A DNA stretch of 64,000 nucleotides from the NCBI GenBank assembly GCA_964057225.1, contig OZ059894.1:9920001-9984000 (forward strand), in the 5' to 3' direction. Below the pieces are notes generated by a model. That model was not told the origin of the DNA. It saw only the letters and a list, made by a program, of their open reading frames with translations, and ran no database searches. Shown piece by piece: positions 1 through 64,000 of this stretch. The DNA comes from Auanema rhodensis (Eukaryota > Animalia > Nematoda). A program made the position numbers and the translations under genes. Positions within the stretch are counted from its first letter, which is position 1. Each line of letters opens with the position of its first letter.

Positions 1-100
1 TTTAACTTCTTATCTTACATTGTATAAATACGAATTTCAGCTTTTTTTTAATTGAAAACTTGAAAACTTGATATTCAGCCTGATTTATAAGCTTATTTTT

Positions 101-110
101 ATTTTTTAAG
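101..110 (+). promoter_or_regulatory. Candidate trans-splice (SL) or cis 3' acceptor upstream of the RyR ATG
   Basis: ATTTTTTAAG ending 19 nt before the ATG; no clear upstream donor within the window. Confidence 0.45.
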
Positions 111-128
111 GATATGAACTGAGCAGAT

Positions 129-188
129 ATGACAGATAAAGAAGAGACAGGAGGAGGAGAGCAAGACGATGTCTCGTTCTTGCGAACA
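129..188 (+). CDS. unc-68: RyR coding exon 1a ([20 protein letters not shown])
   Basis: ATG 129, donor GTTAGT at 189, phase 0. Matches the typical RyR N-terminus (xDxxxFLRT). Confidence 0.93.
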
Positions 189-2845
189 GTTAGTTACTTT
201 TTTCATTTTTTAAAATTAAAATGACTGGCTGACCTCAAATATTACTTTGTCTAACTAACTATATATGGAAATATGTATTACATCAAATACCTTTGACTTG
301 ATTTTCTATTTGAAATTTTAAAATATTAATCACATAAAGTATAAAAATAGGAAAATTTATTGTATTTCCCAACTAATCTCATTATAAATGTTTGAGCAAA
401 TAGCTCTTGCGGACAGGAGAACTCATGACGTAATTCCATATTCTCTTTCCTTTTTTCTTCTTCCACCCATTTAAAGCTGTGGATGAACTGCTACACAAAC
501 TTCCATGAAAGGTTTTTATACAAATCTCATTCTTCTTTTCAATCTACTAATCATTCTAAAACTTTCTATAATACCTTTTGTACTTTTGTTTTATCAAAAA
601 GAAATTTCCTTTTATCCCAAATTTATTGTTTTTCATTTTCTTCAACAATCTTTTTTTTTATTCATCATGTTTTTTCATGAATTTTTCCTTTTAAGTTGAG
701 ATCATGTCACTCTCTCTCTCTTTCTTTCTCTCTCTTTCTTTCTTTCTCTTTCTCTCTCTCTTACTTATCTACTCTGTCTCGTTTTCAGCTTAATCGTTAT
801 GGCATTTTCAATTTTTCCTCATATCTTTGAGCATAATGCTCCGATTTCTCTCTTGAGAATTCAATAGTTACTTTCTCTCTCTCTCTCTCTCTCTCTTTCC
901 TTCTCCCTCTCTATTCTGCTCCATTTCAGTTTTTTTCACGAAGAACTATTATCTAATATGTTTCTTATTTCATCAAATATTCCCAAAACATTTTTCTTTT
1001 GTCTTCTTGTTTTGATTTAATACTTTCGTCCAATTTTCATATAAATAGTTTCCAATTAATTTTTTAAATGAAATAATTGGAATATTTTTATAAAATGATT
1101 AATATACTATTAATGTACTATGATTATTATTATTTTTTTAAAATTAAATATATACCGTTATTAGTCTAAGATTAACTACTTTTATGATTTTAATTTTAGA
1201 AGAAAAAAAGTATTTTTATTTCTTATAATAATAATAAAATTATGTATTTCTTAAGAATATTTCTTTTTCTCGGATTAAAATGTGAAAAATGAAAATTCAA
1301 AGAGAGAGTGAAGCCTCCTATAAGGCTATTTCATTCTGTTGATCGTAGCATATGTATATCTGAGAATGATTTGAATACTTTGCTTTGCAAATGAAATGAT
1401 TGTTATTGATGTCTTTCACAGAGATATAGATTAATCTCTCATTTCTTACAATTTAGGTGAAGCTCAGTCATTTTCATCAAATAAGAGGAGAAATGAGATT
1501 GAGAGAATGAGGAAAAATGAAACTGAGAGAATATGAGAGAGAAATTAGAGAGAAAGAAAACGAAAGAGAGTGCGCAAAAGAAAAAAATTGTAGAAAAAGT
1601 GAGGGAAGCTGAATGCATAAGAGTGAAGGTTATGAGAGAGAGAGAGAGAGGGAAAAGGAATAAGATGAAAAAGAATGAGAGAGAGAGAGAGAACGACCGT
1701 TTGTTGCGACAACAAATGAAAAAAATGAAAAAAATTTTAAAGCTCACGTGAACGTTCACGTTCACGTAATAATTCAAATATCACTTGAACGAATGAACGT
1801 CATCGTAATGTACTCAAAACGAAAAGAAAATTGCATTGAGAATAAGAGAAACGATTGCTTATAATGAAAAGATATATAACATATCCTTGTTAAAATATTA
1901 ATATTAAACTATTACTATTTTTCTGAATAATTAGTATAGTTTATGCTAATTCATTCCAAAACCTTTCAGCAAATATCTATAGAAATTTCAAATTCGTAGT
2001 GATGTTTCAGATGAAAAGTTTAAATATCTCTTTAATGTTTTTCTTTTTTTTTTATTAATTTCCATATAATTCTAGGCAGTCGACTCATCAAATTGTCAGA
2101 ATTCTATTATATTATTTCGATCATTAAGCTCTATATGTGTAGTACTACTACTACTAGTAATATTTGAAATGCTGAAATACAACTTCTCTTACACAGTTTT
2201 TCATTAAAAAAATTTTTTTTTTAATTTTCGTGGTGAAACCATTTTCGTATGATATATATATATATATAATATATAATCTCTATAGAATATCAGATTAGCA
2301 TACTTTACTTTATGATCAGAGTAAGTTCGTTGCTCATTCTGAATAACTTACTCTGGAAGACGAAGTATTTTCATAGTTTCGATGATTTGAGGCGTGAATG
2401 TGTGAGAGCCTTTAGTTGAATAGTAGAAGTGTGCTATGCAACCAGAACTTTGCAATATAATTTTTATTAAAAAAAAACTTTTTTGTTATTCACGTTTCGA
2501 GTTGAAACTTTATGTTCTTGCAAGCTTATTGCTGTCGGCATCTAGTATTTAGAATTTGTCATCGTTTTTCTTCTGAATGCTTTTGTTAGTTATAGTTATT
2601 CTGAAGAAAGACGATTCCAAATATTATTCTTGGATATCTACTCTCATTGTTGTTCATCGTTCATAGCTTCAGCAAAAGAATTTTTTTCTGTTTTAATGTG
2701 CACTTAAGCTCGTTTCTCTGCTAATTCTTGATCTCCATTTCCTTTTTTTGAATTCATCCTACGAATCACTCTATCCTATTCCCTTTTGCAATGCTGTTCA
2801 CCTCTTTAACCAATTTCCTTTTAAATCTCTTTGTCTTTTACTTTC

Positions 2846-2893
<48 letters not shown>

Positions 2894-3286
2894 TCTCTTG
2901 TATTTGAACCCTTAGATCAGCAACAACTCTCGTATTACTTCGTTTTCCCTTTTTTGCTTCTTCACAAAGTATTTTGCCGTTGTTGTTATATCAATCACTT
3001 GAGTTTTCTTACACTCTCTGTAGTATGTTTTGTATAAACTTGAAAGAGTTTGAACATATCTCTATGTCTCTACTACTCTCTTCTGATGGATGTCGAAATA
3101 TGGCTTTCTCTTAAACTTGTTGAGCTCGTTGTCTTTAGACCGTGAGCCTGGACACCCCCACGGGCATCAGACATTCAAAGCAATATGGAGCGAATTGAGA
3201 GAGAAACGAGAGCAGATAAAGAGAGAAATAGAAAGATATCTCGTCGTTAACTAAAACTGAACCTTATGTCCTTTTCATCTCTCACT

Positions 3287-3330
<44 letters not shown>

Positions 3331-5920
3331 GTTTTGCTCATTTTCTATCCATCGAATACCCATATACATGTATGTTATCCTTAATGTTCTGTCATTTAGC
3401 AAGATTTTTGACTCAGGAAATTCCAGATGAAATGAAAAATATTCCCGTATTTCAGTTCAGTATATCCTTTTCTCAATTTCATTTACAAGAACAATTTGTA
3501 TTTACATATGTACATGCACATGTACATATACAACATGTGTAGTATGTCATATGAAACAACAACTAAACCTCAAACTCACTTCTAAAGAACAGCTACTAAT
3601 ATGCTTTTAGAATTTATTTACTTTTCTCTTATATCACCAATCTTAGCTCATTTTTATTTTTCTAACAAAAACTTGTCGAGCATCATCCTCATCATCAGTT
3701 CTACTCCTTCAAAATGAAAAAATCCCATATTTGTCATCAATTTCTTCAACTATTATTCGTGCTATTCCTTCGATTTCCATGAAAAAAATTATTCCAATTA
3801 GCTAATAAATCCAAAAGAATTCTTGTCCAGTATATATAGACATATAAATATATATTTATAGAATTATTTTATTTATTTCTAGAGGCTAAAATTATTTTTT
3901 TCTTATTCAAACGCTCACATTCAACCCTTTTTTTTTGGTATTGTTTAACCTTTTCTTCTCATTTATTTTGTTTAAATAATGCTGAAAAGTTGCATAATTT
4001 TTTATACTTTTCTTTTTTAGACATAAAAATGTATAGTTTTTATATTTTTTTGTAACGTTTTTCTGTTTATTTTTTGCTTTTTCGATTATTTCTTATTTCG
4101 TTTTCTTCATTTTTCCTCTATATCCAAACAGACAACATGAGCCAAAAAATGACATATTATATGACTTGATAACTAGAATATTAGTTTTATTCACAAATTG
4201 GTTGTTTTTTCTTTTTTTAAAATAGATTTATACGAAAATGCTCTCTTATCACAGTTATATTCAAAAAATAAAAATCCATCAGATACATCAAGAGAGAGAG
4301 AGAAAGAGAGTTTTAAGTTTGTTCAATACAAATCAAAACATTGTGTACAAACAACATGCTCGAATGCGATTTTGTTTTTCTTTATTTCCTTTTTGCTTTA
4401 CAAGGTACAACTCCATTTTCACGTGAAACTATGTGCCGAAGAGCTTGAAGAGATCATTGTGTATGTCTGGGGCGCATGCTGCTGATGTTGCAACATCAAC
4501 AACTCCCTCCCCCGCCCGCTTCTTCTTCATTCCTGGTTGCATTGAACATAATCCCTTCTCATCACTTCATTCTTTACTGCTCAACTAGTATTCTCAGTAA
4601 ATCATTTGCGTCTTCCAATACTAGCTCAGTACTCATGCTCTGTTTTGGAATCACGATACCCCACTGAAATCGAAGTAGTTAGGAGATAGCGATTGTGTTG
4701 TAAGTCTGCATTCTTCCGGATCACAGCTTCTCCTCTCATCTAAGCAGCATAGCTTTTGGTCATTTGACAACTATTCTCTGCATTCTTATTGACTGAAAAA
4801 GGAGGAAGAGAACATAAACATGATAAAAAGAAACAAAAACTGAAGCATTTTTGGATAAAAATGAATAAAAAGACAAGGAAAATCAACGTTGCCAGACAAA
4901 TTATATAATCAGAAATGAGATCAAAGGAAACAGAAAAACATATATATATATTTCTCTTTAAAGGAAATGCCGTTAAAGATATTAGCCACAAGAAAGTAAA
5001 CGAATAAGAGATAGAGAGATAAAGAAACGGACAGAGTGGAAGGAAGTCGAGGAGCAGCTGGAGCTGAAGCTCGGCACTCAGTGGGAAAATCTGTGAAAAA
5101 GGCAATCTGATTAGACGCCAACGACACATGAGCTTTCTCTCCACCCCACTTTTCCTTCTATTCTCTTCGTTTCCTCTCTATTCGCTTTCTAGCCTCCTCT
5201 ATCTCATGCTTGCATATTGTCTCTGACTCTTTTAGTTTTACAGCATATCTCTCATTCTCTCTCTCCATATTTCTCTTTTTTTTCGGTCAACAAGCTATAC
5301 ATGTGCATATCCATTCAAAATACAACTTAAACAAGAATTATCACAAACCGATTAAGCTTTTCATGTCTATGACGCTTTTTCATATCTTAATATCTTCCTT
5401 ATTGATGTAATTCTGATTTTGACATGTTGTCTTCTTTCAAAAAACGTTTTCTATATTCACCTTCATTCACTAGACATATGTGGATTTCCTACCTTTAATA
5501 TTTGAAATCCTGCTAATCCTATTCAGCTTTTCCTCCCTCATTTCTTAGAAAAATCTCCCCAATATCATCAACATTTTCTAAAAAAGATGATGATGTAAAG
5601 ACGACGGTGACGAAAAAAAAAGAAAGAAAGCAAAGAGAAATATATGGAAAACTAATAAATTGGCCAGATTGTTGTTTGTTTGTATGATTGGCATCATCCA
5701 AGGAAACAACAAGCGGATGTCGCTTCGAAATAGGAAAATTATTATGAATATTCACCTTTCATGGAAATTCATTTGAATTTACATTGAAAAATCTACTTTT
5801 CTGTTTATCCAAATGTCATGTTGTTCCATGTTGGTTTTCGGTAAAACTCTAATATCATTTTCTTTTCTCACCTTATATCTTACCAATACATACTTTACTC
5901 TCTCTCTCTCTCTCTCTCTT

Positions 5921-5965
<45 letters not shown>

Positions 5966-6896
5966 CTCTCTTTCTGTGTTATCATAATCATTACAGTTTT
6001 TTTCTTTTAACATACAAAGTAAAGAAAATTTTATGTATTTACATACATATGGTTATGTGCTTTTGCATGTACACCTGTGTCTCATATTCATGAGAAAACT
6101 GCTTCAATAACTGTTTTTACGTAATTTTTTTTTCTCTTTCTCTCTCTCTCTCTTTCTCCCCCTCCCTCCCTCTCTCCCTCCCTCCCTCTCCCTCTCTCTA
6201 AGCATACCTCTGTACGCTTCACTGATAAAAAAATTTATTTTTAATATTTTGATAATTTTTCTCGATTCATTCAACTATTTTCCTTTCATAGTGTATGGAA
6301 ATATTAATTTTTGTTTTACAAACATCATACAATGAACATAATTTGAGTTTTTTTCTTTTTTTTTGTCAAAAAAACAACATGTAAGTGATCAGTAATATGG
6401 TTTTTATTCGATTTTTTTTTACTTTCTTGGCAAAATAAAGAAATAAGATCAGATATCATCACTGACCACTTTATGAAATGAAAGCATATTATTGGAATGA
6501 GAGAAGCAACTGATTTAACTCATCCTGATGGCTTCGTATGTTCCGACGAAATTTCAATCTTCAAATATTTCTTCTTCTTCTTCATCGTCTTCGTCTTCTT
6601 TTGCGTATTCTTTTGATTTCATTTGTTGATGATTCTTTTCGATTAAAAATTTAACATAAACTTTTCTTTTCTCATTTTTTACGAAAAAATCAATTTTCTT
6701 ATATTTTTAGTCTAATTCATCATCATTCTCTCATACCCTTTTGAGCTTAAAAATGCCAAATATAACGAAATAGCTATTAAGTTTTCCTCCTTTAATATTA
6801 TTATTATTATTGTTATTTTACTAATCACTTTAAGCATTTGCATAGAAAATATTCTGCAATATGTTTTAAGCTTCTATATTGATATTCTCTCCATCG

Positions 6897-6937
<41 letters not shown>

Positions 6938-9900
6938 ATTTGCTTCATTTTTTTTAACTTTTATACTTTGAGTCTTCTAAATCTCTTCAAGATTTCATAT
7001 TATATCAGGTTTGATGTTATAATTAGATATTCTTCACCATGTATGCATATGTATAGTTAGGTTTGAACTAAATATAGTTAGCTTTGCACCTAGAGATACT
7101 TTTCGTCGTTGTCGTCGTCGTCGGCGTCATTCATCCACATCTATCTCATCATGCTCTGTTCTCTTTTGAGGTTTTTCTACTATACTCATTCGTCTGTGTG
7201 TTTTTTCTTACAAACTGCTTGTCTTTGCTCTTCTTTATTCATTTTCAAAAAAAAACTTTTTTTGAAAATAAAAATGAACCAAGGTGCAGTGTGTGCAACC
7301 TATAAAGCTAGATATAGCATACAAAGAAATAAGAGAAAGTATATTGATCTAAAGGGCTTTGATTGTATTTGCTTCTGATCACAATTTCATCGGCTTCAGC
7401 AAATCTCAAACAGAGATACGAAGTTGATGATCTAGCTTCCGTCGGACAGAACCGTTGGCGACTGCTCAAACGATGTCAGAGTCATTGAGATTCTTCTTAA
7501 AACATTGCATCTATACATAATTAATTAATTAATCTACTTGAAGCAGAGATCTATGACATATTTCAATTTGAAAACTTAGCTGCAGTACTACAAGCTTAAT
7601 CTTCGTAGAGAACACTTCATTTCATTAACTTTAACGCTTTTTCAACTTGTTCCCTCGCTTTCTCTCTCTCTATCTCTCATTTCTCTTATGTCATATTCTC
7701 TCTCTATCTCTTTCTCTCTCTCAGATTCTTATTCTATTTTTCTTTCTTCACTTCATATCACTTCACATCAGGAACATTTACTAGGCAAATAAGTCCGCGT
7801 TGCAATCGTGGGCGACATCTGATCCTCTGGTCGTCATAATCAGAAGTCTGATACTATCCCTAACTATTATTATAAAGCAGTTATTATTCATATTAATTAT
7901 AAATTTTTGAAAAAAAAAACATCTATCTATCTATATTCGATGAAAACATAGAATTTATAATTTGGCCTTCTCACATAATATTTTTTATATTTTCTTCTAC
8001 TTATTTGATTATTAAAAATAATTTTTTAAGCCGATCAACTATAGATGCATAATTAATTATTCGCTCAATATATATATTAGTTAAAATATCGAGAAAATGG
8101 ATTATGATCTGCTGCAAGATCTTAATGAAGATCATCAATATGTAATGAAGGTCAGCCAGGACCATGAAAATTTCAAAAATCTCTTTTAAATTCTTTTCAT
8201 ATAGTTAATATAACTATGCATATATTCAGGGTGATATTGTATGCCTATCATGTGTTGCTTCGCACAATCGAGATGGCGTACTCGGATCTGAACGTGTCTG
8301 TCTGTGCACAGAAGGATTCGGTAATCGGATGTGTACGCTAGAAAATGTATCTGATAGGGTATGTGATTAGAAGCTCATTCACATCATCTGATGATCATTG
8401 TTTAAGGACATTCCACCTGATATTGCTATGTGTATGTTATACATTGACAATGCTTTATCAATGCGAGCTTTACAAGAGATGATGTCATCCGATTCTGAAC
8501 ATGTAAGCTTTGTTTGTTATTTTGTTTGTTGATTTTATGCTATTTTTAGACATCTGCTTCTGGTGCTGGAGGCCACAAAACCTTGTTGTATGGTCATGCA
8601 GTTCAATTGAAGCATGTTCAAAGTGAAATGGTACATTCATTAAGATATCCTGAGATCATAAATACAATGAAATTTCAGTTTCTTGCCTGTCTGTCCTCAT
8701 GCTCATCGAACGATAAGCTAGCTTTCGACGTTGGAGTACAAGAAACCAATACTGGTTCGTTCTATATTTGGAAAAACAAATATTATGATTATACCATACA
8801 TCATATACTATATCATATAGTATATAATCAATTTAACAGTTCTAACTTATATTATATGATATAGTTAAATATAACCATCATATGTCTATACAGGTGAAGC
8901 ATGCTGGTGGACTATTCATCCAGCTTCGAAACAACGATCAGAAGGAGAAAAAGTACGAGTTGGAGATGATGTAATTCTTGTTAGTGTAGCAACAGAACGA
9001 TATTTGGTCAGTTTCAATCAATAAATTATAAAATTTTCTATTTTTCTAGCATATGGCTTTTAATAAAAACTATATGGTAATTGCATCTTTCCATCAAACA
9101 CTTTGGAATATACAATCAGTTAGTTCGGGTAGCATGCGTACAAGGAATATGGGTATGTTATCATAATTTATATTAATTATATTAATTATATATTGATTTA
9201 GGTTTTCTTTTTGGTAATGATGTATTACGTCTCTTTCATGGTAATGATGAGTGCCTTACAATTCCTGAAAATTGGAGTGAACATCCTCAACATAAGTAAG
9301 TGTACTGTCTCAAATTAATGATTCTTTCTTCATTTTATCATTTCATTTACTTTTTTCTTTTAATTTGAAATTTGATTTACTGAAATTGCGCATAAAGCGT
9401 ATGTGAGTGCTTATCACGTGATGACGTCACGTCAATGCTTTGTTATGCATTCACTCATTCATTATGCTAATTAGATTCATTTTAAACTGAAATAGAAGGG
9501 AATACGGTTGATTATCAATAATCAATAATCTATATGATATACATATAAAAATAATTTTATTTCTTATAGTATGGTCATATATGAAGGTGGTGCTGCAGTT
9601 AATCAAGCTAGATCATTATGGCGAATTGAATTAGTTCGAACCAAATGGCATGGTGCTCTAGTTGGATGGGAACAAGTATTCAGGATAAAACATATCACTA
9701 GTGGAAGGTAAATTCTATTTATATATATATATATAGTTAGAATAATAATAATAATAATAATATATAATCAATATTAATACAGATATCTTGGTGTGCTTGA
9801 AAATGCTGTTCAGCTGTATCATAAAGATAAAGCCGATTTTGATTTGACGGCATTCGTTATGAGTCAGAATAAAGATCCGAAAAAACAAATGTTAGAAGAG

Positions 9901-12900
9901 AAAGAAGAAGAAGGAATGGGAACAGCAACTATACGTTATGGTGAAACAAATGCTTTCATTCAACACGTCAAAACGCAATTATGGCTATCATATCAAACAT
10001 CAGAAGTTACTAAAAAAGGACTTGGAAAGGTATAATAATAATAATAATTATTATTAATAATTATATAATTATTAGGTCGAAGAAAAGAAAGCTGTAGCTT
10101 TAAAAGATGGTCATATGGATGATTGTTATACATTCTTTATGGCTTTAGAGGAAGAATCAAAATCTGCTCGTGTTATCAGAAAATGCAGTAGCGTCCTGAA
10201 TCGCTTCTTGAAGTGAGTTATAATTATTTTTTTTTTGTAAAATTTCTATAATTATATATACATATAGTTAAGAGAATTTATAAATTTTATTATTTATTAC
10301 CTTATTTTCAGAGGTATTGAGGCACTTCAAATTGAAGGTAATCAGTCACCTGACTGGACCCGAGTAGATTTGAATGAAGTATTAAAACTTATGGAAGATC
10401 TTATTGACTATTTTGCACAACCCAAAGAAGATGAAGGTTTAATAACTTTAATCATTCTTATCTTACAGACTGTTTTCTTTTAGATTTTGAAGACAAGCAG
10501 AATTGCCTGAGGGCATTGAGATCGAGACAAGATCTTTTCCAAGAAGAAGGTGTTTTGAATATGATTCTTGATACCATCGACAAGTTTTCACAAATGGAAT
10601 CTTTGCCAGATTTTGCTGGTTTGATTGGCGAAGAGACACATGTATGTTTTCAAATATTACTTCAACTAACTATTCATACAATTAATTTTAAATTTTAGGT
10701 AATGTGGGAAGAAATATCTACCTATTTGTATTTACTTGTTGCTGCAATGATTAAAGGAAATCACTATAACTGTGCTCAATTTGCTGCTGCTCAACGTCTT
10801 GATTGGCTTTTCGGCCGTTTATCAAATCCACAATCAGCTGAAGGTAATATAATCAATAAATCTTTAATTATATTAACTATATGGTTGTTTTCTTTTTAGG
10901 AATTTTGGATGTACTCTATTGTGTATTAACTGAATCTCCTGAAGCTTTAAATATGATTAATGAAGGACATATTCGATCTGTTATATCGTTATTAGAAAAA
11001 GTTGGCAGAGATCCAAAAGTTTTGGATGTTTTATCTTCCTTATGTGAAGGTAATGATATGGCTGTACGTAGCAGTCAAAATCTCATTACTCAATATCTAT
11101 TACCTGGAAAAGATCTTTTACTTCAAACATCTATGAGAGATCACGTCAGCAGGTTGGAAATAATGCTTTTTATTCTTTAAAATCAAAAATTCATGTTTAG
11201 TGTTATGCCAAATTTTTTGGTTGGAGTAGTGGAAGGCTCTGCACTCTTCCAACGTTGGTATTTCGAAGCTGAAGTAGAACATGTTGAAAAGATGACTAAA
11301 GAACTTCCCTATCTTCGAATTGGATGGGCTAATAGCCTTGGCTTTAAGCCATTTCCTGGATCTGGAGATCGGTAAGTAGATTAAGATACGAAATCAGTAC
11401 CGTAAATTCAAAAATTATTTTCAGATGGGGTTGTAATGGGGTAGGAGATGACTTCTATTCCTACGGTTTCGACGGACACAGTGTTTACTTTGCTGGTCGT
11501 GGCCGTAAAGTTGCACAGAAAAAGCTTCAGAAGGGAGATATAGTTGGATGTTCTCTTGATTTAACAATACCCGAAATAAAGTTAGAGATGAATATTCAAA
11601 CAATTCTATATATTTTTAATTGCAGATTTACTCTAAATGGGCAAAATGTTGGAGGATCTTTCCGCAATTTCAATATTGATGGATACTTCTTCCCAGTTAT
11701 GTCACTCAGTGCTAAAGTCAGGTATGAATACTCGTTATCTATGTACTATATCATATGCTTAACTATAATTTATAGTTGTCGCTTCATATTTGGTGGAGAT
11801 CAAGGTCGATTAAGATTTGGACCTCCTTCAAGTTATTCTGCTGTGATTGAAGCTGTTCAAGGAGATATTCAAGTAATACATTAACTTACAACTTACAGAA
11901 TAAGTTTAAAATGATTTTAGATAACTGATTGTCTTCCTTTTGGCGATCTACCAAAGAATATTTATTGTGGACCTCATACCATCTTTTCAACTTTAGAACC
12001 ATTTGTACCAACACCTATTGATATTAGGTTTTAATTTACAACCATTTTTATAAAATGTATGTGAAAATACTTTACAGTACTATTCAATTACATCAAAAAG
12101 CTATGGAAATTCATCATAAATTCGCTGAAAACTTACATGAATTATGGGCTATGAGAAAGATTGAACTTGGCTGGAGCTTTGGAGATACTCGATCTGAAGT
12201 TGGACGTAAACATCCATGCCTCACATCATTTGAACGTCTACCAGCTACGGAAAAAACCTATAACATCAACTTAGCATTGGATACGATGAAGACTATTGAA
12301 GCTTTAGGACATCATCTGATTGTTGATGATCCACCATGTCGTCTAAGGCCAATTAGATTAGCTCCAGGGTATGTTTTAAGAAAATAATACAAAATCATTG
12401 ATTAAATCGTTCTTGTTCAACAGATTTCAACAATCAAATGGATATAAACCTCAACCACTTGATACACATGAGATTGTTTTACCTGAAAATCTGAATCCAC
12501 TCATCGATGCTTTAGCTAGAAATACTCACAATGTATGGGCAAGAGAGAAGATCAAGCGAGGCTGGACGTTTGGTTTAAGCGAGGTTGGAACATCATCTCT
12601 TAATTCATTTATACCTTTCTCAACTTTTCTTTTTAAAGTTTGTTGATTCTACTCAAAAGCGATCACCTCATCTTGTGCCCTATGATCAAGTTGATAACAG
12701 AATCAAAGAAGCTAACAAGGAGTCTGCATCTGAGAATATCAGAGCTCTTCAACTATTCGGAATTTTCATTGAGTCTCCAGCACATGAACATGATGAAAGT
12801 GAGAATTTATTTCTTGTTATCAAGCTTAACCATCTTCTTTAAAGTTGCCGAAAAAGAACTGAAAGCACGTAAAGATCGTACACGAACATATCGAGCAGAA

Positions 12901-15900
12901 GCTACTTATGCCGTTAGCAGTGGCAAATGGTATTTTGAATTCGAGATTTTGACAGAAGGATACATGAAAATCGGTTGGATGGATGTATCTTCAACTCCAG
13001 AAACTCAATTAGGAATTGATGATCGTAGTTATGCTTTTGATGGGTAAGTATATCCTTTCTAAAGACATGTTAGATGTTTGTTTTGAATTTTGAGCTTTTA
13101 ACTTTTAGATATTTGGGGCGAAAATGGCATCAAGGACCGGAATCGTATGGCAAAGAATGGACAGTTGGCGATGTTGTCGGTTGCTTCTTAGATTTAAACG
13201 ATAGAACAATCAGTTTTTCATTAAATGGAGAACTTTTGCTTGTAAGTTTAAAATATTTTAATAGAAAACTGTTTGTATATCATATAGGATCCATCTGGAT
13301 CTGAGATGGCATTTGATAATGTGATGATTGGTGAAGGTCTTGTACCAGCTATGACACTTGGCAGTGGCCAAAAAGGTAAAAATTCTCATTTTTCCTGAAA
13401 TAAAAATCAAAAAAATATTTTTTCCTGTTGTATAGGTCGTCTAAATTTTGGTCAGCAAAGTAATTCCTTACGATTCTTCACAACATGTGGTTTACAAGAA
13501 GGATATGAACCATTTTGTGTGTAAGTTTCAACTTGAAAACTTTAATTTTCCAAGATTTTCCATTCAATTTTGTATTCTGAAGATTAATTGTTTTAGAAAT
13601 ATGTATCGTACTATGCCTATGTGGTTTGCCAAAGAAATGGCTCGTTTCGAAGACATTTCAATGATGTTATCACTTGATGTCTCCAGAATTCCAGCAACCG
13701 GAAACAGCCCACCATGCTTGAAAATCACCCAAAAGATCACACAATCAGAGGGTGGTCCATCTGAAAAAGCTCAAATGGAATTCTTACGTTTGTCATTGCC
13801 TGTTAAATGCCATGATTCATTTGTTAAAAACAAGTAATATCCCTACTAACTATATGATATAATAAAATTTCTGTTAATTACAGAGATCGTGAAGGTATTC
13901 GACGTTCGATGGCAGAGTTCAAGCCTCGATCACAATCAGTTGTTTCCCAGATTCGTTCACCAGGAATCCCAAAAGAATTCGATGATCAACCAAGAGTTTG
14001 TTAACTATATGTATAGTAATATATTTATTATTTATTCAGAAATCATTCCTTCGTACTGTTTTATCATCAAAAGAAGATTCAGATGACGATCGCTCCCAGC
14101 GTTCTAAACAAACTTCATTTGAAGGTGAACATGAGCATGAAGCTCCAGCTATCAGGTACGAACTTTTATTTGAAATAAACTTTTCTCTTTACAATGATTT
14201 TCAAAACAAAAAAAATTGGGAAACGAATGAAAATTTGAATTTTCTTAACATTCTTGTATGTGTTAACCTAGATTTTTAAAAATAACTATTCACACAACTA
14301 CATAGTATAACTATTTCAACTTCTCACTAATTTTTCAACTATTTAGATTTTCTTTTAACTATTTATCTGTATATAACTTTATTTTTCTAATATATAGTTA
14401 ACATATATTATATACACTTTTATGTATTATAACACGTCATTCACATATAGACCAACTGATTGTTTAGCCAACGTCGTCGTATGATGACACTTATGAACTT
14501 CGGAATGTACTCATTTGATGAAAGTGTTTTATCCTGGCTACGTCTTGAAGGCGATGAGCAGGAAAAATGGATTCAAGCTGTCAGGTTGGCAGCGATTCAA
14601 TATGTGTTGTGCTGTCGATACCAAATGCTTTGTCCTGTGTAGTTGATCGTACTTTGTTTCTGCTTCTTTCTTCAATCACGCATTGATGTTTGTCCACATG
14701 TGCTTCTATAGCTTCTCAAGTAGAAATGCCTGTCCAACACTAACATATAGCATGATAAGTTGGAATGGCACTCCTTTTCCATAAACTTGGCGTGTTGTAA
14801 AGCTTATCCAAATTATGAGTTTCTTGTGTTCATATATTTAAGTTAAATACCTATATATATATTATTACAAGACAGAATTAATTTATATAATATTTCAGAG
14901 ATTCTCTTCATGATATGACGCCGGAGGATCGTATGGCTGCTGAAGAACATCTACGTACTGTGGCAACTGAACGGGAGAAGCCTGCTAAGAAAGGTGGCTT
15001 GCTAAGCCGACTTCGAGATAACAGCAATACCCGAAAGAAGTGAGTATACGACTCTAGTAACTATACCTACCTCCTTCTTAATGACTAAGCCAGCTTGAGA
15101 AAATGTGCTTGTCGTTTTAAAAAATTCAAATTTTCATGTTCTTTCGCAAAATTCTCGTGATTGCTCAGCTTTTGCATGCGTATCCTTCCCCAGCCCCTTT
15201 CTCCTCTGTTGTAGTAGTGTGATGTCTTAGGGAGAAAGCTGAACGAACTCAAAACCTCAGAAGCCAGAAGACGAACTCACGATCGTTTGACGCTGGATCC
15301 ATTGAGCCCACGGACACCAATCCATCTGGTCATAAGGATGTCCTAGGTAGTTGTACAATGACTTGTATTGACGAGGATAAGTAATAATTGATTTCAGCTT
15401 CTGCTGACACTATGCCTTCATCTGGGCCGGGACGTCAACTTACTATCCGCAAATCATCATTAAAGAAGAAACAAAAGAAGAAAGATCAAAATGTCAAATT
15501 GAATGAAACCCGTGGCTCAATCACTGGTTTAGATATTAATGTTGAAGGCGCTAACAATGAAGGTGATGGAGCAGCACTAGAAGCTTATAGAGACAAGGTT
15601 GGTTTTTGATAATTCTCTTCAAAATATTGAAAACATATCTTTGACAGGTTGATGAGTATTACTATGGTGTTCGTATATTCCCTGGCCAAGATCCAGCCAA
15701 TGTATGGGTTGGATGGGTAACTCCTCTCTACCATTACACAAGCCCCAACTTTGACGACAAGCAAGGAGTTCGGAAGTGTCGTTTTGGTGAAATAGACCAT
15801 CACGGAACCACCGTAGACAGGTAAACATCATGCGTTTTTAAGAAAATTCTTGATAATTCTCTGTTTTGAAAAAGAAATTTCATTTTCTCAACTTCATAAT

Positions 15901-18900
15901 CATTTCAGGGAATCACCCAATGTTGATAGGTTTGATTTTAAAATGTTTCATGCTCTAAAAATGCTTGAAGTTGAAGTTTTCTAACGTTTTCAAATTATAA
16001 AATAGATAATATGGGTTTTTTAAATTCAATTTATTATAGCTTTATTATAACTAACAAATCTTATATTATTTATAGTTAACTAAAATTAATTTTATACTTT
16101 CAGTGTGGAGTATCGTAGTTGTTATATGATGAATGCAGCTGAGCTTCTAACTAGAGTACCTGATGTTGCCAATACTAAGGTGTCAGGAACTCTTATTGGA
16201 TGTATCATTGATATTTCTGTTGGAGAATTAAGTTTCCAAGCTGCTGGACAAGATACAGGCGTTAAGTTTAAGCTTGAACCTGGAGCTATCCTTTTCCCAG
16301 CTGCCTTTGTTACGCCAACAGCTACTGAAATCCTACAATTCGAATTAGGTCGAATTAAGGTAATTATGACATATAATCTAGTTAACTATATAATTGTCTT
16401 TAACTTTAGTATACTTTCCCATTATCAGCAGCTATGTTCAAGTCATGTACTAAATCTATTGTACCATTCTGTCCACCAAGACTATCAGTTGAAGTTCTTC
16501 AACCGATATACTGGGCACGTGTACCGAATGAAATTCTTCGAACAACAGCGTTAAAGCTTAGTGATGTTCGAGGTATTCAAACTTTATTCTATGAAAATTT
16601 AATTCATTCATATTCTTAAGGTTGGTCCGTTCTTTGTAATGACCCTGTAAGGGTTATGATGGTATATGTTCCTGAAAAAGATCAATCATTTGATATACTG
16701 GAGATGATTGAAGATCAAGATAAGCTTGAATTCCATCGTCAAACGTTGAACTTGTATTGCAAGTTGGCAAGCCATGGCAATCTAAAGGTTGCTCATGTTC
16801 TCTGCCGTCATGTGGATGAAGACCAAATCATGTATGCTGTTAAGAGTAATTGTAAGTTTTTTTCTTTTTTCTCCTTCTTATACACTTCTCTCTCTTATTT
16901 CTATTATCCAAGCTAGAGCAATGCCCAACTTGAGCTTGAAGCATATATCTTTTTTCCATTTTTTATTTCAAAACCTGACTGAAGTTGTTTTCTTCAGATT
17001 TATCAGGACAAATGAGACAAGGTTTTCATGATCTTCTAATTGCACTTCATCTTCGATCACATGCAAGTGCTCGTAAGAGTATGGCCAACGAATATGTTAT
17101 TCCATTGGTACCGGAGTTAAGTGATCGTAATGTATTTGATATTGACACAGAAACAAGGTAATATATAACTAATTATAGTTAACTGTGCAACTAACTATTC
17201 TAGATTCCCACAAATTATGGGTAAACCTATTTCAATGTTATCAGTAATGGCATCTGAATCTGTACGATTACAGTATGTTTTCTACTATTTTCTTATAATA
17301 CCAAATATTCAAAATTATGTATTTTAGTGTGAGTAGGGAAGAAGAAATGAAATTATTACCACCATCAGTCAATTTCGCATCATTGAAGACACATGTGATG
17401 GAAGCTTTAGAAATTGCCACTCATCATGCTGTTATGAATTGCCGAGATTTGATTGGAGGATCAAATTTGACTCACTTTGAGTAAGTTTCTAGTTTATCTC
17501 ATTTCACGTGAATATGAATGAAATCAATAAACAGATATACGTTACTATACGTGAAAATGATTAGCATACGTCATTTCATTTTTATTCTATTTTTATGTTA
17601 ATAGCGGTCGTATACTAACTATTATCTGAGATTTACTTATATTCTTCATTATTACAGACCTCTTCTAAAGCTTTTTGATGCTTTACTTGTGATTGGATTG
17701 ATTGGAGATGAAGAAGTTGAAGTATTTTTGAAATTAATTCATCCAACAGCCTTTGATGAATCATTTGAGCCTGGTTTGGACATGAAATCTTTGAGTATTT
17801 TTGTAATCTTCCTGTTTAAGGTACAACAAAGAAAGGTTTAACTGAAATTGAATTAGCTGAAGGAGTTAAAATTGAATTAGTCAGTGTATTAGATCATTTA
17901 TGTGATATACAAGTAAGATTTAAACTATATTTTACATATAATATAATAAAATAATTAATTCTTAGTTACGTCATCGTGTTGAATCATTGATTGGGTTCAC
18001 TGAAGGATTTGTTGGTGATCTTCAAGGAGATCAATGCCGAAGGTATATATGAATTATTAATTTTATAATTTTTTTATTTCTTTCTTAGATATATGGATAT
18101 TAAACAAACTGATATGCCACCAGCTGAAGCTGCTAAGAAAACAAAAGAATTCCGTTGTCCACCAAAAGAGCAAATGTTCCGTTTGCTTCAATGCAAAGTA
18201 AAAGAAGAGAAAGAAGATTTACTAGATGATGAAGTTGAATATGATCAATGCCCAATGGCTGATAATCTTCAACAGAATTTACGGTTTGATATTTGGAAAA
18301 TGTGATTGAAATATTTTTAATTTCTCAGAGATTTCTGTGATATGCTTGTACAGCGTATAGGTAATGCTGATGATGGAGAAACAGAAGAACAGTTGGCATT
18401 AATTGAATCTGAGGAATCATCATGGGTTTGTAACTATATAAATCATACATATAGCTATCCATATCATATATAGGTTGATTCATTAGCTCGATTAGTTGTT
18501 GCTGTTCCACCACCACTTCCAACTGAGACTGTCATCAGACAGAAGAGAGGAACTGAGAATTTCAGAGATATGATCGTTAAAATGCTCCGTGATTGGGCAA
18601 TGTCCGATTTTATTGAAAGTAATGAGCTTATTCGTAAGATGTTCAATCTTCTACTTCGTCAATATTCTGGAGTTCGCGAGGTACGTCAGCGCTCCACCTC
18701 ATCAGTTACAAAGCCATTTAACATTTCAGTTGCGAGATGCTATGAGTCAAACCTATGTATTACACGAAAGAAATGTTAATGACGTTCAAGATTTCATTGT
18801 ATTCCTCATTCAAATACGTGAACTTCTTACTGTCCAATTTGAACATACAGAAGAAGCTATTTTGAAACGAGGATTATGGTAAATTATAATTATTATATTA

Positions 18901-21900
18901 TTTACTATATCATATATATTTAGGAAATTAATGAATAATCGCATTTTCTTCCAACATCCTGATTTAATGAGATTGTTATCAGTTCATGAAAATGTTATGT
19001 CAATTATGATGAATATTCTTACTGCTCAACAAGGAACAGTTGAAATTGAGGGAGATGAAGTCAAAGAAAAAACTCAAAAAGTTGCATTTTCTTAGAAATT
19101 TTCAATTTTTTATTTCTTCATCTAGGATTGTTCTGAAATGGTTGTTGCTTGTTCTCGATTCTTATGTTATTTCTGTCGTACATCTCGTCAGAATCAGAAA
19201 GCTATGTTCGAACATCTAACGTTTTTATTGGATAATGCTACTATGCTGTTGGCTCGTCCAAGCTTGCGGTATGATCTCATACGAGAATGAAAAGACGAAA
19301 ATTTGATTTTCAGTGGATCTGTTCCATTAGATGTTGCTTATTCCTCTTTTATGGATAACAATGAGTTAGCCTTGGCTTTAAAGGAAGAAGAACTTGATAA
19401 GGTTGCTGTGTATCTCTCACGTTGTGGACTTCAGCCTAATTCTGAATTAATTGCTAAAGGTTATCCTGACATTGGTTGGGATCCTGTTGAAGGAGAACGG
19501 TATTATCTGGAAAAAACCAACTTTTAAACAATGTTTGCTTCAGTTATATTGATTTTCTTCGATTCTGTGTATGGATTAATGGAGAAAATGTTGAAGAAAA
19601 CGCTAATTTGGTTATTCGTCTTCTAATTCGTCGTCCAGAATGTTTAGGAGTTGCTTTGAAGGGTGAAGGACAAGGATTATTTGCTGCTTTCAAGGTGCTA
19701 TGCGAGACAATGTTTTATAAAGCTTTATTATTTTGTTTATAGGAAGCTATTTTACTCTCGGAAGATATTAGAACTTTACAAGAAGGTCATCCACATACAA
19801 TTCTGAAGAGTGGATTACTTGGAGAACATCCGTATGTTTTCAATACAATAATCATTCATGTCAAAGTTTAAACTTATGCTTAACAATGTTGATATTTATA
19901 GATCTTATCCTTCGAAAGAAGTGGAAGATGAAGACTACATCGATTTAGGAGCAGCTATACTTGACTTCTATTCATCTTTGGTTGATCTGTTAGCCAAATG
20001 TGCTCCAGATCCTATGACTATCCAGGCGGGAAAAGGAGATTCTCTTCGTGCTCGTGCTATCTTACGTTCACTCATATCTCTTGATGATTTGGGTCAAATT
20101 CTTAGTTTACGTTTCACAATTCCTAATCTTGCTCAGCCATCAACTGACGGTAAGCTCTTATATGCTTGTTCGTGTTCCTCCTAACTAAACATACACATCT
20201 TACAAGCATCATATGATCATAACAAGATTTTTGAATTAACTTATATGTTTTACATAATTAACTATACGTATAATCAAATAATTAATTTAGTATATGTTTT
20301 ATGTGTAACTAACGATTTCTTACAGCTCGTCGTCGTTCGTTTGCCAATTCACATCAGCATACCGTTAATCCAACACATTCATTTGCTGTTATTGCAACTG
20401 CCCTTCAATCACACAATCAGGTCGGAAAGCGTCGACTAGCTCGGGTCGTTGAAGATGATAACGATGTGGAATCGACACCATCATCTGAATATGGCAGTGT
20501 TCATACATCGTTCTCTGATCCGACCAGCACCAGTAATCAACCAGCCGTAACTGCACAACAGACTACATCTACCGTAACCTTACGTGCTAAGTTTCGTCAA
20601 CAGTTTCTGAGTGAGTATCGTCTCGAACGTCTTCTGTCTACCGTGCCTCTCACAATTCACGTTTTTCACACCAAATAACTAATTTATCACAACATAATTT
20701 ACTTATATATAATCTATTTGTATTACTTTAGATACTGGCCCATTACCTGGATTATTGCCAAATCATAAGGGATCAGTTTTGCTTTTCTTAGATCGTGTAT
20801 ATGGCATTGATAGTCAAGATATGCTTTTCCATTTCTTAGAGCAAAGCTTCTTACCAGATTTACGTGCAGCTACTATGATGGATTCAGTATGTTTCATTCC
20901 ATAGTTTCATAGTATTGCCTATTCAATCCATTTACAGCCACGAGCCTTAGAATCCGATACAGCTTTAGCTTTGAATCGTTATCTCTGCAATGCTGTTCTT
21001 CCTCTCCTTACTAATCATGCTCATTTCTTCGCTGATGCTGAGCACCATTCAGCTCTTCTTGATGCTACAGTACATACAGTATGTCTATTAAGTTTCAATT
21101 CACATTATATTATATAATATTCTTAAGGTATATCGTATGAACCGTTTGAAATCTCTAACCAAAAATCAACGAGAAGCTGTATCTGATTTCCTTGTTGCAA
21201 TTACAAGAGAGTTACCTCCTGGAATGATGATCAAGCTTCTTCGGAAAGTTATTGTTGACATTCAACAGATGAGTGACATGAACGTGCTTGTTCCACTTCG
21301 AGTATGTTAAGCTTTGTTTTCCGAATATCATATTGTTCTTCCTATAGCTTATGACACTGCACTATGAACGTTGTGGAAAGTATTATGGATCTGGTAACCA
21401 ATATGGAGTTGCAGCTGAAACTGAAAAAAGATTATCAATGCTTCTCTTCTATGCCATTTTCGATTCTCTTGGAAGTCGTCCATACGATCCTGAATTGTTT
21501 GGCAAAGCTTTGCCATGCTTGACAGCTATTGGTTCAGCTATATCTCCAGAATATAGTTTAACTACAGGTGTAGAAGATATTAAGAAATTGAAGGTAACAG
21601 CATCACTTTGGGCTTTATCTTATCTACCATTCTATTTCATAGGATCCAATGGAAGAAGGCCCATGGGTACCAAAAGCCATTGATATTTCCAAATGTGATT
21701 TATCAAGTGATATGAAGAACATGACCAATGCTTTTGCTGAACATTTCCACGATTCATGGGCAACTAGAAAGGTATAATTCAAAAATAAAAACTTTGAAAT
21801 AAGCCAAAGAATTTAAGATTGAAAAAGGTTGGGTACATGGAGAACTCTATTCTAGACAACAGATGACACATCCACGTTTGAAGCCATTCCAACTTTTGCA

Positions 21901-24900
21901 AGAATTTGTAAGTTGTTGTCCTTCAAAATAATAAACTTTCACTTTTTTTAGGAAAAAGCTTTTTATCGTGAACGTTGTGCAGAATGTATTAAAGCTCTTC
22001 TTGCCTGGGACTATAAGTTTGAACTCACGGATAGAGATGCAGCAGATCGTGCTGTTCATGCTCATACTCAATCTGGCAATTCCATTCAAAACTTTGCACC
22101 AAAGCCTGTCGACTTAAGCAGTATGACACTTGAAAAAGTAAGAAATATGAATGTTGAAGAGATATTGATACATCTATTCAGGATATGATGTCTGCTGGTG
22201 AGCGAATGGCTGAACATTCTCATCTTGTGTGGGCAACTAAAGCTTATGATGATTTAACAAACAAAGGAGGATATATGCCAATACCATTCGTACCGTGGGA
22301 TCTATTAACTGATTTTGAAAGAAGAAAAGATCGTTTCCGAGCTATTGAAATCATGAAATTCTTACAATATCATGGATATAAAGTAACATGGTATGTGAAA
22401 TATATGAATATAGTTATAATCATTTTGTATTTTCAGTCCATTGTCGTGCCAATCTCAAGTTTCAATGAAAAATGAAGGAGAACGTTCATCTGTTGAGAAA
22501 CGATTTGCATATAATCTTTTGGAAAAACTTATTCAATATCTTGAACAAGCTAGTTTGAAGATGAGATCGGTTAAGCCAAGTCAAGAGTTAACACGTCGTA
22601 ATTCCTTTAGAAAAGAGGGACAAGACGTTAAATTCTTTGAAAAAGTAAGTTTAACTTCAAAGTGTTTAGCTTAACATGTATAAAACTTGATCAGGTTGTT
22701 CTTCCATTGATGCATGCCTACTTCTGTGCTCATAAGAACTATTTCTTGGAAGGTTCAAGCATTGTTCAAACTGGTACTGCTAGTAACAAAGAAAAGGAAA
22801 TGGTTGCATTGTATGTGATACAGAAGCTTTTTCTTATTCTCATCTAATCATTCTTCCAGCCTATTCTGTCGTTTGGCAGCTTTACTTCGTATCAAGAACA
22901 GAGCTTTTGGAAGTGTAGCTAAGATAACAATTCGCTGTTTACAAGGTCTTACTCAAGCTTTAGATCTGAGGTAAAATCACAGTTTCATTCTGTTTTTATC
23001 TCTTTTTATTCAAACATTTTCAGATCTTTGGTAAAAGTGAATTCTGATATTGTTCGAACATCATTACTTACTTTCTTCAATAATTGTGCTGATGATTTGT
23101 TTGTTGCTGTAAGAGAATTGAAGGTAGAATTATAATTTATTTATTTATAAAACAAATTAATTTTTTTATAGGAAAATGGTCAATACTCGTTGATTCGTGG
23201 TCAAAACTTGAAATCATGGATTTCATTAGAATTTGCTCATCAGATGATTGTACCAGTCTTAACATCTGTTTTCAATCATATGGCACGTAATCACTTTGGA
23301 ACTGATATACTACGTTTGTTTCTTAAATATTTTATTATTTTATTAAAAATAATTTAAGTTGATGATATTCAAGCTGCATGTTATAAGATATTGGATTCAC
23401 TCTATATGGTTACTGGCTTATCGTCAACAGCTGCTCAACGCAAAAGCATTGGCTATGAAACAGACAAGTATGAATCTTAGAGACTAATCAATGAATAACC
23501 ATCAAAACAATTAAATTTCAGACATCGACCTGGGTTAGGACAATGCTTATCAGCGTTTGCTTCCTGCTTCCCAGTAGCATTCTTAGAACCTGAATTCAAC
23601 AAGAATAACAAACATTCTGTATTAGCTAAATCACAAGAACAATCAGTTCAAGTTCAAGAAATGCTTCAAAATCTTTCAACTCATATACCACATTTGGAAA
23701 AACTGTTAATTGATATTGAACAAATAGCTGCAAATGGTACAATGTACAATGAACAACCAAATGTATATGATGTTGATTTGCCATTAATCTGTTCATACAT
23801 GGCTTATTGGATTAATGCAGCTAAGGCCGATCCAGGGTAAAGCTTTTCTGCTTCTGTTTCATACGTTTCGCTTTGTTTTTCAGAAATAAAACAACAAATG
23901 TCACTAATGATTACATTAATCGTATTTTCTGTGCTCTTCTGAAGATGATTCGTTTGCATGTTGGAGCAGAAAATGCTCCATGGCTTTGTCGAGTAACATG
24001 TAAGATGAATCATCTATTAACTATCTAATTAGATTAAACATTTACTTTTCAGTTTTTGCCGTTCAAATTATTCAAAATGTAACATGCGATCCGGTTAGAG
24101 AATATATGCTTCCAATCGCTGAGCGACTTCGACGTATGAGTGAGAAGGCTTACAAGGAGGAAGAGCATATGAGAACACATCCTGATGATGCAGATGAAGG
24201 AACTGTTGCTGAGGTTGAAAATGATCTTTACAACTCTATTTTATGTTTTTTCTTGATCTTATAGGATAATGCTCGATTAGTTCGTGATACATATGCTTTC
24301 TTCCCATTGCTCATGAAGTATACGGATCTTCATCGTGCTCAATGGCTCAAACAACCATCTTGGGAAACAGATGGTGTTTACGAAAACGTTGCTGTCATCT
24401 TCCGCATTTGGAGCCAAAGTCAGCACTTCAAGGTGAGTGCAAGTCACAAAGCTTTTGCAATGCTCATTGTTATAGCGTGAGGAGCTGAACTATGTTGCTC
24501 AATTCGAAGAAGATGCTGCTATGGTTGGTGGCGGCGAAATGAAAACTGGTAAAGCAGCCATTGCTGAGCGAAAGAAGAAACGTCGAGAAGGACAGGTTAG
24601 CGCATTTTCAAAATTTTTTGTCAAAAAATGCTTGTACTTGTCTTACTGTATGTTATAATCAAGTTTAAGCTCTGTAAATCACTAAAAACCTTAAATGTTT
24701 ACTAATGTTTCATTTAAATTAACAATATTTAATTTATTAGGAGAACGCAAAGGATAAAAATCATAGAACAGTAAGTAAATATTGTGATTGTCTTGAGTGT
24801 TTTAGAGAAATTAGTTGAATGAAATAGTCATTGTTGTCCTTTGTTAATCATCTTTAATTTATATTTCTTATATCATATACTATGTATAATTATAGGCAAA

Positions 24901-25729
24901 GAAGGATAAACATGCTAATAGCATTGTTATTGCTTGTTTGAAGAGGCTTTTGCCTGTTGGACTCAATGTATTCGGTGGAAGAGAATTGGATATCGTTCAA
25001 CAGTCCAAAGAAAAATTCGTTCAAAAGGAACAAGAAGAAAAGATTCGTGAATTCATTAAAGGTTTATTAGATATTCCGGTTAAAGTATGTTTTAATGATT
25101 GTTAACTATATCATATATTTATATAATAGACTGATCCAACTGATAAAAATGCTTGGCAATTATCATTATATCGAAAAATTGGAAAAAGTCAGATGAGAGG
25201 AAAAGATGAGATGACCCAAGATGGTGTCATTGAAAAAATCTTCAATATGGGACAAGTTTCGGCTATTCTTCATACAGTAAGTTATTATCTTTTCTTCATT
25301 TTACATATATTTTAAAACAAAAAATTTGAAAAAAACAAACATTTGAAAATATCTGAAGTCTGAGGATAAAGGGGTTCGGTTTGTGCTTAGTTCAGTATTC
25401 TAGTGATATGCTATTTGAGGTCTAGTTTCAGTTTGTAGTGCGATTATCAAAGTTTTTGTGTGTGTTTTTAGTTTTTATTTGTGTCTATTAGAGACGTTTT
25501 GATGTGAGATTATAACATATATTTTGTATTTTTTTTAAAATTAAAATCAAAAAGAAAAGAAGAAAATTAGATGAAAATCCCTAAGAAAAAGGGAAATTAA
25601 CCAAAGTGTTTGTTTGCATTGAGTGTCCGTAGATTATGTGTTCTTGTCTTAGATAACACGTGTAAAGGATCGGAAACGTCAACGCTTCTTCATAAAGGTA
25701 AGATCATTCTTTATGTTTATTTACATCTA

Positions 25730-25769
<40 letters not shown>

Positions 25770-25889
25770 TACATCATCATTAGCATTTTCATCATAATCA
25801 CACACACAATACCTATTTTACCACACATTTTGCTTTATGTTTTGAACTTTGAAAAGCATAATAAGCTTGTAATATGCTTCACAATAACT

Positions 25890-25923
<34 letters not shown>

Positions 25924-28900
25924 GACACAAGCTTGCCAGCCAAATGCAACAGCATATAATAGATATCATAGATTCACACACATATTATATACATTTATAG
26001 CATATAATTAAATATATATTATACTATATATGATATAGTTAACATATATATATATTGTATAAACATTTTCTTTTTTTTTTGCATCCCTTAGCAGTATTTT
26101 AACGCTTAATTTCTTAACAGTATGACAAATATGGAAATCGACGATTTGATGCTAATGCTAGCATTTTCGACTTAAATACTGTAAGTATTTATTTGAGATG
26201 AAGCTTTCATAATGTCCTTGAATTTCCCTTTTTTCAATTTTACCATTCTTCTTCTAACAACCAATACTTTCTTAGTTAGTTTATAGTAGAAAGAGCAGTT
26301 ATTCCTTTGATTTTGAAACTTTTCTGTTCGTTTAGCTTGACATGGAATTTTTCGTTCGTTTAGCTTTAGTTTGATCCCTCCGACTTCTAATAATATTCAT
26401 TCAAAGTCACTTATGTGATTGAAACAAAACAAAAATCAAAAAATTATAACCTAATTCTTCTTTTTTCCTTTTCTCTATCAGTCAATAGCATGTTGATTTG
26501 CTTTCATATCATTCACACAATCACACAATTTTCACTTTTTCTCCAATTCCGATTGAACATCTTCACATTGTTTTTGTGTTTTAGACAGAACATCCGCAGA
26601 ATTTGCTGTCTCAAGCATGGAAAAAAGTTGTTTCAACACAACGGAAACGAGCTGTGGTAGCTTGCTTCCGTATGGTTCCTCTGTACAGCATACCAAGGTG
26701 ATCTACTCAAAAGCTTGAACTTCACAATTTTTATTTTTTCCCTTTTTGGTGATTTTCTGAATTTCCCCGTTGCTACCCTGGTTACATAATATTCCTTTTC
26801 TCATGTTAATCAACCATGAGTAGATATGATTAGACAAAAATTATTCTTCATCCATTTGTTCCGATTGCTCGCATGAAATCGCTTTTTCCTCGAAGATATG
26901 TGTATGTGTGTTTGCTTAACGCTGATTGGCTGCTTAAATGTTATTGTATCCGAGATACCGTAACCGAACTGCGGCTATTGGTTTATGTGTGTGCATGTTT
27001 GAAATAGTTTTGTATGACCGACAACCGACGACTCAGACCTCAAAATTGGATTTTATTTCGAAATTGGTTGATATTAACTCGTTTGATCGGGGAAAGTATG
27101 AGTAAAGACATGCATGTAATAGGTGACGAGTCGCCCGGAAAAAGAAGATAAATGGAAGAAAGTGCTAACTCTTCAACGAAAGAGAATGGCTATTTCTCTC
27201 ATAACAGCTTCTCATCTCTATAAAGTGGAGTTGTAAGTTTGATATTCAGTCTTTCTATTTCTCTCTCTCTCTCTCTCTTTCCAACATTTGGTTTTCCTGT
27301 GAAATGCTTTTCAACCTTTTATGCTTGTGATACCAATATGCAGAATGTGCTTATACCCTCAAGCACTAACCTTTCTTTTTGTTTGAATTATTCTCTTTAT
27401 AGAAGAGAATAAACTCTCTCTTCATCTTTCAAAAGGTTAATTTCTCTTTTAGACATCGTGGTATCAACTTTTTCCTTCCGGCATTTTCAAAGTTGTGGTT
27501 AGAAGAAGAGGATGCAGGTCAAGATAAACTGATCGCTGAACTTTGTGTATGATCATAAGCATTTTTTCACTTCAAATCGGATGTTTTTCAGAGTGGAATC
27601 GAAGAAGATGATTTACCTCGAATTGAGGTAATCGTCGAAGATGGTGTCCTTGTTACTACTCCGTCGGAGGAGAACAAAGAAAAAGAGTTAGTTTAACAAC
27701 GATATACCATCTCATATTTCTACTTGTTTAGCGCTCATCCTGATCCGTTGCGTCAACTTATTCAATGTTTTCAACGTGCTGCTACTAGTGAAGAGAGTCA
27801 AGCTACTCCTATTCATGATGATGCTCTATATATTCGTTTCGCTGAAGTTATGGCTCAGTCTATCCATATTGAAGAAGAAGATGGGGAGGACGGTGATGAA
27901 GGCGAAATCGATCAAGCTGTATGTTTTTCATCGCTCCTATGTTATACACGATATTTCGTTGCAGCAAAAGGAGGAACAGTCTCAAGCTTTACGTGCAGAG
28001 CAAGGAGTTCTTGCTAATCGCGGTGCAGCTATCATGTGTTTGATGTATCTCTCAGCTTCAAATGGAGAGCCTAACGATATGGTTGCTCAGACATTGCAAC
28101 TTGGAATCCATTTGTTAAGCGGAGGAAACGTCGAAATTCAAAGAGTACCGAGCTAATTTAAGATTTTAAAATCACATTTCGTGTATTTTCAGATGCTCAT
28201 CGAATACCTTCAATTGAAAAAAGATGTCAGATTCTTCACATCCTTAGCTGGATTGATGAATAAGTGCTCAGTTTTGAATTTGGAAATGTTCGAACGTCAA
28301 ATTAAGGTGAATACCAATCATGAACATGAGTATTTAATCTTAATACTCGCATCTCTTTCAGGCTGAAGGTCTTGGTATGGGTGCAGAGCTAGCAGCTGGT
28401 GATAATCAGAATCTCAACGATGCTGACTTTACCTGTTCTCTGTTCCGCTTCTTGCAATTGACATGCGAAGGACACAATCTTGGTTTAAACTTGCTATATC
28501 AAGACAAACAGTGATTCCCTTCATTTCAGAATTCCAAAATTACCTTCGAACCCAACCAGGTCATACTACAAGTGTTAACTTAATCAACTGCACTGTCGAT
28601 TATCTTTTACGACTCCAGGAATCTGTTATGGATTTCTATTGGCATTATTCCAGCAAAGAAGTCATTGACGAAGGAGGAAAAGAATATTTCTTAAGAGCAA
28701 TCCAAGTTTGTAGTCAAGTTTTCAATACTTTGACTGAAAGCATCCAGGTTTGAACTAATTTAAATGCTTGAAAACAACCTTTAAACTTTGAAGGGTCCAT
28801 GCGTTGGCAATCAGATGACTTTAGCAAATTCTCGTTTATGGGATGCTATTAATGGATTTTTCTTCTTATTTGCTCACATGATGGAGAAATTATATAAGAA

Positions 28901-31900
28901 TTCAACTCAATTAGAACTTCTTCGCGAATTTTTAAATTTGCAGAAAGATATGATTGTCCTCATGTTATCTATGCTTGAAGGTACAATTTCAAATATTATA
29001 TAAACACTTAACTATATCATATAGGTAATGTATTGAACGGTCCTATTGGTAAGCAGATGGTTGACGCTCTTGTTGAATCTCAGCCATCAGTTGAGAAAAT
29101 TCTGAAGTTCTCTGACATGTTCTTGAAACTTAAGGATTTAACTACATCTCAAGCCTTCCAGGTTTGATAAGATTTTGCTGATTATACAGATTATGATTTT
29201 GCTATTCAGGACTTCGATACTAATCGAGATGGTTGGATCTCTCCCAAAGAATTCCAACGAGCTATGGAAAGTCAAAAGATGTATACAGTTGAAGATATTA
29301 CGTATCTCATGATGTGTACTGATGTTAATAACGATGGAAAAGTCGATTACATGGAATTCACTGAAAGGTTTTATTTGAGAAACTTGAATCCTCTTAACAT
29401 CTGCACTTCAGATTCCATAATCCAGCTCGTGATATTGGCTTTAATCTGGCTGTATTACTCACTAACCTTAAGGAGCATATCACTAATGATCCAAGATTGG
29501 AGAAAATCATTGAAAAAGCACAAACTCTTCTTGAGTATTTCGATCCATTCCTTGGACGAATTGAAATTATGGGTTCAAGTAAACGTGTTGAGAAGATTTA
29601 CTTTGAAATTCAAGAATCTTGGTTGGAACAATGGGGAAAACAACAGATTCGGTAATATCAACAACTAAGTTCATTCAAATCAATTTTGAAACTTACAGTG
29701 ACTCCAAGAATTCCTTCTTGTTCAACGTACTTCAAGATGATGGTGGAGATCAGGGTAAACTTGAAGCTTTCATCAATTTCTGTGAAGTAAGTAGCTTATC
29801 CGGAAACAAATTACTCATCAATGCTTGTTTAGGATACGATTTTCGAAATGCAGCATGCTGCTGAGATATCAGCTGGAGATGGTGACTCCAAGATGGAGAG
29901 AGCCATGAAACAACGTGATTACTTCTTGCAACAAACAAGTGCTGGAGAACAAATAACTGAAACCTTCAAGAGCGGCTATCACATTGGTATCAGTGCTGCT
30001 GTAGCTTTACATCCAGAAAACATCAAACAAACATTAAAGAATTTGAGTGGAAAAGTGAAGTAAGAAACTCAATTTTTCTTTTTTTCTGATGTTTACCTCA
30101 CATATTCCTTCAGGCAAATGACATGGATGCAATTCTTCTATTGGGTGATTGTTCTGTTCATTCAAGCCGGTATGAAGATTGGAATATCTATCTGGCTATT
30201 CCTGCTCACAATCTTCCGATTTGCCTATTACCTCACTACACCTGGTCGTGAAGAAGAAGAAAAAGAAAATCTTATTCCTCCGCCAACTGAGTCAGCTATA
30301 ACTTATTTCAAGTTTGAAATTAAGTTTTATACTTTATAGACATGGTCATCATCAACCCTTTACACTACCTGAGTTTCATCATAGTCATGTGGGAGTTGAT
30401 GCCTTTGGATTATCCTCCGATCAGCTTGGATCTGAACCGCGTGCTACACCAAACCATTGCGCAGAGCCAACTACCAACATTCCCAATGGTCACGCTGTTC
30501 ATGCTGAGCATGAAGAGGATAATCAGTCTACTACATCTCCTCCACAGCCAACGCCAGCACCAAGTGTTCATAAGCCACCCAGGTAAGCATCAAATTCAAT
30601 TGCAGCTTATATGAACTATTTTCAGTCTCTACGAATCTCTTGGAGCTCCAAACCAGCAGTTACCTCAATCCGAAGCAGATTTTGCACTCAGTGGCTTGTA
30701 TGAACCGAAGATTGCTGAGCAGAACGTTGGAAGAAGCAAAGGATCCATCCTTGTAAGAGAACATACAATCCGGAATTATTTCCTCATTGCTGATCTCAAT
30801 TTCAGAATATGCTGGCAAGAAACTTCAAAACAATTGAGAAAACAACCTTACATTTGGCTTTCTTCATCAACGTCATTCTTCTATTCCATCGTGTTGACAT
30901 CATGCAATCAGAACCAGCAGGTATTGAATGATCTCTAAGGGATGCCAATCATACTCATCACATCTTCAGAAACAGAAGTTAGCGAAGTTGGAGATGATGA
31001 CGATGAGCCAAATGAGAATATCTTCATTTCGGGAATGTTATTGCCTTATGTTGAATATGAAGTAACTGGATGGCTATTAGCTCAAGTACTATCAAAATCG
31101 AAATATATTGTTTATAATACTATAACTCGTTGTAGATACTGTATTGGATTAGTATGCTACATCTTGTAACATCATTTGCTCTTCTTGTATCTTTCTATCA
31201 GCTGAAAATTCCACTTATCACTTTCAAACGAGAGAAAGAAGTTGCTAGAAAACTTATGTTTGATGGCTGTTGGATAACAGAAGAAGATAGTGAAGAACGA
31301 GGATTAATTGAAACATTCATGTGGTAAGCTTTTCTTTTTAATTTGGATGAAACTCTTTGATTTTCATTATTTCTTCATAATCTTTCGAACCTTTTCAGGT
31401 ATTTGGATCGAATTGTAATCAGTGCTAAATCATTTCCAATGATGTATTGGGATAAGTTTGTAAGAAGAAAGACACGACAGAAGTTCAAGGATCAAGTTGA
31501 TGAAGAAACTCTTTTAACCTTATTAGGAGAAGAGAAATCATCTGGAGATAACAGCTTTGACTACAGGTTTATACATCTATTCCTCTTTTCAAATCATATT
31601 TACGTTCAGATATACATGCTGGTTATGGATTGGTGTCATCTTAACTAATGGCCAATTCTTGTATCGTGTTGGATATCTACTATGCTCAGCTTGTGGTATG
31701 TTTCAGTCATGCTTCTTCTAGACATCATCTGTTCCATGTTTTTCCAGGAGTTTTCATATCTCCTTTCTTCTATGCTTTCCATTTGATTGACGTCGTGCTC
31801 TCATTCCCTATGCTTAAAGCTATCTTACAATCTGTTACGCATAACTTGCAGCAGGTAATTATCAAGTTTGAAGCCAGAAATTATAATTTTCATCAACTTT

Positions 31901-32883
31901 GCAGCTTATCCTTACCATTATGATGACATTGGTAGTTGTGTATCTCTATACTGTTATTGCCTTCAACTTCTTCCGTAAGTTCTACGTTCAAGAAGGAGAA
32001 GATGGTGAAGAGCCTGACCGCAAATGTCACAACATGCTGACCGTAAGTTGCATCATAATCATTGAACTTCAAAACTTAATGCAACCTCTTTACAGTGTTT
32101 CATCTATCATTTCTACGCCGGAGTAAGAGCTGGTGGAGGTATTGGAGATGAATTAGAATCACCATACGGAGATGAATTGGAATATCCTCGAATGTTCTAT
32201 GATATTTCTTTCTTCTTCTTTGTTATTGTTATTCTTCTTGCTATCATGCAGGGTAATTACATTGATTTTTCTTATAATTTCATTCAATTCATTACTCATT
32301 AACTCATATTGCTACAGGTTTGATCATTGATGCTTTCGGAGAACTTCGTGATCAACAAGAATCTGCCACAGAAAAGCTTGAATCCTCGTGCTTTATCTGT
32401 GATATTGGTAAAGAAACGTTTGATCGGATGCCGCGTGGCTTCGAGATACATACCACCAAAGAGCACAATTTTGCCAATTATCTGTAAGTTTTAAAGTTAA
32501 CAAATGCTTTCAAGTTCTACATGCTTTACAGGTTCTTCCTTCAACATCTGGTAAACAAGGATGAAACAGAATATACGGGACAAGAAACGTATGTACGTGA
32601 GAAATATGATAATCGGTATGTTTTCCCTTTGAATCTTTTTTTTTGAAAAACCTTTAACTCCCTTTTCAACAATTTTTTGCGGGAAAATGCAAGATGGAAA
32701 GTTCACGTAACTTGACCTTGTCACATTCACGTCAACACATTTACGTGAACTTTTAATGTTTCTTATTCTAATTTTTCTTAAGGCTTAAGTACTTTATGCT
32801 AATTTTCTTGCAGTGATTGGGACTTCTTCCCGGTGGGAGAATGCTTTGTGAAGCAGTATGAAGATCAACTACTTCAATCATAG
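129..32883 (+). CDS. unc-68: Ryanodine receptor (intracellular Ca2+ release channel), full-length, ~100 exons
   Basis: Exon 1 (129-188) encodes [20 protein letters not shown] and splices GT189..AG8229 to [33 protein letters not shown]. Successive GT-AG exons give NTD/MIR, RIH, three SPRY domains, RyR repeats, the CaM-binding helix, EF hands, TM helices, pore [10 protein letters not shown] and C-terminal [22 protein letters not shown] (TAG 32881-32883). The frame was consistent at the many junctions I checked. Confidence 0.98.
5897..5962 (+). repeat. (CT)n microsatellite (one of many in RyR intron 1)
   Basis: Direct reading; similar runs near 710, 875, 2845, 3290 and 6900. Confidence 0.9.
8097..8150 (+). 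CDS. unc-68: Candidate alternative first coding exon 1b of RyR ([18 protein letters not shown])
   Basis: AAAATG context, 18 open codons, AAG|GTCAG donor at 8151 in phase 0, and a 79-nt intron to the shared acceptor at 8229. ATTTTTTAAG at 8021-8030 is identical to the sequence before exon 1a. Confidence 0.65.
8230..11152 (+). other. unc-68: RyR N-terminal (MIR/beta-trefoil) and RIH domain exons
   Basis: Peptides [62 protein letters not shown]. Confidence 0.9.
11201..16359 (+). other. unc-68: RyR SPRY1, RY1&2 repeats, SPRY2, divergent region 2 and SPRY3 exons
   Basis: RWYFEAEVE...LRIGWA; [21 protein letters not shown]; [19 protein letters not shown]; [22 protein letters not shown]. Confidence 0.9.
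14468..14584 (+). CDS. unc-68: Candidate 117-nt cassette exon in RyR divergent region 2
   Basis: TGTTTAG|C...CAG|GTTGGC. Phase 2-2, matching the flanking junctions (14155/14899); open frame [38 protein letters not shown]. Confidence 0.65.
20326..20610 (+). CDS. unc-68: Candidate 285-nt symmetric (cassette) exon in the RyR helical region
   Basis: TTCTTACAG|CT...CTGA|GTGAGT. Phase 1-1, matching 20148/20732; 95 open codons [11 protein letters not shown]...[10 protein letters not shown]. Confidence 0.8.
21642..22390 (+). other. unc-68: RyR repeat 3&4 (phosphorylation) domain exons
   Basis: [21 protein letters not shown]...HPRLKPF and [10 protein letters not shown]...PFVPWDLLT. Confidence 0.85.
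24741..24770 (+). CDS. unc-68: Candidate 30-nt microexon [10 protein letters not shown]
   Basis: TTTATTAG|GAG...ACA|GTAAGT, phase 0-0, between KKKRREGQ (ends 24595) and AKKDKHANS (starts 24896). Confidence 0.75.
25653..25697 (+). CDS. unc-68: Candidate 45-nt cassette exon [15 protein letters not shown]
   Basis: TTGTCTTAG|ATA...AAG|GTAAGA, phase 0-0, no stops. Confidence 0.72.
25731..25779 (+). repeat. (ATC)n microsatellite
   Basis: atcatcatc run just downstream of the 45-nt cassette exon. Confidence 0.9.
25892..25921 (+). repeat. (CA)n microsatellite
   Basis: Direct reading. Confidence 0.9.
26121..26180 (+). CDS. unc-68: Candidate 60-nt cassette exon [20 protein letters not shown]
   Basis: TTTCTTAACAG|TAT...ACT|GTAAGT, phase 0-0, no stops. 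Confidence 0.7.
26585..26697 (+). CDS. unc-68: RyR calmodulin-binding-domain exon A (canonical): [38 protein letters not shown]
   Basis: TTTTAG|ACA...CCAAG|GTGAT; 113 nt, phase 0 to 2; matches the RyR1 CaM helix [24 protein letters not shown]. Confidence 0.95.
27123..27232 (+). CDS. unc-68: RyR calmodulin-binding-domain exon B (paralogous, mutually exclusive): [37 protein letters not shown]
   Basis: TAATAG|GTG...GAGTT|GTAAGT; 110 nt, phase 0 to 2 like exon A; gap-free alignment WKKV...QRKR...LY with exon A. Confidence 0.85.
29210..29367 (+). other. unc-68: RyR paired EF-hand exon
   Basis: [15 protein letters not shown] ... [14 protein letters not shown]. Confidence 0.9.
32120..32149 (+). 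other. unc-68: RyR pore selectivity filter [10 protein letters not shown]
   Basis: gga gta aga gct ggt gga ggt att gga gat, the conserved RyR pore motif. Confidence 0.97.
32698..32753. repeat. 13-bp inverted repeat AAAGTTCACGTAA..TTACGTGAACTTT, member of a dispersed ACGT-cluster element family
   Basis: Perfect 13-bp arms with a 30-nt spacer in the last RyR intron; resembles the reverse complement of 38271-38347. Confidence 0.7.
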
Positions 32884-33312
32884 TCCCGGATTTTCTCGTG
32901 TCGTTTGTTTTTTTGTTATTTTGAAATTTAGAAAACGATCGATTAAACGAAATTAGATAGAATTGTAGATTTTATATATTATATATACATATTATATATT
33001 CTTTAGTCCTTAACAGAGAAATTTTGTTTCCAATAATCTCTCTCTCTCTCTCTCTTCTTATATTTTTTTGCTCAATTGTGTCCCCTTTACTCTTTTACCC
33101 TCCCATCTGTCAAAACTCTCCCCCCCCTTGCTCTATCAAAACAGATCAAATCATTTAAAACTCTTAAAGTTTTTAAACAAAGTGTGCTCAGTCAGATTTT
33201 CCTCTTATTTCTATTTTTTTTATTAAATTTTTAAATATCAGAGTTGCGAAAATCTCATATTGAATGTGCCTTTACCTTTTTTTTTTTAAAAATTATATAT
33301 AAAAATTAATTT

Positions 33313-33318
33313 AATAAA
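33313..33318 (+). terminator. Candidate polyadenylation signal AATAAA for RyR
   Basis: AATAAA ~430 nt after the stop codon, following a pyrimidine-rich 3'UTR; the region is AT-rich, so specificity is low. Confidence 0.4.
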
Positions 33319-34206
33319 TAAATTATTCAAATAATTCATTCATTTTAAAAACAAATTAAATAAGTTTGAGCATTATATAATAAGTTTTATATGATATAGT
33401 TAGCATATATATAATATATAAATTGAAATTATCACATAAAATTTCAAATTACCACGTATAACTCAATCAGATCACAGAATATAATATGAGAGAATGAAGA
33501 TTAAAGATATTCACACATATCTAATGAAAGAAAGAAATGTTTTTTTAAAAAATTAATAAATAAATAAATAAATAATAGTTAATTATATGTAATAGTTAGT
33601 TAAACATTCGAAATAGTTTTTGATTGTAGTAGTTCAGTAGCATTAATGTTCCTTTTGACCATTGATCCAACTCGTTTAGTTATATAATCCAATGAATTTC
33701 TTAGAAACATTTGAATTAAGTATAAAGAAATCATAATACATGTGACGATATATACTATTGGAAATAGTAAAAGAACATCTATAAATAGAAATATAATTAA
33801 TGTTTTAAGCTTTAGATAATGCTTGATTTCTTCCAAAAACTTTATTTTTAAACAAAAGATTTTTTCAAGAATGATCGAAGATGATGACTTACCATTCCAT
33901 GTCATTTTGATTCAAATAGAACTAGGCTAATTTTAGTAAAAAGCAGATAAAAGAGCTGAGACAGAGTTTCTTTGGTTGGTTGAATCAGACGTCTTCGCTA
34001 GAATCCGTGTCAGACAATATAGAATACACAGAAAGAGACACAGAGAGAGAGAGAGATAGAGAGAGAAACACTCAAATAGAAAGAGACAATGTTATGTTCC
34101 TCTGTATTGCAGCTTTCTATCTATCTGTCTCTTTCAGTAAATACTATTCCGTTTACGTTGTATTTTCACTCTTAAATTCTCTATTCTCTCTTTATAACTG
34201 TAAGAC

Positions 34207-34239
<33 letters not shown>

Positions 34240-35298
34240 AAGTTCGAAGTTGAGTAGACAGAATAAATAGAAGAGGAACAAGCCAAATCTAGAAATAGAA
34301 ATTGAAGAAATTTCATAAAAACATTCGATTAAAACATACAAAATTGAGAATTTCAAAGACTATAAAGCTGATAAGATTCAAGTTTATAGATAATAAGTTT
34401 AAAATTTGTATTTAAATACATAAATTGAGGTAAAAAATAGAAATAAAGAGCGGGAAATGAGCTAAAGTATATGTTATCAAGGTATTTAGGTCATTGTTTG
34501 AGATATGTCAAACTACAAAGATTTGCCGAAATTATATTTGGTGCCATATATTAAGGCAAATAAGCTGCAAATCACTAAGAAATATGTATTTGAATTGAAA
34601 TAAAAGCATTAATTGAGTTAGAAAATGTTTAATTTTTCATAAAAAATAATAAAAAAAGGAAAATATATTATACATATAGTTAAATAGATTTTGATATCTA
34701 TCTATATATTTAGGTAATTGTAAGTTATAAAAGCAATTAGTATGAAGTAGAATAATAGGTTCAATAGATTAGATAATAGAATTTTTGATAATTTGTCTTG
34801 GAAAATTGGAGTTTTTGTTTGTTATTTTTGCCATTTTTCTTTTAAAAATGTGACCTATTGTAACGAGACGATAGACGAAGAACATACGTAATTGAAGCCA
34901 ACAAAATAGTAATTTTTTCAAAATAAAATTATGCTAACTAGACTATATATAGTTAACGAAATTGTTATTTATAGTATAATTTTGAAAATTACCAGATGCT
35001 AATTCATGAGATGATTTCGTTTGAAAATGATGCAGAATGAGAGGAATGAATCAGCAGCTGATTCAAAGCTCATGTTGCTAATGCTGTTGCTAGTGACCAA
35101 AGACTCTGAACATCTGCACAAGGTTTTGGACAAAATAAACGAAAATAAATGAAAGAAATTTGTTTTTTTTTTTTTGAAAAAAGTTAAAAATAAAGGAATT
35201 ATGGTAAAAAGAAATTGTATTTCTCTTGTATCTTCATACATCTATATGAAAGTAAGTAAGAGGTGTGTAGGATGGTGTATGTACAGGGCAAAGAGGGA

Positions 35299-35301
<3 letters not shown>

Positions 35302-35372
<71 letters not shown>
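35302..35372 (+). repeat. (GA)n microsatellite
   Basis: Direct reading. Confidence 0.95.
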
Positions 35373-35375
<3 letters not shown>

Positions 35376-35730
35376 AATGAGAGAGGTAGGAAAGGAAAAG
35401 AAAAAGAGAAGGATATGAAGAGATGTAAGGTGTTGTGTCAGAGTAACCCTGTAAAGGACAGCTGTTTCTAAAAAAAAAAGAAGAAAATTAATATCCAAAT
35501 TAGGTCATAATATGGTTTATAAAATGATATATACTATATATATATATAGTATTAATATAATATAATAAAAGTCATCATATAAGTGTATTTATCATAAATT
35601 TTATATATTTTAATAAATAAATTAGATTTATCATAATAATTTGTTGAATTTTTACTTATTTGTTGTCAAGGTAACACACACACATATCACATAATGATGT
35701 AGCAATAGTGAAAGAAAAAGCTTTAAAGTT

Positions 35731-35775
<45 letters not shown>

Positions 35776-37434
35776 TGAAGTGCATGATGTTCATGAAAAG
35801 GTTTCAATAGAAATTTAGATTTTTCCCTAATCCAAATATAGATATCTATCTATCTATCTATGTATAATGTATAATATTTAGATAAACTTCAAAAAAAAAA
35901 AGAAAAAAAAGTTATTTTGAAAACAAAAAAAAAGAAGAAATATGAGTTATATTCTTCATATAAATAAAAATAATAAAATAGTATATGAATAGATAAGATA
36001 TATGAGTATATGAATACATGTATATGTGTAGATCTTGTATGTCTACCATGTATGTATGTATATGTAGAGTGTGAATATTAGATGAATGAGAAGGTATAAC
36101 ATCAAACAAAGACAAATTCAAAGTTTTTATTAGTTTTCTTCTTTGAATTATAAAACTTTGATTCATGTGTGCAAGCCAGCCAGCCAGTAGCAAGCAAGCA
36201 AGCATGTATGTATGGATCTTCTGGCGTGTATTTGAAGAATTTTAGGACAACGTCTATACCGATTGACGTTGTCTACTTTACACTTCGTCCTCCTTCTCAT
36301 CATCATCGTCTTTGTCGTTGTCTATGTCAACTTCAACGTCATCAAATCCTCATCTTCAATCGAATTAGTTAGATGAATGTATTTGATAAGAAAGAACAAT
36401 CCGACTAGAACAACTAAAAAGGAGAAGAAAGAAAGATATTGAGCGAAAGAGTATTTTGAAAATTATTCATTAACAACGACAGAAACGGCATTTTCATGTC
36501 AAAATCGTTGAGTACAAAAAGATTTTTTAAATGTTATTATGCGTATATAATTAAAATTTTTCTTAAAATTCAGAACAAAAAATGAAAATTTTTGTTTTTT
36601 TTCAAATCAAAGTTCATTAAAATTTATTAAAAAAAATTATTTTATAACTCTTATAATGAATCTATCAGTGTGTGAGCTGTCAACATTGATTCTCATTTCG
36701 TGTCAGATCGTTACCACATGAAATACTGAAAGCTGTTCTTAAACTGTGACTCAAACAATGTCCCTCTTAAAATGTTAAAAGGGAAAATGAACAGTTGAAT
36801 ACGATCTAGTAGTATATGTATTTGTTTATTTTTCTGTATATTTTGAATATAATGTTGTTTCATCAACATCAACATCATCATCATCATCATGCTTATCCTC
36901 ATCATCATCATCATCATGACAATGATGTTGTTATTGTTTATAATCATTATTATTATTATTATTTTAATTTAAATATATTAAAAATTAAAATTATTTCGAA
37001 GAAATTTATTAATTTTCAATATTGAAAAAGAAAATAAAAAAAAAGAAAAAGTATAATACACCGTTCAATTGACTGAGGCAACATGCATCAACAAATAGCT
37101 AAATGTTAACAATAATGTTTGAGAGACAATGAGTTACTTTGACACTCCGATGAAAAGAAAAATCTAAATTTCTCTTTATTTTCAAATAAAATGATTAAAT
37201 TATAAATTAAAATTATATAAAACATTAGATATACTATACATATAGTATAAGAGATAATGAGAGAGAGAGAGAGGGGGGGAGAGAGAGATTGAGAGATAGA
37301 GAATTTCTTGATACTTTGCATCAATTTCACGAAAAAAGTCGAAGAAAAACTTTTTTTTTCACAAAAAAAAAAGAAAAAAAGGCTTTTGAACTGTAAATAA
37401 GTTCAGATTATAAAGCTTTTTGTTAATCATCTGT

Positions 37435-40211
37435 TCACAGCTGCTCTACCCGTTCGCTGTCGGAAAGTGGACTAGGACATTCCCTGAGATTCATATCGTC
37501 CGTTGCCAATGGAGTATATTCCTTGTTTCTGCAGAATAAAATATAGTAATATATGTATTATGTGTATGTTTATTCCGAATAAGTTGAAAATATTTTTGAT
37601 TTTTTAAGTTTTTGAATTGAAAAAAAAAGTTTAAATTACCTGATCTTATTGCTATTCTTTCTTTGCATAGGTATTTGAGAAAAATTGAAATTACTTGGAG
37701 TTGTAGCTCTTTTCATAACTAATCTGTAATACAAAGATGTTGTGAAGAAGAAGAAGCTTGAAGAAGAAGCTTGAAGAAGAAACATACGCATAAGCACGAG
37801 TTGGTAGTACAACTGTCCAGAATGTTTGACGATAACGAGATGACATCAAACAATATAAGATGAAATTAACAGATGAATTAAGTAAAGATAAAAGATCTAA
37901 AATATCTCCCAAATAGAAATAGAGGAACCTGCAATGATGACAATGTGTCTTGGATGTTATAACATATGAAGAAATGAATGAATATTAAATTGAAAAAAAA
38001 ATGAAAGAAAAGTAATATTACCTATGAACATCTGCTGTATAAATAGCACAAAGAATAGCTATTAAGCCCTGAGGCAATTCAGTGATGAGAAAAACTATTA
38101 ATATGACAACCAACATAACAGTCGTTCTATCAGTTTTATGTGTTTTCCTGCAAAATAAATAAATAAAAATACAATATGACTTTTCATAAATTAAAGAAAA
38201 GCTTCACAAAGCTACATCATCATCATCCACATCATCATTCTAATTTGATATTTTATAATTCGAGCGAAGCGAAATGACGTGAATTATGTAAAAGTGACGT
38301 GAGTACGTCAAAAGTCGCGTGAACTCAATTCATTCTTCATTTTTGCAGATCAAACAGAACGGTTTCATTCGGCATACTCTTGTCTTCATGTCATATTTCA
38401 AATTGTTTTAGAAACATACTTCTTTGCAGTTTTCATATCTGTTGTCATGTTACTTCCATTCGTAAGCTTTCGACGATGACGTTCAGCATCTCGAATCTTC
38501 ATAACAAGTCCAATAGATAGTAGCAATAATAGGAAACAAGGAACTATCTGAAGAATAGAAATAGTTTAGTGAAGTAGAGAGAGTGAAAATAAGATTTCTC
38601 AAACCTTAAATGCAATACCAATCATCCAAATATTCCATTTAAATACCCGACAATTATTTGCAACCGCACTTGAGCTTATCTAAAAACATATAGTTAAGAG
38701 CATAAGTTGGAAGCGTTCAGTTTGTGTTTTTCAACTTACCGCAAACGTATAAACAGTCTCTGTATAGTTTTCTGGATAGCCATGAAGACATTGTTCCGAT
38801 GGACGCCAGTCAGCATCACTTGGTAATTGGATAATTTCATGAACAAACATATTTGGACAGCATAAGATAAGCACAGCTACGTAGATGAATGAGCAGATCT
38901 TCCAAGCAAACTGTGGTCGTTGCCAGAAGCTGAACGAAGATGTTTTCAATTCAATCTTCTCTGTATATTCTTCTCTCTTTCTCTCTCAATTTCTCTTCTA
39001 ACTATGCATGTGATATGAAAGTATACGAAGCTGTTTCTTCCTATTTCTTCTTCTACAATCTTCTCAGATATCTTCTGCCTCATCTTCAGTCGCTTCTCCC
39101 CTCTTTAATCACGTTTCACACAGATATTACTCTACCTGTTAAGACGTGCAACACGTAATGTCATTCGTCGTAGAAAGGCCATAGCTACTGCTAGCCATAA
39201 TGAAGTTGTATGTAATGTTATACTGAGAACAACATGCCATAACAGGAATTGCATCCATCCATGTGTATAACGTGGAGCACTAAAATAGAAGAATTATTTC
39301 ATAAAAAACAATCACATCATCAATTGTTAAGTTTATTTCAAGTTGAAGCATGTAATCACCAACTTACCAGCTACTATCTTTGAATATAACGAAATGAATA
39401 ATGTAAATCAGATACGATATCATAGTGCCGATGTCACATACTGCTACGGCCGTCAGAATACAGTTGACTGCCGAATTTCGCATAGTGGGCCTGAAACAAA
39501 GAGAAGATGATGAAGCCGTTCCCACTTCCAGGAGTTTTACCTTGATAGCACAAGGACATGTACCAAGTTGGTAAGAATACCAAAGACACATAGTCCAACG
39601 CATATATAGCCGTGAATTGGTCCATAAAGACTAAAACAAAGATTATATTGTTTTCCGAAGTATTTCTTTTTGAATTTTGAAAATAAAGATTTCAGATCAG
39701 TTGCTACCTTATGATATGGGTGGTTGTGGTAGTTTTGGAAGGGAGGTGGGGGGATGAATCCCTTGATAGTTCAATGTTATCTTTTTAGTTTTTTGACAAA
39801 CAATCAAGAATCAAAAACCTTATTTAACTCATCTTGATCACAATAGAAATGTGTTCCATCGGGAAAAGCTGTGATGTTTTAGATTTACTTGATGTTATGT
39901 AATTTTTTTGTTTCAATTTCTTTTATTTTTTTCGCAAAAAAAAAAAGAAAATTTGAACATTCGATAAGTGTATACGGTAAGTAGAACTACTTCACATGGG
40001 TCATGTTTGGGTGGGGAAGAAAACATAAAAATAAAATATTTGAAAGATGGCAAATGATGGAAAATGATAAGATTTGAAGAACAAAAAACGGCAAAAGAAG
40101 TAGATAAGAAGCAATAACAAACCTGCGAAAATTGGAAAGTTTTTCAAGCAGTTGTATCGTAAGTGTATCGTTCAGATCGAAGAGAGGTCGATCTCGGGAA
40201 CAGTCCGACAT
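37435..40211 (-). CDS. Class A neuropeptide GPCR, DMSR (myosuppressin-receptor-related, FLP receptor) family; 11 coding exons, 427 aa
   Basis: Exons 40211-40123, 39630-39541, 39490-39368, 39279-39136, 38929-38740, 38679-38605, 38547-38420, 38147-38022, 37928-37788, 37723-37640 and 37528-37435 join in frame (1284 nt). Motifs: PIHGYICVGLCVFGILTN (TM1), MRNSAVNCILTAVAVCD (TM2), LHTTSLWLAVAMAFLRR (TM3), DRTTVML..FLITELPQG (TM6), DLLSLLNSSVNFILYCLMSSRYRQTF (TM7). I cannot assign the exact dmsr paralog. Confidence 0.93.
38271..38347. repeat. ACGT-cluster element: three degenerate 20-bp units (..AAAGTGACGTGA..)
   Basis: gaaatgacgtgaattatgta / aaagtgacgtgagtacgtca / aaagtcgcgtgaactcaatt within GPCR intron 7. 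Confidence 0.6.
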
Positions 40212-41638
40212 TACAGTTCCGCATCTCTTCTCATCACAATTTTCAGTCTCTAAGTAAGAAATGAATGAATTCAATGAAAATTATTTGAAAAAAAACGAAA
40301 ATATGTAAGAAGAAGTTGACGAAAAACGAATATAAACTATGCAAATCGATTACCATGCAAGATAAATGCGGGAGGACTGGAGGAATTTCAGGAAACATGA
40401 ATGAAGAAAGTAGAATATTTAAAATCTTAAAAGTAACTAATGAAGTTAAGTTCAAAGAAATCAAAACATGAAGCACATTCGGAGCGAAAAAAAGGAAAAA
40501 AAAAGATGAAAATGGAATGAAACTGTTAAACGTAAAAGTCGGCAAAAGAGGCAAAACTTGAGTGAAAACAAGGGCTGGATCTACAACTTTCAAAAAGTTG
40601 GAGAACTGCTTCTAACTGCTATCACATAGTTGCTGTTTAAACTTCTCTAACTATAGCTTCAGCTCTAGCTCTACCTTTGAGCATCAACTTGTGTCGACGA
40701 TGTAGAGCTGTTTGAGCAAGCATGATAAGAATTTTCATTTATTCTCGTAATAAAAAAAACGTTCAAAGACATGTTCATATACATATTCAAACAAGTAATT
40801 ATGGTTGTCTCAAGCAGATGACAATCATTTCATAGCTGAGGCTCTACATGATCTCTGGACGAAAGTGATAGAAGGAACGAATGAACGAACAACGAGGACG
40901 ACGATACCGACGACGACGACGACGTTGCTGAAGATGCAGACGTCGCGAAAAGAAAGAAAGAAGAAGTTAGATGAATAGAGGTAGATAAGGAAAATGCTGA
41001 AGAAGCATAGTATTGGTAGCAATAGTAGTAGTAGTAGTAGTAGTAGTAGACACACACGTACATACATAGGATACATGTGTACAGCAGCATGTATGCGATG
41101 TGTGCAAAAGCCTTCTGAGTCTCATATGCCCTCGACCACTCACTTATTTACTTCAATTGGTCAAAAATGTAAAGGAAGTTACATACATATTAAATAAGAA
41201 TTTAAATTAAATAAAAATTAAAATATATTTGTGTCAAATGATTATTAATTAAAAATCTATCTATCTATATATCACGTGAGAAGGCAAACATTTTTTTGAA
41301 TGAATGAATGAAAGAAAAAAAGAAAATTAAAATGTTCTTTATGAATTACGTTGGTCAAGTTTCAAATATTTAATTTAAACTAAGTCATATGCTGCAAGAA
41401 GATGGAATATCAGATCAAAAAAAATTTTAAGAAAATTCACTAAGCATTAGTGGAACTCAGCAGCGTTCGGAAATCCAGTTTTTTTTACAAAAAAAAAGAA
41501 AATGTTACCAAAAAAACAATTGGAAACCTATTTCTGACAAAGGAAAAACATTTGTTTTCTGCAAAAAAAAATATAAATATCTACAGGATAAAGCATATGG
41601 TTTAGGTACGGAAAAAAAGAAAAAGGATGGAAATTGGT

Positions 41639-41675
<37 letters not shown>

Positions 41676-44003
41676 TTCTGTTACTGAATCTTCTTGTCTC
41701 ACCTCTAGTTGTACTTCATCTCATGAGCTAAGTAGAAAGTTTGAACAGAAGTCTAATGAGTTAAGGAAACATGATTGGATGAAGTGATTGAAATATAGGA
41801 ACTGAGATGTAAAAGGAAGGAAGTTTAAAGAACGGACGACGATGAAAAGGATGAGGAGGTGGATGGTGGTAGTGGTGGGGGACAGACAAAAATAGTGTTT
41901 TCATAGAGATTAATAGACAACGAATTACTCGTTATTTCATTTGGATAATGAAAAGTTATTTTAGTTTCAGTATTTTCATCCGAACATTGACCAAAACAAC
42001 ACAATTTGACTTCAAAAAATGGGTTGAAACGAAGAGAAGACAAAGACAACAAAACGATAGACTTGAGGTAGAGAATAGAGTGGAAGTGGATGGTAAAAAT
42101 AGGAAAATGAAGGGAAATAGTTGAAGATGATGATGATGAAGTTGATAAAAAAGTTTTTTTATCAAAAAAAGATGTCAAACTTGAATGGGACGAAATGGAA
42201 CACGTGTGTATGTGTGCTGTAGAGGAGGCATGAGACAGCGACAAAGTTTGGCAGAGATTGAAGAAAAGCGAATCATCAGATCTAGCTCGAAAGATCGTGA
42301 TTCAATCCGAAAGAGCTCTCTTTCAAACACATGTTTTCCCATGACCAGATTCGTTCAAGATGATGTCGTCTATGAAAAGAATAATACAGAAACGACGTTA
42401 AGAAGAATAAGACTATTCTTCGAGAAGGCTTCAACGATGATGATGATGATGATGATGATGGTGGCGCGCAGCCACCGCCGAAGACGACGACAACGAAACT
42501 GATTTGAACAAGAAGACCACGACGATGACAACGATCAAAGAGACGACTTGGAGCATTGGGGGGAACAACACAACGACGTGATGGTTGATGGCTGAATAGG
42601 ATTAAGAAGAAGAAGAAAAGGAAGCCAAAAACTCCTTCAAAATTCTTCTTTGAAGAAGATGCTGCCTGGTGTCACATCTAAAGTTCAGAAGAATCCAATA
42701 AGGCTTGAGATAATAAATTGAACTTTGGCCTACAAACCGGACCCGCATAATCAAAAAAAATTTATATCTGAGGCCCGGAATGGCAAAGCACGTGTTTGAG
42801 GTTGATTCGTTGAGATCAATAGAAATTATGAAGTAGAGTGGAGGAATAGTTTTGAAACAACAAAAGTTTCAAGAATAATAGAAAGAGCTAGAGAGAGAGA
42901 GAGAGAGAGTGAGAGAGAGAGTAAGAGAGAGAAAGAGAGAGAGAGAGCAATGTTGAAGAGCTGTTGCTACTGCCGTTGATGTTCCTCCTCATCATCATCG
43001 TCATCATCACCCTCATCATCACCATCTTATTCATCTCTCATTCTCATTCACTCTCGATATTCAGCCGTATTTCGTTGTATCTTCATAGTTCTTAAATAGG
43101 AAAAAAGAAAAAAAGAAAAAGAAGAAGCAATGTGATAAACAAAATAATTATTTGTTAGTTACCAAATGAATTTTAAGAGAGCCGTTGGAGTAAGTGTGTA
43201 ATAGAAAAAGCAAAAGAAAGATGAGAAATATAAGGAAATATGAGGAAAAACATCTAGGTTTTAATGAAATTCAAAGTAAATGATCAAAATTAAATGATAT
43301 TAATACGTATAAACATCATTCAAATGTTTCAATTTAGCTCATTTTTGGAGAAAGAAGAGGAAACAGCATCATAATCAGCTTGGAAGCAGCAGCAGCAGCA
43401 TCAGCAGCAGCAGTAGAAACAGCAACATCAACAGCATATGATGATTGAGAAGATGGAACAAGAAGAAACTGGAGATATTCTGACTTTGTCTTCTCAATTA
43501 CAGAGAAATGATTCAGAAATGACATGATTTGACAAGTAGTCATTGACTATATAAAGGTTTTCAGTGAAAAAACGTCGGAAAAGACGGAAAACATATCCGA
43601 TTTAGTGCTCATAACCTAAACTTTGGAGTTAAAGTGGCCTATCTAAGATGATTTCGTCAATGTCTCTAAACCTAACCAACCTAGAACTTAGATGTACAAG
43701 CGTAATCAGGAGAGAAGGAAGCAAAATAAAAGAAAAACATCATACATAATACAAGAATTGATATGGAAGAGGAAATGGGAAGAAGAAGAGGTTTGAAGTA
43801 AGATGATAGAAAACGAATGAGGAACTGAACCAGCATTTAACTAAATTTGATGTCTAATTGAGTAGGTGTAGATAGAAAAAGAGGATTTTTCATCTAATCT
43901 CTTCGTTATTGTGCTGCTCATCAAGCTTTCATCTTCTTACTCCTCTGTTCCTCCTCTCTCCTTTGCCTCCCCCTTCTCTCTCTCTCTCTCTCTCTCTCTC
44001 CCC

Positions 44004-44034
<31 letters not shown>

Positions 44035-44294
44035 CCTCTCTTTGTTTAAATCGTAAACGTGTTTCGAATGTTCGACCATGTATTCCATTGGGTCATATCA
44101 TGATCGCGAATTAATTTCCTGTTAAGGCCGAAAAAAATTCAAAAAAAAATCTGCAAAAGTTGATGATTGATGAATATGGCAGAGAATCTAATAATTATTT
44201 GGTAAAAATAAGAAAATATATGAAAAAAGATAAGATATTGATATCAACACACTCATATGTATCACCAATTTTTGTTGCTCAAACAAAAAAAACC

Positions 44295-44344
<50 letters not shown>

Positions 44345-45468
44345 TCTGTATGATGAAGATATAAAAGATTTGTTTATCCTTGAAAGTAGATAAGATGTAG
44401 CATTTTCCAAAAAGAAAAAATCTCCTTTCCACAGTTCATTCAGATAAAAGAGAAACGAAGAAAAAGTCATCAAAATAAGCAAAAAAAGGCAATATGTTAT
44501 CTTTTTCCTTGGATATAATTCATTGCTTCTTAACTATTCTCAACTATTCCGACATTCTTTGATGTTTCAAAGGAAACATTTTAGGAAAAGGCAAGTATTT
44601 GAGAGAAAGTTAAAAGATTTTAAGAAGATTTTCTCTTTTATTTCATCTTTAATTCGAAATATTATGAGAAGATAAAATGTTTTTACAAGTTGTAGTTGTA
44701 TAAAGAAGTTGCATGCTAACTATGCCCAACTATGCGTAAACTTGCAAACATCACATAGTTTATATAATTTATACTTTAGACTCTATAATAAAGCAAAAAT
44801 TAAGTTTTAGAGCTCAAGCTTAACAAGTTGTATCAACTACTGAGGTCAAGAAGCTCTCATTGCTAAGAATACATAATAGAAATTATTAAGATGTTATCGA
44901 AGAAAAGAGAAGAGAGATGGAGAAGTTTTATTCAAAACAAGGAGTAAATGGATGATAAAGTAAACAAATAAACAAAAGAAATGTTTAAAAACAAGTTGGA
45001 AGTTAGAAAAAGGTTGGAAGTTAAAGCTTAAATGAGCTATTAATGAGTTGCTGAGTTCGAAAGAGCAAGATAGATCAAAGCCTATGCCTATATAGAGATT
45101 CGATTTGCTGAATATTTTCAGAGACAAAGAGAGAAAAAAAGGAAAAAGTTAGAGAATTTGTCTTCAGCTGGTTGTACTTGTGCTCTGAAAACGATCACCC
45201 GGAAAGAGATGAGAAAGAACATGAAAAGCTGTGAGAGGATTGAGGAGATTGAAAGACTGAAAAAGGCTGGAATGATGAAAGAGAGAGTGAAGAATCTGGA
45301 TGGAGGAAGAGAAAACAAAATGATAAACGTCAACGACGACTTGAATAGAGAAACGATTCATAGAATTGACTATGTGAGAGACGTCTTCTTAGCAGATAGA
45401 GTGTCAAGGAAGAATGGACTGAGAAGGAGAGGGAAAAAGAATTAGAGAGAGAGAGCGCGAGAGAGAGA

Positions 45469-45503
<35 letters not shown>

Positions 45504-47955
45504 AGAGTGTGAAATAAAAGGCTAAAGACAGAACATTGACATAACACATAAAGAACAGTTAGAGAAGCGGATTCTCGGTCATGCTAACTGCCGGTTTGTG
45601 CTTGTCGTGTGTCATCCGGGCCATAAGGGACTTACAAGAGCGGCTAAAAACGGCTGGCTCGAGAATATATTGGTTGTGAAATCTGTGGCAAAACAATCAT
45701 ATAACTGCGTATGCTTCTGAATCTAACACTAGGATGGAGACCCAGAGATATTGGACGAAAACGAAGTTGTAAGTTGAACATGCTCAGAGAAGGAAGAGCA
45801 TAAGCTGATTTCCTCAAAAAATTTCCAGAAGATGGCAATCAGAAACTGTTGATGACGTGAGAATGGCAAACGCAGAAAATTGAAATTGACCGACCTCCGT
45901 ACCTTGTTGTCATCATTGCAAAGTGCTTGAATTTGCCTGGATTGCAGATAGTAGAAGGACTGCATCTGACATTGGTAGTGTCGCCACCGAACCACACTAC
46001 GAGAGATGAGTGGTTCATGTATGTCTAAGTCCAAATATGTAGATAAGTTAGGCAATGTATCTATGGATATGTGTCAGGGAGCATGAAACCAGCATCAAAT
46101 GATTTCATGAAATTACAAGAATGCAACATCTTTCCGAGTAGGATTTTCTGAGGAAAAAATCTTAGAGATTAAGATTAGAAGATGTAAACTTCGATGATGT
46201 ATCGTGATCCGTCCCTTCGCTGTTCACTCTCTCTCTCTCTATCTATCTATCATACTTCCCTCTCTCTCTCTCTCTCTCATCCCATCTCATTCCCTTCTAA
46301 CTCCCACATTTCCTTTTTTGAGGACTATTCCATTGAAAACGAATAGTATCAGGACTATCCATAACATATTCGTAACTGAAATTAATGTTTTTTTGACGGA
46401 TTAGCTTTCAAAATCGTACGAATTGTGAAAAAAAAACGAAATAGAAAATCGGATGTTTACAAAGAACTTTAGTAGAGCATGTACACAGAGATACACAGAA
46501 CCCAGGCACACAATAAATGATTTTTGTATTAAAAATTGGCTTAAAATCTCATTGTATGTGTTGAAATTAAGAAAGAAAAAGCATATAAATTCATAATATA
46601 TTCGCATACAAAGAGAGAGAAAGAGAGAGAGAGGGGGGGGGGAGAGGGAGAGAGAGAGAAAGACAGTCCCAAAACTCATAAACAATTTTTCATATAAAAA
46701 GGTATTAAACATCACAAATTAGTAATTGTTTTTTTCAAAAAAACTATATAAATATATATATTTATAGCTAACAAACATAACTATATTCAGAATTTTCTAG
46801 CTGCTTAATGGTATCAAAGTTTTCTGCACGAGAGAGAGAGAGCGAGAGCGAAAGAGAGAAAAAGAGAGAAAGAGAGAACTCTTATAGGACGAAGAAGAAG
46901 AAGTAGAAGAGGAATGATGACGATCATCATGATGATGAGGAAAAATGTTCAAAGGAAGTTTTTAAAAATTGTTTTAGTACATTCGAAAAGCGGAACTAGT
47001 TTGAGAGAATGAGTATAAATGATTATTCATACATTCTATTAAATACAAATATAAATAATTAATATGAATAAAAATAAATAAATAGGTATATTGACATATT
47101 GAAAAGAATTCATTGAAACTTTTAAATTTCATTAAAAGTTAAAAGTTATATGAAAATGTCTATATCAAGTTAGATAGAAGCTAGATGTCATAGATGTCAT
47201 AGATTGATTTTTCTATTTATATACATATAGTTAGTAAATTAGTTAGATATACAAACATATAATGAATAAGAAGTGATGTCAAGAAAAAATGATAATGATG
47301 ATGATGATGATGATGATGATGTGAGAATATAGGAGGAGGTTGAACGATGTAAAACCTGGCTGAACAGAGTTAGAAGCTTGAACGTCAACATCATCATCAT
47401 CATCTTCATCATCATCGTCGTCATAATCATCATGATACTAAAGACTTTAAGAGATCTAGCAACACACTCTTCTCTCTCTCTCTATCTCTCTATCTCTCTA
47501 CCTCTCTACCTCTCTCTCTATTTCTCTTTCTATTCATTTACAAGAGATAAAGGTAACGATAATCTTCAATAACATAAATGTTTCAGTACAAGTACTTTCT
47601 AAGATAGATTGAGATAAGAAGCAGAGGAAATAAAATCAGAAATTTGAAAAAGAATTTCCGAACATTACGTGATCAACGAAATCTATAAAGTTGTTTCTTT
47701 GATCTTAGCATGTGATGTGATCATTACATTGCTTACTGTTCATCATGCTATTCAAGTTTATGCTGTATGCTCAAGTTGATACTAATGCTGCTTTAAAGAA
47801 AACTTGAATAAAGAATGAATATTTCAAAGATTCGTATGATTCATAATTTTCACGATTAAATGATCTAATAAACTTAATGAGCGTAAAAAGACAATACAAT
47901 GATGACGAAGGTATTGTTGACTTGGCTTATACATGTTAAGATCAAATGAGCTTTC

Positions 47956-47986
<31 letters not shown>

Positions 47987-48964
47987 CTTGGTTCCTCATG
48001 AAATACGGGGAAAAATGTAATTTTCTTAGAATATTTCCTCGAAAAACAGATAGATACTATAACTATTTTGTAAAACAATGAATGATCAATGGTTAATGTG
48101 GAAAAGAAAACGAATCTGTAAGATGATTCATGATGTTTTTACTGCTTTTAGGCTGAGCAGGGTATGAGGATTTGTACAATGTGCTTGAGCAGCTTAAAGT
48201 TCTTGTGTCTTCCACGTGAAAGCAATAATTACATGTTTTGACATAAAATATGAGGAGCTTAATTGACAAAAACTTGAATAGTTGAAATATTTGAAATGTA
48301 GATTTTTAAAGAAATAAAAAAAATATTTAATTATATTATTATAAATATATAAATATAATTTAATATATTTATATATAAATACCTTTTTATATATAAAACT
48401 CATGCAAATGGCCATCAGAATGAATTGATGCAAAATTGAAGAAGAAAAACGGCGACAACGATGACGACGACAACGGCGAATATGACAAGATGGTCTGCTG
48501 GAAAATGGGCGAAAAGAATAAGGACGAAGAGGAAATTGAAGAAAATAGTCCAAAGATCCAGGAAATTCAAAAAAATGCTCATTTGAAGCTGATGAAACAT
48601 GGTACGTACAGCTATTCATCTATACTATACTAGTATTATATTTAGCCATCTGTATACTTCGTGAGAAAAGAGATTTGAAATCAAAAAATATGAATATTGC
48701 TTTAGGTCATTGGAGACATACTGTCATGTAGGCGTTCAATCAAACATACTTCCGGAGGAGCTATAGAATATGTGACCAAATGAAACAAGTTGTTGCAAAG
48801 TTTGAAATAGAAGAAACTTGGATAATGCTGTTGAAAAAGGCTGTTGCTGTTGCACATACATGTGCCATATCCTTGATATTGTATATCTATAAAGAAAAAT
48901 GTCTAGTATATTATAAGATAATAGATATATAAATATATTATTTTAATAACGAAGACGACAATGA

Positions 48965-48970
<6 letters not shown>

Positions 48971-49049
<79 letters not shown>
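48971..49049 (+). repeat. (GA)n microsatellite
   Basis: Direct reading. Confidence 0.95.
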
Positions 49050-49055
<6 letters not shown>

Positions 49056-49480
49056 TAGTGGGCAAGTAGTATTTGATGATGTGAAATGATGCATGAAAAG
49101 GTTATTCTGAAATCAAACTAGTCAAGTAAAATAATATGAGAAGGCTTTCAACATCTTTATACACCAACTCCTTCTTCTCAATTTTTCCCTCAAATTTCAC
49201 TCTCTAGTTCTTTTAATATTCACATTGTGTTCCCATTATATCTTAAATAGTATAGAAAACTTAAAATTGTTGGTCATAATACTGAGATGAGAAAAAGGAG
49301 AAAGGAAATGCTTATAGAACATTGATGTTCGAGCTCATATACACATGTAGTATATGCTGCTTAACTGACCAATCAAACACGAGGAACAAGTAATTTAGGA
49401 AAACTTTTTGTTATAAATAGATTCAGAAGAAAGTTTGAGAGTTGTGAAGAGTTAAGAGCAGCAGTACAAGAAGATGAATA

Positions 49481-49606
<126 letters not shown>

Positions 49607-52225
49607 AGAGAGACAGTCTTAGAAGCAGTTCTACGGAACAGTGCCTAACCAATTGACTTATTCATGATGATACGTAAAGCATTCAAAATGTTTTGTTGAA
49701 AAAAGCGGATTGAAGATGATGAGGCGACAACGAAAAGGAGTAGCTTCAAAATGCAGTAAGAGAAACAGAATAAGGCTCAAAGGCTGCAGCAAAAAGAGAG
49801 AGAGAGAGAGAGAGAGAGAAATATGACAAACATGTGTTAAGAATGGAGTCGGATGTGTCGGATAAGGATTTGTTCTGAAGAAAAATGACTGAATTAGCCA
49901 AGGAAATGAATGTATGTTTGGTTGTAATATAAGAATATGAAATCTACTTCCGTTCAATAACTTTACTTCAGCCGGTAGCATGTAAGTCTGAGATTTTTTT
50001 CAAATCATATGTATGTTTCAACTTCCTTATATGCATGTATATCCTTCCGTCCGTCCGTCCGTCCGTCCATCCTTCCGACAGCAACAACGACGACAACGAT
50101 GATCCATTCTATTCAGTTTCTTCAGAAAAAATTTTCTTTTTTTTTCAAACAAATACATTACAATCAAGAAATATCTTAGTCGATAACACACAACCACACA
50201 CAGAGAGACATCTCTAGATACATGGCTATAGATACACAAAATTCTAAAATATGTTTTGTGTTCAAAAGAATTTTTGAATAGAATAGAAATAGATAGACGC
50301 AGAAGGGTCCACCGAGGATGATTAGATTGGCACAAAGCCTCGACTGGACTTGGACCAAGCCATGTCATAACCAGATTTATCAGTTTCATTCGTTCAATGA
50401 AAACGAGGAAGAACAGAACAAAAACTACAGGCTGGATAGAAGGAGAAGAAGAAGAAGAAGAAGAAGGCTGCTGCATGACGATGAAGCAGAAGCAGAAAGT
50501 AGTTGGTTTGCTGCAACTTTTGCAACTTTGAACTAACTTTAACTAACAGTATAGATAGATACACATAATTCATAAAGTATAAGTATAGGACTTCAACAAG
50601 ATTATCAATGTTGTTTTGTCTGTTTTCTTATGTTTTGATTAGATTTCTCAAGAAAAACATATGTTTGATCTCTCTTATCTCTACAACTTTAAGCTTAAAA
50701 TAGCATTATTTCTATAATTCTTAAAAAGTTTTCAGATTATGGCTTGATGGTCTATTCATTTATCTTTAATACAATTTTTGTTATCTTCTACAAATGTCTG
50801 TTTTATTGAAAAATATTGATTTTAGATCGAAATTTTAAGCTTTAATCTCATAAATGCTTAATTTCGATAATATGTTATAGCAGAAGGAGAAAAAAAAAGG
50901 AAATTAAGGGCTGATAACAGCATGTTTATGAGCATAACTATAAGCATAGAGAAGGAGGAATAACAGAAGACGAAGCGAGTCACGAGAAACAGAAGTGAAG
51001 GATATCAAGTAGGCGCGACCTATAACTTCGGAGAAGAAACTTGAAATATCCTCCCTAAGGACATGTACATGGGAAGAAAGTAACAACTCTATTGTGGGTC
51101 AAAGGATAACACTAGTTGTGACAAGTATTTTTCCATATTAATTCATTCAAGTTGTTTCACATAAAAGAGCAAAAAGGAGAAGATGAAGACGTAAAAACAA
51201 GAAATTGAAGAAGATGAAGTAGAAGCCAATGAAGACCGCAAATGGAGAGAGTACAACAACAACTAGCGCAAAGCTTAGGTGATTTCGACTATTTAATTAT
51301 GTAATCAGGCTTATTCACTCAATTTTGGATTCTTCTCTCCAAATCCTATCAGATTACGAAAAGCTTTTAGCATTCTCAAAGTTCTTAACATCAGGCTGAG
51401 TGGGATAACAAGCACAAGACAGGGTCAATTAAAACAAAAAATTGCAAGAAAGTTAGGATTATAAAGAGAAACAAGAAGAAAGAGAGGTAGGAGAAGGAGA
51501 TATAATTGCGACATTGAGGTAAAACGATGATGATGACGACGACGACATGGAGTAGGAGGAGGAGGAGGAGGAAGAGGAGGAGCGCTGATGTTGACATCGT
51601 CATTTACCTGAATGTTGTTGAGTATTGTGATAGGTGAAAAAGCAGAAAGGTGTTTCTGGAATGGTATTGTCATCACAACATCGATGCTTTCCTCTTTTTC
51701 TCCTGTTGCTACTAGTGGTGCTAGATGGAATTGTCCCTCTGTTTCTACTCTCATCACCCCATGCTTGCTATGTCCTGATACTTCTCAATTAGAACCGGAA
51801 TATATTGGTGAATGCAACAACCTTCTTTGGACATTTTTGTGATAAATTAAGTTCGAATAGAACAATCATGTTAGAAATTTAGATTTAGAGGGTTCATCAT
51901 CTTAAAGATCAAAAAACTCCTTTTTTTTCAGATGAATGTAGACGATGGGAAGAGGAATTAAGCACCTGAAGATGAGAGATGAGGTAAACGAGATGAGCAC
52001 ACAAGCCAGCAGGATTAGCAGTCCTGATTGAAATAGGAGGCGGCAGACGAATTTTTTTGGTGGTAAAACAAAAAATATAGAACATAGTAAAGAGAAAAGC
52101 ACTTAATTAAAAACAAAGAGGATGAAGAGGTAGTCATGCACTTTTCAGGAGTGAAATTCCTTTGGGAAACAGTGTCGTCAAAGGATCGGGAGAAAAGAAG
52201 CAGACGTTGCAAAGGAAATTGGGAT

Positions 52226-52301
<76 letters not shown>

Positions 52302-52828
52302 GTATGGAAAACTGAAAGATATGAAAAGAAGAGTATTTAAAAAGAAAATGAAATGTGAGACGAAATACATGACAAATTATTATCACATGAGATGTTGGGG
52401 TGTGAGACGAGCTTCTCTCCACTACTGGGATTGAGGACAATGCTTCAGATGCCATTAAACGGACAAGACAACTAATCTTCAATTATAGTAAAATGTTAAT
52501 ATGATTTGATGCAGCGTGGATGGAACAGATAACGATTGAAGCATTCACAACAGCCTAGACGACGGCGACGATATACGGATACGATGTCAGATTCGTTGGT
52601 GGTGGGAAGATTCAACCAATAGCACATACGATGAAATGAGGTAATTTGTCGTCTGAATGACAATGCCAAAGCATTCAAAAAAATGTCGTAGTAGCTGTTT
52701 AACGACGATCTCGCCTGCCCTTTGTTTCTAACTGACGACCAACTAAGCACTCTTTTCGGGTATTTGCCAATATATGCTGAAGCTAGAACTTCCAGAAAAT
52801 GTGGAAGAATAAAGGCAATTCAAAAAGG

Positions 52829-52860
<32 letters not shown>

Positions 52861-53427
52861 AAGAGAGAGAGTAGAGTCACCAATATTTTCAGGGAAAAGG
52901 CAAGCTATCGGATGACGGTGAGATGTAGACGTTGTTGGTAAGTTTGCGAGGAAAACCCTCCTAGACAAATGGATAAACAATGGATTCAGTTGACAGATTT
53001 TCTAAAGACTTTTAGCTGAATGACGTAAACAGACTTGACCATCAGTACACGATTAAAATAAAAGAAAATAGCTTGTGTGAAATGAAGGAAAAAGGTTCAA
53101 TTCGTAAGCAAACTCCTGGATGACAAGACGGATCAAGCAAGATTGGCAATGTGATTGAAATTTCAGTAAAGAAAATCTTTTTATCTTCGAAAAAAAGAAG
53201 GAAAATCTTCATTATTTCATGAATGTCGATGGAATAGTTGATATGAAAAGGAAAAATAAAACGATGAAAGCAGGCAAAAAAAGAGAAATAAACAGCTAAA
53301 TGTGAATATAGTGTTATGTGTAGTTCATTATTCAAAAATTGAAAAATTGCTATTTTTTTCTGAAAAAAAGAAGAAATTAAAGACAAATGATACTATTCTA
53401 GTGAAAGGGAGATGAAGCAAGAGAAAG

Positions 53428-53478
<51 letters not shown>

Positions 53479-53999
53479 TTAAAGAAAACTGAGTTCAAGT
53501 AAAGCATATTAATATGTAAGATATGGATAGTAGATAACAAAAAGGGTGAAAAGTTTGACAGCAAAATGAGCGAAGTTTTAGATCTAGTATGTCAGCTATC
53601 AAATACCACATTCTAAGCAACATGTGCATGAATTAATAAGAAGAAAAGTCATTGATGAATATGGTTATTGAGCTGAAAATTGGGTTTTCAAATGATTGGA
53701 CTTCATTTTTAGAAGAAAATGGCAAAGAGAAAGAGAGAGAGAAAGAGAGAAGAGTACGGGTGGGATGAGTGAAAGTGATAGTGAGAACAAGACAATTGGA
53801 GAAACAACTCTTTTGGCTCTTTATTAGTTAGTAGTAGCCACGTAGTAGCTAGGCAGCTGATGTGCAAAAACAGAAAGTAGCACTAATGCGATGAAGAAGA
53901 ATGGACATGCGCAAGATAGATGGAGAACATAGGAATGATAGATATGTATCTAGAAAGTAGAAGAAGATATAGTTTGAATGTAAAGAGAGAGAGAGAGCG

Positions 54000-54046
<47 letters not shown>

Positions 54047-54780
54047 AAGGATATCATCCAAAAAGAAGAATATATAAGTATAAAGAGATTTGAAAGCTTC
54101 ATTTTGAGAAGAAAAAACAAATTCAATATGATGAAGATAGTATTGGTGAGATTTGCGTAGTCATGTGAATGGACAAGCAGAGTCTTTAAAGTTGCAAAAC
54201 TAAAGTTTATTGAAGTTGTAATTAGAAAGTAAGTTGAAATTGAGAAAACAAAAGTACCAAACGTATTCTTTATATCTGAGATTGTGTACTATACTATATG
54301 ATATATAGGATACAATCGAAATCTTTCTGGAAATACACAGATACATGACGAACACAGCAACTACCTATTGTAAAATTTGGATAATTAATGTACTAATTAA
54401 AATGAAAAATTTGTATTTCATTAAAGAAAATTATTTTGATAAATAACTTGTTGGAAACGATATATCCGTCTAACCTATCACCCACATTAGAAGAGAGAGA
54501 GAGAGAGAGAGACAGAGACAGAGAGAGAGAAGATGTGAGAATGTTATAGTTTCGAGAAGATGAGATTGTTGAGATTTGACAAACCTATTGTAATCAAATG
54601 GTAAATGTAGTAATAAGCTGAAGTTTATCTCATATTTTCATAAAAAAAAAGAAAATTATCTTTCACATACACACACACGCATACACATACACACACACAA
54701 TATTGTAATCCTAAACTTCAGGTAAATGGTTGGAAGAATGTGAAGAGAAAGCAAGATTGAGAGAGAGAGAGAGAGAGAGA

Positions 54781-54825
<45 letters not shown>

Positions 54826-56840
54826 AAGAGGGGAATAAAGAGAGAGGGAGGGAGACGTGTTACATGAGTTACGTCAATCCAACAACTACATAAACACATG
54901 GAACTATATGAATTTATACATGAATTATATCAAAAATAACATATTTATATATAAATATGTTATACTATACTATAGTATATAGTAGAATATACTATATAAA
55001 CTATAAATAAAGTTTTTATTATCATTCAACACCATATTTCATACAAATTTCTAAAAGTTACAAAAGTAGAAAAAACTTGCTGACGTAATAGTAAACCTTG
55101 CCAAATTGCTGTTAATGATTTTGAATGAAATTTGATAAGATTCAAGAGAAAAAGTTTGGGAGAAGCTTGAAAGCCTCATTATGGAAATATCTAACCCTGG
55201 CATACATACCCATGTCAGGTAATACATGACACATTGAAGTTGCAAGCAAACATGCCAAATGCAACAGTAATGGGGCTAAGTAGGCGTACCTTGCATCTCT
55301 TCCCCCCTATCTCTCTCTCTCTTCCCACTTAAGAATCAAAAGAAGATTCAGAAGGAGAAGATAGTTGGATACATAGAAGAGAAGATGTACAGATGTATCA
55401 ATCTGTCTGGTTGTCTGTCCCGGAAGTAAGTTAAGAAGAAGAAAAAGTAGAGAAAGTTGGATTGTAATTGGATCAAAATCAGATTATTCTGACACAAAAT
55501 ATGCTGAAATATGATAAATTTCTATATTATATCACATAATTAAGAAGAAAAAAAAAGAAAAAATCACAAAATATGTGTTCATAACATAGAAATCTTTTAA
55601 AATTATATATTAGAAAGAAAAGAAAATATTATGAATATTATGAATTTTAAACTTTCTTGCAAAGATGTGCACTGTCGATAGCGATCATGCTTGCTCATCA
55701 TCATCATCATCATCATCATCACATTGAGCTTCCATGATGTTCAGCAAGAAGAAGACACACAGCTGTGTCCTCCTCCTCTCATCTTTCTCTATTTTGCACT
55801 ATTGTTTGTTATTTATTTGAATAAAAATTTGAAATAAAGAAAAAAAAGAAAACTAATGGATGAATTTTCGTGGAAAAATCTATTTGGTACTATCCATCTA
55901 TCCAGACTATATCATCGACTTTTGGACAAAGAAGAAGAAGAAGAAGAAGAAGCCTAAGTTGATGAGTAATGAAAGTATTTCTCTTTACGAATAAATAAGT
56001 TTGAAAGATGCTGTGAGACAGCAGCATTAGAATTTTCATGATCTTGAACTTTCCGTATTGTTCTATGAAACTTTCTCCAAATTATTCTTCCAAAATTTGG
56101 AAATATTTGGAAATTTTGATATGTTATTACTGCATTACTTTTGAAAAGATCTCATGCTTGAACTGCTTGATCACTCAAACTCATTGTTTTTCATCTCTTT
56201 TTTTTTCTTTTTCAGTTTGATCAAAATACAAATTCGGATGATTATATGAATTTTAAAAATAAAAATAATAATAGTTAAAAAGAAGGATGAGGAAGAAAAA
56301 TTATAATAAATGAGGAAGTAAATACTGGATAAGGAAAAAATGAAGAAAACGATGTAAAATATAGAAAAAAGTTGTATAAAATCAGTTTATAGAATATAAT
56401 ATATAATATATAAATTGTATATGTTAATAATTAGACTATTGATCAAGTTTTAATGGATGATATTCAACTCTAAGCTGCATAATTATCATCAAATGTGATC
56501 TATGAAAGAAAAAGCTGCCCGATAATCTGAGTTATGTAAAAAAATGAAAAATTACTGAGTCAATCAACTAAAATAAGAGAGTTTATTTCAAAATATATTA
56601 ACTATACTAGTTATAACATGAACATATTCTGTATGTTTTATGTATAGTTAATGCTTTACAAATGGTTTTTATTTCTGTGGATGAAGCAAAATATAATGTA
56701 TTGTATTGATGTCAACAAGAAAAATAAGATGAAGAGGAAGAAATACAAATTTTGAATTAGATTTCATTTCATATAATGAAAATATTGTAGGCCATAATAC
56801 TAAGAAACTATCAGAAGTTAGAGATAGCACATCGAAAAAC

Positions 56841-56888
<48 letters not shown>

Positions 56889-57521
56889 AAGCAAATGAAC
56901 TGTAGCATCCATCACATACAATACTACTAAAGCTTTAAGTAGCTAAAACTTTTCTTAAAATTCCATTATCTTTTGACTATATGACGAAAGACTACTAAAT
57001 AAGAATTAAAACCCCTTCTCACGATATAACATAATAGAATAAATTAAAGTTCATAAGTTGAAGAGGTCACAAATGAAAATGATGTAACATTGTTCTATGT
57101 TCAATGTCTTTAATGATCAAACATTAGGTTTCAACTTGAAATAATGTGGTTCAAATGGATAGCAGAGTAGTAAGAAGTCAAATTAATTCAAAACGAAACG
57201 ATAATTAGCTAAGAGAATGAAATATTTCAAATTCATATACTATATAGTATATCTTGTAGATGATAATATTAGATATTTCTTCTTCTTCTTCTCTCTCTCT
57301 CTCATACACACACACACACATCCATCTAAATGAATAAAAGGTAATACTTTAACTATAACTAGTATATAGTTATAATAGTTAAAGAATATAGTATTCTTAA
57401 CTTGAAAATAGAAGGAAAACTCAAAGAATTTCATGACTTCCACATGCAGTTTCCATATGCAGTTTCCATCAACAAAGATCATCATACTCAAAAATAAATG
57501 TAGTTTAATCAAATACAATAG

Positions 57522-57530
57522 GAGAGAGAT

Positions 57531-57606
<76 letters not shown>
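57522..57606 (+). repeat. (GA)n microsatellite
   Basis: Direct reading. Confidence 0.9.
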
Positions 57607-57607
<1 letters not shown>

Positions 57608-58256
57608 TGGGAGGTATAATTAATATTCATTTATTTTTAAAGCAAACAATAAACAAAAACAATATGTAGATGGAAAAGATCATGAGAAGCCTACCAATGT
57701 TATTTCTTTTTTAATTTTTCATGAAACTTATGATGAAAAGAAAAATAAAATAGTTTATGTCATCATCATCATCATCATCATCATAGGTATATTTCAAATA
57801 ATTAAGAGAAAAAAAAGAAATATCTATGAATGAATGACTGCATTTGCGTGAGAATTAACTAAAATTGTTCCAAAAAAACAGAGAATAATGACAAGAAATG
57901 TTTGAAAAAAAAAACTGAAATGAGTCTTCAACGTAGAAAACAGAATATGAGGGTCGAATTTGGGATGTGATGATGAACAGCATAATACCGATATCAATCG
58001 CTTCTACAATTGCTTGTGGCTTGGCTGTCATTCTGCTAGGTTCTTCAGCTATTTTGTCTTTTTTTGCTCATTCAATTGTGCAAATAGAAACAAAAAGAAG
58101 CTTTCTTTAGGATATGAGCTTTTCAAATTAAATTAGTCAAATCTACCATTCCAAATTATTTTTTTGGACTTATTTTCTTCCTTCTTCGTCTTCATTTTTT
58201 TTATTATTTATCCAATATATATATGAAGATGATGCTCTATTAAAAAAAATTAAAAA

Positions 58257-58257
<1 letters not shown>

Positions 58258-58303
<46 letters not shown>

Positions 58304-58568
58304 AAGGGAAAGAAGGAGAAAGAGAAGAGTATAAGAGGGAAGGAGAGAAGGGTATAAGAGAGAGGGAGATAAGGATAAAAAGAAGAGTATAAGAGGGAGG
58401 GAAGGGTATAAGAGGGATTGAAAAAAAGGTATAAGGGAGAGGGAGAAAAGGGTATAAGGGAGAGGGGGACAAGGGTATAAGAGGGAGGGAGAGAAGGAGA
58501 ACGATAAGGATATAAGAAGGAAATATAGAACGAAACGGAGAAGGAATGAGAGAAAGAGAGTGAGAGGT
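58258..58568 (+). repeat. Purine-rich degenerate minisatellite with recurring (G/A)GTATAAG(A/G)G core
   Basis: About 7 GTATAAG cores embedded in a GA-rich tract that follows a (GA)n run. Confidence 0.75.
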
Positions 58569-60084
58569 GAATTGAATATTATTCAAAAAACAATAAAATT
58601 ATTTTTTTTTCCAATTAATTAAAAGAAAAAAAAAGAAAAAGTATATTTACAACTAAATATCAAAAAATACATTCTTAAGGAACCTCCTGTTAAGCCTCAT
58701 CCATTAATATTTTTGCTTAAAAAATAAATTTTTTTCCTAGAATAATTGAATTATGCAGTCTAAGAACATCAATCTTTTTTAAGGATAAGTAGAGAGAAAA
58801 AATTTTGAAAAAGCAAAAACACAGTTGAAATCGAAATCGAAGATAAAACTTCAAGAATCATGCTACAAGTACTATTTACAACCTCTTAAGCGTTATGATA
58901 CGAAAAATTGAAAAATAATAAGAAAATGACCGAATATACTAAACTATATGCATATAGTTATCAGAAAAGAAGGAAGGAATTTCAAAAAAAGAAAAAGACT
59001 CTGTTCTTTGAGCAGTTGTCCGCTTAATGATTTTGGTGTAACAAACTACAAATTTATTTGAATTTTCAGTAGTTATTCAATTAATATAATATATTCTATT
59101 TAACTATTACATATAGTTAACTGTATATTCTAATATTTTAAAGTATAATTTAACTTAAAAAAGGATTAAACATGAATTAAAAGTTCAAAAAGTTGATTTC
59201 AGTTACGTCACATACTGACAATCAACTCATATATCTTCTTTTCTGATCTTTATTAACAATAGAAGTAAAGCATTATTGACAATTTACTAGATTTAGAAAG
59301 ATTAAAAAAGATTTGAAATCGTTGGATGTCAAAGAGAAATTAAACTATTTGGCCTTCTAAAAGATTGTCGGAAGTGAAGGAATGGTGATATTGGCAACAA
59401 AATGTCATCAAAACCATGCTGTAACTTAGTGAATGATTCAAGGCTTCATTTAAATATTTAATTTTACATATGAAATATTTTTAAAATTTGATCAAAAATT
59501 ATATTTGCCCATTATATCTGATCGAATTAAAGAAAAATGAAATATCATATTCTATTGAAAGAAAAATGATTGCAGTGATTAAAAAAAAGAAAAAAACATA
59601 AGTTGGTGCCTACAACTCGTGTTGAAACTTGATGAGAATGTTGGATATGATGATAGAAGTAGGAGCTTTTCTTCTCTTCTAATATTCAGTTTCAAATCAT
59701 GAAAATAGTTTTTTTGATGGAAGAAAATGCAAATTATAACAAATAGATAAGAGAAATCTTCTTTGAAAATGCTAGAGAGTATGATGAGTGTTTGGAAATA
59801 TAATTTGGAATAACAATTCCAAGAAAATTGGAAAAAACATGCTTCTGAGTGCAATGTTGCTTGAATATTAAATTTGAACATATTATTAATCGGCAGCATA
59901 TTTATAATGCTTGATATATTCAAATAGCCAAAACACTTATCAGAAATGTCATCAAAAAACAAAATTTTAATCTCAGACATGAATTCATGTATGTCAAAAT
60001 TTCATGAAGAAAGTTGATACATCTTCTTGGCTTCACTCCAAGAGAATCATTTGAACAGAGGCTCAATGAGAGTGCTCATACCTA

Positions 60085-60130
<46 letters not shown>

Positions 60131-63100
60131 CGTATCAATTTCAACTTGAAGACTATCTATGGTGTGAATCCAAAAATGAGAATGAGAAAATAGGAAAACG
60201 AATCGAATGAGTACGATTTTCACAAATCTTGTCAGGATATTCGTACTTTGTTAACAACACATTGAAAGAGAAAAGTGTCATTGATTCTATAAAATATTAA
60301 AGAAATAACTTATTTGAAGTTTGATTCAACTATGATGCAATGACGAACACCCTGATTCTTTGATATGTAGTTTACATACCACATACACGTCACTTTCAAA
60401 TCTTATTAAGGAACTGACGAATAGACTGATGTAGCTCATACATCCTTACATAGCTTAATCACAATAGCTGAAGAATTGAATTTCTTTATTCAGCTGATTG
60501 TCATTACATTTCAGTTGACTACCCTAAAAGGTATAAGTGAGCTATAACTATACATATAGTTGTTATAAATGAATAGTTAAGCATAATACATATAATATTA
60601 TGTGCTAAATATATAAAATATATACGGATTTACCGCATAATTATTAAAAAATTAAAAAGTTAAAATAAATATTTCAAATATTTATCAAAGTGCAAAAGAC
60701 CTAAAAATATGATTTTTCAGCTAAATTAGAATTTAAACAAGATTTTTTGCATAAATTATAATAAATAACTAATTATATATGAAGTTGAGGGTGATAAAAT
60801 ATAATTAATAGTTAGTTAGCCAAAGAAGATTAGGTTAATCTTTAGATAATTTGATAATAATTTAATAAAACAATTACTTGAGCATTATTTATATCAAAGA
60901 AATAATATAGATGAAATTATATATTTATTTTATATAATTTCCAACAAAGGGAAGCTCTTCAAGCTTGTATAAACATGTGTTTCATACAGTCGACTGATAT
61001 TAAGCATATGTAACTCATATGAAACACTACAAGAAAGGAATTGCAACAAAAAACGAAATACTGTACATCTAGTAAAGCCTAGTGATGCACGTAAGAAGAT
61101 GCCAAAAATAAAATCTGCTCGAACTTCTGCAGTTGGTCAACATTGACAACAAGCACACAACATCTTCTGCATATTCAAGCATTTTTTTCGAATTTCAATA
61201 TTATGCAAAATGAGTTGACAATATAAAAAGTTAAAAATTCCAAACATGACGTTGTTGGATCTTCTAACATGTGTATGATGTGATTTAGAAATTGCATGTA
61301 AACAGCTAGCTACTACAACCGTTTGCGTCAAGAGTATGCACATTCAAAAAGGCCAATTTGAGATCTTTCTAGCTTTACGTGAACATATGCTAGACACGTC
61401 TAAGCAATATGTTAATCAAGCTATACTTCATTAGAATACGAGTTGGTATTAGACGTATACGTGTATGTACGACGTAAAATATTGAAAATTTTGAAATATT
61501 GCCTTTGTAATATGAATAAATCGAAAAATAGTTTTTCCATTTTCAGGAAAAAGATGAATCAAAAAAGGATGTGGTGGCAGCACAAAAAATGATAAGATAT
61601 TCAAATGAAGTAAATAAATGTTTGTTGTTGTTGTTGTTGTTGTTGTTATTGTTGTTGTCGTTATTGCAAACAGTACATTTCGCTTTAAAATATGAATAAA
61701 TATTCAATGTTTATGTTATATTATATTAAATAAAAATAAAATATATATTTAAATGAAGTTTGATCTGTTATATCTAATCTTTGATTATACTTGGCTGCAA
61801 GATTGGTATCATTATAGCTCTTGTCTTCCTACCGTATCCCCAAAGAACTGTATTAATATTTTAAGATTACTGTAGTTGATGTTGAAGAATATTTGAGATT
61901 GTTTGAACTTATTTTATATTATTCACTTTCACTACTACTATTTCTTAAACAATATTTTTCGTTGCGAAAAAAAAGTCTAAAGCAGTAAGTTCAAGAGCTT
62001 TTCAAATTTAAAAATATACTCATCATCTCTCAACTAAGATTATACAAAAAGTAAATATTAATATAAATAGAAGAACATAAGAATTATAAGTAGAAGAGAT
62101 TGATATATATGGGTGAAGAAGTATGTATATAGACTGTCTGCCAGAAATAACAATGTCCGGATAGGAGAAATTTCAAATTTTGCGGGGCTTATCTGCATTT
62201 CGACAATTTGGGGCTTCATTAAATTTCATATTTGCTACAAGTGACGACAGAAAAAAAAGAAAAAAAAGAACGAAAGATGAAGCATTCCTTGGTTTTTCTT
62301 GTCAACTCATCGAAATCGCTACAGCTTAATCAAGAGAAAAACAAACTATTTTCTCAGGAGCACGATTAAAACAAAACTCTTGGAACAATTGAAAAAAAAT
62401 GTTTGAAGAGAGATAACAAGCAATCGAACAGATATGCGACAAGCTGGATTGCGTTGGTGTGATTTTCAGAATTTTCAGCAATCATTAATCAGCTGCCGTG
62501 CAAATGGCAAAGGTCCCGGTCCAGTGCTGAGCATCGCTACTTTGCTGTGTCTTTCAACTAATTGGACAATCATATGTTTAAGAAAAGACACATTGTCACA
62601 CAGTTAAGATGTATAGTATAGAAAATGAAGATAAAAAAATATATAAAATAGCAGATCAGAAAGATGAAGAAAAAGATAAAGAATGAGGAGAATGAATTGA
62701 GAAGTGTGGGTGGGTAAGTAGCGATAAAGAGAGGGTAATAAAAACCAAAGAAATAGTGAGGATAGGGAGGAGATACATGGGAGGGTAGAGGATGTAACAA
62801 AGATCTTATTGGCTTGTTAGCTCCACCTTCAGAAAGCATAAAAAGTATAAAGATATTTGAGTATGTTGTTCATGTATGCATCTCCTCATAACTTTTGTTC
62901 AAAAAGGAGGGAACAAATTGATGAAAAGCGACTCAATTTCATTTTCATCAATCTCCTTTTATACACTTTGCTTTGAACTTTTCGCTTTTTTTTCATTCAG
63001 TCTTTGTTCCCGGTTCCTATCTTTCTCTCTGTGATTGCTTCCATCTAAACTTAGTCTTACTCTGACACAATTGAGGATCCTCAAACCCCCTTATTCGTTT

Positions 63101-64000
63101 TACCAACAATTTGAAACAAAAGAGAATTTTAAGAGATTGAACATACATATGAATACTAAGAACAATACAAGAAAATGAGAAAAAACTGACTTAAACAAAA
63201 AATTGCCAAACTACAACCGTATCTGAGCGAATAATATATGAAAAATGATTTAGATCACGCGAGATTTACGTGAAATTCACGTAAAAAATGAAAATGTATG
63301 CTTACAATTAGAATTTCTTCTTGATGCCATCTGCCTCTGATGCTTCTTTTTCATCTTTTTTTCTACTTGCTTGGTTGATTCCACGAGAACATAGACAATT
63401 AACCATTTCAAACAGGTGTTAGAGATAGAAACAAGCTTTGATGAGAAGCTGCTCAATCACACAAACACACACACGTACATACACATACTCTCCGCCCGAG
63501 GGCAAAACGATAGCATGGAAAAGATAAACGAAATAGAGAAAGAACATAATACAAGAAATGGATGACGAAGTAAACATCTAGCTGAGAAAGCAATAACGTA
63601 TTTGAATTTGAATGAATAAATTTGTATTATGTAAATTAATATGAACATCATCAATACTTATACTTTCGCTAACACCTAAACCATTCGTAGCCACTCCCTT
63701 GCTCCCACCTCTTACTCCTTTCTCTCAATACTCCAAGACACATAAGACATATTCTAAGAGAAGAAGATGAAATGAAGGACTATTCCAACGAAAACTAAAT
63801 AGAATCATGCTTTCACTTCATAGCCGGAGAGCTGAGAAAAGGAAATCAGAAGAAGATGACTTTACGCTGCTGTACGGGTCAACGAACGGCGCCTGCTCAC
63901 TCAATCTATTTTTATATGAGTATGGCTGTGAGCAGTCAGTGATTTGTTCAATCTCTCTTCATCTCATTACTATTTCCTAGCTTCATCCTATCGTTTCTTA

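Follow-up and report, generated by a model that had tools for sequence, protein, structure and literature searches.

Predicted mutually exclusive exons for two versions of the calmodulin-binding helix in the ryanodine receptor gene of the nematode Auanema rhodensis

Vertebrates diversify the calmodulin region of the ryanodine receptor (RyR) through three genes rather than by helix swapping. The helix concerned (RyR1 3614–3643; PDB 2BCX, 6Y4O) represents a major regulatory handle of the channel, since it binds calmodulin as well as S100A1 and carries a reactive cysteine. As predicted here for nematodes, the RyR of insects is a single invertebrate gene diversified by mutually exclusive exons; however, the insect pair encodes the second SPRY domain (SPRY2) and is thus located far N-terminal, while alternative splicing at the insect calmodulin site (Troczka et al.) was not described as involving a duplicated pair. 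In case of unc-68 of Caenorhabditis elegans, exons 1.1/1.2 and exons 10, 12 and 13 in divergent region 2 give rise to tissue-specific isoforms with separable functions, as studied by CRISPR exon deletion and two-colour reporters (Marques et al. 2020, PMC7644089); "five further alternative exons" are only mentioned there, and calmodulin is not addressed. In addition, unc-68 appears in a list of genes whose annotation includes a tandem duplicated exon substitution event (Martinez-Gomez et al. 2022, PMC9741552), the accessible part of that report leaving the exon pair unspecified. Ca-dependent binding of calmodulin to a peptide of the "predicted" calmodulin domain of UNC-68 was described by Jensen et al. 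2023 (PMC10244212), without the peptide sequence being given in the accessible text.

The stretch of A. rhodensis DNA analysed here (64,000 nucleotides of contig OZ059894.1; termed the window) harbours one RyR gene. With the RyR of Auanema sp. JU1783 (5197 aa) as tblastn query, coverage extended over residues 1–5197 within positions 129–32880, at ~90–100 % identity per exon. The features relevant in the following are (all on the + strand):

129–32880, +, ryanodine receptor gene (unc-68 orthologue); exon 1 at 129–188, then an intron of ~8 kb and many exons at 8230–32880
25130–25276, +, constitutive upstream exon, ending in phase 0 (..SAILHT); conserved in all loci
25653–25697, +, candidate cassette exon c1; 45 nt, phase 0-0, 15-residue basic peptide
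26121–26180, +, candidate cassette exon c2; 60 nt, phase 0-0, 20-residue peptide
26585–26697, +, exon A; 113 nt, entered in phase 0 and left in phase 2; vertebrate-like calmodulin-binding helix with W, C and F kept
27123–27232, +, exon B; 110 nt, entered in phase 0 and left in phase 2; nematode-specific duplicate of the helix with W kept, L/I replacing C/F and no Pro
27453–27546, +, constitutive downstream exon; base 1 completes the split codon of A or B, followed by HRGINFF; conserved in all loci

The slot between ..AILH(T/V) and HRGINFF is the same, in the same gene, as in C. elegans unc-68 and in C. briggsae L3Y34_008632, from which the window differs in species, its exons having the above identity to Auanema sp. 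JU1783.

The original prediction considered A and B to be duplicated, mutually exclusive exons, and upon re-reading, their coordinates, lengths, AG/GT borders and phases as well as the in-frame joining of 25276 to 27453 by either exon alone proved exact. Exon A lies between ttttAG and GTGATC (strong acceptor, weak donor) and codes for 37 residues plus 2 nt; the flanks of exon B are taatAG and GTAAGT (weak acceptor, strong donor), and this exon codes for 36 residues plus 2 nt. Both being 3n+2 in length, only a single exon maintains the frame, as had been claimed: the two together read AG|G TGA in the window, and omission of both shifts the frame. Across the seven loci read, joining of A to B leads to an immediate stop (second codon) in five (window, Teladorsagia, locus L004, C. 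nigoni, Halicephalobus) and to a stop ~15 codons later in Loa and locus L002. The proposed duplication is supported by an all-versus-all comparison of 578 stop-free plus-strand fragments of the gene region, in which, apart from the already known repeats of the RyR-repeat and SPRY domains, A and B (E 6e-4) emerged as the only homologous exons in tandem. Their W..LY core can be aligned gap-free, with identity at 10 of 23 residues, and the alignment agrees with the predicted residue exchange, i.e., W is present in both exons and positions 16/17 are C/F in A and L/I in B.

The two small upstream exons implied by the predicted junctions at 25697 and 26180 are likewise present, c1 and c2 both having good splice sites and being in frame. 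Homologues of c1 form part of isoforms or models annotated for C. briggsae, C. remanei, C. bovis, Nippostrongylus, Panagrolaimus, Steinernema and Parastrongyloides, and a homologous cassette is also found inside the Halicephalobus intron. A cassette at the position of c2 (YNRKQHLTQMNNSD) is present in C. briggsae models and in the C. nigoni intron, its sequence similarity to c2 being weak.

Identity with the RyR calmodulin site is well supported in case of exon A, which matches RyR2 3576–3611 (E 2e-9), the calmodulin-bound peptides of solved structures 2BCX_B (4e-8) and 6Y4O_B (1.5e-6), and also RyR1 3609–3645. Trp, Cys-Phe and PLY of the vertebrate domain are conserved. Exon A has the anchors W1/F17 and a net charge of +6. 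In contrast, a search of solved structures with exon B alone retrieved not a single RyR chain, even with E values of up to 10 allowed; calmodulin binding of exon B is therefore predicted from position and residue pattern only. The putative homology of exon B to the helix rests on its position in the same slot, its phase and its similarity to exon A. Exon B has the anchors W1/I17 plus L5 and I14 and a net charge of +5, the aromatic Phe being lost; both exons accord with a basic amphipathic helix having bulky hydrophobic residues at positions 1 and 17. Next to the second anchor, at the position of RyR1 C3635, exon A has Cys and exon B Leu; B exons of panagrolaimids contain a Cys four residues beyond the A-type Cys position.

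The A-B tandem was found with the same lengths and borders in Loa loa, C. nigoni (the Caenorhabditis genome used for locus comparison), Halicephalobus and two metagenome nematodes; in Teladorsagia, exon B alone was seen, with an assembly gap upstream. Exon B comprises 110 nt with AG|..|GT borders in seven genomic loci and exon A 113 nt in six, the length of each being identical throughout. The exon B frame is kept in these nematode RyR loci, as had been foreseen for a functional exon, with saturated synonymous sites (pS 0.59–1.0) and pN of 0.02–0.29; the respective values for exon A are pS 0.69–0.95 and pN 0.05–0.39. Among nine exon B sequences, 23 of 36 columns are invariant and a 20-residue core ending in (S/C)HLY is identical in all nine, one S/C position excepted. 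In exon A, an 11-residue motif is invariant across nematode suborders. Exon B of the window is 97 % identical to residues 3829–3865 of the Auanema sp. JU1783 model. Lengths, phases and splice borders of both exons are hence conserved across Spirurina, Tylenchina and Rhabditina, the substitution patterns indicating strong purifying selection.

In relatives, usage of exon B is indicated by two contigs which are termed transcript-like because they are free of introns, sample metadata not being the basis. Contig L005 contains a single ORF of 3716 aa reaching the true RyR C-terminus and joins ..AILHT|B|HRGINYF. It shares 78–100 % identity per aligned block (mostly at least 90 %) with Halicephalobus genomic DNA, and the 12 gaps between blocks in the latter are all closed in L005. 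In contig L007 (Logan ERR406857, 13.3 kb, nearly all ORF), upstream exon, B and downstream exon are directly joined. The only sequencing runs found for the window, four tiny ones from one study and of uncertain type, contained 0.18–0.30 of the sampled words, which fits two or three exons or thin DNA coverage. With respect to annotated proteins, the C. briggsae gene L3Y34_008632 has one product with B (ULT90419.1) and one with c1 and A (ULT90420.1), the two being distinguished solely by this slot and one further cassette. The four C. elegans unc-68 (K11C4.5) isoforms Q94279, B7WN66, I2HAA6 and A0A2C9C325 are all B-type, and no A-type C. elegans isoform was present among the 15 of 51 cluster members listed. 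The Auanema sp. JU1783 model, the public model closest to the window, also contains exon B. Isoforms with exon A have been annotated for C. briggsae, C. remanei, C. bovis, Nippostrongylus, Haemonchus, Necator and filariae, many of the A-only and B-only proteins being automatic gene models and not cDNAs. Models reading both exons exist for Toxocara, Heterodera and Halicephalobus.

Taken together, tandem-duplicated, frame-locked and mutually exclusive exons of a single RyR gene, encoding alternative versions of the calmodulin helix, very probably explain these observations: frame lock, selection, the B-only transcript-like contigs and the A or B isoforms of one C. briggsae gene all support the predicted mode of splicing. 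The chance that exon B is instead a decayed pseudo-exon, i.e., a dead duplicate never spliced, is considered negligible. Exon B is short (37 codons, with stops on both sides), has the poor acceptor taatAG, and an open frame of this length would arise by chance in ~5 % of cases (rough estimate from ~32 % G+C); but its 110 nt, borders and 20-residue core are kept in nine sequences from three nematode suborders despite saturated synonymous change, and it is used in the four C. elegans isoforms seen, the Auanema model and the two mRNA-like contigs. The pseudo-exon reading was rejected on the basis of the conserved length, borders and core and of the presence of B in C. elegans isoforms, in agreement with the conserved frame in related species.

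The same prevalence of B in the closest public model, the C. elegans isoforms listed and both transcript-like contigs, combined with the weak donor (GTGATC) of exon A, might rather suggest that B is effectively constitutive in this species, with A as an unused relic and no real switch. This appears very unlikely, since exon A is intact, has a strong acceptor, is of the same length as in five other genomes and displays low pN against saturated pS, and since A-isoforms are annotated in several nematodes, including the very C. briggsae gene that also yields a B isoform. Maintenance of its frame, borders and 11-residue motif across suborders is unlike what would be expected of an unused exon. Finally, the pair could double as an on/off device, in that inclusion of both exons or retention of the intron after A would deliberately generate a stop-terminated transcript, to be removed by nonsense-mediated decay or yielding a channel-less cytoplasmic fragment of ~3,800 aa. 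The immediate second-codon stop in five loci would fit such a function, as would deposited models ending exactly with ..PLYGIPR* in two C. briggsae strains, C. nigoni and C. auriculariae. However, the stop arrives later in Loa and L002, gene-prediction artefacts or immature RNA may account for the truncated entries, and the C. nigoni gene is merely split into two models at the A/B site; this additional role is regarded as improbable, albeit less so than the relic scenario.

Concerning the origin of the pair, the Trichinella gene contains A only, with ~57 nt of intron between A and the downstream exon, where B would sit, and the non-nematode RyRs (echinoderm, vertebrate) have A-type sequence only. 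Exon A is thus the ancestral exon, and B is a duplicate that originated within the chromadorean nematodes. Outside nematodes, B-type sequences were detected neither by a protein homologue search (query: 57-aa peptide of exon B plus downstream exon) nor by a search with an exon B profile. The latter, run against 1.84 billion representatives, yielded four fragment matches only, too few to map the distribution. The roles implied for the two exons in the original prediction have to be revised, as A is ancestral, yet the reference models (the C. elegans UNC-68 isoforms seen, Auanema) carry B. One B-like fragment among the sequences found is divergent.

In the mutually exclusive arrangement, each exon would encode one version of the helix that forms the main calmodulin/S100A1 site of vertebrate RyRs (RyR1 3614–3643), and tissue-specific splicing factors may set the choice between A and B, which would fit the conserved asymmetry of their splice sites (strong acceptor and weak donor in A versus weak acceptor and strong donor in B). 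This choice may be combined with one or two of the optional upstream cassettes. Calmodulin binding has probably been retained by exon B, given that positions 1, 5, 14 and 17 are still hydrophobic and that the basic QRKR cluster persists. Binding would, however, proceed with altered affinity or Ca dependence, and the B helix would lack the reactive cysteine, so that the two isoforms would differ in calmodulin/redox regulation of Ca release. The NO-regulatory role inferred in the original prediction is not supported. An endogenous NO synthase is not known from C. elegans. One may speculate further, with more doubt than confidence, that B has replaced the ancestral calmodulin/redox helix A in the main chromadorean RyR isoform while A, usually together with c1, has been kept for particular cells, resulting in qualitatively different control by calmodulin and oxidation, e.g., a cysteine-free B channel without that oxidation site.

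As to cis-regulation, no conserved regulatory element was found at the A/B pair in the species compared, and a search for docking/selector pairing revealed no convincing inverted repeats. The A-B intron contains three copies of GCATG both in the window and in Loa (expected ~0.3–0.5) versus zero or one in the other species; enrichment in these two only means that it is not a conserved feature.

The assumed novelty of the switch was not borne out: C. elegans isoforms and the Auanema model carry B, both A and B isoforms are publicly annotated, and unc-68 is listed by Martinez-Gomez et al. (PMC9741552). Both helix versions are therefore already contained in public gene annotations, and none of the open papers found discusses a swap of the calmodulin helix. 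For alignment with human RyRs, C. elegans researchers use a reference UNC-68 whose helix is the divergent B and not the vertebrate-like A, which bears on disease modelling, calmodulin-mutation studies and work on how UNC-68 is oxidised in ageing. With the canonical isoform as template, a peptide or mutation addresses the B helix, the conserved Cys/Phe motif being located in an alternative exon. The pair readily lends itself to the strategy of exon deletion and two-colour reporters already applied to other unc-68 exons. Moreover, the A/B site is a recurrent source of annotation errors, with both exons read or the gene split or truncated at ..GIPR*, as seen in Toxocara, Heterodera, Dirofilaria, C. 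nigoni and Teladorsagia.

The ryanodine receptor (RyR) gene of A. rhodensis, the unc-68 orthologue, is complete in the window, its exons being ~90-100 % identical to the public RyR model of Auanema sp. JU1783 (CAI4225083.1). This model includes exon B (97 % identity over 27123-27233) and skips exon A as well as two small cassettes (c1, c2) 5' of it. The duplicated calmodulin-helix exons A and B are embedded as follows:

129-32880, + strand, complete ryanodine receptor gene, matched to CAI4225083.1
25130-25276, + strand, upstream exon with a codon boundary at its end
25653-25697, + strand, candidate cassette c1, in frame with good splice sites, encoding a basic 15-aa peptide
26121-26180, + strand, candidate cassette c2, in frame with good splice sites, encoding 20 aa
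26585-26697, + strand, exon A (113 nt), borders ttttAG / GTGATC
27123-27232, + strand, exon B (110 nt), borders taatAG / GTAAGT
27453-27546, + strand, downstream exon, its first base completing a split codon

Re-reading of the sequence confirmed the coordinates, borders and translations originally predicted for exons A and B, as well as the in-frame joining of 25276 to 27453 by either exon alone: since the first downstream base completes the split codon, A alone or B alone reads into HRGINFF. Joint inclusion (113 + 110 = 223 nt) shifts the frame, as does omission of both. The A and B peptides can be aligned gap-free over the stretch from W to LY, where 10 of the 23 residues are identical, positions 16/17 being C/F in A and L/I in B. 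When 578 stop-free fragments from the + strand of the gene region were compared all against all, A and B (E 6e-4) formed the sole tandem homologous pair, RyR-repeat and SPRY domain repeats aside. An unbiased scan of the intron between upstream exon and exon A returned exactly c1 and c2.

Exon B was searched for in relatives with a 57-residue peptide covering exon B and the downstream exon, and by a metagenome scan with an exon B alignment, while full-length RyR models were used to reach the genomic loci of Loa loa, C. nigoni and Halicephalobus. The query retrieved a Teladorsagia circumcincta model beginning inside exon B, the donor of which is spliced to the downstream exon, and an ORF on a metagenome contig; the scan yielded two more loci. 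Exon B measures exactly 110 nt with AG/GT borders in every genomic locus, and exon A exactly 113 nt, 5' of B, in every locus with uninterrupted sequence (in Teladorsagia, 3.5 kb of N directly precede exon B). According to Nei-Gojobori estimates, synonymous change is saturated in both exons (pS 0.59-1.0), with pN at 0.02-0.29 for exon B and 0.05-0.39 for exon A; between the window and Teladorsagia, 21 of the 110 bases of exon B differ (16 codons synonymous, 2 non-synonymous changes). With frame, length and borders kept and pN/pS pointing the same way, exon B is a living exon and not a decayed pseudo-exon. In nine sequences, 23 of 36 exon B columns are invariant, and A and B each carry their own invariant motif (exon A of the divergent metagenome locus L002 excepted), which argues that the two exons would have distinct rather than redundant functions. 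The exon A of L002 (2335-2447; JGI metagenome 3300013296 contig of an intron-poor soil nematode) lacks the Trp anchor and KK..QRKR (RSGNGRGVSNHRRRAIVACFRVVPLYGIP) and is much more diverged than its exon B, which is 86 % identical to that of the window (89 % over residues 2-36), or its flanking exons.

The A-B joint of the window (AG/G TGA) creates an immediate stop, as is also the case in C. nigoni, Halicephalobus and the metagenome locus L004, and inferred for Teladorsagia; the stop is delayed by ~15 codons in Loa and L002. Models ending exactly at ..PLYGIPR* are deposited for C. briggsae (two strains; P0062, P0068), C. nigoni (P0042, P0057) and C. auriculariae (P0041), an end that double inclusion of A and B, or else a retained intron after A, would give. 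The C. nigoni gene is split into two models at the A/B site (L009:21562-21961), and the pair is also mis-handled in models of Toxocara, Heterodera, Dirofilaria and Parastrongyloides.

Evidence for use of single exons comes from transcript-like contigs and deposited isoforms. Contig L005 (JGI, 11.3 kb) holds one 3716-aa ORF extending to the true RyR C-terminus and shares 78-100 % identity per aligned block with the Halicephalobus genomic locus (most blocks at least 90 %); all 12 gaps between blocks of that locus are closed in L005. Its join runs from ..VVAILHT through the 37-residue exon B peptide to HRGINYF, thereby bypassing 934 nt of genomic DNA in which c1 and exon A lie. The same upstream-B-downstream join is present in L007 (Logan ERR406857, 13.3 kb, nearly all ORF). 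Both contigs were judged to be mRNA-derived by their structure, not by sample metadata. Two products are deposited for C. briggsae gene L3Y34_008632, one with B (ULT90419.1) and one with c1 and A (ULT90420.1), differing only at the A/B site and one other cassette. Thus, frame lock, conservation and A or B isoforms in relatives support mutually exclusive exons as to structure and splicing logic; the observation itself is confirmed, with transcript evidence coming from relatives only. Cassettes resembling c1 are part of isoforms or models deposited for C. briggsae, C. remanei, C. bovis, Nippostrongylus, Panagrolaimus, Steinernema and Parastrongyloides, and are joined to exon A except in Steinernema (directly before B) and Parastrongyloides (mis-modelled, reading A and B), hinting at a possible coordinated splicing of c1 and A. 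Another optional cassette (31 aa, between EMFERQIK and AEGLGMGA) separates deposited C. briggsae isoforms (P0018, residues ~4106-4137); the matching window intron (~28307-28365) is too short to contain it.

In all species, exon A combines a consensus acceptor with a weak donor (GTGATC, GTATGG, GTATTA, GTACCC), and exon B a poor acceptor with a strong donor, which reads GTAAGT or GTAAGC in all but one of the seven genomes. This conserved asymmetry suggests that the choice between A and B may be regulated, possibly in a tissue-specific manner. No conserved regulatory motif or RNA pairing was found among the loci compared. The A-B intron of the window (26698-27122) contains three copies of GCATG, the Fox-1/ASD-1 core motif, one of them 11 nt before exon B. 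There are likewise three in that of Loa loa (L008:23930-24908), at an expectation of ~0.3-0.5; four other species have 0-1.

The site was scored in 49 proteins, 37 of them nematode RyR entries. B only was found in 13 of the 37, with B-only entries from Bursaphelenchus, Aphelenchoides, Auanema, Mesorhabditis spiculigera, C. angaria, C. japonica, C. nigoni, C. briggsae (two), Globodera, Pristionchus entomophagus, Steinernema, Panagrolaimus and one Logan contig. A only was found in 18, including 15 full models (M. belari, Nippostrongylus, Angiostrongylus costaricensis, Necator, Haemonchus, Parascaris, P. mayeri, C. bovis, one C. briggsae isoform and six filarial models); the remainder comprises Dirofilaria P0040 (A plus frame-shifted B) and two truncated Caenorhabditis models. 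Models of Toxocara, Halicephalobus, A. fujianensis, Heterodera, Parastrongyloides and Angiostrongylus cantonensis wrongly read both exons or parts of them, and in Syphacia muris B is preceded by unrecognised sequence. Since exon B is present in the Dirofilaria model, translated in the wrong frame, and intact in the Loa genome, filariae also have B. Non-nematode RyRs (starfish, fishes, a bird, a shrimp) and the enopleans Trichinella and Romanomermis are A-type, and in Trichinella nativa (L011:1123-1294, LVZM01010708.1) exon A and the downstream exon are only ~57 nt apart, leaving no room for B. Judged from this distribution, A is the ancestral exon, and B would be a duplicate arisen in Chromadorea after the Enoplea-Chromadorea split, or else was lost in Trichinella. 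The UniParc fragment P0082 (UPI0006012F4E) carries a diverged exon of B type, WKRVLTAQRKRLVCALITTIHLYKLEK, which contains a Cys, is intermediate between the two motifs (A and B) and follows an exon A read in a shifted frame; the fragment may stem from an early-branching chromadorean.

By sequence, exon A corresponds to residues 3576-3611 of RyR2, residues 3609-3645 of RyR1 and the peptides 2BCX_B and 6Y4O_B solved with bound calmodulin (E 2e-9 to 1e-6). In these structures, Trp and Phe are established as the 1-17 anchors, and the reactive Cys is adjacent to Phe. Exon B alone had no match among solved RyRs. With a net charge of +5, it keeps Trp, the QRKR cluster and hydrophobics at positions 1, 5, 14 and 17, and is devoid of Cys, Phe and the helix-breaking Pro. 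The residue pattern originally noted is confirmed (W, C and F in A; W with L/I in B). Channels with A or B may differ in function: B would still bind calmodulin, with altered affinity or Ca dependence, and would not be modifiable at the reactive cysteine position. Regulation by NO is the weakest part of the original prediction, as C. elegans is not known to have an NO synthase. Ca-dependent calmodulin binding was reported for a 'predicted' UNC-68 peptide (Jensen et al. 2023, PMC10244212), the sequence of which is absent from the accessible text.

The presumed novelty of the switch was not borne out, given exon B in the Auanema model and in C. elegans UNC-68 (all four isoforms among the matches listed, i.e., Q94279, B7WN66, I2HAA6 and A0A2C9C325, are B-type) and both isoforms in C. 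briggsae. In Martinez-Gomez et al. 2022 (PMC9741552), unc-68 is one of the genes listed with an annotated substitution event of tandem duplicated exons, the exons being unspecified in the accessible part of the paper; since A/B is the only such pair in the gene, this event is probably A/B. Other exons of unc-68 were the subject of Marques et al. 2020 (PMC7644089), where five further alternative ones are only mentioned. According to Troczka et al. 2018 (PMC6026295), the calmodulin-site exon of insect RyRs seems to undergo alternative splicing in some species. Among open-access papers, none was found to describe or interpret the nematode helix swap. The splicing event is thus known at annotation level.

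The intron between c1 and c2 contains (CAT)n and (CA)n microsatellites (25730-25770 and 25885-25920), adjoined by an AT-rich stretch (26002-26039). At the 5' end of the gene, the first coding exon (129-188) is separated from the rest by an ~8 kb intron (189-8229). As unc-68 of C. elegans is driven by two promoters and has alternative first exons, this intron may harbour a second first exon.
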